From contig NW_003314318.1 in the NCBI RefSeq assembly GCF_000143415.4, positions 806,001-870,000 on the forward strand: a stretch of 64,000 nt of DNA. Reading direction: 5' to 3'. The position numbers were made by a program, and so were the translations under genes. Origin of the DNA: Selaginella moellendorffii. Its lineage: Eukaryota > Plantae > Lycopodiophyta. This document shows positions 1-64,000 of the stretch, in pieces. A model generated the notes under the pieces. That model saw only the letters and a list, made by a program, of their open reading frames with translations. It did not search any database and was not told the DNA's origin. Every line of letters starts with the position of its first letter. The first letter of the stretch is position 1.

Positions 1-3000
1 TGAAATCTATGACTTTAACTATCACTGTGCTTAGATTTACTCTTTCTTCTGATATTTATTGTATTCTTTTCTTCTATTATACCACACTTTCATTAATCTA
101 GGAGTATGTCACTTGTTCCCAATATTGCTCCGTTAAATTGAACTTTTGGTGTTGTGGGGTGTAATCATATTAGTGTTGCACTCATTTTTGATATGTTGCT
201 ATCTCCAACTTCTATGGGATGTAATTACATAGTTTATTCTATTCTTGGTGTTTTGCCATCTTCTGTTGATGTGGAGCGTGATATTAATTGGCAAGCTATG
301 GATAATGCAATTTGGTTCTTGGAGAATATTTGAGGATCAAATTTATATGAGTACGATATTTACAAGCTTGAATGGATTTTGGATTGTGATAAGGAGCTTG
401 ATTATTATGGAGATAACTTTGGAGATAAGTTGAAGATTTTGTAGGGAAAAAAATTTAAGTTCTTTACCATTTATAATGTTTATAAAGTTTAAAAAGGAAT
501 AGATTAATTTGTAATTTAATCCTTTCTCTTTACCTTCTGTTCTTTCCTAATCTTTTTTTATTTTTTGACTTAAAACATATATTCTTAGTGTTCCTTCCTT
601 ATCTACAATATTTCCTTTTTTTGACATATTGATCATTTTTTACTTTTATGATTCTCATTTTCAATTTAGTGTTGAGCTGAATATTTTTTATCCTCTTTAT
701 ACTAATTTAAATCTTGAGTGTGTGCAGAAAGTTGAGAATCTTATTTCTGTTTCTTTGGCAAAGTCTTTGATTAATTGTGCTGTTAAGTATTCCCCTATCT
801 CTAAGGTTAAACTATTTTGGCTAGTATTTTGGGTTGAGTGCATATCCTTGATTATGAGTGTTGTTGAAAGTGTTTGTTTTATTGTTGTTATTGAGGGTTT
901 TATGTGTTCTCTTGAGAGTATGGACTTTTCTATTAATTTTCTTATCTTAAATATTAAATTGTGTGTTAATGAGGTTGAGTAGTGTGAATTTTTTACTTAT
1001 TTCGTGTTAGCCAAAGTATTTTATCACAATAAATCCTTTATTCTCCAAACTTTGAACATATTTCTTTCTTTTTTTTTCCTATTTTTACTTTGACAATTGT
1101 TAAAAATTTCTTTTCAAAATTTCTTTATCCACTTTTTCTTTTTCCACAATGTTTCTTCCTCCCTTTTTCATTTTCTCCTTTTTGCCTTGTCACTTTAAAC
1201 TTTTTTTTTTTCAAATGAGGGGGTAGAGGGGATGGATGGGAATTTTAACCCCAATGATAGAGTGAAGACGAGTGAATATAATAGTGGAGCAAAAATAAAT
1301 AATATAAATTGTGAAGTAAGGATAAACATAATGAGTCAAAATGAAACATCCAACCCTAATATAGTGAAGCTCAATTAATACAATAGTGGAATGAAACTAA
1401 ATATAGTGGTAGAATAAGGACAAGTGTAACAAATTCGAATGGAGCTAGTGCCTCAGAATTGTTTTTCCTTTGCACTACATAAGTAATAAGGTGATACTCA
1501 TCTTTTCACAAAATTCTAAATTTTCTCCTAATCCCCCTTCTTTATGTTAGATTGGATTTAAAGTTTATTTACACTCTTCATAAGCATAAATAGTGAGTAA
1601 ACTAAGCCTCCAAGTTTCTAACATCCTATAGTATAATAAAATTTATTCATATGACTTTATAAATCCTAAGCTTTAGGTGAATCTCTTAATTCAAAATTTC
1701 AAAGGAAAACACTGTGGCTTAATGATCTTATATAAGTACCTTAACTCCCCACCTCCATCCCAAAGGGAAGAGATAAAGAGTAATAATTTTTATGGTACTC
1801 AAGTGAAACACCATTCTACTTAAGCTAAAAACACTAGAGTCGATTTTCTTTTTAAGAGTGGGAATTGCTATTAAACTAAATTTTACTAATCCCTAGTTCC
1901 AATTTAAATTTAGTTAAGAAATATTATTAGAGAGTTTCATCAAGACTAAGTCTTTAGCCTTACTATCTTTACTATATTTTGGAACTCCTTATACCACTTT
2001 TTTATAAGCAATCACTTGTAAAGTCATTGTAAAGTCATTTTTTATTTTATTATCAAAAGATGATATATAGGGTTTAAATATAAAAACTGATCTATAGAGG
2101 TTTAAATATAAAATGAAAATAGTCCATAAATAAAAATGCATCTTTTTTTGTTTTTAGTTAAGAGATTTTGGATATTTGAGGTTAAATATCTTTGTGTTTA
2201 AATAATATAAAGCCCTAGGAAGTTTAAATTCAAGAGATTAATCTTGAACCTTAGTCTTATTTAATAAATTTTTTATCATTCTGAGCATAATTTCAGTGGA
2301 TTTATCTACGATATATCAAAAAGTTTATTCTATGCAACTTTATGGGCATTTAAATCATTTACAAGGATGTTGAAAAATGAGTTGTTATTGAGGGAAATAA
2401 CTGTTAACTCCAAAACATTCATTTTCATAAAAGCCATCTTGATCTTTTAAACAAATGACATTAAGTTAAAATACATTTGAAAAAGATTAAATTTAAATTT
2501 AGTAATACTTTTTGTTTTATATTACATTCTACACATACACTGTATGAAGAATCTAAAAGCCTTATATAAAAAATTATAGATGTAAATTATGCCTCATTTA
2601 TTGTGGCAAATCTTAAATATTACATTGTAAAAGAAGGCTTTTAATATAGGAAAATCATTTTTGCAAGTTTATTGTTCTTATAAAGTATTTTTGTTCTTCT
2701 TAAAAAACTTTACAAATTGAAAACTAAAATGAAAGTGAGATTAATAATGATATTTCAAGTGAGTAAAATTCAATATATCATGAGGTAAAGTGTCTATAAA
2801 TTTTAAATTCAATTATTTTATTCTTCTTTATTTTTTCAATTTAACTATGAAATCTATCTAATTGTCATAACCATTACCCTACAGCGAACTTATCACAAAA
2901 CTTGGTCTCACAGATGCCAACATACTGTTTATCACAAGCCTGAATAAAATTATGTAAAAGACAAGTTTGAATAGGACTGTGTATAAAGAGTTTATTAAAA

Positions 3001-3300
3001 CTACTAGCAGCTTCGTTTTTTTCTACATACGCTTGTGGAGCGAAGAAGTCTTCTATTACTCATAGAGAAATAATGACATACAGTAAGCTAAACAATTTTA
3101 ACCACACCAAAAATATGTAAATTTAAAGCTTAGAGACATGAGATTTAATCTATACATTTTCTCATTATTATAGCAATTCCTCATCGTAACCTCTCCAATG
3201 ATACTAAGTTTGAAAAGAAATCTAATTTTAGGATGAAGAAAAACAAATTAAAGTGGGAAAATGAATATGCCCATCAAATGTCATCATATAATTTACAAAA
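1..3300. mobile_element. AT-rich, probably decayed transposon-derived sequence (possible LINE ORF1-like relic on the minus strand at about 1-1000)
   Basis: Very AT-rich with no credible long ORF. The minus strand of 1-1000 is A-rich with stop-riddled coding-like stretches (EGTLRIYVLSQ...NFINIING). No diagnostic motif was confirmed. Confidence 0.25.
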
Positions 3301-3455
3301 GTGGACATTAAATAAAATCATGTGTTAACCTGCAAAATAACATCTAAACTAGGTGGGACCAAATGGCCGAGAATATCGGCCACGTGGCACAAATGCTCCA
3401 AGCTCTCAATAAAGTGAACCAATAATCAAGCTTGGACATGCGACTTTTTCTCATC

Positions 3456-4934
3456 ATGGGTCACGCTGATTTGAGTTCCAAGCTCCAAAGGGTCCTCCTC
3501 CAGCATCAGGTGCGTCTGAAGCCCGTACCTTTTAGCTCTTCCAGGGATTCTCACGAAGCTCTCAAAGTCTACGACGATTCCAGGCTCCAGTTCATCCAGG
3601 AGATGCTCGACCAGGAGGATGAGCCCGAGGATTCTAGCCAGGAGGCCCAGCAGGTTCTTAGCGGATTGCTGGGTGAGCTCACAGCAATCGTCTCTTCTTA
3701 CCCATCTTCCTCCTGTTCATCAGATCAAGATGAGCTCCAAACGTCCACTTCTCCGGCTAGTAATCCAGTGCTCGCGAGGAGCGATGGAGCAGATTTGGAG
3801 GGTCTGCTAGTGGCATGTGCTGAAGCAGTGGCCGCCAACGATTCAGCACAAGCGTACGAGCTCGTGGAAGAGCTGACAAGCTTTGCATATTCTGGAGAGA
3901 GCTCCCTCCATCGAGCAGTGCTCTATTTCACCAATGCCCTCGTCGCAAGGCTGAGAGGATACGGCGCCCAAATGTATAGAATCATGTCCAAGGAGGTGAG
4001 CACCAGGCAGACATTGGCAGTGCAAATGAACCTCCCAGTTCTCCGAGCCACCGAATTTTTTGCGAACCAGACCATCCTCGAGGCTTGCCGGGGACAGAGG
4101 AACCTTAAGCTTCACATAGTTGACTATGGGATCTTCTACGGCTGCCAATGGCCATCGCTCATCGAAGCTCTCTCCCAGCGTGACGAAGGCCCTCCAAAGA
4201 AGATGATGATTACCGGGATCGAGCTTACGAGCATTGCGGAAGCCTCAATGCGTCAAACTGGCGAGGGCTTGATAGCGTACGCAAAGTCGTGCGGGGTCCC
4301 ACTGGAGTTCCAGCCCGTGGTAAGCAACACTTGGGAGAAGGCCGAGCCGCGGTACCACCTTTCCTCGGACGAGTTCTTGGTTATCAACTGTAAGCTGCGA
4401 ATGAGGCACTTGAGAGAGGATGGTTACATCCTAATGGAGAGCCCCAGGAAGATTTTCTTCAAGAACATTGCTAGGCTCAAGCCAGCATTGTTCGTGCAGT
4501 GTGTGGTTACCACCGACTTAAGCTCCCCGTTTTTCATTCACCGCTTCCGGGAGGCCTGGAGAGATATCCACATCAGAATGGAGCAGATTGAAGAGACTAT
4601 GCAAGTGATTGATCCGCCCAAGCTCGAGTATCTCAACAGGTTGATGGAGAAGACCGTCATGAACATGGTGGCCTGCGAGGGAGCCGATCGGATTGAACGC
4701 CTCAGCTCGTACAAAACCTGGAACTATTTGGCAACGAGAGCAGGGTTTGAGAAGCTGCCCATCAGCAATCAAGCGCTGCAAATGGTCAAGGTTGTGTGGA
4801 CGAGCCACAAGAAGTTCACGTATGGAATGGATGAGAAGTGGCTGCTTCTGGGCTGGAAAGATGTGACTTTGACGGCGATGAGTGCATGGCAACCAATGTG
4901 TAGTACTTTCCCCTTCATTAAGGAAAAAAATTAA
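3456..4934 (+). CDS. GRAS family transcription regulator, SCL14/LISCL-like, intronless
   Basis: Motifs: LHRI LEGLLVACAEAVAAND, FFANQTILEA, VHIID-type LHIVDYGIFYGCQWPSLIEALS, PFYRE-type FFIHRFREA, NMVACEGADRIER, and terminal WLLLGWK...SAW. ATG 3456 (MGH) matches the paralog start; ATG 3438 is an alternative. Confidence 0.93.
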   Translation: MGHADLSSKLQRVLLQHQVRLKPVPFSSSRDSHEALKVYDDSRLQFIQEMLDQEDEPEDSSQEAQQVLSGLLGELTAIVSSYPSSSCSSDQDELQTSTSPASNPVLARSDGADLEGLLVACAEAVAANDSAQAYELVEELTSFAYSGESSLHRAVLYFTNALVARLRGYGAQMYRIMSKEVSTRQTLAVQMNLPVLRATEFFANQTILEACRGQRNLKLHIVDYGIFYGCQWPSLIEALSQRDEGPPKKMMITGIELTSIAEASMRQTGEGLIAYAKSCGVPLEFQPVVSNTWEKAEPRYHLSSDEFLVINCKLRMRHLREDGYILMESPRKIFFKNIARLKPALFVQCVVTTDLSSPFFIHRFREAWRDIHIRMEQIEETMQVIDPPKLEYLNRLMEKTVMNMVACEGADRIERLSSYKTWNYLATRAGFEKLPISNQALQMVKVVWTSHKKFTYGMDEKWLLLGWKDVTLTAMSAWQPMCSTFPFIKEKN

Positions 4935-5482
4935 GATTAGGTGATCACCTGACAAGAAATACCAAAGCTGGCCGCCTAACAATGGATAACAATGCAAGAA
5001 GAAACGTGGTGCCCAAGAAAATTTGAAGGTAGAAGAGAGATGTTTTGGACTTCATATAGTACTTAAAATCTGTTTATGAAAGTTTGTTCATCTTTTAAAG
5101 AGAGTTGAAATACCTTTTCGCAGCATCTGGGGCTGCAGCATGTTTTCCATTTCTTGACGCTCTTGCCAGGGAAGTTCTTGCCAGTTCATTAGCTGTTCTA
5201 GAGCAAGTTTTGTTCGTCTTTTTTTCAGCTGAATTGAGGCATTCGGGAATTTTCGAGCTACATTCCTGCGGCTCTTTAGCTGACACTTCCACATTTGCAA
5301 TTAGGATCTAAAACATATACTAAATGGAAACTGTGAACAAATGAGTTATACACACTGTGCAAGAGAAAATGGAGCCACGATTTGTCAAAATGTTTGTGAA
5401 AAGTGATTGACAGTTACAGATACTGCGGATTCCGTGCACTCCATCGTGGAAATCAAAACTATGCACCAAGGAAATCAAAATA

Positions 5483-6345
5483 ATGGGACACGAATATCTG
5501 TGCTCCAAGCTCCAGCTGGCGCTCCTCCAGCACCAGGTACGTCTCAAGCCCGTCAATCTATCCTCGCCCAGGGATTCCCATAGAAAAGCCCTCAAACTCC
5601 AGGCTCAAATGCATCCAAGACATCCTCGACCAGGTGGAGAAGAAGCCCCCGATGGAGATTCGGAAGAGATTGTCGCGATGAGCTCGACCAGCAGTTCCTG
5701 GTGCCGCTGGTCGTCGCCCTGGTGGAGCTGCTCGTCCTCCTAGTGATCCACTCACGAGCGATCCGGCACACTTCGAGGGTCTCCACATGGCTTGTGCACA
5801 AGCAGCGGACGCCAAAGATCCGGCATGCAGAAGCATTGACAAGGCTTGCCTCGTCGGGAGAGAGTTCACTCCATCGATCAGCGCTCTACTTCACCAATGC
5901 ACTCGTCGCGAGATTGAGAAGATACGGAGCTCAAATGCATCACATCATGTGCAGGGACGTGAGCTGAGCACCAGGCAGACTCTGGCCGTACAAATGAACC
6001 TCCCGATCCTTCGAGCCACCGAGTTCTTCGCGAACCAGACCATCCCCGAGGCTTGCCGGGGAGTGTAAGTATCTCCACATAGTTGACTATGGGATCCTCT
6101 ACGGCTACCAGTGGCCATCGCTCATCGAAGCTCTTTCCCGGCGAGCGGAAGGTCCTCCAGAAAAGATGATGATCACTGGGATCGAGTTCACCCACACGGC
6201 GGAAGCTGTGATGCGTCAAACCGGAGATAGGCTGACAACTTACGCAAACTCTTGTGGGATCCTACTGGAGTTCTAGCCCGTGGCAAGCAACACTTGGGAG
6301 AAGGCCGAGCCGGGCTACCACCGGACGAGTTCCTGGTGATTCACT
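5483..6345 (+). pseudogene. Truncated, frameshifted tandem copy of the GRAS gene
   Basis: Near-identical blocks to 3456-4400 (SKLQ..LLQHQVRLKPV; SGESSLHRSALYFTNALVARLR; TRQTLAVQMNLPILRATEFFANQTI) are spread over several frames with stops. The PFYRE/SAW half is missing. Confidence 0.9.
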
Positions 6346-6695
6346 TGCGAGAGAGGTCCAAATGCGAGGATTTGCTTGCAAGCACGGGCTCAAAGCTATG
6401 GTAGAACACCAAGATTTTTCCAAGTCTTGCAACAAACAACGTGCGCTAGTCAAGGTCGTTGTGCAACAATAAATCTGTAAAGAAACAATTCATAGTTTTT
6501 TGAACCCATCTTTGCGTGCTCAAAGAAGAGAAAGAAAATGGTTTGGCTGGAACACACGGCTTTGACGAAGGAAACGCGACCTCACCAACCAAATCCTTTA
6601 ACTGTAGAAAGACCGGAAGCTTTCCTGCCGCAATCGCCTACAATAGCTCCATCTACCAAGACTTGGATTGAGAAAATTTTGATCCCGGTCCGAGG

Positions 6696-6703
6696 TATAA
6701 AAG
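6696..6703 (+). promoter_or_regulatory. TATA box of PR-10 copy 1
   Basis: TATAAAAG about 55 bp upstream of a predicted 5'UTR intron donor (GTGAGC at 6753) and 142 bp upstream of the ATG. Confidence 0.65.
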
Positions 6704-6837
6704 GGAAGCCAGAGCAAGTTGAGGCAAGGAAAGCCTAAGTTTCTTCGTCAAGGTGAGCTCTCGATTTGGTTGCTTCGATCCAATTGAATGGTTTCGAATC
6801 TCCTTGCACAGCAGTCCACATTTCTACCAAGATCCAA

Positions 6838-7349
6838 ATGGCCCCTTCCACAGTCACCAAGGAGCTGCCCTGCGCGATCCCTGCTCCAAAGTTGTGGGCA
6901 GCGATCATGGACGCTCACTTGCTCGCCAAGGCCGTCAAGCCCGTGGTGACCAGCGTGGAGGTCGAGGGCGGCGACGGTGTGATTGGAAGCATTAGAACTG
7001 TGAACTTCAATGCTGGTAAGAAAGATCACTGCTATCATTCCCATCTCTCGATCATGTTTGCTTTCGCTTGGCAGAGATCGTTGGATTCCCTTACGTCAAG
7101 GAGAAGCTGACGTCTTTGGATGATTCGAGCATGACCATTGGCACCTCTATGATCGAGGGAGGATACCTTGGCTCGCAGCTCAAATCTCATTCCGCCACCA
7201 TCACCGTCAAGCCCAATGGCCAGGGGAGCGTTATCGTGTGGGTGCTCCAATACGAGCCTTTGGTCGAGAACCCCAACGTTGACGAGATCGTCGAGGGCTT
7301 TGTCAAATCCTTCAAGGCGATCGAGGCCTACCTCCAGTCCACGAACTAG
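6838..7349 (+). CDS. PR-10 / Bet v 1 family protein, copy 1 (150 aa; exons 6838-7015, 7075-7349)
   Basis: MAPSTVTKELPCAIPAPKLWAAI, Gly-rich loop EGGDGVIGSIRTVNF, IEGGYLG, C-terminal FKAIEAYL. A 59-bp GT-AG intron restores the frame. A 5'UTR intron at about 6753-6811 is predicted. Confidence 0.92.
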
Positions 7350-9528
7350 ATTCGCGCAGATCTAGTCGCCTTTCTTTCTCGGGTTTTGTTTGATCCAAGG
7401 AATAAGTTTCTCCTCGGTCGATCAATCGAGTGTGATGAAAGAAACTCTTCTTTGCCCTGTCGGGCTTTACTCTAGGTGTAGATCTTGCCAAGGAGAAACT
7501 GTTGGCGAGAGAGATCCACGCGAAGGATCCAGGATCGTGGGAGATCAGGCGCTGAGCAGCAATCACTCCCCTGCCCGGATCGCTGTAGATCCGGCACGCT
7601 CCAGCCAGGCATCCCCAATCGATCGCATCGGGGATCCAGGGCATGGACCGCATCAGCTCCTCGGCATCGCCCAAGTGACCCGATCGCGCCAGGAGGTCCA
7701 CCACGCAGCTATAGTGCTGCTTCCCGGGCGTAATCCCATGATCCATGCTCATCGCTGCGAAGCAGCATCGCCCATCGTAGACCCGCCCCCAGCGGCTGCA
7801 AGCCACGAGAAAGGCCGTGAAGAACATCCCGTCCGCCATGCCCAGAGCTCCCAATCTCTCGAATTCGTGGAGGAATTCTGCTAGATCACGGGTGTGGGCG
7901 TAGCAAACGAGCAGCGCCGCGCAAGAAGACACACAATGCTGCTCCGGCATAGCCAAGCTCAGGCGCTCCGCCGCGTCCACCCGCCCGTTCTGCGCGTAGG
8001 CACACACCATCGCCCGCCACGCCACCTGGCTCCGATGTGGCATACCAGCAAAGACTAGTCTCGCCTCGTCGGCGAACCCGTTCTGGGCATATGCCGACAG
8101 CATGGCATTCCACGTCACAGAGCTGTGACATGGCATAGCGTCGAACAAGCTCCGTGCCACGTCGACATGACCGTGCTGGGCATAGCCCGCCAGCAAGGAC
8201 GTCCAGCTCACAAGATCCCTGCACGGCGATTGGTCCAGAAGCTGCTGAGCCAGCGCCACATCACCCGCGGCACACAGTCCAGTCAGCATCGCGTTAAGCG
8301 TCACGACGCTCATCTCTGGGATCGTGGCAAACAAACGCTTGGCAGCGTTGAGATGCCCGTTTTGGGCATAAGCGCTCAGCATTGCGGTCGCAAGGACGAG
8401 ATTGATCTCTGGAGTTTGAGCAAAGAGATTCTCGGCTTGGATCACATTCCCAGCTTGGGAATGAGCAGAGATCATCGTGGCCAGAGAGGCGAAATTCTTT
8501 TCTTCCATGCGATCGAAGAGTAGCAGGATCGAGTCAAGTTTCCCTGCCAAGGAAAGCACTGAGAGCATTAGATTCCAGGACACACAATCCCGTTCGGGCA
8601 TTTGATCAAAGAGATCCTTTGCTTCATCTACAGAGGCGCAGCGAGTATATATCCCCAGGAGTGAATTCCAAGAAACCGAGTTCCTTGCCGGCATTGCATC
8701 AAATACCCTTTTTGCGGATTCCAGATCGCTGCATGCCGATAGCAGCGAATTCCACGAAACCAAATCCCTCTCTGGCATATCACGAAAGAATTTTCTCGCC
8801 ATCTCAAGGCTGTCATGGCTCGCCGCTGCGAACAAAAGTGTGTTCCAGGAAATAAGATTCCTCACTGGCATCTTTTCAAAGCTTTCAAGACAGTCTTCCA
8901 AATGCCCGTGTTGGGCATGTGCCTGAAGCATTGCGTTCCACGAGATCAGATCTTTTCTCGGCATTGAATAAAAAACAAATTTGCATTCTCTTATACAGAA
9001 TATGTCACATATTGCTGAAAAGAGCGAGTTCCAGACCATCAGACTCCAGCATGGCATTCTTTCCAGTAAGCTCAAAGCATATTCTAGATCTCCATTTCTG
9101 GCATTTGCTGCAACCATAGCAGTCCACGACACAAGATTCCTCTCGGGCATCTGGGAAAAAATCTCTTTTGCAGATCCAAACTTGCCAGTTCTAAGGTAGG
9201 CATCCAGCATTGAATTCCAGCACGCCACATCCCGCTCCGGCATCGCATCAAACACCCGCCTGGCATCGTCGACACGGCCATTCCTGGAGCACGCCAAGAG
9301 AAGCATTCCCCACGAGAAGCAGTCCCTGCGATCGAGAGGGATGGAATCAAACACCTGCCTGGCCAGCGCCACGCTCCCACACCGCCCATACATCTCAATC
9401 ACCCTGTTCCACACCAGGAAATCGCCACGGCTCTTGGGATGACAAGCCCAAGCGCGGTGGAGCTCCCGCGCCCTGGAGAGGCTCCTACATGAAACAATCT
9501 CTTCCAGGCAATCCAGCTGACTTGGCAA
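7312..9528 (-). CDS. PLS-class PPR protein with E-type C-terminus, no DYW; start codon uncertain
   Basis: About 18 tandem PPR motifs (FDAMPERDVACWNSML etc.) and the terminal PGKQHYSCVVDLLARSGHLGDAEELMRSMPWIPDAIDWGCLAGAC motif. The ORF opens at TTG; the first in-frame ATG is inside the first repeat. Confidence 0.85.
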   Translation of the reverse strand: MPSQLDCLEEIVSCRSLSRARELHRAWACHPKSRGDFLVWNRVIEMYGRCGSVALARQVFDSIPLDRRDCFSWGMLLLACSRNGRVDDARRVFDAMPERDVACWNSMLDAYLRTGKFGSAKEIFSQMPERNLVSWTAMVAANARNGDLEYALSLLERMPCWSLMVWNSLFSAICDIFCIRECKFVFYSMPRKDLISWNAMLQAHAQHGHLEDCLESFEKMPVRNLISWNTLLFAAASHDSLEMARKFFRDMPERDLVSWNSLLSACSDLESAKRVFDAMPARNSVSWNSLLGIYTRCASVDEAKDLFDQMPERDCVSWNLMLSVLSLAGKLDSILLLFDRMEEKNFASLATMISAHSQAGNVIQAENLFAQTPEINLVLATAMLSAYAQNGHLNAAKRLFATIPEMSVVTLNAMLTGLCAAGDVALAQQLLDQSPCRDLVSWTSLLAGYAQHGHVDVARSLFDAMPCHSSVTWNAMLSAYAQNGFADEARLVFAGMPHRSQVAWRAMVCAYAQNGRVDAAERLSLAMPEQHCVSSCAALLVCYAHTRDLAEFLHEFERLGALGMADGMFFTAFLVACSRWGRVYDGRCCFAAMSMDHGITPGKQHYSCVVDLLARSGHLGDAEELMRSMPWIPDAIDWGCLAGACRIYSDPGRGVIAAQRLISHDPGSFAWISLANSFSLARSTPRVKPDRAKKSFFHHTRLIDRGETYSLDQTKPEKERRLDLRESSSWTGGRPRSP

Positions 9529-9719
9529 AAGTGAGATCTATAGCTATTCTTTTGGCAGTGTTCTTGAAAGTTAATGGGTGTTCACAAGGAATAATTTGCC
9601 ACGTCCCTGGCATACTGGACAAGTGCTTGTTTTCTTCAAACAGAGATAGCCATCAGAGCTCTAAAACAAAAAAGCTTTTCGAGCTGAAGTAGCTACAGAT
9701 GTTCAGCATTTTGCAAGCT

Positions 9720-10120
9720 TTGCGACTGGATCCACACATGAAAAAGGTGGTTCGCGTCGAGCTTCTTCTCCATGGCCTGGACGTGGATGTCTTTACCCCA
9801 ATCTATCTATCTATCTATCCATATTCTGTGTTTGGCAGTCTTGCGGTGCCCAACAAGAGTGTGCAAACAAGTTTGCAAGTTTGTTGTGGGGTTCTTCTCG
9901 CTCCCTCCATCTCCACGCTCACGTTCCTCCCGGATGTTTGTGCAGGCCGCTAGAACAGCGACGTAAGTCGACGCTCGATTCGCCCATCGCCTCGAGCTCT
10001 CAAGGATTCCGGAGAGAGAGATCTTCTCGCTCGCGCCCTCGTAGTTTATTCATCCAGAGCATTTAAGTGGAGGAGCGCATGGTGTTCCACTTGATCTTTG
10101 GAGCCGTGAACGAGCAGCCA
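9720..10120 (-). pseudogene. Degenerate PPR fragment
   Basis: Minus-strand remnants STYVAVLAACTNI and GKDIHVQAMEKKLDAN resemble PPR P/L motifs. Interrupted by stops and an (ATCT)n microsatellite near 9801-9818. Confidence 0.35.
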
Positions 10121-10394
10121 ACACCCAAATCGAGATACAGAGAACTTGACTTGGTTTAGCTGGAACACACGACTTTGACGAGACCTCCAACAACCAAATC
10201 CACTGACCGAGAAATTTCCTTGCCGCAACAATAGCTCCATCTGCCAAGACTTGGAGTAAAAAAGTTTGATCGCGGTCGAGAAGCCTAGAGCAAGCTAAGC
10301 AAACACTTTCCTTCGTCAAGGTAAGCCAGAGCTTTCGATTTGGTTGCTTCGATCCAATTGAATGGTTTTGGATCCCTCTTGCGCAGTAGGCAAC

Positions 10395-10908
10395 ATGGCC
10401 CCTTCCACAGTCACCAAGGAGCTGCCCCTCGCGATCCCTGCTCCAAAGTTGTGGGCAGCGATTATGGACGCTCAATTGCTCGCCAAGGCCGTCAAGCCCG
10501 TGGTGACCAGCGTGGAGGTCGAGGGCAGAGACGGTGCGATTGGAAGCATTAGAACTGTGAACTTCAACGCTGGTAAGATCATCACACACCTCTTCTCGCA
10601 AGCTTGATCGTTTCCATCATCTTCGCTTGGCAGAGATCGTTGGATTCCCCTACATCAAGGAGAAGGTAACGATTTTGGATGAATCGAGCATGACCATTGG
10701 CGCCTCTCTGATCGAGGGAGGATACCTCGGCTCGCAGCTCAAATCTCACTCCGCCACCATCACCGTCAAGCCCAATGGCCAGGGGAGCGTTATGGTGTGG
10801 GTGCTCACTTACGAGCCTTTGATCGAGAACCCCAACATTGACGGGATCGTCGAGGCCTTTGTCAAATCCTTCAAGGCGGTCGAGGCCTACCTCCAGTCCA
10901 CGAACTAG
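10395..10908 (+). CDS. PR-10 / Bet v 1 family protein, copy 2 (150 aa; exons 10395-10572, 10634-10908)
   Basis: Same exon lengths (178+275 nt) and high identity to copy 1, intact frame, 61-bp GT-AG intron. Confidence 0.92.
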
Positions 10909-10994
10909 ATTCGCACAGATCTAGATGTCTATCTGGGGTTTTGTTTGATCCACGATCGATCAATCGAGTGTTATGAAAGAAACTCTTCTTTGCC

Positions 10995-12470
10995 CTGAGA
11001 GATCCACGCGAAGGAGAGCAGCGATCACTCCACTAGGAATTCCGCGAGGTTGCGGGTGTGGGCGTAGCAAACGAGCTACTCAAGCTCAAGCAGCGCCACG
11101 CCACCTGGCTCTGATGTGGCATGCCAGACAGCATGGCATTCCGCGTCATGGAGGTGCTCCAGCAAAGACGTCCAGCTCACAAGTCCCTGCACGGCGATTG
11201 GTCCAGCCAGCGCCACATCACTCCTGCACATAGTCCACTCTGGAATGGTGGCATAGAAGATCATGGGACCCAGATCTGTTACAAACATTCTACTTTGTAG
11301 TCTTGAGGAGAGAATTTGAAGGAGTTGTTGTGATATTGTGGCCACTTTAGTGTAATTGCTGCCAAATATGTAAAAGGTAGACATTTGTGTGTGGTGTATA
11401 CCAACCTTCACCTCAAATAGCAAAGCCATCCCTCCCAAGGGATTGGAGAGACCATTACCCAACTACTGAATACAAACAATGCCCTTTAGCCTGATATGCT
11501 GCAAAGATCTTCTTGTGCTTCTGTCCAAGAGGCCAATAGAGCTCAACACCTTTATCCCGCATAGTATTCACCATTTGCAGATACTGCATAAAGGTTGTCG
11601 CCTTGTAGCCATGTATTAAACGCTTTTTCCATCTATAGCGCTTGGGACATAAGCAAACAAACGCGTTGCAGTCACAAGGACGAGATTTACCTCTGGAATT
11701 CGAGCATAGAGATTCTCGGCTTGGATCACATTCCCATGGATCATCGTGGCTAGCGAGGCGAGATTCTTTTCTTCCATGCGATCCAAGAGTAGCTGGATCG
11801 ACACAATTCCAGCCAGGGAAAACACTGAGAGCATTAGATTCCAGGACACACAATCCCGTTCATCGATGAGGTTCTTTGCTTCATCTGCGAGTATAAGCAG
11901 TGAATTCCAAGAAACCGAGTTTCTCGCCTGCATTACATCGAATACTCTCTTCGCGGATTCCAGATCGTCATCCTGAGAACACGGCGATAGCAGCGAGTTC
12001 CACGAAACCAAAGCCCTCACTGGCGTATCACGGAAGAATTTTCTCTCCAGCCGCTGTGAACAGAAGAGTTTTCCAGGATATAAGATTCCTTACTGGAATC
12101 TGATCAAAGCTCCCAAGACAGTCTTACAAATGCCCGTGTTGGGCATGAAGCATTCCGTTCCACGAGACCAGATCTTTTCTGGGCATTGAATAAAAACATC
12201 ATTTGCATTCATCTATACAAACCGTCACATATTGCCTAATAGAGGACCAGAATGGCATTCTTCCCAGCAAAAGCAAATCTCCATTTCTGGCATTTGCTGC
12301 AACCATAGCAGTCCATGACACAAGATTCCTCTCGGGCATCTGAAGAAATATATATTTCGCAGATCCAAGACGAACAGCTTTAAAGTAGGCATCCAGTATT
12401 GAATTTCATCACACCACACCACTCCGGCATAGCATAAAGGAAACGATCTCTTCCAGGAAATCCAGTTGAT
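10995..12470 (-). pseudogene. Fragmented duplicate of the PPR gene at 7312-9528
   Basis: Colinear blocks (LVSWNSLLS...LESAKRVFDVMQARNSVSWNSLL; ERDCVSWNLMLSVFSLAG; MEEKNLASLATMI) with many deletions and frameshifts, plus an unrelated insert at about 11230-11620. Confidence 0.88.
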
Positions 12471-12556
12471 TCAAGTCAATGAGTAGTCACGTAATGTCAA
12501 TACAGTCAATACATTGACTGTTTTGACTTTTTTAGCTCGTGAGCTCGGGCTCGCTG

Positions 12557-14177
12557 TTAATCTCTTGTACTGAGATTGATCTCACTATACTTTAGAGTGA
12601 GATGGCGGACAAATCCATCGGGATCCATGCCTTTACCAGTCACGACTTGGAGGAGCTCCTCGGCAGTCTCATACAAGCGCCCAATGCTGTGAACTTTGTC
12701 ACGCAGCCACTCGCGCAGTGGCGCAAACTTTCCCTGCGCAATGTTTTGGCGGACAAGGCCACCGAGATCTCTATCCGCCGCATCGAACAGCTGACAGGCA
12801 TAGATCGCTCCAAGAACATAGGTTGGGAAGTATCCAAAGATCCCCAAGCTCCAGTGGATGTCCTGCAAATCCAAGTATCGTGATTCCAAGCTCCAGATAG
12901 AAGCGATTCGATCGACTAGACTTGCCTGTAAGCAACCTTGAGCATCGTTTGAAACAGTCACACCGAGGTACTCCTCCATCTTGGCGTTCCAAACGCTGGG
13001 AATCTCAGTGACGCTCAAGCTCCCATCAAACAATCCCTTCTCGATCTCGTAGCGGATGAGAATGTGCAAGGGGTACGTGATCTCGTCGGCCTCCACTCTC
13101 ACAAGCGAGGGCTTCACCCTGGTCAAGTAGCGGTAGAAGCCATCGCCCGTTATCACGCCGTGCTTCGCAAGGCCAGACCCCGGCCAGTAGTGATCCCAGA
13201 ACTCGCGGCTCAAGCCCACCATGCGCTCCCAGAAGAGCGACTGGCTCTCGTGCATTCCCGTGCTAAGCGGTCGCAACGCGATCAAGCCCGGCTCCTCGAC
13301 TCGCCCTTGCTCGTATAGCGCATGTCCGGTCTCGTGGATCGCCGCCAAGATGCCAAACCTGCGCTGATTCAAAGACGATATTAGATGTTCGAAGAACTTT
13401 GAAGAAATCATGCACAGACCTGGGATTGTTCTCGATGAACTTGGACGTGATCCGGACGTCCGAGGGTGGCGAGACTGGAACTGTCATTGGATGGACGGAA
13501 TCATCCAGCCGACCATTGAAGCCCATGTCCTGGATGATCTTCCTCGCAAGCTCTCTCTGCGGCTCCATTGGAAATGCCACGCCTGGCGTGTCATAATCGG
13601 GCTGTTTGATCTTGGCCAGGAGCCCGATGAGGGGCTGCTTGATCCGCTCAAACATGCGATCCATCTTTTGCACCGAGGACCCACGTTCGTGTTCGTCCAG
13701 CACGTAGTCATATGGATCCATACCCGGCGACACCACCGCCGCCTCCTCCTTGCGGATCGAGATCCACTCGCTGATAACCGGGGCCATGAGATCGAACCGG
13801 TTCTCGCGGCGTGCTTGCTCCCAAGTAGCCTGCGCCGTGACTTCCAGGCCCGAGATCCTCCTGTACAAGCTCTCCCGCGTCTTGATCACTCGGCTGTATT
13901 CCCGGTACGCCTCGCGGATCGTGGCACGTTCCATGGCGGAAAGAGTGGAGGGATCGATCTCCCGCGCGCGCTCCAGGCAGCTGCCAAGCTCCTCGGAGTT
14001 TTGCATCTTGTAGAGGAGCGAGGCCAGCGCTTCGACCTGGCGCTTGCGAGCCTGATGCGCTCCTGCCGGGAGTGTTACCTGTTGATCCCATTGTAGCAGC
14101 GCCATGACGCTTCCAATGGCTTCGATCTCCCCGAGCTGCTGCCTGAGCTGCTCCATCAATGAACTTTTCGTACACAT
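12557..14177 (-). CDS. Family M32 metallocarboxypeptidase (thermostable carboxypeptidase 1 / CP Taq-like); exons 14177-13420, 13358-12926, 12862-12557
   Basis: Motifs LLQWDQQV, GRLDDSVHPM, DVRIT, HEXXH = HETGHALYEQG, HESQSLFWE, VRVEADEITYPLH, DAQGCLQDIHW, GYFPTY. A 61-bp GT-AG intron and an in-frame 63-bp GC-AG intron. Confidence 0.93.
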
Positions 14178-15409
14178 ACTCTAAACTATTTAAGAATTGC
14201 GTTGAGATATTCTTAGGTTAGCACACAAAGAATGTATGCACATTCCGTGCAAGCACAAATGGCCCTACATGAAATGAAAATCCACATGTTTGCACGGAAT
14301 GTTGACCATCACCAGGTATTTTAAGGAACAGCCCGCTAGAGCTTATAGAGTAGAACGGAAACGAAGCAAAGGTGGAGCAAGGTAACGATCGTTTCTTTCT
14401 TTTTACTTCGGAATCTGTTTTCTGATGTTTTTTTCTAGATGAATTCGGCATCCTTGTGCTTCTTCATTTTGTGCATCATCGTCGCTCGTTCTTACGGATG
14501 GAGTTTGGTAAATCCAAGCTTGATACTCCCCACCAAGGCTCACAACATGAGCTCGTTTGCAAGAATGCCAGCGGCAATTGAGCCACTCGGGTTCGAGTAT
14601 AAGGTGAGGTCTTTGCTATAAGCTCTGCGTTTCAAAGGTTTTACATCCTGCAGATCTACTTGAACACAACCAACGAATGGAGGGTTGAAAACGGCTCGTT
14701 CTTTACAACTGCGCAGCTCCATATTGGAAAGCATCTCTTGGTCCCAGCTCTTAGCACTCATCCCCGCCATTTTCTTCCAGAAGGCAGTGCGCTCCCTACC
14801 CTTGACTCTTTCTCCCTTTCACCCTCCACGAAGACAAAGATGCAAAACATGTATGCCACATACTGTTCCACTTGCCATTGCTTCCACTCGCCTGAACTCC
14901 TTTTGGATTTCCTCCACTCTCGTCGCGTCACACAAGTTCTCCACATAAATCGTTTTGGTGAGAAAGCTAGTAACATCTCCATCCATAGTATTGAGCACCT
15001 TCCAGAAGTTCGAACCGTGTGTCATCTGGTTCCACACCCATGGGCTGTCTATGCATGCCACTTCATCCCTCAAACCGTTGCTTTGGTGATAAACAAATCC
15101 GTGGGTGTCATATGCCATCTCAACACCACCACATTCGATCCTCGCACGCCTGCACTCTTGTACCTCAACACAAAACCGGGGGAATCAAGCCTTTGCCACT
15201 ACCTAGTCCAATATGACATCCTCACTTTCTAAAAGGTTGCAAGAATGATGCGCTCCCAATAATCACACCGAGTATTTCAGAGTTGACTTGTTTGACCAAA
15301 ATAAAATCAAACATAGTAGATGTACAACCTCTTCTCTAGCAAATCCAATCGAACTTCTCACTCTCACCCAAGTGATATCGCGCAACACAATGCTGGATCT
15401 TCAGTGCGA

Positions 15410-16324
15410 TCAGTTGTCCTTCTTCACGGCGGCGCTAGCGGCGGCGAGGTCCTCATCCAGGAGGATGTCCCACAGACCGTCCCAGCGGATGAAGAACTCG
15501 GTGTCGGTCACGTACTGGACGCGGTGGACGTCCCCCGCGGGCGTGTAGAGGAAATCCCCAGTCGCCAGATCGAATACCTCGCCCTTGGTCACATTCCACA
15601 CGCGCTTACGCCCCTCGAGGACGATCACGTCGTGCCCAAAAGTGTGGTGGTGCGCCGGCTCCAGGCTCCCGGCCTTGAATCGCACCACCGCGCTCGTCGG
15701 CTCCTGGCGCAGGATCTTCCACGAGCCCCCGGGCATGATGTCCACCGGATCGAAGCTCCTGGCGCTGGCGAGCTCGCAGATGGCGCAATCGGAACCGGCG
15801 GCGCCGCTGGAATTAGGGTTCTTCGCACTGGCGGCGCCGCCGATTGCTTCCATCTCGGGCAGGGACTTGTCCAGGAAGGTGTGGATCTCCTCCGGCCATG
15901 GATTCCCCTGGTTGGCGGGGCACGGGGACTTGAATGGCGTCGCCAGCCACGCGTCGACGATCTTCTCGGCCTCCGCCGGGGGAGTGGCGACGGCGCCCAG
16001 CGTGATTACGTTCGAGTTGTTGATCGATCGGGCGTTCTGGGCGTCGGCCACGGACGAGCAGGGGGTGGCGTAGATCCCGCGGGACTTGTTGGCGAAGACG
16101 CTCACGCCGATGCCGGTGCCACACACGATCAAGCCCTTGAGCGCCGCCGCCTTGTTCTCGGCCACTCGCTGCCCAATTTCTTCGCCCACCTGGTAGTACT
16201 TGTCGCCCACGCCGCGATCTTCCACCGCGATGCCCTTGCCGCGCAGATACTCCACCAGGTGATCCTTGAGCGCCGCCCCAAAGGGGTCGGCGCCAGCCAC
16301 GATCGCCGCTTCCTCCCCGCCCAT
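15410..16324 (-). CDS. DRT102: DNA-damage-repair/toleration protein DRT102 (RpiB/LacAB sugar-phosphate isomerase domain + C-terminal cupin)
   Basis: IVAGADPFG..LKD, CGTGIGVSVFANK, NARSINNSNVITLG (RpiB fold) and cupin EPAHHHTFGHDVIVLEG...YTPAGDVHRV. Intronless, 304 aa. Confidence 0.9.
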   Translation of the reverse strand: MGGEEAAIVAGADPFGAALKDHLVEYLRGKGIAVEDRGVGDKYYQVGEEIGQRVAENKAAALKGLIVCGTGIGVSVFANKSRGIYATPCSSVADAQNARSINNSNVITLGAVATPPAEAEKIVDAWLATPFKSPCPANQGNPWPEEIHTFLDKSLPEMEAIGGAASAKNPNSSGAAGSDCAICELASARSFDPVDIMPGGSWKILRQEPTSAVVRFKAGSLEPAHHHTFGHDVIVLEGRKRVWNVTKGEVFDLATGDFLYTPAGDVHRVQYVTDTEFFIRWDGLWDILLDEDLAAASAAVKKDN

Positions 16325-16370
16325 TTCCTTTAGGTCAGATTACTATTTTGCCTTTAAGAAAAATGCAATA

Positions 16371-16446
16371 ACAGTCAATAACAGTCAATAACAGTCAATA
16401 AAAGTCTTCAAAGACTGTGTTGGACTTCCATTGACTTCCATTGACT
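16371..16446. promoter_or_regulatory. 10-bp-period repeat array containing five W-box (TTGACY) cores
   Basis: (ACAGTCAATA)x3 at 16371-16400, then TGGACTTCCA-TTGACTTCCA-TTGACT at 16421-16446. It lies between the divergent DRT102 and Bet v 1-like genes. Confidence 0.55.
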
Positions 16447-16768
16447 TTGAGTTGAAATTGGCTCAACTCGTGGGCTTTTACGTAATTTGGCCAATTGCTA
16501 TGTCCTCCTCACGCTGCATTTGCCTAGTGGAGTGATTTTGTACATTCTGGGGAGAAAATCTTTTTGGATCAACGCAAAACGACACGCAAACCCCGACACG
16601 CTTGTGCTGCGACATATAAATATGCATTTCTCTTCTCTGGTCTTTTCCTAGCATTGTAACCAAAGAAACACATCCTCCCAATCAATCACGTCTCGTTGTT
16701 CTCCTGTTCATATAGATCTCCTCTCCTCTTTGGTTTCCTTTGATCGATTGATCGATCCATCATCAATC

Positions 16769-17566
16769 ATGGTGGTGGCAAATGTGAAGGTGGAGATTAT
16801 CCTCAACGTCAATTGCGATCGGGCTTGGGAAGCATTCAAAGATTCCAGCTCCTGGCTTCCAAGAATGATGCCCAATGTCATCCAAAGTTACGAGTACGAT
16901 GGTGGACGAAGAGGGGCTGGAAGTTTGCGACGAGTCACTTACGGTCCAGGCAAGTTTAAGTTTGCTCCTCCCTAGAATGATCATCCATGTGTTAAGCTTG
17001 ATCCGATCCCAGCGATGGATAGATTGTGCTTTCGATGATTTACGTGTGCTTGCATTCGTGATCTTGCCCTGCATTGCCGGATCTCACGTAACTTTCCAAG
17101 AACCTTTTTCACTCCTCCCAAGTTCTTGGGAATTCCACGCTCGAATGAATCTACGGTCTCCCTCGCACGAACTTGAAACGAGTAGAAACGAGTAAGATGA
17201 TAAAAATATTAAAAGTCTCGCTCTCTCTTTCTTACAGATTTCCCGGCTGGATCTTTCTCGCTGCAAAAGATCCTGGCAGAGGATAACAATTCCATGACAT
17301 CGACTTACACGCTTGTCGGTGGAAGTTTGGCGAGCAAGTACACGCATTACGTCGCCACGGTGAGGTTTCGGCCGGGTCCAGCCGATCGATCATCCACCAC
17401 TGTCGCGAGCTGGAGCCTGGACTACGAATTACGCCCCACTGGCACCAGCAGCAGTAGCAGCAGCAGGGATGATCGTGACTCCACTGACAATGCTGCGAGT
17501 CGCTCGCAACAATCGGCGCTAGATGCCTTTAAAGCCCTCGAGCAGTATTTGCTCTCTTCTAGCTAG
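16769..17566 (+). CDS. Bet v 1 / MLP-like (START-fold) protein; exons 16769-16949, 17238-17566
   Basis: MVVANVKVEIILNVNCDRAWEAFKD..WLPRMMPNVIQSYEYDGGRRGAGSLRRVTYGP, then TYTLVGGSLASKYTHY and a C-terminal FKALEQYL. A 288-bp GC-AG intron at the same phase and position as in the PR-10 copies restores the frame. Confidence 0.85.
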
Positions 17567-18508
17567 TAAGAACATTGGTACGGAAGACAATCCTTGCGAG
17601 ACGGAAGAACTTAATGTACGGTTCCCGGGTGGTACCATGTCATACGATTTAATGACATGCGCAACGGACGGAATTAGCTTGGGTTTCCGGTGGATTTCGG
17701 TGGCATAAGTGGTTGGCAATTATAATGTTTGTTGCAAAGAAACTTTTTCTTTGTTATCGTTTCTGATATTTTTTTTCCTTTGATCTTAGCGACGTTTACA
17801 GATTTTTGTTTCTCCAATCTTGGAACTTTCTTTATTAACTCTCGCCATGAATCGATATACATCTAGAAACCGGGCTAAAAAGGATAGAGGACGAAGAGGA
17901 AAGAAGAAAAATTTTCCCTTTTAACCACATTCGCTTGCTTATTCACATACTCTTGTCTTGTCATGGATGTGATGTTCCTTCGTTGATCTTCTTTTTTCTT
18001 TTTTTTTTTCGTTGCGATGGTTTTTTTTTCTTGGTGTTGATGCCCGAAAGAATTCTCTGGCCTGAAAATCAAATACCGAGGGAGTAGCGATTGCTGTGGA
18101 GTTTTCTTCGCTCTCGTTCGTTGTCTATATAGAAACTCTCGCGCAAGCTCGAGTGACAGTAGCAATCAATCGATTTTATCCATATCCCTGTTTTGTTTCT
18201 AGCCCCGAATGAAGAATCCAGTCTGTAAAAATAATCTGAATTGGCTGCCACCACCAAACAGTCAGCCACTCTTGAGATCGATGAATCGACTGGAAAAGGA
18301 AAGAGAGAGAGAGAGAGAGAGAGAAGAAAATGGAGGAAAACGAAGGAGAGACGAGAATGAAAGAAGAAAGAACGAAAGAACGAAAAGAGAACCTTGTTAC
18401 CAGCAGCAATAGTTTTTAAGTCCTCCCACGTCGTGCTTGTTTTTGTCGCTCGCTGCGTAGAACGGTCACAACTCTAGCTCTTTGCTCGCCAATCCGGGAA
18501 CCTGGACA

Positions 18509-20989
18509 TCAATCCTTTTGCTCGCCGATGAGATCGAGCCCGATGACGAGGAAGGAGATCCCTTGGAAGAGCAAGAAGTAGAAGTGCACGCCTTGAGCCG
18601 AGAGCAAACTCCTCGCCGCCGCCGTGAGCAGCAGGAAAGCCAGGCTCAGCTCCTTCCTGTAGAACCGGGCCTTCGGTTTCTTCTGTGGCGATGGAGCCGG
18701 AGCCTTGGACCTTGCAACCTGTTCCTGTTCTTGCAACTTTGCCAGAGTTTCCACCTGTGAATCCGAGGAGCCGCGGAGCAACTGTTGAGCTTCCGCCAGT
18801 TCTTCTTTTGGAGTGACTAATGACAAGTCCGCTTCCGACGCTCGGCCTTTCTTCTTGGTTACCACCCACTCGTAGGCGCTGCTGAGCTGAAAGAGTCCCG
18901 ATATCATAGCGTTGAACTTGGTGACGGACATGGTGTTTTCGAACAGAAGGTAGGGAACGATGAAAGGGAAGGAGCGAGGGGACGGGAGAACGTTGAGGAA
19001 GGACATGAGAGCTGGGACGTAGCAAATCACCCAGACTGGCAAGTGTGACTCTGGAACGAACATGGTCATGGGAAGGATAATGCAGAACAAGGTGAACGAG
19101 TAGAATGGCAGAATGAGCTTTCTAAGCAGGAAAAAGAGAAAGACGAGATTGGCTTTCCTCCACAATGGTATCTGGAAAAATCAACAAAGCCTTTCAAAGT
19201 CAGCAACAACGTACAAAGAAGGAAAACGAAATACTTGCCTTCGCTGTGACAACATCTGGCAAGCACAATCGAAAGAGCTGCATTGGACCCGAATGCCAAC
19301 GATGCTGCTGCTTCCTGTAGGCCTCGTACGATTCTGGAAGCTCGCACAATACGTTGACGTCGTTGAGAAAAATAAACTTCCAGCCTCGCAGGTGAGCTCG
19401 CACAGCAATGTCCATGTCCTCCACAGTCGTCCTTTCCAACCAGCCACCTGAGTCCTCCAAGGCCGTCTTCCTCCAGACTCCAGCGGTCCCGTTGAATCCA
19501 AAGAAGTTGAGAAACACTCCGTTCACCTGCTGTTCGACTTCGAAGTGAAACGAGAGATTTACGTTCTGGAGCCTCGTAAGCAGGTTGTCATCCTTGTTCA
19601 CGAACGCCCATCGTGCTTGTACCAACGCTAGTTTTGGATCTTGCTGCAGAACACAGACCAGCATGTCAAAACGACAAACCAGTTCAAGCTGAGCTGGAGC
19701 ACCTTGAGGTGAGGGATTGTCCGCTTCAGGAAATCAGGCCTTGGTTGAAAATCCGCGTCGAAGATCGCCACAAACTCATAGTCATTGACGTAGTCGCAGG
19801 TCATTGCAGACTTCAAGTTGCCAGCTTTGTAGCCCGTTCGGATTGGTCGGTGCCTGTACACAATTCGTATCCCTTTCTGATGCCACTTGAGGACCTCAGC
19901 TTTGATGAGCATCTGAATCTCCTCGTCGCTCGAGTCGTCCAAAACCTGAACTAGGATCCTGTCCCTAGGCCAGTCGAGTTGGCTCACTGCTGAAATGGAT
20001 TGCTCATACACCTGTTTAGCGAGCGAGAACAGAAAAGGCAACTCAGAAAAAAATGAAAAGTGCTCAAGCAAGCCAGCTCAACGTTTTAAAAACAAACAAC
20101 CAATCGAGCAGGAAGAGAAAAGATGACAGGGTTTGCTTACAAGAAAAAAGAGAAGAACTCATGAAACCAATCTATATCAATCAAAGCATTGCTGGAACTG
20201 GAACTGGAAAGCAAGAAGTGCACATACCTCTCTTTCGTTGCACATCGGGATCTGGCACAACACCATGGGATAGCCATTGTACGGGAGCTCGGGATCGCCA
20301 GAGTCGAGTAACTCCACGCTTGCTTCCGGTCTAATCCTCTTGTACTTGATCCAGATGCAGCCCAGGCACAGCAGCACTCTATCCGCGCTCTGGATGAGGA
20401 ACAAAACGATGCAGCCGTCGGCCAGCGCCTGGAGGGGAGGAGCGATGAAAGTAGCTCTTACGTAAACCCAGCCCAGGTAGATGGTTTGTAGCAGGCTATG
20501 GAGGCTGAGATCTTTGGGGCTGGGAAGATGGAAATGTGGTCGGTTGAAGCGCAAGTGCCAGCCCAAAATGTGGGCACACACCTCCACGACGAGCATCACC
20601 ACCGCGAAGGCCAGGAATCCTCGGATAAACTGGTGGAGCTTGCCCTTGTGCTGTGGCTTCCCCGACGAAGAAGAAGAGTCCGAGTCCCCCGAGCGAGAGC
20701 TAAGAACCAATCGCGTCTTGATGGCCGCGAGCAATGCCCAGATCCCCTGCGCCATCCACGCGACGCACCCCACTGCTCGGTGCGCCTTGAGGAGGAGGAC
20801 CCAAGTGAGCTGCTTGGCGTTCTTCCCTCTATCCTTGTCGCCGTGAAGGGCCGCGTTGGGTCCTTCGATCTCCACCATGGACCAGTTGTTTGGATCTTCC
20901 ATCTTGACAACCACTGGCGTTCCCCCTCCTCCCCCTACTGCCCCGCCCCTGCTCCCAAAGAGCTCCGACAAATCGAAGCTCGGCGGCAT
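18509..20989 (-). CDS. CSLC: Cellulose synthase-like C (xyloglucan backbone glucan synthase, GT2), multi-exon
   Basis: [83 protein letters not shown], and terminal GLDLIGEQ. Confidence 0.96.
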
Positions 20990-22954
20990 CCTGGCTCGAG
21001 ATTTCCCACTGCCACTGCCACTGCCTATCGATCGATCGACCCCATCTCCTTCTACCGCCCTGTTTCTACTCTAGCTCTAGCAAGCTCCCTCGAGGAAGAT
21101 GAAGCGATAGAGATAGCACCTTCTTTGCGCGTGTTCTTCGTCAAAATGTGGAAGAATGCGTGACGATGACCACGACCTGGCACGGATCTTCCAAATTCCT
21201 CCCAATCTCGACGTGCATTGCGCGGCGTCTCACCGCGCGCTGTGAATTGGCCGAGAATGCGGGATCTGCGACCCCGTCCAGACCCTAGAACCCTGGAAAT
21301 ATTTCGGCATTGGAGGGAGAAAGTGACCCTGGATCGATGCTGCTGCCGTGGTACACTACAAGATCTCAATGCGAGGAGGAGGAGGACGACGACGACGAAT
21401 AGACCGCTGTGCCGCTTACCGCCATTGCTACGATAGCTCCTCCCGACCGCTCGTCCCCTTGTTGCCTAGCGCCGCCGCTGGATCCGGCCAGGAATTGCCA
21501 TCCGAGCCACCACCACCGCCGCCCGGCCGCCGCCGCCGAGCGCTGCCGCACATATATTCCCGATCGATCGATCGATGGGCGTCAATGCCGTGCGAGAGTA
21601 GAAGAAGAAGAGGAGGGGGCCTCGCCACGCCCTGCCATTTTGCTCCAGAGCCAACGATATTTGCTCGCACTGGCTGGCTCTCCAAGCCACTGGCATATTC
21701 CACCGCGGAGGGGGTACATTCCGCCGCGGCGTGTGGAATATTTCACCGCGCGGCGCCACCGCTCCGTCACCATGGTAGGTGAACGGTCGTAAGAGGGGAT
21801 GGCCGGAATATCCGTCTGAAAGGCGGGGTCTAGTCGTGTGGTATTCGTATCCTGTATTCGACAGTTACATTACAACCAACGTCAGGTGGCCGAATTTCTC
21901 CCTGAGTGTTGGCCATGTGGCCCACGTCCCGTAATTGTAGTCCCGTGTCGGGCTTTCTGGCCCGCCGCAACTAACGGCTGGGAGGCCGTCCATCCGCTGG
22001 CTCTTCCGCCGCAGAATACCAGGCGTCATTAGGGCCGTCCATCTGGCCCCAAAATGCCTGGCATCATAAGGCCCGTCCATCGCCTCGCCATTCCGTCCCG
22101 GAAATGGTCACTCCCAACTGTGTTTGCAAACGAATGAAGTACTTTCTCCTTGTTTTGTTCGTTTGTGTTTGTGGGTGTGGATGATTTGATTTTGAGCGTT
22201 TGGTAGAAATTTCTTCCACTATTTTTTTTGGATCGATGATGATCCGAAATGCATGCACGATGCTACCGACGTAGTCCGCACGACACAAATGACTCAAAAC
22301 TTTTCGCGTGTTTGTGGGTGTTTGGCCATTGTCTTCCTGTCTTTGTTTTTGTTTTCCACTTCGTCCGAGTGGTCAAAAGTTCTGGGATCATGATGTTTGC
22401 TTCCCATGATCATACCATGATCAAAGCCTCGCGATTTTTTGTTTTCGTTTTGTCAAATGATTGACGTGTGTGTGTGTGTTCGTGCGGGGATCTATGATGA
22501 CAGACAAGGGTCGTCCAGAAATCACGAACTCCTGCCGCTGCGATCAAAATCTCGTGTACGCACAAAAGCAAGCAAGAACAAGCAGCGATCTAGCGAGAAG
22601 AAGATAAAGAACGAAAACTTTGATCTGGTCTTGCTTGCAAGCAAAAGAAGAAGAAGAAAAATAAAACACGAGAACTCACTCGTTTGTTGCGAATGGAACA
22701 CGCTTGTGTTGCTGTTGCAGATTTTTTCATGTAAAAGGGACAAGCTCGCCAACGGATCGCTGTCAGGAATTGGTGAATGCACACCTGAAAGCCATCGATG
22801 GGTGAACTGGAAAATGCCAAACGAGACGAGATTTTTGTCCTACCTTTTAGAGGCCAAAACTCTGGAAACGATCGCAGTTTTTAGGGCTCGAGACGATGAG
22901 GGCTGCTGCTGCTCGAGTGAGAAGAGGTGGGTTCTTAGAGTTCTCTCCTTTGTC

Positions 22955-24129
22955 ATGCTTAGCGGAACTTTTCTTCTTGCGTCGTGGATCTTTCCAGGCA
23001 TCGCAATGCGGCAAAGTTCGTGCCGTGAGATGAGCAGGCGCGCACTGAAAATCGCAACCAGGAAGGTACCAAAGTAAAAGATTAGTTTTTGGCGAGGAGA
23101 AGAAAAAGCTGGCCTGACCTTTGGTTGTTTTGGTGCAGGCTGCACAGAGCTTGCGGCGGGACAAGATCAACAACAGGATCTCCAAGGAAGTCGCCAAAGC
23201 GTGTAACTTGCCTTCTTCGTGCTCTCGATAGCAGCAGAGATTTCTAGTGTTGTTGCCCACTCTCGTTTTTTTCTTGAGCAGTGTTCGGGAGGGTGGTGCC
23301 AACACAGCGTCAAACTTGCAACTGGCAGCGGTGCTTCAACGGGCGAGAGAGCTGAATGTCTCGAAAGAAATCATCGAGCGAAACATGAAGAAAGCGAAGG
23401 ACACCGAGAACCAATCCTTCAGTGAGATCCTGTACGAGGTAGAAACACACAAAGCGCGTGTTAGCTAAAAAGATAGAACCTTTGCTTTTTTGCTTTCTTA
23501 CGTGAAGCTGTGCTTGCAGGTGTTTGGCTTTGGTGGCGTTGGGATCGTGGTCGAAGTTCTTACGGACAATCCTAATCGCTCGGCGTGTCAGATTCGAGAA
23601 GTGGTGAAGAAGTGTCGAGCCAAGATGGCTGGCTCCGGCTCGGTTCTCTTCGACTTCAAGCGAGCTGGTGTACTTTGCGTTAAAGCTGCCGCAGACGTGA
23701 GTGCCGACGAGCTCTTTGTAGCAGCCACCGACGCTGGTGCCGAGGATGTCATTGAGCCTCCGGAAGACGAGGAAGCCTCCCTGGAAGACAGGTACACCAA
23801 AAGCTTTTTTGCTTTAGTGTCATAAAAGCAAAGCTTCTCTACACTTTTTCCAACAGGGTCTTCAAAGTGATAACAAAGGCGGAAGACTACATACCTGTAA
23901 AATCCAAGCTTGTAGAGGCCGGGTTCCCAATTAGCGTCGACTCGGGTCTAGAGCTCGTGTCAAACGCGCAAGTTGAGGTAACATATCGAAACGCTAGTGC
24001 CTGATTTTGTTCCGACTGGGATGATGCTCCTAGGTTGATGATGAAGCGATGGAGTTGAACAAGGGTCTTATGGAAAAGCTACTGGAGCTGGATGATGTGG
24101 ACGCTGTTTATTCAAGTCAAAAGGCTTGA
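22955..24129 (+). CDS. YebC/PmpR/TACO1 family protein (organelle-targeted), multi-exon
   Basis: MSRRALKIATRK, VREGGANTASNLQLAAVLQRARELNVSKEIIERNMKKA, YEVFGFGGVGIVVEVLTDNPNRS, GSVLFDFKRAG, and terminal KLLELDDVDAVYSS. The start codon is approximate. Confidence 0.88.
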
Positions 24130-24699
24130 AGTATAACCGGTTCAGTGTCTGTAAGTGGACAGAGGAAACAAAGCAGCAAAGGTTCGAAACAAGAATTGAA
24201 AAACATACCTGATGCACAGCCTTAAAAATTATTTTCTTAGAATGAAAACCGTCGCGTAGAATTATGATTTTGTAAGATGCTAAACGACCCCGCAATTTAT
24301 AACTCCACAGTGTCCATTACCGGAGTATTTTTCTTGGAAGCCCTGCATGTGCTTGGCAGCCTGTGACTAGCGTTAATGTATACACTTGCAGTTTTAAAAC
24401 CGGCTACATTCAACCAACCTTTCGGACGGCAAGAATCATCCCTCTTTTGCATTTGCGCAATCAATTTTTTCCGCGTTAGCTCTGATCCAAGCAAAAACTC
24501 GTTTAGTAAAAAGAAACAACACAGAGAAACAGAGAGAGAATCCTACTTCGCTTTTCAGATCTTGAAGCTCTTGGCTTTCTCATTTGTTGTTGGTAAGATT
24601 GTGTAAGATACAGGACTGATTATGCTCAACACGTATCATTTTCGATTTGATCGCCTCTGAGGTGAAAGTTATTATATGAGCAGTTTTATCACGAGCTCG

Positions 24700-26087
24700 A
24701 GCCAACGTCTTTTTTAATTGTTTAGCATGTTTCTCAAAGAGCCTCTATCGATCAGTACAAATCCTGAGGTGCAACGAATATTTACCGATCCACGTAGACT
24801 TTAGAACCGGTCATTAGAAAAAACCAACGTATACCTTCTGAAGGAAACCGAAAGCGTGCTATAGTTCTTGTTGGAACGGCAGCATCGTCCTGAGGCTTCC
24901 AAATAACGAGCTCCAAAGATGACGAGGAGAGCACTAAACCATCATAACTAGCTTAGCCGTACTTGTGAGTGTAACTCACCTTTGATCTCTTTGATATTCT
25001 TAAAATCAAAATCCATCTCTGCAGCGCCTTCAAACTCCTGTAAAGTTTGACGTCAGTAGCAACTTTGATTGTAATTGCACTCTCGTACTTTGCTTGGTGA
25101 GTTTCCACTCCGATATGCACCCATACTTCTTCGTGAGAAGTATGTTCGTTGCCATCGATGAAAACTTGTAAGGCTCGAAAAGAATAAACGCTAAAGCACC
25201 TCTCACCTCTCGATGCTCCCAGGGACTCATTGACCAAGTTAACGAAGTTCCTAGTGCCGGTCTTGACATCTGGCCTTTTCATCTCGTGCATGGATAGCAT
25301 TGCCCTTTTCGCAGCATCGTCATCAACTATGTCCATGAGCCTCTTGTGTGCCCTTGTTAATTGAAAAAGCATCTCCGCAGCACTAGCTTGAAGTTGGAAG
25401 TCTCCACACTTCGGGAGTAAAACCTTGAAAAGCTTGTAGCTGCATGAAAACCTTAGAAACATAAAATGAAATGCATAGCCGAACTCACCATCCAGTCACG
25501 TGAAGTATCAGAAACTTCTGGTTCTCGGCCGATCGAGTAATCAAGACACAGAGAGTCTCCACAGAAGCACGCTTGAGTTTTAAAGACCCCGACTTCAAGC
25601 CAACGTCAGAAGCCTAGTAATGAAGTGCTTCCCACAAAGAACTTTGCCTGTTAAGAACGAAAGAAAAAGGAAAATCACTAAGGCCTCATCTCTACATACG
25701 ACCGCTCACCTTAAGGATGATCGCTTAGATCTTCGATGGCAAACAAAAGCTGCAAATTCAACGACAAGACCTCCCTCCGAATGAAATCCACAGTCACAAG
25801 ATCATCACACACAGCTTCGCCAGCGCTTCCAAAAACTCCTCAGTCACGAGAATTGGAAAAGATTGAAGCTTGCTTCAGCAATTCCTCCACGCGCCCATAT
25901 AGTGCCGCCGCTGGAAGCCATGGATTTGGACCTGAAGAGCTGTGAGAAAGAATCGCTTATACCAAGAAACACTCACATTCTCCAGGACGCCGAGTAGCCG
26001 CGCGAGATCCAGCCCACCGATGAATTCCGATCGAATGCATTGATAATCTAAATCCCCGGCAGCTGGATCCGTCCGCGGCGACTCCAT
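24700..26087 (-). pseudogene. Multi-exon gene or pseudogene resembling the SYCP2 N-terminal ARM-like + PH (Spt16M-like) domain
   Basis: Segments CGDFQLQASAAEMLFQLT, TRNFVNLVNESLGASR..SVYSFRALQVFIDG and EEVWVHIG parallel recalled SYCP2 segments [45 protein letters not shown] and [8 protein letters not shown]. GT-AG introns are evident, but some exons carry apparent stops or frameshifts. Confidence 0.55.
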
Positions 26088-26204
26088 CGCGCTCTCATCC
26101 ACGAAAAACCCTAGCTAGCTCTGCACTGGGCGGGAAAACGATAGCACACGTCAAAGAATCGAGGCCGTCAAAGTGGCGTTTGTCAATTAACGGTGGAGAT
26201 CGTG

Positions 26205-27481
26205 CTACAAGGCAGGATAGAAGTAAGAGCTCGTAGCAAATCCCAGAAACAATAGACCTCCAATGAGCGCCACGGTTCTCTGTGATATTCTCATGGCGAG
26301 AATTCGACCGCCAACGACGGCAATGCTCGTACACACGGTGTGTCCAACGATCGCTCCCAGTGTAACTCCCACAGCGTTTTTGTGAGCAGCAAGCTAGAAA
26401 GACGAAAATTTTGAGCTGGATCAAGGAAAATCAATGCGAACTTAACTGCAATCGTTGCGATTTGGCTTCTATCTCCCCATTCCGCCAAAAACGTGAGGAT
26501 GAACGACTGAAACGACCGGCAAAATGATCAGCCAGAGAATGAAAACTTGGAGTGTATCACCAAAACGTACCTCCAAAAAGATTGGAGTGCAAAACCTCGT
26601 GAAAAATTGTCGGACTCTTGACTTTCCATGCGTGCTGCCTTCCAGTTTCTCTTCCACCTGCGGGAACGAAGTTGGAAATGAGCGAGCAAAGCTTGGGTAC
26701 CTCTCCGAGCTCGTTTTGTTTCTCGGTGACGCCAGACTTCCACGCTATATACAATAGCCGCAATCCAAAGAAAGTATACAACACTGCAACAAGGGAAAAC
26801 TGAGGAAAAGAAAGGATCGAAGAGAAATCCATACCAGTGGCAAAACTATTGACGTGCCTTCGCGAGATAAGATTGGGAACTATTCTTCCAAGAACAGTGG
26901 AGAAAACCTGTTCGCAAAAGAATAAAAGCACCTGAGTAAACAGCAAAGAAAGCTTGAAAGAACTTACAGTCATGAGAGCAAGCGCGGTGAGAGCTCCAGA
27001 AAGAACTATGGCTCGCGGATGCCTCATCGCCATTAGAGCTGCGATGATGAAAGTCTCGTCTCCAATCTACCAGAGGAGCACAAAAGAATTAGGCCTAAAG
27101 CAGCAACCATTAGCAACGGAGAGTTCCGGGACGAGCAAACGTTACCTCGCTGACAATTATCATAGAAAAGCTCGAGAAAACAGCGTCGAGCAAACCATAC
27201 CCGCTGAAAATCCCCGGTGCTTGGATCAAGGCCCCGGTGGAATTCATGGCTTCATCCATAGAAATCTAGAAGAGAACAAAAAATGGCAGCATTTTGGGAG
27301 TGATCAATCGATCTGGAAGGAAAGTATGCTTACCTGTGCTTTTCGCCAGCCTTGCGCCCACTGCGAAGAGCAAACACAAAAGAATGAGAAACACAAGCCG
27401 CCAATGCAGGCCTCGATCGAATCCAATCACCTCAAGCAGCGACGCCATCACGAGCGCGATCAAAATCCACTGCTTCCTCAT
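26205..27481 (-). CDS. GDT1: GDT1/TMEM165 (UPF0016) family Ca2+/Mn2+ transporter, multi-exon
   Basis: Two EXGD(K/R)(T/S)-type motifs (IIVSEIGDETFIIAALMAMRHPR and FLAEWGDRSQIATI), C-terminal GHTVCTSIAVVGGRILA..ISQRTV..YFYPAL*, and a hydrophobic N-terminus. Confidence 0.92.
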
Positions 27482-27616
27482 GGCGCCGGCTCCCAGAGCT
27501 CAGATCCTTAGATCCACTACCAGCATAACCCTAGCACAGATCTGGCCTTGGCGCCCAAAATCGCAGTCACTGACTAGCTACGCAAGAAAAAAAATGCCCT
27601 GTTTCTATTTCTAGGG

Positions 27617-30334
27617 TTAGGGTTCTTGGGCGTCTTCTTCCTCCGCGTCTTGGTCTTGGATCGTTTGGCAAATCTCGGGGATGGATTGGTCCAAATCGTC
27701 GGCCTGGGCGTTGGAGAGCAGCACATACGGCACCGCCGGACACTCGGATTGCTCCTCCATAGCCACGAGCTTCCTGGCGATGCGCTTAGCGCGCTTGACA
27801 TCCTTGTGGTTCTTGCAAGCGCCCAGTAGAGTGGTGAGCACCACCACATTGGGCTGGAATGGCATCGTCTCCATCAATTCCTCGGCCTCGTCTAGCCGCC
27901 CAGTTCGTCCCAGGCAGTCGACCAGGATTACAAAGTGGAACACTCCCGGGGTGAGGTGATAGTCTTGGATCATCGATCCAAAGTGGCGATATCCATCCTC
28001 CTGGAGGCCCGAGTGGCTACAGCAATTCAAGACGTTCACGAACGTCACGGCCTCTGGATTCCTCCCGTCCAGCTGCATCGCCAAGAACAGCTCCAGCGCC
28101 TCGATCCAGTGGCCATTGCTCGCGCAGCTCGCGATCATCGCGTTCCAGCTGATCACGTCCACCACCTCGCGGCCATCGTGCAGCAGCATCGCCTGGAAGA
28201 TCTCGCGAGCTCGACCCACTCGCCCACACCTCCCATACATGTTGATGAGCGCGGTGGCCACGATCACGTCGGTGTCCAATCCAGATTCCACCACCAGCGC
28301 GTGGATGATCCGCGCCTGGGCGATCGCCGCGGCGCTCGCAATCGCCTCCACGACGCTCACGAACGTCGTCACGTCGGGCCTGGCCGATCCATCGAGATCC
28401 ATGAGCCGGAAGAGCTCCAGCCCCAGCTCGCCGCGATCGCTCAGCCCGTACGCGTTGATCATCGTGTTCCAGGAGATCACGTCTCGCTCGGGCGCTCGAT
28501 CGAAGAGCTCCCTGGCCTCCAGAGCTTCGCGCGCGATGCCATGCGCCTGGATCATCGTGTTCCAGCTCATGAGATCGCGCTCGGGGAGCCTGTCAAAGAT
28601 GGATCTCGCGCGGATGGATTGGCCGAGCTGGGCGTAGCCAGCGAGGAGCGCGTTCCAAGTTACTCCATCGCGCGTGGGCATGCTCTCCACGATCTGGCTC
28701 GCGGCGACCACGAACTTGCTCTGGGCCAGCGACGAGACGATCGAGTTGAGCGTGACAAGAGTCCAGTGTGGCATTCGATCAAAGGCGAGCTTTACGAGCT
28801 CGATCTTTCCGCTGCTCGAGTAGCCATTGAGCATCGCGGTCCAGGAGATCACACTCCGGCTGGGCATCTGATCAAAGACCAGCTTCGCCTCCGCCGATCG
28901 AGCGTGAGCTCCATAGACGCAGATCATCGCGGTCCAAGAGACGTGATCCTTCTCGGGCATCGACTGGAAGAGATCGCGAGCTTCTTCCAACCGGCCATTC
29001 TCGCTCAGAGATTGGAGGAGAGTGTTCCAGGTGACAACGCTCCTGGATGGGATCTTGCGGAAGAGGGCGATTGCCGGGGAGAAATCGCTGCTCTGGGCGT
29101 AAGACGCAATCGCGATGTTCCAGGAGACGACGTCGCGGAGTCGCATGAGCGAGTGGAAGATCTCCCGCGCTCGATCGAGCTCGCCGTTCTGGGCGAATGC
29201 TCGAAACATCGCGTTGCAAGACGAGGTTCCTCGCTGCGGCATTCTCTCGAAGATCTGGAGCGCGCTCTTGGCGTCGCAGCAAAGGCCATAGCCGGTGAGC
29301 ATCGCGTTACAAGATAGCACATCGCGGGTGGGCATCTCGCGAAAGAGTTTGCTCGCGTGATCCATATGCCCGGCTTGGGCATAGGCGTGGATCATCGCGT
29401 TCCAAGTCACGACGCTCTTCTCTGCCATGGAATCGAAGAACCAGCGCGCTCGATCGAGCTCGCCACCGTGAAGAAACGCCACCATCATCGAAGTGGACGT
29501 GATCACATTGCGCTGCTCCATGCGATCAAACACCGCGATCGCTCTTCCCAGATGCCCGTGCTGGGCATACGCCCCGATCATTGCGTTTCCAGCCACCACG
29601 TCTTCCTCGGGCATTCGATCGAACAGCGTCTTGGCCTCTTCCAGATGCCCCTTTAGACCATAGCCTTGGATGGCAATGTTCCAGGAGAGAATGCTCAGCT
29701 GTGGCATCCTCTCAAACACAAGCCCCGCCCGATCCTCTCGCCCGCTCTGCGCGAAAGCGTTCATCAAGACGTTCCAGGAGATGTGATCCCTGTGAGGAAT
29801 CCTGTGGAAGAAATCGATGGCGTGGTCGAGATCTTGGAGCACGCTCATCACGGTATTCCAGGAGATTGCGTCGTGCTCCGGCATCCTGTCAAGGAGCCAG
29901 AGGCAGCAATCCATATGCCCGTTTCGCGCATACGCTTGGATCATCGTGTTCCAAGTGACCACAGACCTCTGTGGCGCGATCTCGAAGATCTCTCGCGCCG
30001 ACTCCACCATGCCGGCATGGGTGTAGGCGACGATCATGTTATTCCACGAGAAGACATTGGGGCGATCCAGCCGCTGGAATGCCGATCGCGCCTCCTGGAA
30101 GCTCTCGCATTTGGTGTACATGTGAACGAGGAGATTGCCCTGTAGGGTCTGTGAATCCATGCCATGATCGGCGAGCACGGCATGGATTCGCCGCCCCTCG
30201 AGCAGCGCCTTGGATCCGGCGCACTGCCGCAAGAGAAACGCGCAGAGATTTCCATCCGGATCGCGCCGCTGCTGCTCGATTTGCCGCACGGCCTCGCGCA
30301 AATCAGCTCGTTTCAATGCCTCGCCATGCCTCAT
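27617..30334 (-). CDS. PLS-class PPR protein (905 aa), E-type C-terminus, intronless
   Basis: More than 20 tandem PPR motifs, mostly about 31 aa, ending HFVILVDCLGRTGRLDEAEELMETMPFQPN...LLGACKNH...PYVLLSN. No DYW domain. Confidence 0.93.
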   Translation of the reverse strand: MRHGEALKRADLREAVRQIEQQRRDPDGNLCAFLLRQCAGSKALLEGRRIHAVLADHGMDSQTLQGNLLVHMYTKCESFQEARSAFQRLDRPNVFSWNNMIVAYTHAGMVESAREIFEIAPQRSVVTWNTMIQAYARNGHMDCCLWLLDRMPEHDAISWNTVMSVLQDLDHAIDFFHRIPHRDHISWNVLMNAFAQSGREDRAGLVFERMPQLSILSWNIAIQGYGLKGHLEEAKTLFDRMPEEDVVAGNAMIGAYAQHGHLGRAIAVFDRMEQRNVITSTSMMVAFLHGGELDRARWFFDSMAEKSVVTWNAMIHAYAQAGHMDHASKLFREMPTRDVLSCNAMLTGYGLCCDAKSALQIFERMPQRGTSSCNAMFRAFAQNGELDRAREIFHSLMRLRDVVSWNIAIASYAQSSDFSPAIALFRKIPSRSVVTWNTLLQSLSENGRLEEARDLFQSMPEKDHVSWTAMICVYGAHARSAEAKLVFDQMPSRSVISWTAMLNGYSSSGKIELVKLAFDRMPHWTLVTLNSIVSSLAQSKFVVAASQIVESMPTRDGVTWNALLAGYAQLGQSIRARSIFDRLPERDLMSWNTMIQAHGIAREALEARELFDRAPERDVISWNTMINAYGLSDRGELGLELFRLMDLDGSARPDVTTFVSVVEAIASAAAIAQARIIHALVVESGLDTDVIVATALINMYGRCGRVGRAREIFQAMLLHDGREVVDVISWNAMIASCASNGHWIEALELFLAMQLDGRNPEAVTFVNVLNCCSHSGLQEDGYRHFGSMIQDYHLTPGVFHFVILVDCLGRTGRLDEAEELMETMPFQPNVVVLTTLLGACKNHKDVKRAKRIARKLVAMEEQSECPAVPYVLLSNAQADDLDQSIPEICQTIQDQDAEEEDAQEP

Positions 30335-30531
30335 GCATTGGGAAAACGAATCTAGAGGGCGCTTATAAAGAGATTCGAACCCGGGCGGGCAAAGATTTTA
30401 TAGCTATGGCCACAAAACCCTAACCCTAACTTTTGGTGTTTGATTGCCCTAGGGTTTAGGCGCTTTCGCGTGCCCGGGCAGCTATGGAGGTCTGAGAGAG
30501 CCGCTCGCGCAGCTCCAATCCGGTGTGGGAA

Positions 30532-32073
30532 ATGGGAAGCAATCTATCGCACGCTGCCGCGCCGCCGCCTCCGCCAGTTGCGACGCCGGACAAGATTTCG
30601 CCGCAGCCCCCAGCAGCTCCCCCGGCCAAGGAGGATGAGAAGCCAGATGCTAAGGTCGACTACTTCAATCTCCCGTGCCCTGTCAAGTATGAGGAAATCC
30701 AGCGGGAGGTGTCCAGTAAGTAGCGATTTCCATGGCTGCATTGTCTCATCGCGTGTTCTTCCAGTGGCTCTGAAGCCAGATCTCTTCGAGGGCCTAAGAT
30801 TCGATTTCAACAGGCCATTGAATGAGGTGTTCTCTCTGAGCCACAGGTATCAAGATTTTCTTTTTATATTTCTTGTAAAAATCCAATCTTTACAGTGTCT
30901 TGATGGGATCCATAGAAGTTCCACAGCAATCCCCGCAAATCGTCAAAGTTCCCAGCGCGCACTATGAATTTGGTGCGAACTTCTTGAGCCCGCGGGTTTG
31001 TTTTCTCTTCAAATGTTTTGGTAAATCTAGCTGAGTGTCTTGGAATGCCAGCTTTTTCTTGTAGGACGAGTTTTAACGGATGGAAGGCTGAATGCCCGTG
31101 TGAAAGCCGACTTCACGGAAAACTTCTCCATGAGGCTGAACGCCCAGGTACGATATAACGATTCCATCTCCTTCCGGCATTTGTAGACGTTTCTAATGCG
31201 TTTCTTGTCCATGGCAGTTAACCAACGAGCCACACTTTTCACAGGGAATGTTCCAGTTCGACTACAAGGTCAGCCTCCAATCTTTATGTTATTTTACTCT
31301 TCTAAGAGTCGAAATGCAGGGCAAAGACTACCAAACGCAGTTCCAGTTTGGCAACAGAGCATTTTATGGAGCAAATTATATACAGGTAAAGTGGCCGTGA
31401 TTTCGAAGAAAGATTTTCTCAGTGTGGTTTTTGACTTCCAGAGCATCACTCCTAGCTTAGCTCTCGGCGGTGAGGTGTTTTGGGTTGGTCACCAAAGAAA
31501 ATCTGGTCTTGGACTTGCTGCGCGCTACAGCAACGATAAAGTGGTTAGTTCTCTTTTCCTTGTATTTTTCCAAGTCGAAGTATATCTATGATTCATTTTG
31601 TTGGCTTTCCAGATTGCCACTGGTCAAGTTGCGACTACGGGAATGGTGTCATTAACTTATGTTCAAAGGGTGTCGCAAAAGGTAAAAAATATTCTTCTTT
31701 TCTCCGTTAATCAAACGAGAACTTCCAGGTGAACTTAGCGACGGATTTTCTATATAACGCGCTCACGAAGGAAGCCATAACAAGCATTGGCTACGACTAC
31801 ATTTTGCGACAGGTAAGTCGCTTCTAGATTTGAGCAGCTCTTCATGCATTTTTTCGGCAGAGTCGTGTGAGAGGCAGGCTCGACACGAACGGCTGCGTGG
31901 CCGCTTTCTTGGAGGAAAGACTCAACGTCGGCGTTACGTTTCTCCTGTCGGCGGAGGTTTGCATCGCCGCCATTGTCAATACTTCCTTGCTAACTCCCGT
32001 GCTGCTGGCTGCCCAGATTGATCACTGGAAGAAAGACTACAAGTTTGGTTTCGGGTTGACGGTTGGGGAGTGA
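30532..32073 (+). CDS. TOM40: Mitochondrial outer membrane translocase subunit TOM40, multi-exon
   Basis: [75 protein letters not shown], and terminal [18 protein letters not shown]. Confidence 0.96.
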
Positions 32074-32295
32074 CAGAGATTCTTTTTTCTTTCTCGGACA
32101 AGTTTGAGTCTTTAAAACCAGGGAGTGGCCCGTCCGCCAGATTTTGAAGAGCGTCCCGCAAGTACGCTTCCTTCTTCTGCTAGCTTAGTGTAAGCAATTC
32201 AATTCCTCGTTCCTTTCCTTTTGCTTGTGTAGTTCTATGCTATATAACACGGCCGCGGTAATAAGCAAGGACAGACTACTACGTTCCAAGCAGTC

Positions 32296-34032
32296 TTATA
32301 GTTTGTGAGAAGCTTGCGTTACAAACTTTTGGTCTCTAACTCTTTGCTCGAGCTTGTGATTTTTCCAGGCTCCCAGCAAGCACGTCCACTCGGTAGCGTC
32401 TGGAGCAAATGGCATGCTCGTCGCGACGTCCCTGGCAGTGTCAAGGAATCCCGACCTTGCCAGGAGATCCACCACGCAGCAGTAGTGCTGCTTGGTCGGC
32501 TCGATCTGGAAGTCACTCACCATGGATGCGAAGAACTCCTGGGCTCTCTCCAAATCCCCGGCGCGGCTACACGCGATCAACACTGCCGCAAAGGCTGCTC
32601 CATCCGGCGGCGCTTGGAACGTCGCTGCCATGGAACTCACGAGGCTGAAAGCGTCGAGAGGATCTTTGCCGTGGTGTGCGTACGCGGCGAGCATCGAGTT
32701 CCAGATCGCTACTCCATCGAGCTTTGGGACTCTGTCGAAGATCTGGCGCGCTCGATCGACGTGCCCTTGCTGCGCGTACGCGGCGATGAGCGAAGCCCAC
32801 GAGATCTCGTCCCTGTTCCTCGCGTTTCGATCGAACACATCCCTGGCGGCTTGGAAGTGGCCGCTGTGAGCGTAGGCGCTGAAGAGCGTGTTCCAGGAGA
32901 AGGAATCTGGGGCTGGAATTCGATCGAAGAGCTGCTGGGCTTGCTCCAAATCGCCCTCTTGCGCTCGCAGCGAGAGCGCTAGATTCGAGCTCACGAGGTC
33001 GTGCGCAGGCATCCCGCGAGAGAAGAAATCCAGCGCTTGGCGCGTATGCCCGGCCTGGGCATACGAGCAAAGCATCGTCTTCCACGAGACAAGATCATGC
33101 CGAGGCATTCGACCAAAGATCCGCGATCGCTGGCTGTGCGTCGCGGCGGCGAGGATCGCATTCCACGAGACGAGATTGTGCTCGGGCATCCTCGCGAAGA
33201 TCTCCTCAACCTCCTCCTGGTATAGTCCCGATTGGGCATACGCGCCAAGAACAGTCGTCCACGAGATCACGTCCCGTTGGGGCATTGCTCGATCGAAGCA
33301 CTCCCGGAGAAGATCTAGACGATTTCCCTGCGCGAATGCCTGGAGCAGCGAGTTCCAAGAGACCAAGTTCGTCTCTGGCATACTCTGGGAGAAGAATCGC
33401 TGGGCTTCTCCAAAATGTCCAGCACGGGCATATGCTGCAAGCATGGAGTTCCAGGAAACTAGATTGTACTGCGGCATCGCATCGAAGACCCACTTCGAAT
33501 CGACCAGATTACATTTTTGAGAGAGTGCTGCCTGGATGGAAGTCCATATCACAAGATCCCTGTGTGGAATTCCCAGGAACAATTGCCATGCTTCCTCAAA
33601 ATGCCCGGCTTGGGCCAATGCGCAAAGCATCGTGTTCGATGACACTGCGTCCCAGAGTGGCATTCTATCGAAGATCTCTCTGGCGCCGTGAAGATCTCCA
33701 ATGTCGGCACAAGAACCCAGCATCGCGGTCCAGGCCACGAGAGTTTTCCCCGGCATCGAATCGAAAATCTCTCTTGCGTTGTCGAAATGCCCGTTCTTGG
33801 AGTATGCCAAGAACATGAAAACCCAGGAGAAGGAATCCCTGCTGCTGGTGGCGATCTCGTCGAAAACCTGGCGCGCCATCGCCGGGCTCCCGATCCGCCC
33901 ATACATTTGGATCAGTCGATTGTGGACGAAGGTATCGGCCCTGCGGAGATTTCGCTTAGCGAGCGCGTGGATCTCGGTGGCCTCGGACAAGCTGCCGCAG
34001 GAATCGATGAGTTCCAGAAGATCTTGACGCAT
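32296..34032 (-). CDS. PLS-class PPR protein (578 aa), truncated E domain, intronless
   Basis: Tandem PPR motifs and the terminal PTKQHYCCVVDLLARSGFLDTARDVATSMPFAPDATEWTCLLGAW motif. Same subfamily as 7312-9528. Confidence 0.92.
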   Translation of the reverse strand: MRQDLLELIDSCGSLSEATEIHALAKRNLRRADTFVHNRLIQMYGRIGSPAMARQVFDEIATSSRDSFSWVFMFLAYSKNGHFDNAREIFDSMPGKTLVAWTAMLGSCADIGDLHGAREIFDRMPLWDAVSSNTMLCALAQAGHFEEAWQLFLGIPHRDLVIWTSIQAALSQKCNLVDSKWVFDAMPQYNLVSWNSMLAAYARAGHFGEAQRFFSQSMPETNLVSWNSLLQAFAQGNRLDLLRECFDRAMPQRDVISWTTVLGAYAQSGLYQEEVEEIFARMPEHNLVSWNAILAAATHSQRSRIFGRMPRHDLVSWKTMLCSYAQAGHTRQALDFFSRGMPAHDLVSSNLALSLRAQEGDLEQAQQLFDRIPAPDSFSWNTLFSAYAHSGHFQAARDVFDRNARNRDEISWASLIAAYAQQGHVDRARQIFDRVPKLDGVAIWNSMLAAYAHHGKDPLDAFSLVSSMAATFQAPPDGAAFAAVLIACSRAGDLERAQEFFASMVSDFQIEPTKQHYCCVVDLLARSGFLDTARDVATSMPFAPDATEWTCLLGAWKNHKLEQRVRDQKFVTQASHKL

Positions 34033-34141
34033 CCAAAAGCCAGGTCGATGGAAATTTCGCGCGCCTAGAAAGTTCTACCTAGAGAATCTCCCTAGAGAAG
34101 AAAATGTCAAAGCTTAGGAAGAGCCCTAATTCTTCGTGGGT

Positions 34142-35251
34142 ATGGCGGACACGGAGGCGCTGCGCGTGTGGTTCCAGTCGGTGGATGTGGATCAATCTGG
34201 CTCGATCAACGTGACGGAGCTCCAGGTCTGTGCTCTGGAATGCGCGATCTCGCCAAATTTCGAGCTCGGATTTGAAAATTTTCGCTGCAGGAGGCACTGG
34301 CTGCCGGAAATCTTCGATTCTCCCAGTCCATGGTAGCTCAGATGATCAGGTCAGCTTCCTTGGCGCTAGATCTCTCCAGACAGTGATGCGTGAATTCCTT
34401 TCTCTCTTCTCTCTCCTCACAGAATGTATGACCGGGATCAAAACGGGACAATGTCATTCGAAGGTAGTCTCTTTCTTTGGAAATTCGTTGTCATGATCGA
34501 TCAAATCGTTTGTTTTCTTCTATCCCTGGCAGAGTTCGTGAATCTTCACAAGTTCTTATCCCTGGTAAGAGGAGACTGTTTGTTCTTTTCTCTTTCCCTG
34601 GCTGAAAATTCGGGGAAAAAAAAATCCAAACAAGCTGTGCACTACACCAGGTCCAAAATGCTTTCACAACCAGCAGCAGGTAGTCTCGAGCTCATCTTCT
34701 TCCAGGAAGAACTTCTAGTTCTTACGAGTTCTTCCATCGCTGTTTTTTTTCTTCAGAGGAAGTGGAGTTCTCGGATTGAGTGATATGCACAAGGTACTTT
34801 TGCGTTCTTGTTCTTTGCTGCCAACTTCGCCTTTGATCTTTGCGATAGGCCTTGGCGCAGGCTGGATACGCTCTGGATCAACCATCGTTTTTCATGGCAT
34901 GCCAGGCGAGTACCTTGTAGAATTCCAAGCCATGCTTGCTCACCGCAGGTTTTTTCAGAGCTTCGATCAAAAGCGAACAGGCCAGTTTCGTCTGGACGAT
35001 TTCATCTCGATTTGCATCTACTTGCAATCAGCCAGGTGAAGGATCTCTTCTTCCTCTCGTCTAAAAAACTCTTTCTTTCTTTAACCAGGAACCTCTTTGA
35101 TGCCTTCGACACAACTCGCCAAGGAAGAATCACTCTGGATTTCAATCAATTCGTCTACTGCGGTAAGCTTGGAAGTTTTCCATGGATTGGTTTGGTTCTC
35201 TCGCTCTCATTGTGTGTTTCTTCTTTCTCAGGTGGAAACTTACGAATGTGA
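34142..35251 (+). CDS. Sorcin-like penta-EF-hand calcium-binding protein, multi-exon
   Basis: EF loops DVDQSGSINVTE, DRDQNGTMSFEE, DQKRTGQFRLDD and DTTRQGRITLDF, joined by short introns (one GC-AG at 34906-34958). Confidence 0.9.
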
Positions 35252-35334
35252 AGAACAATAGAGACTTGGAATAAAGCAAAGAAAGAAAGAAAGAAAGAAA
35301 TTTAGGGTTAGGGCAGAGGTGGAAGGAGCTGGGC

Positions 35335-37202
35335 ATGGGAAGAGGAATTAGTCTCCCTGTAGCGTATGGTAGACTGATCGGGGAAGGGCAGTGTAGCACA
35401 CAGGAGGCGGCGCAGCACAGCAAGCAGGAGGAATGGATTTGGGAGTACGCGCTCAAGAACTGCCAGGATTTCTCCATCGCCACGCGCTTGCTGGAAGCGA
35501 TCCCCATCCCCGACACTCCATTCATCAAGAAGCTGGCGATTCTCAAGCTGCTGTCGCTGGACGTGGAGGCCGGGTGCTACGCCGAGAGGGATTTGTTCGC
35601 GCTGCAAGGCCTGGAGCGGCTGGCTAGAGACGAGACTAGGAAGGGGCCGGAAGAAGAAGACGAGGAGGAGGAAAATGTGGGAGTGGTGGATCGAGAAGAA
35701 GGGCAGCAAGGTGGCGACGAGAAAACGAGGAGGCGATGGCGGAGGCGTGAGATGGATTCTATGTGGTCGAAGGTGGGTGTTCTCGTCAAGGCGGAGCTTG
35801 CTTTGCAGCACTTGAGAGACGGGAAAGAGGACTGGGAGGGTTTTACCGACGCTCTGGACAGGCACTGGGGAGATGTGGTCCAGGACACCGAGGAGCCCGA
35901 CTTTTGCCAAGGGAACAACATCAAGTGTGATCTCTGGAGCCTCAAGGCCAACCACAGGCTTTCGAAGTTTATCCTGGCAGAGAACAAGAGGGAGACTGTG
36001 GATGAGCTTGTGAAGCGGTTCTTGGCTCTCGCGTGGGAAGATGTTGGCCAGGTTTTGCTGGAAAAGGTGGACGAGGATATCGCCAATGGACGGTACGTGC
36101 CTGGTGGAGAGAAGCGTCCCCGGGAGTGTGAGGATAACAACGATGGTGGTGCTGATCCAAAGAAGAAGCGAGTGAGGAAGACGCTGCTCGCAAGCTTGGA
36201 TGGAGAAGAAGCAGATATGAGTCGTCCTCCATGGAGTGGTAAGCTCCCTGTTCTTTTTCCTTTTCCTAGTTATAGTTATCTTATGGGACTTTTTCTTCTA
36301 GGCGAATCTGAGAGACCAGTTACGCGAAAGCTAAGACGACGGTGCTACGAGTCAGAGGCTTTGCAGACTCCGGCCGTAGATAAAGCTGTGAACGAGCTAA
36401 AATCCAGTCGGTATAATCTCAGGAAGCAAGTTCGCGATCCTCTTCCAGAGGCGGTCGAGGTTGCACGGAGCTTAAGAGAAGATACGAGCACAGCGAATGG
36501 GTTCTTGAACCAGCAGGGTCGGCCAGATCAACAGCAGCAGGAAGCTCATCCTGATGAGCCACCCCAGCCAAGTGGAAGTGGGAATCGACAGGAAGAGAGA
36601 GCTCAACTGGATGCAAACCTTACTTCGAAGCAGCAAGAGCAACAAGCACAAGCTCTTGGAAATGCGGCTGGCAAAGGGAAAATGAGCATGATGGAACGAA
36701 ACCATACCGCTCGAACTCGTGAGGTAGGCATGTTTTCCATTTTTCTGACAGAGCTCACGGTGACTCTCCAGTGGAACGACGACGACGATGACATTGAGGA
36801 GGACACCTCCCCGTCGGCTTCTAGGCGCGTAAATCTTCCCAGTAGCAGCACAAAGGCACCCTCGCCTTTGCAAAAAATCGAACCAAAAGTCTCTTTGCTT
36901 CGGAGAAGGAAAATCAAGCGGTGGACGGCACGAGAGGAAGAAGCACTTCGGAAAGGAGTGGAAATGTAGTGTTTTTTGTTTATCTCCTTTTTCCTCCACT
37001 GAGCTTTTACGTTTGTTTGCAGCTTTGGGAAAGGTCGCTGGAAGGCCATCTTGCAGAGCAACCTGGACGTATTTGACAATAGGACTGAGGTAATTTTGGT
37101 GGGATTATGTTTTTTTCTCAGAGAAGTGATTGTTTTCAACAGGTTGATCTTAAAGATAAGTGGAGAAACATAGAAAAAGCTGAAGGAATCAAGAGAGATT
37201 GA
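35335..37202 (+). CDS. TRF-like (TRFL) telomere-repeat-binding protein with C-terminal Myb/telobox domain
   Basis: C-terminal RRRKIKRWTAREEEALRKGVE(I)FGKGRWKAILQSNLDVFDNRTEVDLKDKWRN. Conserved-looking WIWEY, VRDPLPEA and SMMERNHTARTRE(W) blocks resemble plant TRFL5/10-type proteins. Confidence 0.88.
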
Positions 37203-37318
37203 GGGATAGTTTGAAAGCATGTACCAATTCTTGTAAAGTTCCAAGTTTTCATGGTATAAAGAGATTCCAAACCTTGAGTTCATCTAATGCTATATATATA
37301 CAAAATCTGTCAGTGCAT

Positions 37319-38774
37319 TTATATGCACAAAACATCATATGGCTCTTTTGTATTCTTGAGCCTGCTGAGATGGAGATAAGCTTGAGTCCCTGAAAAAAAA
37401 AGAATTTTTCTTAGAGTTTTAGAAAGCTTTTGACACGAGAATGTTATACCATAGCCTTCCATGGACGCAAGCTGCAAGTCTCCCCCAAAGTATCTAGCAT
37501 ACAAACGAGTGACTGGCAGTCCATAGCCATATCCAGCCATGGCATCGCTTGGTTGCTCAAGAAATCTGTTCTGGTCCAGCAGTGGAATCTCACCAGTGCT
37601 GTAGAAGTAACTCCAGACCTTTGGAAGCTCACTTCTGGGTATACCACCACCCTCGTCAGATATCTGTAAAACCAGGAGTTTGATGATCAAGTTTGCGGAG
37701 ATTTGATCTGAGTTACCTTGATGGTTACGTCTTCGGTGCCACCAGCGACGATGACTTTCACGGGAGGAGTCTTGGAAGCTGTAGAGAAACGTTCCTGGAC
37801 TGACCGTAAGGAATTCTTTAGCAGCTCAAAGACCATCCAATGCAAATGCGTCGGCACGTAGCTATAAAGGTGCAAGAGATAAGCGCGAGTCAAAACGAGG
37901 AAGAAAACAAAAAGGTTCTATCCTTACGCGAATTTCAAGCCGCTATCGCCAACGACGTGTACGTCTGGAGAGCGGCCGTAGATCCGCGAGCACATCGCCC
38001 GTGCATCGGACGCAGCATTGTGGATCACTTCCATGGGAGAAACTTGCGTGGAGACGAGGCCAATGTAGCCGGGAGGATTTTCCTGGTGGAGTGCTACATG
38101 CTGTCCTGCGAAGGAGAAACCATCCAAAGTTCTTACACAGAGTTCTCTTAGAACAATAGCCAAAGAACGCGTAAAGGAGACTACTTACCGATGAGCATGC
38201 GAATCCCAATCCGGGACAAGAAGAACCGGTTGAGGAACTGGTGAATTTCTGGAAGTTGCGTGGTTGATCCAAGCTCCGCCTTGAGTTCTTGGATGCCCAA
38301 GCCAAGCATTGGAATGACATGGTTGTGTCGTTCTTTCACGTCGTGAATTAGCTGCGTGAACTCGAGCTCGTCGCTGGGGGTCATGATCTCTGGAAATCCG
38401 TGAATTTCTTTGAAAGACTCCACGTACCAATCTCGAACCTGCCGCCGATCAGGAACATTTTCCATTCGGAGTTATTCACGAGAGGAAAAAACGCCATACA
38501 CTTCAAAAAGAGAACTCCAAACCTTTAGAACTGGCGCCTTAGATGAGAGACCAAATGGAAGATTTTCCAGCTCCACGACCTTGTGCGAGAGCCTGACGGG
38601 CAGCTCCCTCCGCAAGAACTGCGCGGCGATGAGGAGATTCTTCTCCGTGGGGAATGCGCCGAAATCCATCATCAGCTTGAGATTGACACCGATCTGATGC
38701 TTGAAACTACACCTGTAGATGTCGTCATAGATGTTCCTAGCGATCTTGTCGGCGACCCGGCGTGTCGCGGCCAT
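37319..38774 (-). CDS. PDK: Mitochondrial pyruvate dehydrogenase kinase, multi-exon
   Basis: AAQFLRRELPVRLSH, VRDWYVESF, FLNRFFLSRIGIRMLIGQH, FELLKNSLR, ISDEGGGIPRS, AMAGYGYGLPVTRLYARYFGGDL. Confidence 0.96.
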
Positions 38775-38959
38775 GGATCAAGCGATTGATCGCCCTAGCC
38801 TAGCAGCAAGCGAAAATAAGATCGATCATTGCGACGATCATTACGAAGGTGCGCGAACCTCCGCCGTCGATCAAAATACAGCATCGCAGCCTTGAGAAAA
38901 ACTAGTGGTTTCAAAACAGTCCACCTGGCATTGTACACAGTTTTGAAGGAATAAGGGAG

Positions 38960-41020
38960 AAAAAGAGTTTCTTCTTAATTTTGCTAAGGAGTTGTGAATG
39001 AATATCATTTCTAGATAAGGGGCAGAACGTTTATGTGATCAGCAACAAGACTAGAGGGACCATGAGTGAACTTGCATTGCATATTTAGTAAGCACAATAA
39101 TTTACCATGCTAATGAAATTGAAAGTGTTTTATTTCCTTAATTGGCCAGAAAAAGAAACTCAATACATGTAATACAAATACATTACGGCTGTGAAACAAA
39201 CCTAATAAATATATGAGCGGTATATTGCTACTCCATCCGAGACCGAGAACAGACTCTAAAGATCAGTCACCTAGCCATTTGATGGAAAGCATCAAGTTTT
39301 AAAGCAGTGACAAACGAGGCAAAAACATTGTTGTTGTTAGTCGTCTTAACTTCCTTCACTTGAAGTACTGCTAAGTAGTCAAAGCATGGCGAGCTCGACT
39401 CTTGAAAGAAAGATAGAAAGGCCAAAGCTGTTGTTTTTGACGGGCTTGCCTTTCTATAGCGAGTCAGCTTGTTGCGCATCGGCTAGGTCCACTCTGCGAG
39501 TTAAAATAAATTATAGGGCAACATACCATTTGTGGCAATGCTATTTGCTATATGTTATCAACATTCTAACAAAAAAAGTCTTAAATCATGTTTGGGAAAA
39601 AAGAAACAGAAAAACAGGAAACGAAGCTTGCCTTCATATATTGAAAAGCAAATGGCAAAACAGATCTATTTAAGAATAATTACACGGATTTGTCAAACTC
39701 AGCACAAAACATTTTCATAGCGACATGGTGAGTGGGACCTTGCCATGATAAAGTCACAGACCTTGGCAGGTTTGTGGAAGTCCTCGAGATCATCGTAAAC
39801 CACTCTGTCGGGAATATAGCGAACATGTATCATGCTACAAGAGAGCATGGCTTTGATCTGCTGCAAGCACTCTGCGATATCCCCGTTGAAGTTGGGACTG
39901 GAGCATGGTAATGGGTGGAAGTTCAGGGAGGTGATTGTGGCACATGCTGTAGTTTGGCTGTCAAAGATTTGCCACCGTGTAAATAAATCTTGGCCAACTC
40001 AGCCACTACCATGCCTTTTACACCTCCATCCTGAGTCCCAGGTGGAACACATCCATCACACCTCAAGCAGCAAAGGGCAGCTGCCACAAATGTTATACAC
40101 CCTCTGCTCCAACCACGAGTCAGGAACTGTGGCACTAGCTGTTATGTGTTTGGCAACGAGGCTTGACAAAAATGCCTTGCCATTCTTTTCACTAAAGTGC
40201 CCCAACTTAATCAGCTTCCACTGCAGAACGTTTGTGTGACTCTGGAACTACTGTTCCAGAAAAAAGTCACCGGAGCTGGACATAATCACCACCATAGTCC
40301 GGTCCTGCTTTGTCATGGCTACAAACCATTCCAGGAGAGTAGCTACATCATTGTTGAACCACTGCTTCAACCTGTCAGCTTCATCGATGATGAAAATTGG
40401 CCTCCTGTGCTGGTTTTCAATCTCCAGGCTCATAAACCAGCCCATGACAGAGCCCAAGTCCTTCTCTGGCTCTTCGTCTGGCAGATGGAGAAAGCTCGAT
40501 GCGTCAACGTCTACGCCCCTGAACGTCAGCCCCAATTGTCTTTAGAAGGGCCGATGACACGCCAAGGAGACAAGAAGCCCAAGTTCGCAGTCTTGCAATC
40601 TGTTTAGCAGCCAGCTCTGGGGTACTGAAGTCCGCAGCCCTCATGTCGATGTAGAAGAGCGGCAACTGGGCTTTGAGCAGACTTCCTAAGGTGCTTGAGA
40701 CTTGCCAGAATTGTTTGGTCCTATCACTACAGCGATGCAGTTGAGGCCTATTTCAATCTGATTGTACCGGACAAACTCATAAAATGATCTAACAAGTGAT
40801 CGTGGCACAGTGGCGCAGTTACAGCTCGTGCAGTGAGAGCAGATTGGTCATTTCTTTGCACCTGTCAAAGAAACCGTCATCGACGTCATCGCCATGTTAA
40901 TAATTCGTGCATAATGTTTGGTTTAACATTTGAGGGTGGGGTTGCTCCCTCTGCTCGCTGGGGAGTGATACCAGGTGCGCGCTCCGCTCTCGTTTGAAGA
41001 TTTCTAGTGCTTTAATTTAG
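38960..41020 (+). repeat. Direct segmental duplication, copy A (copy B at 56362-57770)
   Basis: Colinear blocks shared with copy B, e.g. aaaaagagtttc.cttaattttgctaag, ctcaatacatgtaatacaaatacattacggct, ccagaaaaaagtcaccggagctggacataatcac. Confidence 0.9.
39715..40895 (-). pseudogene. P-loop ATPase (archaeal-ATPase/AAA-like) pseudogene
   Basis: Walker A VVIGPNNSGKS (40698-40721) and Walker B RRPIFIIDEADRL, with multiple stops and frameshifts. Confidence 0.7.
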
Positions 41021-42648
41021 AAATCTCAGGTGGAGTACAATGTTGTGACAGAAAGCAGCAGTATGGATTTGGAGGCTGTTCTGGGATATTGGCTTTCCAC
41101 ATTACATCCATGTGATTAGACCTTAAAACCAAAGGCAAGCTTGTATAAATAAGGGTTTTTTAGGCTTAACATGTTTCACAATGTTCTGATTGTTGTTTCC
41201 TTTCTCGTTCAAGTAGCAGCAAAGTTTGTACGTGTTAAGTGCCAATTCGCTGTCACAGGACCTCCATGTGGTCCAAAAACCTGGCAATTGGTATTGTGTT
41301 TCTCATGTGCCTAGGATGTTGGCCACGGATCCATCCCATGAGATCTGTGTGTCTCTGAGCTCCGGGTATCCTGGACATTCTTGCACTACATATTTGACCG
41401 TTTCCACGGACATGCTGCACACTGGACAAAGTCGGAGGTGGTGATGAGTAGGCAGTGAGCTCCCACCCTGTACCGCACTAGAATGCGTTGCCTCGCAGGG
41501 GAGAGCTAATCATAAAGTGCTGATCTGACCTGTTCTTGTGGATTGATCTCCTGGGGTCATATTTTGTGTGGGCTTCCTGGACCTTGATCCATTTTACAAG
41601 TGCAATGTATGACCAGTCCATGTGAGGATCTTGGGTAGAATGCACATTACAGCACCCCTTTTATTTAGGGTGGGTCCCATTTTCTTATTTGGATTTGCAT
41701 GCCACCTCATTGTTTACATACGCATGGCACGTCATTACTATAAATTAAAGATTGTTCTAGTATATTATTTTTAATTATTTTTAAGTATTTAAAAGTACAA
41801 AATCAAATATACTATCTATTCTACTCAAACAGTATTATCTTGATTGTATAGCTTAATATGACTATATAGAATATTAAATGCATTTTTCTTTCTTTCAATA
41901 TATATTTTTCGCCAAATATATTCTTGAAAGTAAGAACTATATAATCCTTTTGTTGTACTATAGTGAGGAAGAGATCTTTTCACCGCATCAATCAATATTT
42001 CATTGGTTGATGATATCTTTCACATTCTCTCTCTTCTGGAAGAAGATTAACTGTAATACAAAAAGTAAAAGAATTTACTTTACTATTAGTTTTCTCAATA
42101 AGATCAGAAAAAGAAAAAATACTATCTTGAGTATGATCTACATATTTCAATTTAGCCATAATACTAAAAAAAAGAAAATAAGAAAGAAAATATAAAACAC
42201 AATGAGGAAAAACCTAAACCAAGCATAGGTTATATACTTATAAATTATAGCCGTTCATTCACTGGCTAATTATAAAATTATAGTCATTAATATATCTCTT
42301 AACAACAACTAATTTAGAGTTAGTCATTAAACATTTAGGGCACAGTGCCTCCAATGGCTGGTGGTTTAACATGAAGTGGTGGACTGCTAAACTTGAAATG
42401 AACCTTGAGATCCTCAGGAGAAATGCATAATATAGCACCCAGTTGCCCCTTTGCCACACTCACTCCTCGCTTCCTCCATGGCATGCTTGTGTGTCTAAAT
42501 TGGACTTGGCAATGGTCTACAAGTTATTAGTTTTCAGATGTGGGGGATTGTCCTTTGCTAGAACAAGCCTTTCTCCATGATCATGATTCCATATAGTACC
42601 AGGTTAAAACTATATTGCACCATTTCCATTTTGTCCTATTCCTTTTCA

Positions 42649-44358
42649 TGTCTGTGAGACATAAAATCCCTAGGCCCTAAAGTGGAGCCGGAGGGGCGCC
42701 ACGTGGTAGTGGCCGAAGCGAAAGCCAAACGAGTGTAACATGTTTGGACTAAAAGCTCTGCCTTGAAAGGTCGAGAGCGGGAGTGGAACCCCTAACAAAG
42801 TGCTTGAGGAATGAGCACGAAGCGAGCCATAAGCAAGGCTCCAAAAAGGGACCCAAAAAAAGGACTAACACATGACACATGGAAGTGTCCGAGATGGACC
42901 TGAGTTGAAGTCCGAAGTGGAGTCCGAGAAGGACCCCGAGATGGAGTCCGAGGTGGAGTCTGAGATGGACCCAAGATGGACCCGAGATGGAGTCCGAGAT
43001 GGACCCGAGATGGAGTCTGAGATGGAGTTCGAGATGGACCCGAAATGGAGTCCGATATGGACCCAAGATGGAGTCCGAGATGGAGTCTAAGATAGACCCG
43101 AGATGGAGTCCGAGATGGACCCGAGATGGACCCGAGATGGAGTCCGAGATGGAGTCCGAGATGGACCCGAGATGGAGTCCGAAGTCGAGACCGAGACCGG
43201 GACCAAGACCGGGACCGAGACCGAGACCGAGATTGGGACCGAGACCAAGACCGAGGCCGAGGCCGAGACTGAGCCCGAGCCCGAGTCCGAGTCCGAGTCT
43301 GAGTCCGAGTCCGAGTCCGAGTCCGAGTCCGAGTCCAAGTCCGAGTCCGAGTCCAAGTTCGAGTCTGAGAGGGTGAAAGCCCAAAGCGTTCGTCTCCCAG
43401 ACCCTGGGGGGTTTGGTGAGCTCCAAAAGTATAGTAAGGGGGAGGACTGCAGTGGAGCCAGTTTGGCCCAGGAAGGCCGGACCCAATGTTGGGTGATGAG
43501 CTGCCCACTGGGAAGTCCAAAACTAGAATGAACACGGACCGACAAGCAGGGTAGTTTGGTGAAGTGTTCAAGAGCTGGCTCTAGTTCCCCCGGGAGATCA
43601 ATTAGCCGATGCTCCCAGTCCAAGCACTACCTACTTGGATACTTGTCGTGGCTCAACGGAACCTTGCTCTAAGCCCATGGCTAGAGCACCTAAAGGCGAA
43701 AGGTGGGGAGAGTACCCATGAGGCTTGCGTAAGGCCACGGTGTTCCGAAATGTTGTCCCAAAGTCCCAAACGGTGAAAGGGAAGAGGAGTAGGCCTCTAA
43801 TGCAGTGACCAAGGATACGGTCACATGGTGAGGAAGTCCCAAAGGATAGTGGGACTTAGTGGTCAGGCCTACGGGCCTTGATCCAGTGGCAATGTTGGCA
43901 AACACGGCCATGGACGAGAAGGGACTTGGTGGGGACTGGAAAAGAGATGTCGGGAAAGGCTATTCCCCATATCTGCAGGCATCCTAGAGATGCTAAGGAG
44001 TGGATCTGGGATGATCACTCACGGACGGATGGCCTAGTCTTTGAGAAACGAGACTATGATGCTGGTGGCGTTAGACCAAAGGTGTGACCAAGGTGAATGG
44101 GCATGGCCTTAGCGTAACGGGCCAATATGTCGGGGGTACCTTGGGGTGTCGGTCATGGGATTAGACACGTGGAGCACTTGGACCAAGTGCAAAGGTTGAG
44201 TGGCATGGATGCCATTCTCGAGGCTAGCATGCCCCAAGTCCTAATTGGGACTTATGGAGGTTGTGAAAGAGACTCCTCCAAGTGGTCGGAAATGTGGTTA
44301 AGTGACTAAAGTAGAATGGAAAAATTAGTCGCTTACAATGTCATTCATATCCCTGACA
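42649..44358. mobile_element. Probable solo LTR (1710 bp) with 5-bp TSD TTTCA
   Basis: Begins TGTC (42649) and ends GACA (44358). TTTCA is present at 42644-42648 and 44359-44363. No retroelement coding domains. Confidence 0.78.
42888..43370. repeat. Hexamer-based minisatellite (CCGAGA/TGGAGT/TGGACC grading into CCGAGT) inside the solo LTR
   Basis: Directly visible tandem units such as ccgagatggagt, ccgagatggacc and (ccgagt)n. Confidence 0.92.
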
Positions 44359-44380
44359 TTTCAGCTCCCTAGAGCACTAC

Positions 44381-44766
44381 TGTCAAGACCCCTAACAAGA
44401 TTAAGACTAGAAAATGCTAAAGACAAAGAGAAAAGCTAGTGGAAACAAAGAAGAGGTCTTAGACTGGCGTTGATTCAGATTGTAGAGAAATGGAACAAGG
44501 CTAACCTATATATACTATAGGTTGATGAAGCTCCACCACTCTTGGATCGAGGACGGCCTAAATATACCTGAGGTCGAGGAGGCGCCACATCATCATCAGG
44601 AATATGGCTCGAGACTCAGGAATCGGGAAGTGTCTCAAGAGTTAGGAATAGGGAAGTGTCTCGAGAGTCAGGAATAGGGAAGTGTCTCAAGAGTTAGGAA
44701 TGTGGTCTGCAGGTCAGGAATCCGGCGAGAGTCAGGAATGTGGCAAGAATTGGGGGATTCCTGACA
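44381..44766 (-). repeat. 3' LTR (386 bp)
   Basis: Direct repeat of 49601-49977 with about 10 substitutions and a 9-bp indel. Contains about three copies of a 26-bp unit (gagagtcaggaatagggaagtgtctc). Confidence 0.96.
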
Positions 44767-44780
44767 GCACCCCCTCCTCA
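44767..44780 (-). other. Polypurine tract
   Basis: The minus strand reads TGAGGAGGGGGTGC immediately before the 3' LTR. Confidence 0.85.
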
Positions 44781-47700
44781 AGAACGAGTGGAACGAGGAT
44801 GTGAACGAGAACGAAGAGGAGGATGAGATGAGCGGCGAGGGATGGGAGATGGAGATAAAGAATGAGGACTGGGACGAGAAGGATAGCGGCGGTGGAAGTC
44901 CTGAACAAGGTCAGGAGAATGAATCAGGTTGTCCGCAGGTTCCCAAGTGCGTTCCTCAGGTCCGTAACCCTTCCAGTCCACCAGATAGTAGAGTTTAGAC
45001 CGTGAAATCTTGGAATCAAGGATGTCCTGAACCTCGTACTCAGACCCATCCTCGAGCTGCACTGGTGGAGGCGGAGGAATGACCCGATTTGGAATAGGAC
45101 TGGGAATATAAGGCTCAAGGAGAGAGGAGTGAAAAACGGGGTGAATTTGATATGAGGAGGGAAGTGCAAAGCGATAAGTGACAAGATTAATGATGGCAGT
45201 GATAGGGAAAGGACCAAGGCGTTTGAAATCGAGTTTTGGACAGGGCCTGGTGGTGGAGATATTTCATCTGAGGAGCCAGACTTTATCCCCGATATTGTAA
45301 GAGGGACAATCCTGACGATGGACATTGGCAAATGTTTTATGAGATTCCTGAGCACGATGGAGGTGGAAGGAGATGGAGTTGTGGATTTCCTGGAGGTTGG
45401 AGATAAATGCCTCAGAGCGGGGATTTGAACGAGAGGATTCAGATGGAGAAGGAAGTGAGAGATTGAATCGGGGATTTCGGCCAGAGTTCGCAAAGAAGGG
45501 GGAAACTCGAAGAGAGGAGTGAACAGAGTTGTTATAGGAGAACTCAGCAAGGGGAAGGATATCGAACCAGTTATCCTGATGATAGTTGATGAAGCACCTC
45601 AAGAATTGTTCCAACGTCTGAATCGTTCGCTCAGACTGCCCATCAATTTGAGGATGATATGCCGAAGAGAGGTTGGCCTTCACTCCAAGCAGCTGCAAAA
45701 ACTGTTGCCAGAAATGAGAGATGAACTGAGGCCCCCGATCCGAAACCACATCTGTAGGAATCCCATGAAGTCGAAAAATTTCCCTGAATACCAGTTTTGC
45801 CATGTCCTCGCCCGAAAACTCCTTGGTACATGGCAAGAAGTGCGCCATCTTTGTGAAGCGATCCACCACGACTAAAATGCTGTTGAAGCCTCCAGAACTC
45901 GGAAGATCACTCAAGAAATCCATGGAGATGGATTCCCAAGGACCTGAAGGGACCGGAAGGGAACGAAGCAAACCTGAAGGAAGGTGGCGAGGTACCTTAT
46001 TCCGAGCACAAGTGTCACAGGAGGTAACAAAAGCTTTGATGTAGTCATCCATGTGAGGCCACCAAAAGTCCCGTGCAACTAGCTCATAGGTTTTCGCAAT
46101 GCCGAAGTGACCAACAGTCGGGCTATCATGGCACGCCATCAGGACCAACCTTCGAGCATCACCTTTAGGAACGTAAAGCTGCTCCCCACGGTACAATAAG
46201 CCATCTAAGAACTCGAACTCGTCAAATCGCCGGCAGTCGGGAGTCACTGGGTGTCCAGCCTGAAGATGGGGGAAAATGTCGCTAGCGAGATCATCGGATT
46301 GAAGATCGTTTCTGATTGCATCCATCAAGGAGGAGTCCTGAGGGGCCAGGGAAATTGCCATAACTTGAAGCTGATCAAGACCGAGGATAACTTGATCCTG
46401 TTGATCGAAAGCAGGATTACCAGGCCTGAGACTGAGATAGGAGCGCCTTGAAAGAGCATCAGGAAGGCCTTGAAACTTTCCAGGTCTGTACTTGATAACA
46501 AAGTCAAACCGACTCAGGAATTGTGCCCACCTTGCTTGACGACGGCTTAAAACTCGGGAAGTGGCAAAGTACTCGAGATTTTTGTGATCCATCCAGACTG
46601 TTGTTTGATGGCTTGCCCCCTCCAAGAAACAGCGCCACTCTCCAAAGGAATCCACGATGGCAAGGAGCTCCTTGTCGTGGATTTCGTAATTGATCTCCGC
46701 AGGCTGGAATTTCCGAGAATGGAAAGCGACCGGATGAAGTTCGTGATCCGCTCCGAGTTGAGACAGCACAGCACCAATGGCAAAGTCGGAGGTGTCAGCC
46801 TCAATGAAGAAAGGTTGTGAGGAATCAGCATGGATCAAGACAGGAGCAGAACTGAAGGCCGCCTTGAGTGTGTCGAAGGCTTGCTGGGCAGCAGCAGACC
46901 AAGAGAAGGGAACATCCTTGCGAGTGAGATGTGTGAGAGGAAGGACAATGTCAGAGTAGTGATCAATGAATTTGCGGTAGAAGTTGGCGAAGCCAAGGAA
47001 AACCTGAACGTCCGACATTGATTGTGGAGGCTCCCATTCGAGAATAGTCTTGACTTTGGCAGGATCCATCGTGATACCCTCAGGAGTGACAATGTACCCA
47101 AGGAACTCCACAGACTGCTGATCAAAGGAACATTTCTCAAGCTTCGCGTATCGCGTATAGGCCGTGTTCTCGCAGCTTCGCTAGCACTTTGCATACATGT
47201 TCGTCATGCTCCTCCTGAGTTTTTGAGTAGATGAGGATGTCATCGAGGTAGACGATCACCATCTGATCAAGAAACTCCCGAAAGACGTCGTTTGCCATGT
47301 GTTGGAAAACTGCTAGAGCATTTGTCAAGCCAAATGGCATGACAGTGTACTCGAAGTGGCCATAGCGGGTTCGGAACGCAGTCTTCTATTCATCACCAGG
47401 CCGGATCCGGATCAGGTTGTATGCGCCACGGAGGTCAATCTTGGTGAAGAAGTGGGCACCGCCGAGGCGTTCCAACAGGTCCGAGATCAGGGGCAGCGGA
47501 TAACGGTTCCGAACAGTCACCTTGTTCAAACCTCGGTAATCAATGACCAGCCGCAAGCTCCTATCCTTCTTCTTGACAAAGAAGACAGGCACTCCAGCTG
47601 GGGACTGCGAATGCTGAATGAACCCCGAGGCAAGGTTCTCATCCACGTACTCTTTGAGGGCTTTAAGCTCGGACGGAGATAACCCGTAGATAGGCCCCCA

Positions 47701-48558
47701 CGGAGGTGACGCTCCTTCCTGTAAATCAATGGGACAGTCATAAGGCCGATGAGCAGGCAATACACTAGCTTTTTTCTTGTCAAACACATCCCCAAAATCA
47801 TGATACTTCTCAGGAAGACTGACAGGAAAAACATGCGAAGCAAAAAGGAAAATAGGTTCTTCATGAAGGAGTTCTTTCATAGTGATTGTGGAGATAGGAG
47901 GAAGTGTACGACTAAATGGAATGATGAGACGAGGATACTGTCCAGGGTAAGATGGAAGAGAGGAAAAAGAAGAGGGTGAAAACTTCGTAGAGTCAGGAAC
48001 AGAACCCCGATTTGAGTTTAGGGAACTTTTCCTGATTCGAACTTGATGAACAGCAAGGGAAGCCATGGGTGATGGTGATGTGGGAGAGATGAGCTGTAAG
48101 TCCTTCCAACAAATCTGAGGCTGATGTAGTTGGAACCAAGGAAGACCGAGCACCACAGAGGAGGACTTGCTGTTGATGATGTTGAAGGCGATATCGGTGA
48201 CGGTGGACCCGATGTGTACTCGAACGGGCAACGTTTCCCTAAGTCCAGAAGATGGAGACACAAAATGCCCGCCGATGCCTTCAACCCTCAGATCCCGTAT
48301 GGTAGGAGAAAGAGGAACGTGATGTCGGGCAGCAAAGTCCGTGTCCATGAAGCAGGAAGTTGCACCCTAGTCCAGTAGCGCCAAAGCCTTGAGTCCTGAT
48401 TGTCCGGTGAAAGAAAGGAGACATGGGACGCGGAAGTTGCGGGAATTGGTGGTGGCTTTGATGAAAGGTGGTGAGGAGCTTGATAAGGAAGAAAAGTGAT
48501 TTTTATTCGGGGAGTCCAAACAGACAGCTCCTACTCTGTTTGGACAGGGTCGTTTCCC
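44778..48558 (-). pseudogene. pol polyprotein (protease, RT, RNase H, integrase, chromodomain), disrupted
   Basis: Protease ALLD*GATSCF (stop in the DSG motif, 48367), [13 protein letters not shown] / KIDLRGAY / [10 protein letters not shown], RNase H EADTSDFAIGAVL, integrase HHCC and DDE (SMDFL, VSDRG, GQSER), chromodomain EYEVQDILDSK..YYLVDWKGYGPEERTWEP. Further stops at 47386 and 45264 and a 7-bp duplication frameshift near 47150. Confidence 0.95.
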
Positions 48559-49502
48559 GATTGCAACAGAGGTGGACTTTGAGGCAGAGTGAACTCGAGC
48601 AGTCGGGGAGGCTTCTTGGGACACACAGCTGCTTTGTGATTAGGATCAACACAGTAGAGGCAAAGATTATGAGATATTCGACGTTGCTTCTCAGCAGGAC
48701 TCAACTTCCCTCTAATGAGTCGGGGAGTACCAGAAATATCCATCGGGACCGGAGCAGTAGGTTCAGGACTATGCCCCAAAGACTCAAGCTGGGATTCCTG
48801 AGTCTGGGACGGAAAAACAGCGGCGCGGCGACTTTCCTGACGACGTTCAAAGAGACGATTGTCACATCGAACAGCTTTGTTGATGGCGTCCGACAAATCC
48901 TTGGGATCCTCCATGGTGAGCAACAAATCCTTGACACCGTTGTTGAGGCCGAAACGAAATTGGTCAATCAGGGCCCGTTCATCCCACTGAGTGTCCAAGG
49001 CAAGGAGTTGGAACTCTGCAGCGTAGATCGAGGCAGGACGAAACCCCTGAGAGAGACGTCTCATCTTTGTGGTAGCAGCCCGAACCCGATCCGTCTCGCC
49101 AAAACATGCTTCGAGCTTCTCTTTGAACAATTGAAGATCCATCAGCTCCGGAACCACGACCCCTTTCATGCTTTTCTCCAGAAGAGGAGAAAACCATGAC
49201 AAAGCTGCACCCTCGAGCAACGTCCCAATCGCGCCGATTTGAGACTCAGGAGTGGGGTACCGCCGATGTTGAAGTGCAAAGATCAGCTCCATTTGGTTCA
49301 AAAATCCATGAAGCTCCGAACACTTGCCTGAAAATTTCGCCGGGAAACTCACCTTCGGTTCAGGAACTTTGCTGGATCCTTGAGCCGAAAGTGAAGCAAG
49401 CTCCTGCTGCATGCGAAGAAGGGTCGCCTTCAGCTCGGTATTCTCTGACTGGATTTTTGCAAGGACTTCGGCAAAGAAATCAGGATGGCTTGGAGACTCC
49501 AT
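48531..49502 (-). CDS. Gag protein of the chromovirus
   Basis: Open frame from ATG 49502 (MESPSHPDFF): PAKFSG, LLEGAALSWF, LSQGFRPASIYAAEF, QFRFGL, PVPMDIS, and CCHC knuckle CLYCVDPNHKAAVC. Confidence 0.9.
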   Translation of the reverse strand: MESPSHPDFFAEVLAKIQSENTELKATLLRMQQELASLSAQGSSKVPEPKVSFPAKFSGKCSELHGFLNQMELIFALQHRRYPTPESQIGAIGTLLEGAALSWFSPLLEKSMKGVVVPELMDLQLFKEKLEACFGETDRVRAATTKMRRLSQGFRPASIYAAEFQLLALDTQWDERALIDQFRFGLNNGVKDLLLTMEDPKDLSDAINKAVRCDNRLFERRQESRRAAVFPSQTQESQLESLGHSPEPTAPVPMDISGTPRLIRGKLSPAEKQRRISHNLCLYCVDPNHKAAVCPKKPPRLLEFTLPQSPPLLQSGNDPVQTE

Positions 49503-49600
49503 TGGCAAGAAGAAAGAAAAGAAAGGGGGGAAAAAGACAAAGGCAATCAAATAATCAAAACGAGCTAAAAGAAAAGCAAAAAGCACAATCTGAATCAAAC

Positions 49601-49977
49601 TGTCAAGACCCCCAACAAGATCAAGACTAGAAAATGCTAAAGACAAAGAGAAAAGCTAGTGGAAACAAAGAAGAGGCCTTAGACTGGCGTTGATTCAGAT
49701 TGTGGAGAAATGGAACAAAGCTAACCTATATATACTATAGGTTGATGAAGCTCCACCACTCTTGGATCGAGGACGGCCTAAATATAGCTAAGGTCGAGGA
49801 GGCGCCACATCATCATCAGGAATATGGCTCGAGACTCAGGAATCGGGAAGTGTCTCGAGAGTTAGGAATAGGGAAGTGTCTCGAGAGTCAGGAATAGGGA
49901 AGTGTCTCGAGAGTCAGGAATGGGTCAGGAATCCGGCGAGAGTCAGGAATGTGGCAAGAATTGGGGGATTCCTGACA
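49601..49977 (-). repeat. 5' LTR (377 bp) with TATA box at about 49727-49734
   Basis: Direct repeat of 44381-44766, with TATATATAG on the minus strand. Confidence 0.96.
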
Positions 49978-51699
49978 ACTACTATTGTAAAGTAGTATGT
50001 TTTCTTGACTTCCCAACTAGTGACATGTGCTCTAAAGCAGTCTGATTGAGTGGGCATGTGGCTGCTTTCTTGCATTCCTCAACTTCAAACTTCCATGGTT
50101 TGGTCTAATGGACAACATATCTAATATACTTGTATTCTATTTGTTGGCCTTTGTAATGAAAAGTCACCTCTTAGTTGGAGCCAAAGACCATGATCTTGGT
50201 TTTACTAAGGTTGAGTTGGAGTTCATTCTCCATGCAAAACATTAATTTGGTCTTGTAGCTACTATTGTGTCTAAGTAGTAGATAGAAGAACACACAATCA
50301 TTGAGTCTAGGAGGATCAATGATGCAATTAAGATATTTCAAAAAATCCCTTTCAGTCCTTGCCAATTGGATGGTAGAGAGTTCTTACTATACCAAAAGTT
50401 GTTTGTGTCCATCAATGAATAGTCCAAAAAGCATGAGGGGATAACAAGCATCCTTGCTAGACTTCAATATCTTGCTTCTAAAGTTTACGTAAAAGAGTTA
50501 GATGATGTAAATGAGTTTTGGTGGTGCTTATAGTTTTATTAGCCTCTGGAATAGTTTTGCATATGGTATTGTGCCAAATGCCTTTGCAATCTTTACGTAA
50601 CAACTATAATTTGACTATGTTGTGCCCTAGTGTGATGGTTCAATAATTCCTAGAAGAACCCATGGAATCAATAGTGGAGTTCAAGAAAGTAGCCAAGGAA
50701 TTCAAAAAGACAATCATGAAGTTTAATTAGCTTTATGGCATCTATAGACCGATTAAATTGCAAAATGAGTTATTGTTGAGCATGCATTACAAAGCACAAA
50801 AATTTTAAACTTTAAATCCAAGAGAGGCTAAAAAGAGTTTACTAAGACAGATAATAAGTTTATGAATTCATCAAATTTAATTATTTAAATTTAAGTTTAT
50901 GAATTCACCAAAGTAAAAAAGTAAAAAAATGATAATACCAGGCTAATAATTTAAATTTAAACTTAAAACTAAATGAATAAAATTAAATTTAATTAAGTAA
51001 AAAAGTAAAAAAATGACAAAGGTATAAGGGCCCTTTTATCAAACCCATGGAACCTTAGTAAATAGCGGTTGCACTAGTAGTAAATGGCGTCATTCTGGAT
51101 TTTGCAATCCTGAAGGAGCAACTAAAACCTTATAGAATTCTCTTCATAATTGACCCCAAAACCAATGTATGCTATTTATGGAATTAAAGGAACCCAATAA
51201 ACAATACATAAACTTCTCCCATGAGAATTTTTTCTTTTCAATGGATAAATGCAACCAATTATGCAAGGTTTATATGGTATATTAAAAGCATTAGTTGAAG
51301 ATTGTCTTTAGGTTGTATGGCATAAATTTGAAGGGTAAAGTTTGACCTTCAATTAAAAAATAATTTTTTTATCTACCTTTCATCTAAAAAAGGCTAAATT
51401 TTTTTTCTCATTGATAAAAAGAAAAATTATAGTGAAAGGTTAATTACATGAATGTTTTTCTTTCTTTGCATTCTAAATTTAGAATGCTTACACCAATTCA
51501 CATCATCTTGATTATAAACATTCATGAATATCATCATCAATGCCTCCAACATCTCCAAAGTAAATCCACTCTTAGCTTTATTTTTTATGTTATTTTGTTC
51601 GAAAAATCCTTTTTTGCATGGAATAGTATTAGTTGGAATTGTTATACAAAGTTGTTATAATTTTATAAGATCTAAAAATACAAAAGTTAAAACTAAACT

Positions 51700-53770
51700 T
51701 GAATAAATTTTTTTTCTTACTTAAAAATATATTCCACCAAATTTTTCATCTCTATAGTCACGCTAAGTATCATTCATGATTTTTTCTTTAGTTGATTTCA
51801 ACATTCTAGTAAAATCATTTAACTCTTGCATAGCTTTCATGTTAATGATAGTTTGATTACAATTGATCTTGTTAAGAAGTCTCTTTAGCTTAAGTTGAGT
51901 TTTTTTTCTCTTCTCTATTAAATCATCTAAAATTGAACAAAGATGAAAAGTCTTTAAATTGTTGAAGAATGAGAGATTTTCAAAGCATCAATTAAAACCA
52001 TTAGCCACTTCTTAAATGTATTTCTTTGCAATACTTTTATAGTTTTTAAGTGATCCTCTTTGTATATTTAATATTGCATTCAACTCCAAAACTTTAATCT
52101 TACAAAGAATCTCTTTATAACTCAAAACATGAGAAATAATTTATCTATATACCTAGTACTCTAGCTTTCCAAATTTAACAGTAGATAAAAAACCAAATAA
52201 TAAAGTTTGAATCTATCCTGCAATCTACTAAATATCCCTTTGAAAAGTTTTAGATTATTAAATCTAAAAGCTGCCAATCATCACCAATAATGTTCTCTTG
52301 TGTTGGAACACTAGATTAAGTTTATTCAACTCTGTAAACACATCAGCTAGGAAGTGAATAAAAAACTATACCTATAATAAACATATAAAATTATTAAAAA
52401 ATGAACAGTTATAATAAAAAACAATTACAAACATACCTAAAAGATTCTCAAGATGTCATACCACTTGGGCAATTTATATTGCCAAAGCTAGAGAACCACC
52501 AACATAATTTCTACAAACCATTTCATAACTTGCCCTCATAACAGTCATTACACTTTATGAATTTGTAACAAAGCTAAGATCATAGCTTTCAAACAACAAT
52601 TGATAACAATTTGCACTCCTTCTCAACCAAGAATATACTTTATTTGGGATAGAATTTATAAACTTGAAAATCTCTTCATCCAATTTGAATTCATCCTTTA
52701 TTACTAATGCTTCTCTATATGCTATACAATATATACCAAGTAATCCTAGACTATTATTTCTGAAATATTGGACAACTCCTATAATAGACCCTAGCATAGT
52801 GTTACATCTATTTAAGTTTGTTTAAGTCCAAATTTAAACTATCTATTGCTTGAATTAAGCCATTGTAAATTAATTCAGTTGTATTATCTTGAAGAGGTAG
52901 CAATTGAATGAACTTTGTAATTTAAACACCCTTTTCTTTGTCTCTGAGATAGCTCACATAAAGAATTAAGTGTGTTTAAATCGATTATCTGTACTTTCAT
53001 CCAACATCAAGCTAAAAAAAATACTTCTTTGCAACTCTAAAAGAAATCCCTCTTTAACAACATCCCCAATTACTAAAACTATTTCCCTTCTTGAGATTGG
53101 ATTCATGTAAAAATTATATTCACCAACTTTGGAAATCTGAAACACTAACTTTCCTATAACTCTCACAAAGCCTCTCAAATCTGTGTAATGGTATGTTTAG
53201 AGTAGCATAAGTATAACTCACTTTCATAACCTTGTATGATTTTCCTTTCCTCCTGTGAAACCAAATTACTTATTGATGCTTCTATTCTCCTTTGTTTGTC
53301 TTTTTCAAATCATCATTTGTAATCTCTATCCCTTTTTGAAGCTACATGATCACTAAAATTATCATGATCTTTTAAACCTCCTAATTGAATAATAGTAGAT
53401 TTTACTATAGTAAAAACATTTTTTTCATAGCTTAATTCTCAAGTCCCATGTGTAAAAGAATTAAGAAAAGAAAAAGTTTAAATTTATTTTACTTTTGTCA
53501 TTAGTTTTATTAAAAGCCCAAGGATAACAAAGGGGTCCAATTGGTTGAAAATTTTTTGAGTGGCCATTGCTTTTTTTATGTATAATCTTCTTCCTCTTGT
53601 ATTTCCTGTACTAATGCTCTAACTACTTCCTCTTCCAAGGTTTTTTAGGCTTTCTTAAGCCAATTCAGCAATGGGCCACACTTTTTCCTAAGATCTATAA
53701 CTTAAATGCATCAATGTATAGTATGCATACCTTCTAGAACTGGATGAAGATTCTTACTGCCCATCCATTT
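51700..53770 (-). mobile_element. Degenerate hAT-family (ZNF862/ZBED-like) transposase relic
   Basis: LQRSIFFSLMLDESTD (first catalytic Asp context of hAT transposases) at about 52990-53040 and upstream KNVFTI..STIIQLGGLKDH zinc-finger-like remnant. Many stops, AT-rich. Confidence 0.65.
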
Positions 53771-54769
53771 TCTTCTCTGGAAAAATGTACCCTAAACAAG
53801 ACAACTATGGCTTGCAATCTAAATTTCAATCAATTGAGAGAAGATTCCTAGAGAAACATTGTATTTAATTTGGAATATTCATTTGTCCATTAAGAAAGAG
53901 AGAATATTCTGAAAGAATATTTTGTTTTATTGCCCTTGAAGCTATATGGAAGCACATCTTTCAGGTGAAAGAAATTTTGGCCCAATATTTAAAGGGCCTT
54001 TTGAAAAAACACATGTCTCAAAAAGGGCCACATCAATTTTTGCCCTGCTGGCAGCTGGGCTGCACACGACGACAACCACTGCAAGTGACATCTGCAGAAT
54101 ATGCCTAGACTCTTTAGCCAGTGGATGGTCTATTGTCAGTGTATTGTCCGATGGACAATTTCTAGTGATGTGCCGATGAACATTTACTAAACTATTACAA
54201 AAGCTTCTTTCTTTATAAACCAGAGAGTTTGACTCGAAAACAGAACCACGCCCCCATCCATATTTTCGAGCGTTTGCGAGCCATGAAGCAAGTGGCATAC
54301 CTCTCCTCAGCTGGGAGCTTGAAACCTCTTCCCCTTGCAATTGACTACCTCGATTTGATGCTGGACTAGTGCGTGATAAGCAAACGAAAGGTCCGAAATC
54401 TAGCGCGATCGCAAGCATCAGAAAACTAGAGATTCAGTGAAAAAGTAGGACAAACGAAGTCGTAGGCACAGGGATGCTTCTGCTTTGCTGCTGCCGCTGG
54501 AACCAAGATCAGCTAGAAAACCAACAAAAGCAGCCGAGAAGTGTAAAAAGACGCCTCAGCTCGTTCTTCTGGAGCAGCTTTTTCCTCCCCGCCCGTTGCT
54601 AGAGCTGGTTGTGTGTTTCAAGACTTCTTTCCTCCTCCATCACGTCAACTGGTTCGTCCATAACCCCAGAAGCGACAATTCTGCTGCGACTGGATGGATG
54701 GCGTCCCCACAGCTTCTCTTGCGCGAGCTGGAATCACTGTCCCAAAGAAAAATTAGTGTGATACCTTTG

Positions 54770-55230
54770 CGCTCGAACTGGAAGCAATCCCCGCACTTCA
54801 AGTGGAGTTGTGGATCCTGCAGTTACACACAAAGGTATGAAAAGACAAAGTTTTCCAGAGGTATTCTCATACTTTACCTCTGATTTGAACAGCTTGCTGA
54901 GCTTCGGCCGTCACCCGTCGCAGCTTCGGGAACCCAGCAGATGACCCCCTGCAACAAAAAAATCGGACAACTTTAGTACCGGGGAGATCAAGCAAAGGTG
55001 ACGAAGACAAACCTGATGGTCCAACACGAACTTTGTTGGTTTTTCTGTTTTCTCCCTAGCAGCTTCTCTCTGATCAGCGCTCAGCACGGCTGCCGTCGTG
55101 GAATCCAATGCCGCTGCAGAAGGGAGATTATTAAAGCGAAAACCTCACCTTTAAAGGCAGCATAGCGAAGCTTTTACTTGTTTCTGTTGATCACAGTATC
55201 AACTGCAGCCTTTACGTCCTCTGGAACATT
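54770..55230 (-). pseudogene. Spliced fragments resembling glutaminyl-tRNA synthetase
   Basis: Exon-like pieces EDVKAAVDTVINRNK, LRYA, GVICWVP, KLFKSE and GDCFQFERKG parallel recalled plant GlnRS segments (KGVLHWVA, KLFNSE, GDRFQFERLG). In-frame stop and frameshift; catalytic core absent. Confidence 0.5.
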
Positions 55231-56049
55231 GTGGATGAGAAGGGAAAAAGATAAACAAACTGCCCTCTCAAACTTCGGGATCGCGGCTTACGGCACTGAT
55301 GTACTGGAAACATGTACCAAACGAACAACCTTTCCAGACGTGATGACAATGGACAGGTGTGTATCTTGCGGCATCCTGGCTAGAGAGAAAAGTCGAAGAT
55401 CTTACCGAGCAAATACCGTACCATATGCAGAAGCTTGCCAAACCGTTCTCCACCCCGGCCTACAAAGAGAGGTTGGAAAACACACAGAGAGCAAGGGGGC
55501 TCACCTCTTGGATGACGGCAACGCGCAAAATCAAATTTTGCGAGTGGAAAGAAATTTCTCTGGGAGAATGATCGTCATTCATTATTCAATGACTTAGATC
55601 CAATTAGAGGCAAGATCCTCCTCTCAACCTGGTCATTCTGGACTCTCTGGCGAGCGAACGCTAAATCATTATCTAGGATAGAGCCTGATTTACCTCGATA
55701 CTCTGGAGGATGCTCCCTGCTACACAAGAGATCCGAATCATCAAATCCACAGCGCCCATAGCTAACCACCTGGAGCAAATAGTGCCAAATACATTTCCAT
55801 GGCTGTACAATTCCCACAGCTCCTTCTTCTTCCTGTCAATCTCTTCCAACTCCTCTTGAGATTTAACCTGTTTAGGCCTACAATCCTTATGTCGACGGTA
55901 ATCCACCTCTATCCAGTCAGGTTTCACGCCTGTCCTTGAGAATTCCATGACTGCTTTAAGCAACTCCACGGCCGCTTCCACCTCCTCCATAGCTTTTCCC
56001 TGCCCTAGAAAACTGCTGTTATATAAATGACAAGTAAAAAGGATATCTC

Positions 56050-56350
56050 GGGAATATCTGATTTCGGGTGTATCGGTGCATACAAAAACCCAGCAACAGT
56101 CGAGGAGATCCACGAGACCAAACACGTATAGTTTGAGCTCGAGCTCAAGTCATCCCTATCTCCAGAAACTTTAGCTTGATCTTGGTAGAGAAATTGGCAT
56201 TGATCTCCATTCCAGCTTCTTTCTCGGCTTGAGTAGCACAGGCCTTGATACCAGCAACAAAACTTCAATCGTCTGGCTTCTATAGCCTTCATCCTGTCAA
56301 AAAGTTCCAGTCCCAGCTCTTCCTCCCGATTCTCCACACAGCCATTTAAG
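56050..56350 (-). pseudogene. Degenerate PPR fragment
   Basis: LLNGCVENREEELGLELFDRMK resembles a P-type motif of PLS PPRs; frameshifted. Confidence 0.4.
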
Positions 56351-56361
56351 AGATGACGACA

Positions 56362-57770
56362 GGAAAAAGAGTTTCTCCTTAATTTTGCTAAGCAGTTGTG
56401 AATAAATATCCAGGACAAAGACTAGAGGGAATTGCATAGTTAGTAAACAATATTTTACCATGCTAATAAAATTTGTATAAAAGTGTTTTGTATGAATGGG
56501 CCAACAAAGGAAACTCAATACATGTAATACAAATACATTACGGCTACCAGCATCTTTTAAGCATTCCTTGTATATTGCTGCTCTTGAAGTTCCAGCTACT
56601 TTAGAGAACAGACTGTAAAGATCAGTCACCTTCCGGATCCATAACCATTTGATGGAAAGCATCAAGATTTAAAGCAGTGACGAACGAGGCAAAAACATTC
56701 CTTACATTGTTGTTGTTAGAGTCGTCATCTTCACTTCCTTCGCTTGATCCATCGATGCCACTACTGCTAAGTAGTCAAAGCATGGTGAGCTCAACCCTCA
56801 AAAGGAAAGAAAGGCCAAAGCTGCCGTTTCTGACAGGCTTGCATTTCTATAGCGAGTACACACCTCTGCGAGCTAAAATAAATTATAGAGCAACCATTTG
56901 GGGCAATGCTTGTTGTTCATTTGCTATATATTATCAACATCAACACTCTAACAAGAAAAGTCTTATCAGGTTGCAAATCGTGTTTGTATTGAAAAGCAAA
57001 CGGCAAAACAAATTTATTTAAGAATAATTACATACATCTTAAAATTTAACCGTCAGATTCGTCAAACTCACCGGCACAAAACATTTTCATAGCGACAGCA
57101 GGAGACCTTGCCATGATAAAGTCATAGACATTGGCAGGTTTGTGGAAGTCCTCGAGGTCATCGTAAGCCAATCAGCCGAACATTTATCACCTTGCAAGAG
57201 AGCATGGCTTTGACCTGCTGCAGGCACTCGGCAATATCCCCGTTGAAGACACAGCGTTAAACTGTGACATGCGCCACAATGAGCTTCATCACCTCCCTGA
57301 ACTTGGCCTGTTCCCAGCCGCAACCATGCTCCAGTCCCAAATAAACCTTGGCCAACTCAGCCACTACCATGCCTTTTAGAACTACCTCCATGCTGAGTCC
57401 CAGGTCGAACACGCAGCTCTCAAGCAGCAAAGGGCAGCCACAAATGTCCATTCTTTTCACTAAAGTGCCCCAGGCTTCCACTGCGGAACGTTTTTGTGAC
57501 TCTGGAACCACCGTTCCAGAAAAAAGTCACCGGAGCTGGACATAATCACTACCGTAGTCTAGTCCTGCTTTGTCATGGCTACAAACCATCCCAAGAGAGT
57601 AGCTACATCATTGTTGGACCACTGCTTCAACCTGTCAGCTTCATCGATGACAAAAATTGGCCTCCTGTGCTGGTTTTCAATTTCCAGGCTCATAAACCAG
57701 CCTTTCACTCGCTGGGGAGTGACATCAGGTACGCGCTCCACTCTCACTTGAAGACTTGTAATGCTTTAAA
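56362..57770 (+). repeat. Direct segmental duplication, copy B, with a 5'-deleted ATPase pseudogene (about 57087-57700, minus strand)
   Basis: GWFMSLEIENQHRRPIFVIDEADRLKQW is nearly identical to copy A. The segment equivalent to about 40445-40950 (including Walker A) is deleted. Confidence 0.88.
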
Positions 57771-58173
57771 TCTTTGGATCCTTCTACGCCAGCCATCTCG
57801 GGAAGGCCTATACCATGTCATAAGCGCAAGTCATGTTCCACATAAGAGCCATGTAGGAAAGAGAGGAACAAGCGCCGGTTTCTTCCACAGGAGAGAAATG
57901 AATCTTCATGGATGTGCTCGCAAATTTTTTTCCAAAAAACGCGCAGTAAAAAGCGATATATACTACTACCTGGCGTAGATAAATTTTTGGATAGAATTAA
58001 ACAATAGCACAAAAAGTATGTGTCTTGGACACTCCGGAGCAGGGAGGGCCCCTTGCATACACAGAATGCAAAAGTGAAAGAGAAAAAGGAAAAGAAAAAA
58101 AGAAAGAATACATAGTCTAACATTTTGTTTTTTGAGGACTTTGGGTCCCTTTGGCTTATTTCTCTCTCTCTCC

Positions 58174-58204
<31 letters not shown>

Positions 58205-58469
58205 GCTTTTCTGATTGTTTAAGAAAAGTTCTACACCACCAACATAAAGAAGAAAATATTAGGGATATTATTAACGGTGGTTGGCACGATTGCACTCCAA
58301 ACCATTTGATATTCAATTGGATTTCTAATGCATAATTTCCACGTTGACCCTTAGCTTGCTGAACAGAGGAGATTACTCAGATTTACGCGATGAGCTTAGA
58401 GATGGATCTCATCTGATCGAGGGCGGACCCAACCCTATCGATCCATCGCACAAGCGCAAGCTAGCAGCT

Positions 58470-59468
58470 ATGGCGCGATTCTCCCCGGGACGATCGTCTT
58501 GGCATGGCAATGGCTGCGGCGATTTAGGCAGAAAATGCTTACTTCTCTTGGCAGCATGGCTGATATTCCTTGCGGGCTTAATCGTCCACTTTGGGAGCGA
58601 TTCGGGCGCCCCCTCGATCAAAGGACACGAGCGCGATGGATTCTTCCTCGTCGCAGTGATCTTCAACAGGGTGTTTGCGGCAGATCTGTTCAACATCACG
58701 TCTTTCGAGTGCCGGCAGTGGATCGATTACATGGGCAGCGCAGGGGTGGAGCACATCTACTGGTATGACACCGCCCACGATGAATCCGAGTCCCAGGAAG
58801 AAAGTCTCCGGCCATATGTGGAATCCGGCGCTCTCACATACCACCGCTTCTACTCGCTCTTCCCCAAGCTCGAGGGCTCGGATTTCCACTACGAGCAGGA
58901 CAATTCCTACGCCCATTTCCTCGCGAACTACAATCGATCCGGCGGCTGGGCGATCGAGATGGATGTGGACGAGTACCCATTCTCGCCCACGGACACGAAT
59001 CCGGGATTTTTGGCCAGATTTTTGCGAAGGACAGGCACGAGCGAGGTGTCCCAGATCTTGTTACAGTGTATGCTCTTCATGGGGAATCCAATGGGCGATC
59101 CGGGGAACTGGGTGATCGAGCGCTACCAGAGGAGGAAGCGCGAGAGCGAGGGCACGATCCCGGGATTCCATAGCCGCCAGAAGCCGATCTTTCGGCCAGC
59201 GCTGACCGAGGGCGTGACGACCTTCGATCCACACAAGTTTGTGATGAGGATTGGGGCGACGATCGTGGCGGAGGAGAAGGAGATGAGGATGAACCACTAC
59301 TGGGGGCCTCGGCTGACAGATTTTGGGCCTGATACTCCAGAGGCCGTAGCGATGCTGGTGGAGGACAGTGGGATTCAGCCCATCGCGAGCTATCTAAAGA
59401 GGACGAAGATTGGAGATGATCTTAGATACGGAAACGGACGGCCTAGATTAGGCCCCCTTCCATTTTGA
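58470..59468 (+). CDS. Type II membrane glycosyltransferase, GT92/DUF23-like (GT-A fold), intronless
   Basis: N-terminal TM (CLLLLAAWLIFLAGLIVHF), QWIDYM..AGVEHIYWYD, DXD motif MDVDEY, KPIFRP, and RMNHYW. Confidence 0.75.
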   Translation: MARFSPGRSSWHGNGCGDLGRKCLLLLAAWLIFLAGLIVHFGSDSGAPSIKGHERDGFFLVAVIFNRVFAADLFNITSFECRQWIDYMGSAGVEHIYWYDTAHDESESQEESLRPYVESGALTYHRFYSLFPKLEGSDFHYEQDNSYAHFLANYNRSGGWAIEMDVDEYPFSPTDTNPGFLARFLRRTGTSEVSQILLQCMLFMGNPMGDPGNWVIERYQRRKRESEGTIPGFHSRQKPIFRPALTEGVTTFDPHKFVMRIGATIVAEEKEMRMNHYWGPRLTDFGPDTPEAVAMLVEDSGIQPIASYLKRTKIGDDLRYGNGRPRLGPLPF

Positions 59469-59689
59469 CAAAGTTATTTGTACATAACTTTTAACCCGTG
59501 GGTTAAATTGCCCCCATTCCTTTTAGGGTTTTAGGGCTTCTATTGTTCGATCCAACGGCGCTTCTTTGTTTCGATTGATCGCATTGTGAGTGGTTTAGTC
59601 ATTTGTGAGGAGCTAGGGTTTTAGCACGGTGGCGCGCGATGCCTCCTACTCCACGCGCGCCATGAGCGCCAGATCAATCGCGGTTCTTC

Positions 59690-61640
59690 ATGGAAGCGCA
59701 TGAATCGTCCATGGCGCCGCCGGAGGTAGGGGATAGGACGCCTTACGCGGGTAGCGGCGGTAGTAGCAGCAAGCTCAAGCTCAAGAAAGGTTCTTCGTCC
59801 AGCGCGAGGATTAGCACGCCGTATGAGAGGCCAGCGGCAGCCGCAAGGCATCCCAGGCAGGCGGCAGCGCTCGCGGAGAGCAAGGAAGGATGGATTGGAG
59901 GCAGAATTGTAGGCTCGGCATCTAGGATTCTAACCAAGAGTGCTACATTTTTGTACACTTCACTGTTCAAGCGCCAAGCTCCGGCTATCGCAGCTCCTCC
60001 TCGGCCAAATGCTGGTGGGTTTGTTTGATCTCTTTTGGGTTTTTGTGAAGTTGCGGTTTGATCTTGCAGAAGTGGAACTGGATGGAACTGGCGATGATAT
60101 ACCTTCTTTGGAACTAGCGTTCCCTTCGAACGAGCAGGTAGTCTGGTTTTTTTCTTCTTGGTTTTTCTTTTTCTTTCGTTTACTAGTTTATTGTTTCTCG
60201 CTGTGAAGGTGGCTAAGGATGATCGTGACGATGCCCGGCTTGAGAATGGGCCGTGTGATCCTGTCAGGGTCGAGAATGGTCCCTGTGATCCTGTGGAAGC
60301 TGATGACCTTGAGAGCATTCTTGTTGAAAAGGAGCTCACAAGGTAGTTTCTTTTTTTTTCAATCACGAAGTAACTTTGTGCCGCGCAGGGAGCAATGTGA
60401 GCGCTACATCAAGCTCATCAGATCGAGGTTTTACGGGGACGAGCATGTAAGCAAGCCGTCTACTAGTGTGTCTCGAGCTCAGCGGTGGACGCCGATTCAG
60501 GTTCCAATCTCAGGTGGTCGCGAGGTAATGTATTTTACATTCTCTGCTTGGATAAATTCTACGCTACGCTTTCTTTGCAGCTTTTGAAGAAGCGGGATAG
60601 TGCCGAAAACTCTTCGCCTTTGGCGCGTGGCACGAAGGATCTCTCACCGACTGGTTCGATGAGTTTTAGAGGTCCAAGTATCCTGCCGAGCGTTGCGCAA
60701 AAGAGGAAGCCTCATGCCGACTCGATGGACTTGACTTGCTTCCGCAAGACAAAAGAGAGGACAGGTTTCAAGCTGTCCGCGCCTAGTCAATCAACGCGCA
60801 CTGCTGGGAGAATCCTTGACACACTGGAGAAAAGTCCTTTCAGGGACCTTGACGCGAGAAAAACCACCGAAGCGAGCAGGGTTTCTTCTGGAAAAAGAGT
60901 TACGGCGGCAGAAAATGTGCTTTCTTCGACAGATACAGTTCCAGAGAATCCACCCCTTTACAAGGCAAGTATCTATCATTCTTTCTTCATTTCCAGTGCG
61001 ACCATTTCGTAACCGTTGTGTTGCTACTCCAGACGAAGCGTGGTGGCTTGGCGCCGCTGACTGGATTGTCAGCTTCTTCGAGTTTCACATTTCCTTCAAC
61101 ACGCTCTCGCTCTGGTCCAGAGCCGCCAACACCAAAGATACCATCGCCCCCCTCCGTCATCACAAGGTATTCCTTTTTCTAAACTCCAGCAGCTCTTAAG
61201 TCTTGGTTGTCAGCAGGGATCAGACCAAGACCAGAAGCGTTACGGTTTCATTTGCCAATGGGACAGCCTCCGATATCGACAAGTTCGCTGCACGGGTCGA
61301 GAAAGCTAGCTCTATTCTCGAGGGGAACTTTGGTGGTGGTGGAGCTCCATCGCTAACTTCTTCTCCCTCCGCGAGCGGTTTCGAGGCCGGCAGTTCTAGC
61401 AGATTCTTAGCAGCACGAGGTGATGACGATGGGAAGAAGACGATCTCGGTGGCTTTTGATCCGGCAAAAGAAAAGGAACACTCCCTGTTCGAAGCGAAGT
61501 CGGAGAAGTTCTTGGTAGGAGCTCAATCACCCGCTCCTCCAGATAGCAATCCTCCTAATTCATCTAATGGCGGCTTCTCAGTTGTTGCTGGACCGGAGAA
61601 GATATCAAAGAGAAAAAAGTCCGCAAAACGAATGAGGTGA
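59690..61640 (+). CDS. NUP1: NUP1/NUP136-like nuclear basket nucleoporin (compact form), multi-exon
   Basis: N-terminal GGSSSKLKLK..STPYERP, GWIGGRIVGSASRIL..A..LYTSLFKR, DLESILVEKELTREQCERYIKLIRSR, STRTAGRILDTLEK, FTFP..PEPPTP, and a basic C-terminus KISKRKKSAKRMR. Confidence 0.72.
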
Positions 61641-62049
61641 GGAAATGATCACTTGATTGACCAGAGTGAGAAAAGATTCCTGGCTAACAGCAACAGTGGG
61701 GCTTTGTATGATAAGTTCAAGGTTTTGGTGACTTGCTACCGAATAAGTGGCACGGGTGATGGTGACTTCGCTTCTGTGGGTATAATACAAGCTCTTACCA
61801 ATCAAACTTGCTGAAAAACAACAGGACAAGCATACGCTTTACCAAGCAGCAATGCCACACTCGTGGCCTGAGAAGAGGCTGAAATGAGAGGTGAGCATGG
61901 AGACTCAGTAAAGAGCGAGCTTCACAAAGTAAGCAGTAAGCATGGACTGAATTTTGAGCTAATAGATCTCGCAACTTAGCCGTTGAATGGAGGGAGCTGC
62001 ACTTACAAACTGTCTCACAGATCTGAATTTCCTTTTGAGCCTATCACCA

Positions 62050-62965
62050 GTATTCATTGCCCCAAGGAATGTCGCTGCAGTTTCATCAGCTCTGCCACAT
62101 TCGCTGCATCAACTATGATGAAGCCCATGACCTTGTCCAGGGAATGCTGCTTCCAAAAGTGACGAGGATGATGCATCGGCTTCAACTGAGGAGGCATAAC
62201 CAAAAGCCGGAGCTGAATATTGGACAGCATCTTGTACTCGTCAGAGATAGTCCTCCGGAAAGCCGGGAGCATCAACATCTGAGTGAGACAGAGGGCGTTT
62301 CGGAAACTTGTCCTGCATGGTCAGGATTTCACCGTCTGCAGATCTATACCTAATTGCCCGTATCGAGTCTGCTGCAGCATCGTTATTTCCCGATACAAGC
62401 GTCGTGCAAACCTGCTTGTCATGTTCCAGATCGCAGAGAAATCTGCATTCGGTGGACACGAGCACGTCCATTATACCAGCGAGCTTTGCGATTTGCCGGA
62501 ACTCGACAGGGCGGTCATCAAGTTCTAGTAGCGGTCTTATAAGAGGCATTCTGTCCATCACCCCGTCGTACTTCATGCTTCGGAATGACAAAGCATAAAA
62601 GTTCTGCAGGCAGAATCCCTGAGCCGATGCGCAAGGCACCCGGTGACATAGTTCCAGCCACTTCGAAGGCAGGTGCAGCCATTATCCTCGTGCTGATCCT
62701 CGAAGTAGTTTCTAGCTGCGACGACGCAATATTCGTGGCCCTTTCTTCCCACTCCGCCCTCAACAAGGACGATACAAGCGTCCTTCCTTTCCACGCCGAC
62801 TCAAGGCCCAGTCGAGCAATCTTGCCATAGAAACTCATCTTACTTGCACTCCACTGACTTGCCTGGCGGTCGGCAAAGGCGGAGGAGTGTAGGCTGGAAC
62901 AGCCACGGCGCCTGCCTGATCGTCTGCTGGAATGGAGATCGGACTTGCATACACTGGCGCCATCC
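62050..62965 (-). pseudogene. Coding-like sequence of unknown family, probably frameshifted
   Basis: Overlapping minus-strand ORFs (62518-62976, 62241-62639, 62054-62278) with coding-like GC content and a splice acceptor near 62965. No recognised motif. Confidence 0.25.
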
Positions 62966-64000
62966 TGAAAATCCAAACGATACGTTTAGAACTTTAGTAA
63001 AATCTAAGCTCTAAGATGGTAGCACAAAGGAAATCGAAATGGTAGAGCAAAACGTAGAACAAGCAAGGGAAATCCGTGTGCCCAGGGCAAGAAACGCTAG
63101 AAATGGAAGATCTACAAGCAAATGCTGCTTCATTCCGCTAGAATGCATGCTCTAGACCTCGAAATCCATGCCAATCGACCCTGGCAGCGTATTTCCATGC
63201 CAAGAAAACCTGGAGAATGCTCACATACCTCGCCCTGATCGCGCCGCGCGCCTGCCTTCACTGCCTGGATTCAGCTTTTCTCTGGTTCTACACGCCTTCA
63301 TGCCATACTTTTTATCATACGTACATTTTATCACAGGTGTGTCTCAAACTTTAATAACGCTTCCTTAACTTGAGCCTCCTCTATAAATATAATTTCTATG
63401 GTTCGTGACCTAAGATTCGAGCTCTAGACTAGGTTCTAAGCAAGCCCTTTGTCAAGCCCCTCCATTTTGACCATTCTGATGTTACTTTCGAGCGACTATA
63501 TACCTGCTGACAAAAAATAAAAAATAAAAAATGGTTGTTTTAGTGTATCATTTTTTTTTGTTTAACAATTGTAAATATGGATAGTTTAGTTTATCGTGTT
63601 AAAAGCCTCCGGACATAATAGATTAAGTTATCCATCTCTCATGTTACTTGGATTTGTGTGTGTGCTTAGTGAAAATAATTGTGTTGCAGCGTCAATGCTC
63701 TACTAGAGCAAGCAGATTATCCTGGCAAGAAACAATGTGTGGTCACACAAAAGCATAGCAATGTTGTGTGACTTATACATCTGATACTACTCTAGAAGTG
63801 CTAGGAAAATTCATCTACTCGAGGTAAGATTTTGGTTTTGAATTATTTGGATGTGCAGGAACAAGCCCGTGATTAAAAAGCTCGTCAGACGCTTTTACCA
63901 GTGGGATGAAAATCTGGCGAGGGAGCTTGGTTTTATTACCGGATTTGATCCCGAGCTCTACATTGCCAAAGCACACAAAACCTTATAGCTCAATGCATAT

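Follow-up and report, generated by a model that had tools for sequence, protein, structure and literature searches.

The window analysed here, a 64-kb stretch of Selaginella moellendorffii DNA, holds at 24297-26087 on the minus strand what is very probably a transcribed pseudogene, a segmental duplicate, now decayed, of Selaginella's orthologue of the meiotic axis-core gene ASY3, which belongs to the SYCP2/Red1 family. The relic is a young and ordinary pseudogene (Ks ~0.1) in which a real homology is preserved, and it is unable to encode an axis protein. Two intact ASY3 loci were found in S. moellendorffii, one on GL377622.1 (L001) and the other on GL377565.1 (L002), as had been surmised in a sequence-only reading of this DNA, which took the damaged look of the copy as a hint of an intact paralogue or allele elsewhere. 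The parent gene has 22 exons and codes for 954 aa. Its product would begin with an ARM-like helical repeat and a PH/Spt16M-like domain, together forming a head homologous to the N-terminal domain of SYCP2, continue with a short conserved motif and a long disordered middle, and end in an ASY3-like coiled coil; the window copy retains exons 1-7, which encode the head and are still recognisable, plus scraps of exons 18-22.

The head is represented in the window by an ORF of 169 aa on the minus strand (24953..25462), which contains GDFQLQASAAEMLFQLT, RNFVNLVNESLGASR...VYSFRALQVFID and EEVWVHIG, and by a second minus-strand ORF (25485..25598) with LKLKRASVETLCVLITRSAENQKFL; the motifs quoted in the earlier reading are present where that reading had placed them. 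When all PDB sequences were searched with the 169-aa ORF (phmmer), the sole match was the N-terminal domain of mouse SYCP2 (5IWZ, E=0.011), and the alignment passes through the SYCP2 motifs given in the earlier reading, which proved to be near the true mouse ones (including EEFWIDFN). The resemblance is beyond chance. Against 1.84 billion protein representatives, phmmer with the same ORF found 13 relatives (best 1.2e-54), from S. moellendorffii itself (86% identity), Diphasiastrum, Adiantum, Calypogeia, Riccia, Marchantia and the zygnematophyte Spirogloea. Moreover, a profile (A1), made from an alignment of eight seed-free streptophyte N-termini, matched 5IWZ with E=1.3e-12 over chain residues 74-331. 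The window ORF and the profile thus both show what Tromer et al. (2021; PMC8131943) asked of a family member, significant similarity to SYCP2 in the last ARM repeats and the PH domain. Searches were run with pieces of the window or with intact database proteins, the latter representing the complete gene product. The fold was assessed on residues 1-380 of the intact paralogue P0014 and not on the broken window copy. In the AlphaFold2 model (pLDDT 77, pTM 0.78), residues 10-241 are helical and are followed by seven strands and a last helix, an arrangement in which a helical repeat packs on a PH-like beta sandwich that has a helix at its C-terminal end. Foldseek placed 5IWZ first in the PDB (E 2.5e-10, TM 0.57/0.58 over 392 columns), and the next matches were generic helical-plus-PH proteins (E ~1e-4, TM ~0.2), leaving 5IWZ as the isolated best match in the structural comparison that the sequence-only reading had proposed. 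Profile and predicted fold together identify the domain as a true SYCP2/Red1-type ARM-PH head, as had been claimed at the outset.

A direct match to the Pfam models SYCP2_ARLD and SYCP2_SLD, proposed as a check in that reading, did not appear: hmmscan of the window pieces, P0014 and P0019 gave none at E<=10, these models being metazoan-built and their presence in the scanned Pfam copy unconfirmed. A Pfam scan of four window ORF pieces (E<=10) returned no match at all. A word-index protein search with the 169-aa ORF was empty as well, which is expected because the lengths of the relatives (950-1270 aa) lie outside the length window of that search. Chance was taken to explain the matches to 4L8I (E 0.61) and to a Carica papaya protein (P0012; 11 short stretches), and both were discarded. 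In the precomputed Pfam record, PF26290 (DUF8079) lies on the intact Selaginella proteins of L001 and L002, the local Pfam scan being without it; PF26290 may be Pfam's own unnamed model of the plant head domain. The SYCP2 N-terminal domain in 5IWZ was reportedly described by Feng et al. in 2017 as an ARM-like domain combined with a Spt16M/PH-like domain. Like mammalian SYCP2, the plant head has a helical repeat followed by a PH-like sandwich, and the junction motifs GDF/YxLQ, LNLVNxxLG, SVY/RVYTF, EExWIxF and LSFY are common to both; the differences are that identity amounts to only 17%, that the plant proteins are ~950-1270 aa long, compared with ~1500 aa for SYCP2, and that the plant head has no match to the metazoan-built models. 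In Spirogloea muscicola, three short models of the head domain (P0010, P0020 and P0013; 322-397 aa), one of them fused to a cyclophilin domain, are probably fragmented gene models. With these, the head domain is older than land plants.

The identity of the parent gene is given by its C-terminus. PF20435 (ASY3-like) matched there in P0001, P0002, P0003, P0005, P0009, P0011, P0014 and P0019, which come from Selaginella, Diphasiastrum, Adiantum, Calypogeia, Riccia and Marchantia, with E values of 9e-9 to 1.5e-16; P0014 scored 45.9 bits (gathering cut-off 25.7), and seven other seed-free proteins 34-60 bits. The match, at model positions ~619-786, corresponds to the coiled coil, is homologous to the C-terminal coiled coil of angiosperm ASY3/rice PAIR3, and is present in all full-length relatives (954-1266 aa). 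Head and C-terminal coiled coil are thus joined in one protein in every full-length relative, and in the window as decayed remnants only. Hence, the head is the N-terminus of the ASY3 orthologue and not a stand-alone module, and the SYCP2/Red1 axis-core family is represented in plants by this gene. The sequence-only reading had suggested a stand-alone gene, since it saw neither closure motif nor coiled coil, and in this it was mistaken; none is visible in the window because 1.8 kb is deleted and the last exons are decayed.

In five of seven seed-free proteins, the head is directly followed by the conserved motif [RK]xS[IM]G (residues 372-383 of P0014), which, by a position matching that in Red1 and SYCP2, is a candidate closure motif for the HORMA domain of ASY1; in Red1 and SYCP2 a HORMAD closure motif directly follows the head (West et al., 2019; PMC6349405). 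In the disordered middle, LRSKLKAML (residues 451-459 of P0014) has the hydrophobic spacing of LRSKLWEIL, the REC8-binding CIM of Arabidopsis ASY3 (preprint 10.64898/2026.01.19.700424), and this short similarity suggests a putative CIM-like REC8-binding motif in the Selaginella protein. The exons for both candidate motifs are deleted from the window copy. The coiled coil would be the part that, as in Arabidopsis, pairs with ASY4 in axis filaments; Arabidopsis ASY3 forms a heterotetramer with ASY4, assembles into filaments and localises to the meiotic axis (West et al., 2019; PMC6349405). The Selaginella parent resembles the ASY3-type protein of Marchantia polymorpha (PTQ44307/Mp2g06990, 1129 aa) in having head, [RK]xS[IM]G motif, disordered middle and coiled coil. 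The Marchantia protein is ~34% identical to the Selaginella head, and its gene is intact, unlike the window copy.

The Selaginella gene differs from seed-plant ASY3, which is without the ARM-PH head altogether (PMC6349405, PMC8131943). West et al. (2019; PMC6349405) stated that plant ASY3 'appears to entirely lack a Red1/SYCP2-like N-terminal domain' and termed the absence of the head from flowering-plant ASY3 a 'mystery', and a 2026 preprint (10.64898/2026.01.19.700424) repeats that the ARM-PH head is 'missing in plant ASY3'. According to Tromer et al. (2021; PMC8131943), both the ARM and the PH domain were lost from ASY3 in spermatophytes, and Marchantia polymorpha serves as the plant step in their homology path to SYCP2. 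The earlier reading, according to which angiosperm ASY3 has no such head and seed-free plants keep it, is thus in line with this literature on the first point and with the relatives in lycophytes, a fern and liverworts on the second. Retention of ARM-PH outside seed plants was already published by Tromer et al. (2021); the claim is correct, not new. The intact Selaginella gene is also already annotated as ASY3-like, the UniProt name of the Selaginella proteins being 'Meiosis-specific protein ASY3-like coiled-coil domain-containing protein', and the present locus adds only a decayed duplicate. The ARM-PH head is an ancient part of axis-core proteins, and seed-free plants bearing it are the natural place to ask which partners the head has and why it is dispensable in seed plants, as Tromer et al. 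(2021) already pointed out.

S. moellendorffii ASY3 also has the accessions EFJ15601/EFJ38834 and UniProt D8SJ34/D8QNY5; its RefSeq proteins (XP_024544183.1/XP_024532214.1, 954 aa) map exactly onto L001 and L002 as 22 exons, and the lesions of the window copy were called from an exon-by-exon three-way alignment with these two intact loci. The window copy shares their exon layout and their PPR and GDT1 neighbours, with 92-94% nucleotide identity in aligned columns. The exon 1 remnant (25977..26087, minus strand, as are all the following features of the relic) was placed by alignment to L001/L002 and by tblastn of P0014; it begins with the ATG at 26087, and deletions of 5 nt and 1 nt garble ~17 residues before the frame is restored. 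Intron 1 (25932..25976) has GT..AG ends and 45 nt, 12 fewer than the 57 nt of the intact loci, and its spliced joint is seen in the RNA-derived contigs X6 and X10. The exon 2 remnant (25710..25931) carries indels of +2, +1, -9 and +2, with three frame switches in comparison with P0014, as well as a CAA>TAA change at 25711-25713 (Q114*); the indels are confirmed by RNA contigs X6, X8 and X10, with 0 differences over 25751-25930. Intron 2 (25648..25709, 62 nt; joint 25646>25709 in X8 and X10) is followed by exon 3 (25489..25647), which encodes ARM-like helices including LKLKRASVETLCVLITRSAENQKFL and has lost 4 nt between 25596 and 25595. The RNA contigs show two forms of exon 3, one with AGCG inserted behind 25595 and one identical to the window. 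After intron 3 (25440..25488, 49 nt; joint in X6, X8 and X10), exon 4 (25207..25439), encoding the last ARM-like helices (GDFQLQASAAEMLFQLT; RNFVNLVNESLGASR), has a 1-nt deletion at ~25209.

Intron 4 (GTGAGAGGTGCTTTAG, 25191..25206) has collapsed to 16 nt of the original 55 through a 39-nt deletion, and its remnant is read through as five extra residues; the 169-aa ORF is open because the 1-nt deletion in exon 4 and the 16-nt intron remnant sum to 15 nt. At this site the RNA of the intact copy omits 15 nt and the DNA contig X2 has 49 extra letters. Exon 5 (25089..25190) opens the PH-like domain (VYSFRALQVFID, EEVWVHIG), and a 19-nt deletion after 25105 shifts its frame; the exon 6 remnant (24980..25037; EFEGAAEMDFDFKNIKEIK, in another window frame) has a 3-nt deletion. 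It is separated by intron 6 (24934-24979; joint 24933>24980) from exon 7 (24835..24933), which encodes PH-like strands (VLSSSSLELVIWKPQDDAAVPTRTIARFRFPSE) and was located by tblastn and by alignment to the intact loci. Introns are ~45-65 nt long, and the S. moellendorffii genome is of a compact land-plant type. Beyond exon 7, blastn revealed the breakpoint of a ~1.8-kb deletion at 24795..24796 (L001 12425|14226 against window 24796|24795). The deletion takes exons 8-16 and most of exon 17 (~residues 345-790 of P0014), and with them the conserved post-PH motif, the disordered middle and the CIM-like motif, so that, unlike the intact gene, the window copy is without exons 8-17. Decayed exons 18-22 of the ASY3-like C-terminal coiled coil follow at 24297..24746, with at least eight deletions of 4 to 101 nt. 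They were found by tblastn of P0014 residues 791-830 and 856-954 (E 1.7e-8), and no Pfam match is left in these coiled-coil remnants; the original stop codon of the gene remains at 24297-24299.

Altogether, the damage to the window copy comprises 10 or more frame-breaking indels, a nonsense codon, a collapsed intron and the 1.8-kb deletion. Translation from the ATG at 26087, with intron 1 spliced out as in the RNA contigs, would run into the stop at 25875-25877 after 55 codons; given this, together with the indels, Q114* and the large deletion, no open reading frame extends across the spliced exons. Three of the lesions had been noticed in the sequence-only reading, and alignment to the intact loci bears them out: the apparent frameshift near 25600 is the 4-nt deletion of exon 3, the stop suspected in 25710-25730 is Q114*, and the 16-nt intron remnant lies at exactly 25191-25206. 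The further indels in exons 1, 2, 5 and 6, the deletion at 24795/24796 and the coiled-coil exon remnants down to 24297 had been overlooked.

Public runs were compared with window positions 24000-26600, the RNA label of these runs being our guess, backed by spliced joints. Three RNA-type runs from different studies yielded contigs with 0 differences to the window over 25751-25930 and 25516-25646. The same three runs also contain the intact form, with AGCG after 25595, with 15 nt absent at 25193, and with HISYYTNSPSK-coding letters at 25038-25103, and the full intron 4 of the intact copy is visible in a DNA run. GT..AG joints were seen at 24934-24979, 25440-25488, 25648-25709 and 25932-25976. 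Thus, the exact RNA-type matches and the two distinct forms in the runs argue that the lesions are not assembly errors and that the relic is transcribed and spliced. The 1.8-kb breakpoint is spanned by none of the listed contigs, and the evidence for that lesion is the assembly.

Identity between the window copy and the intact loci is 92.6% in exons and 92.0% in introns, and Ks is 0.09-0.12, ten times that between the two intact haplotype loci (0.011). Ka/Ks of the window copy is 0.44-0.53, which does not by itself show relaxed constraint, since a value of 0.58, based on few changes, is obtained between the two intact haplotypes. Upstream of the relic, on the same strand, lie a GDT1-family gene (~26100-27300, minus) and an intronless PPR gene of 905 aa (27617-30334, minus), both with 91-94% substitution identity to their counterparts, as for ASY3. 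Since the three genes are equally diverged, the whole PPR-GDT1-ASY3 block is a segmental duplicate of the two intact loci, at a Ks of ~0.1. No second ASY3-like copy was found within the 64-kb window. The relic's tail-to-tail neighbour is a TACO1/YebC-family gene (23247-24004, plus), for which the RNA-type runs give good coverage. A further stretch at 55058-56343 is 87-91% identical (97%, substitutions only) to DNA upstream of a 14-3-3 gene at L001/L002; hence, the duplicated block is not limited to the three genes, and in the window ~25 kb of other DNA lies in between.

The state of the neighbours varies between the copies. In the window block (26100-30334) the 905-aa PPR ORF is intact and GDT1 is strongly represented and spliced. 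In the comparison with L001 8826-10893 and L002 9302-11364, where ASY3 is intact, the PPR match ends at window position 29025, which leaves ~1.7 kb without a counterpart; the GDT1 part of the old model P0001 seems disrupted (AEWEIEAGSQ vs AEWGDRSQ in the window). Reciprocal decay after segmental duplication of PPR-GDT1-ASY3 is possible. A clean reciprocal gene loss, with ASY3 kept in one block and PPR and GDT1 in the other, is a stronger proposition that we consider unlikely; if it were true, the two blocks would not be independently losable. We regard as equally unlikely the separate idea of a regulatory role, which is conceivable because the relic is still transcribed and correctly spliced: its transcript could act on intact ASY3, for instance as an antisense RNA, as a decoy for NMD or by giving rise to siRNA.

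The public S. moellendorffii assembly contains two haplotypes. This, along with the same PPR-GDT1-ASY3 order at L001 and L002, would fit a window copy that is a null allele, on a divergent haplotype, of a single ASY3 locus and not a separate paralogous locus. However, two intact haplotype loci already exist, Ks 0.011 apart, and the window copy is ~0.1 from both; moreover, its downstream neighbour is the TACO1/YebC gene, where L001 has a 456-aa gene without a Pfam match on record. We therefore hold allelism to be very unlikely and treat the relic as a duplicate at its own locus.

It could also be argued that the locus is a working gene for the ARM-PH head by itself, which would serve the axis or the centromere and need neither closure motif nor coiled coil, since exons 1-7 span just the head, the locus is transcribed and spliced, and the 169-aa ORF is open through the intron remnant. 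The frame from the ATG is, however, exhausted after 55 codons, at least six frame-breaking indels and a stop fall inside the head exons, and the 19-nt deletion throws the PH strands out of frame; the coiled-coil exon remnants downstream mark the locus as a formerly full-length ASY3 gene, and the full-length relatives are all fusions with the ASY3 coiled coil. We give this proposal next to no credence. We give equally little credence to assembly or sequencing errors that would disguise a truly intact ASY3 gene. In favour of errors, a good part of the indels is short, simple runs (tttt, gtgtgtg) contain some of them, and the highest share of the window's sampled words in any sequencing run is 0.54, but this reading is already largely refuted by the error-free RNA-type matches across the 4-nt deletion (25516-25646) and four indels (25751-25930), by the occurrence of the intact form as a distinct sequence in the same runs, and by the 6-8% substitution divergence from the intact loci.

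As a decayed duplicate of ASY3, the relic is a small example of decay after duplication, and genome annotation should label the locus a pseudogene and keep it apart from GDT1, with which old models merge it. The 2011 gene models P0001 and P0016 (EFJ15601 and EFJ38834; 1069 and 1125 aa; L001 10001-15010 and L002 10001-15484) join ASY3 to pieces of PPR and/or GDT1. In RefSeq, the 954-aa models begin at the methionine of MESPRMDP.
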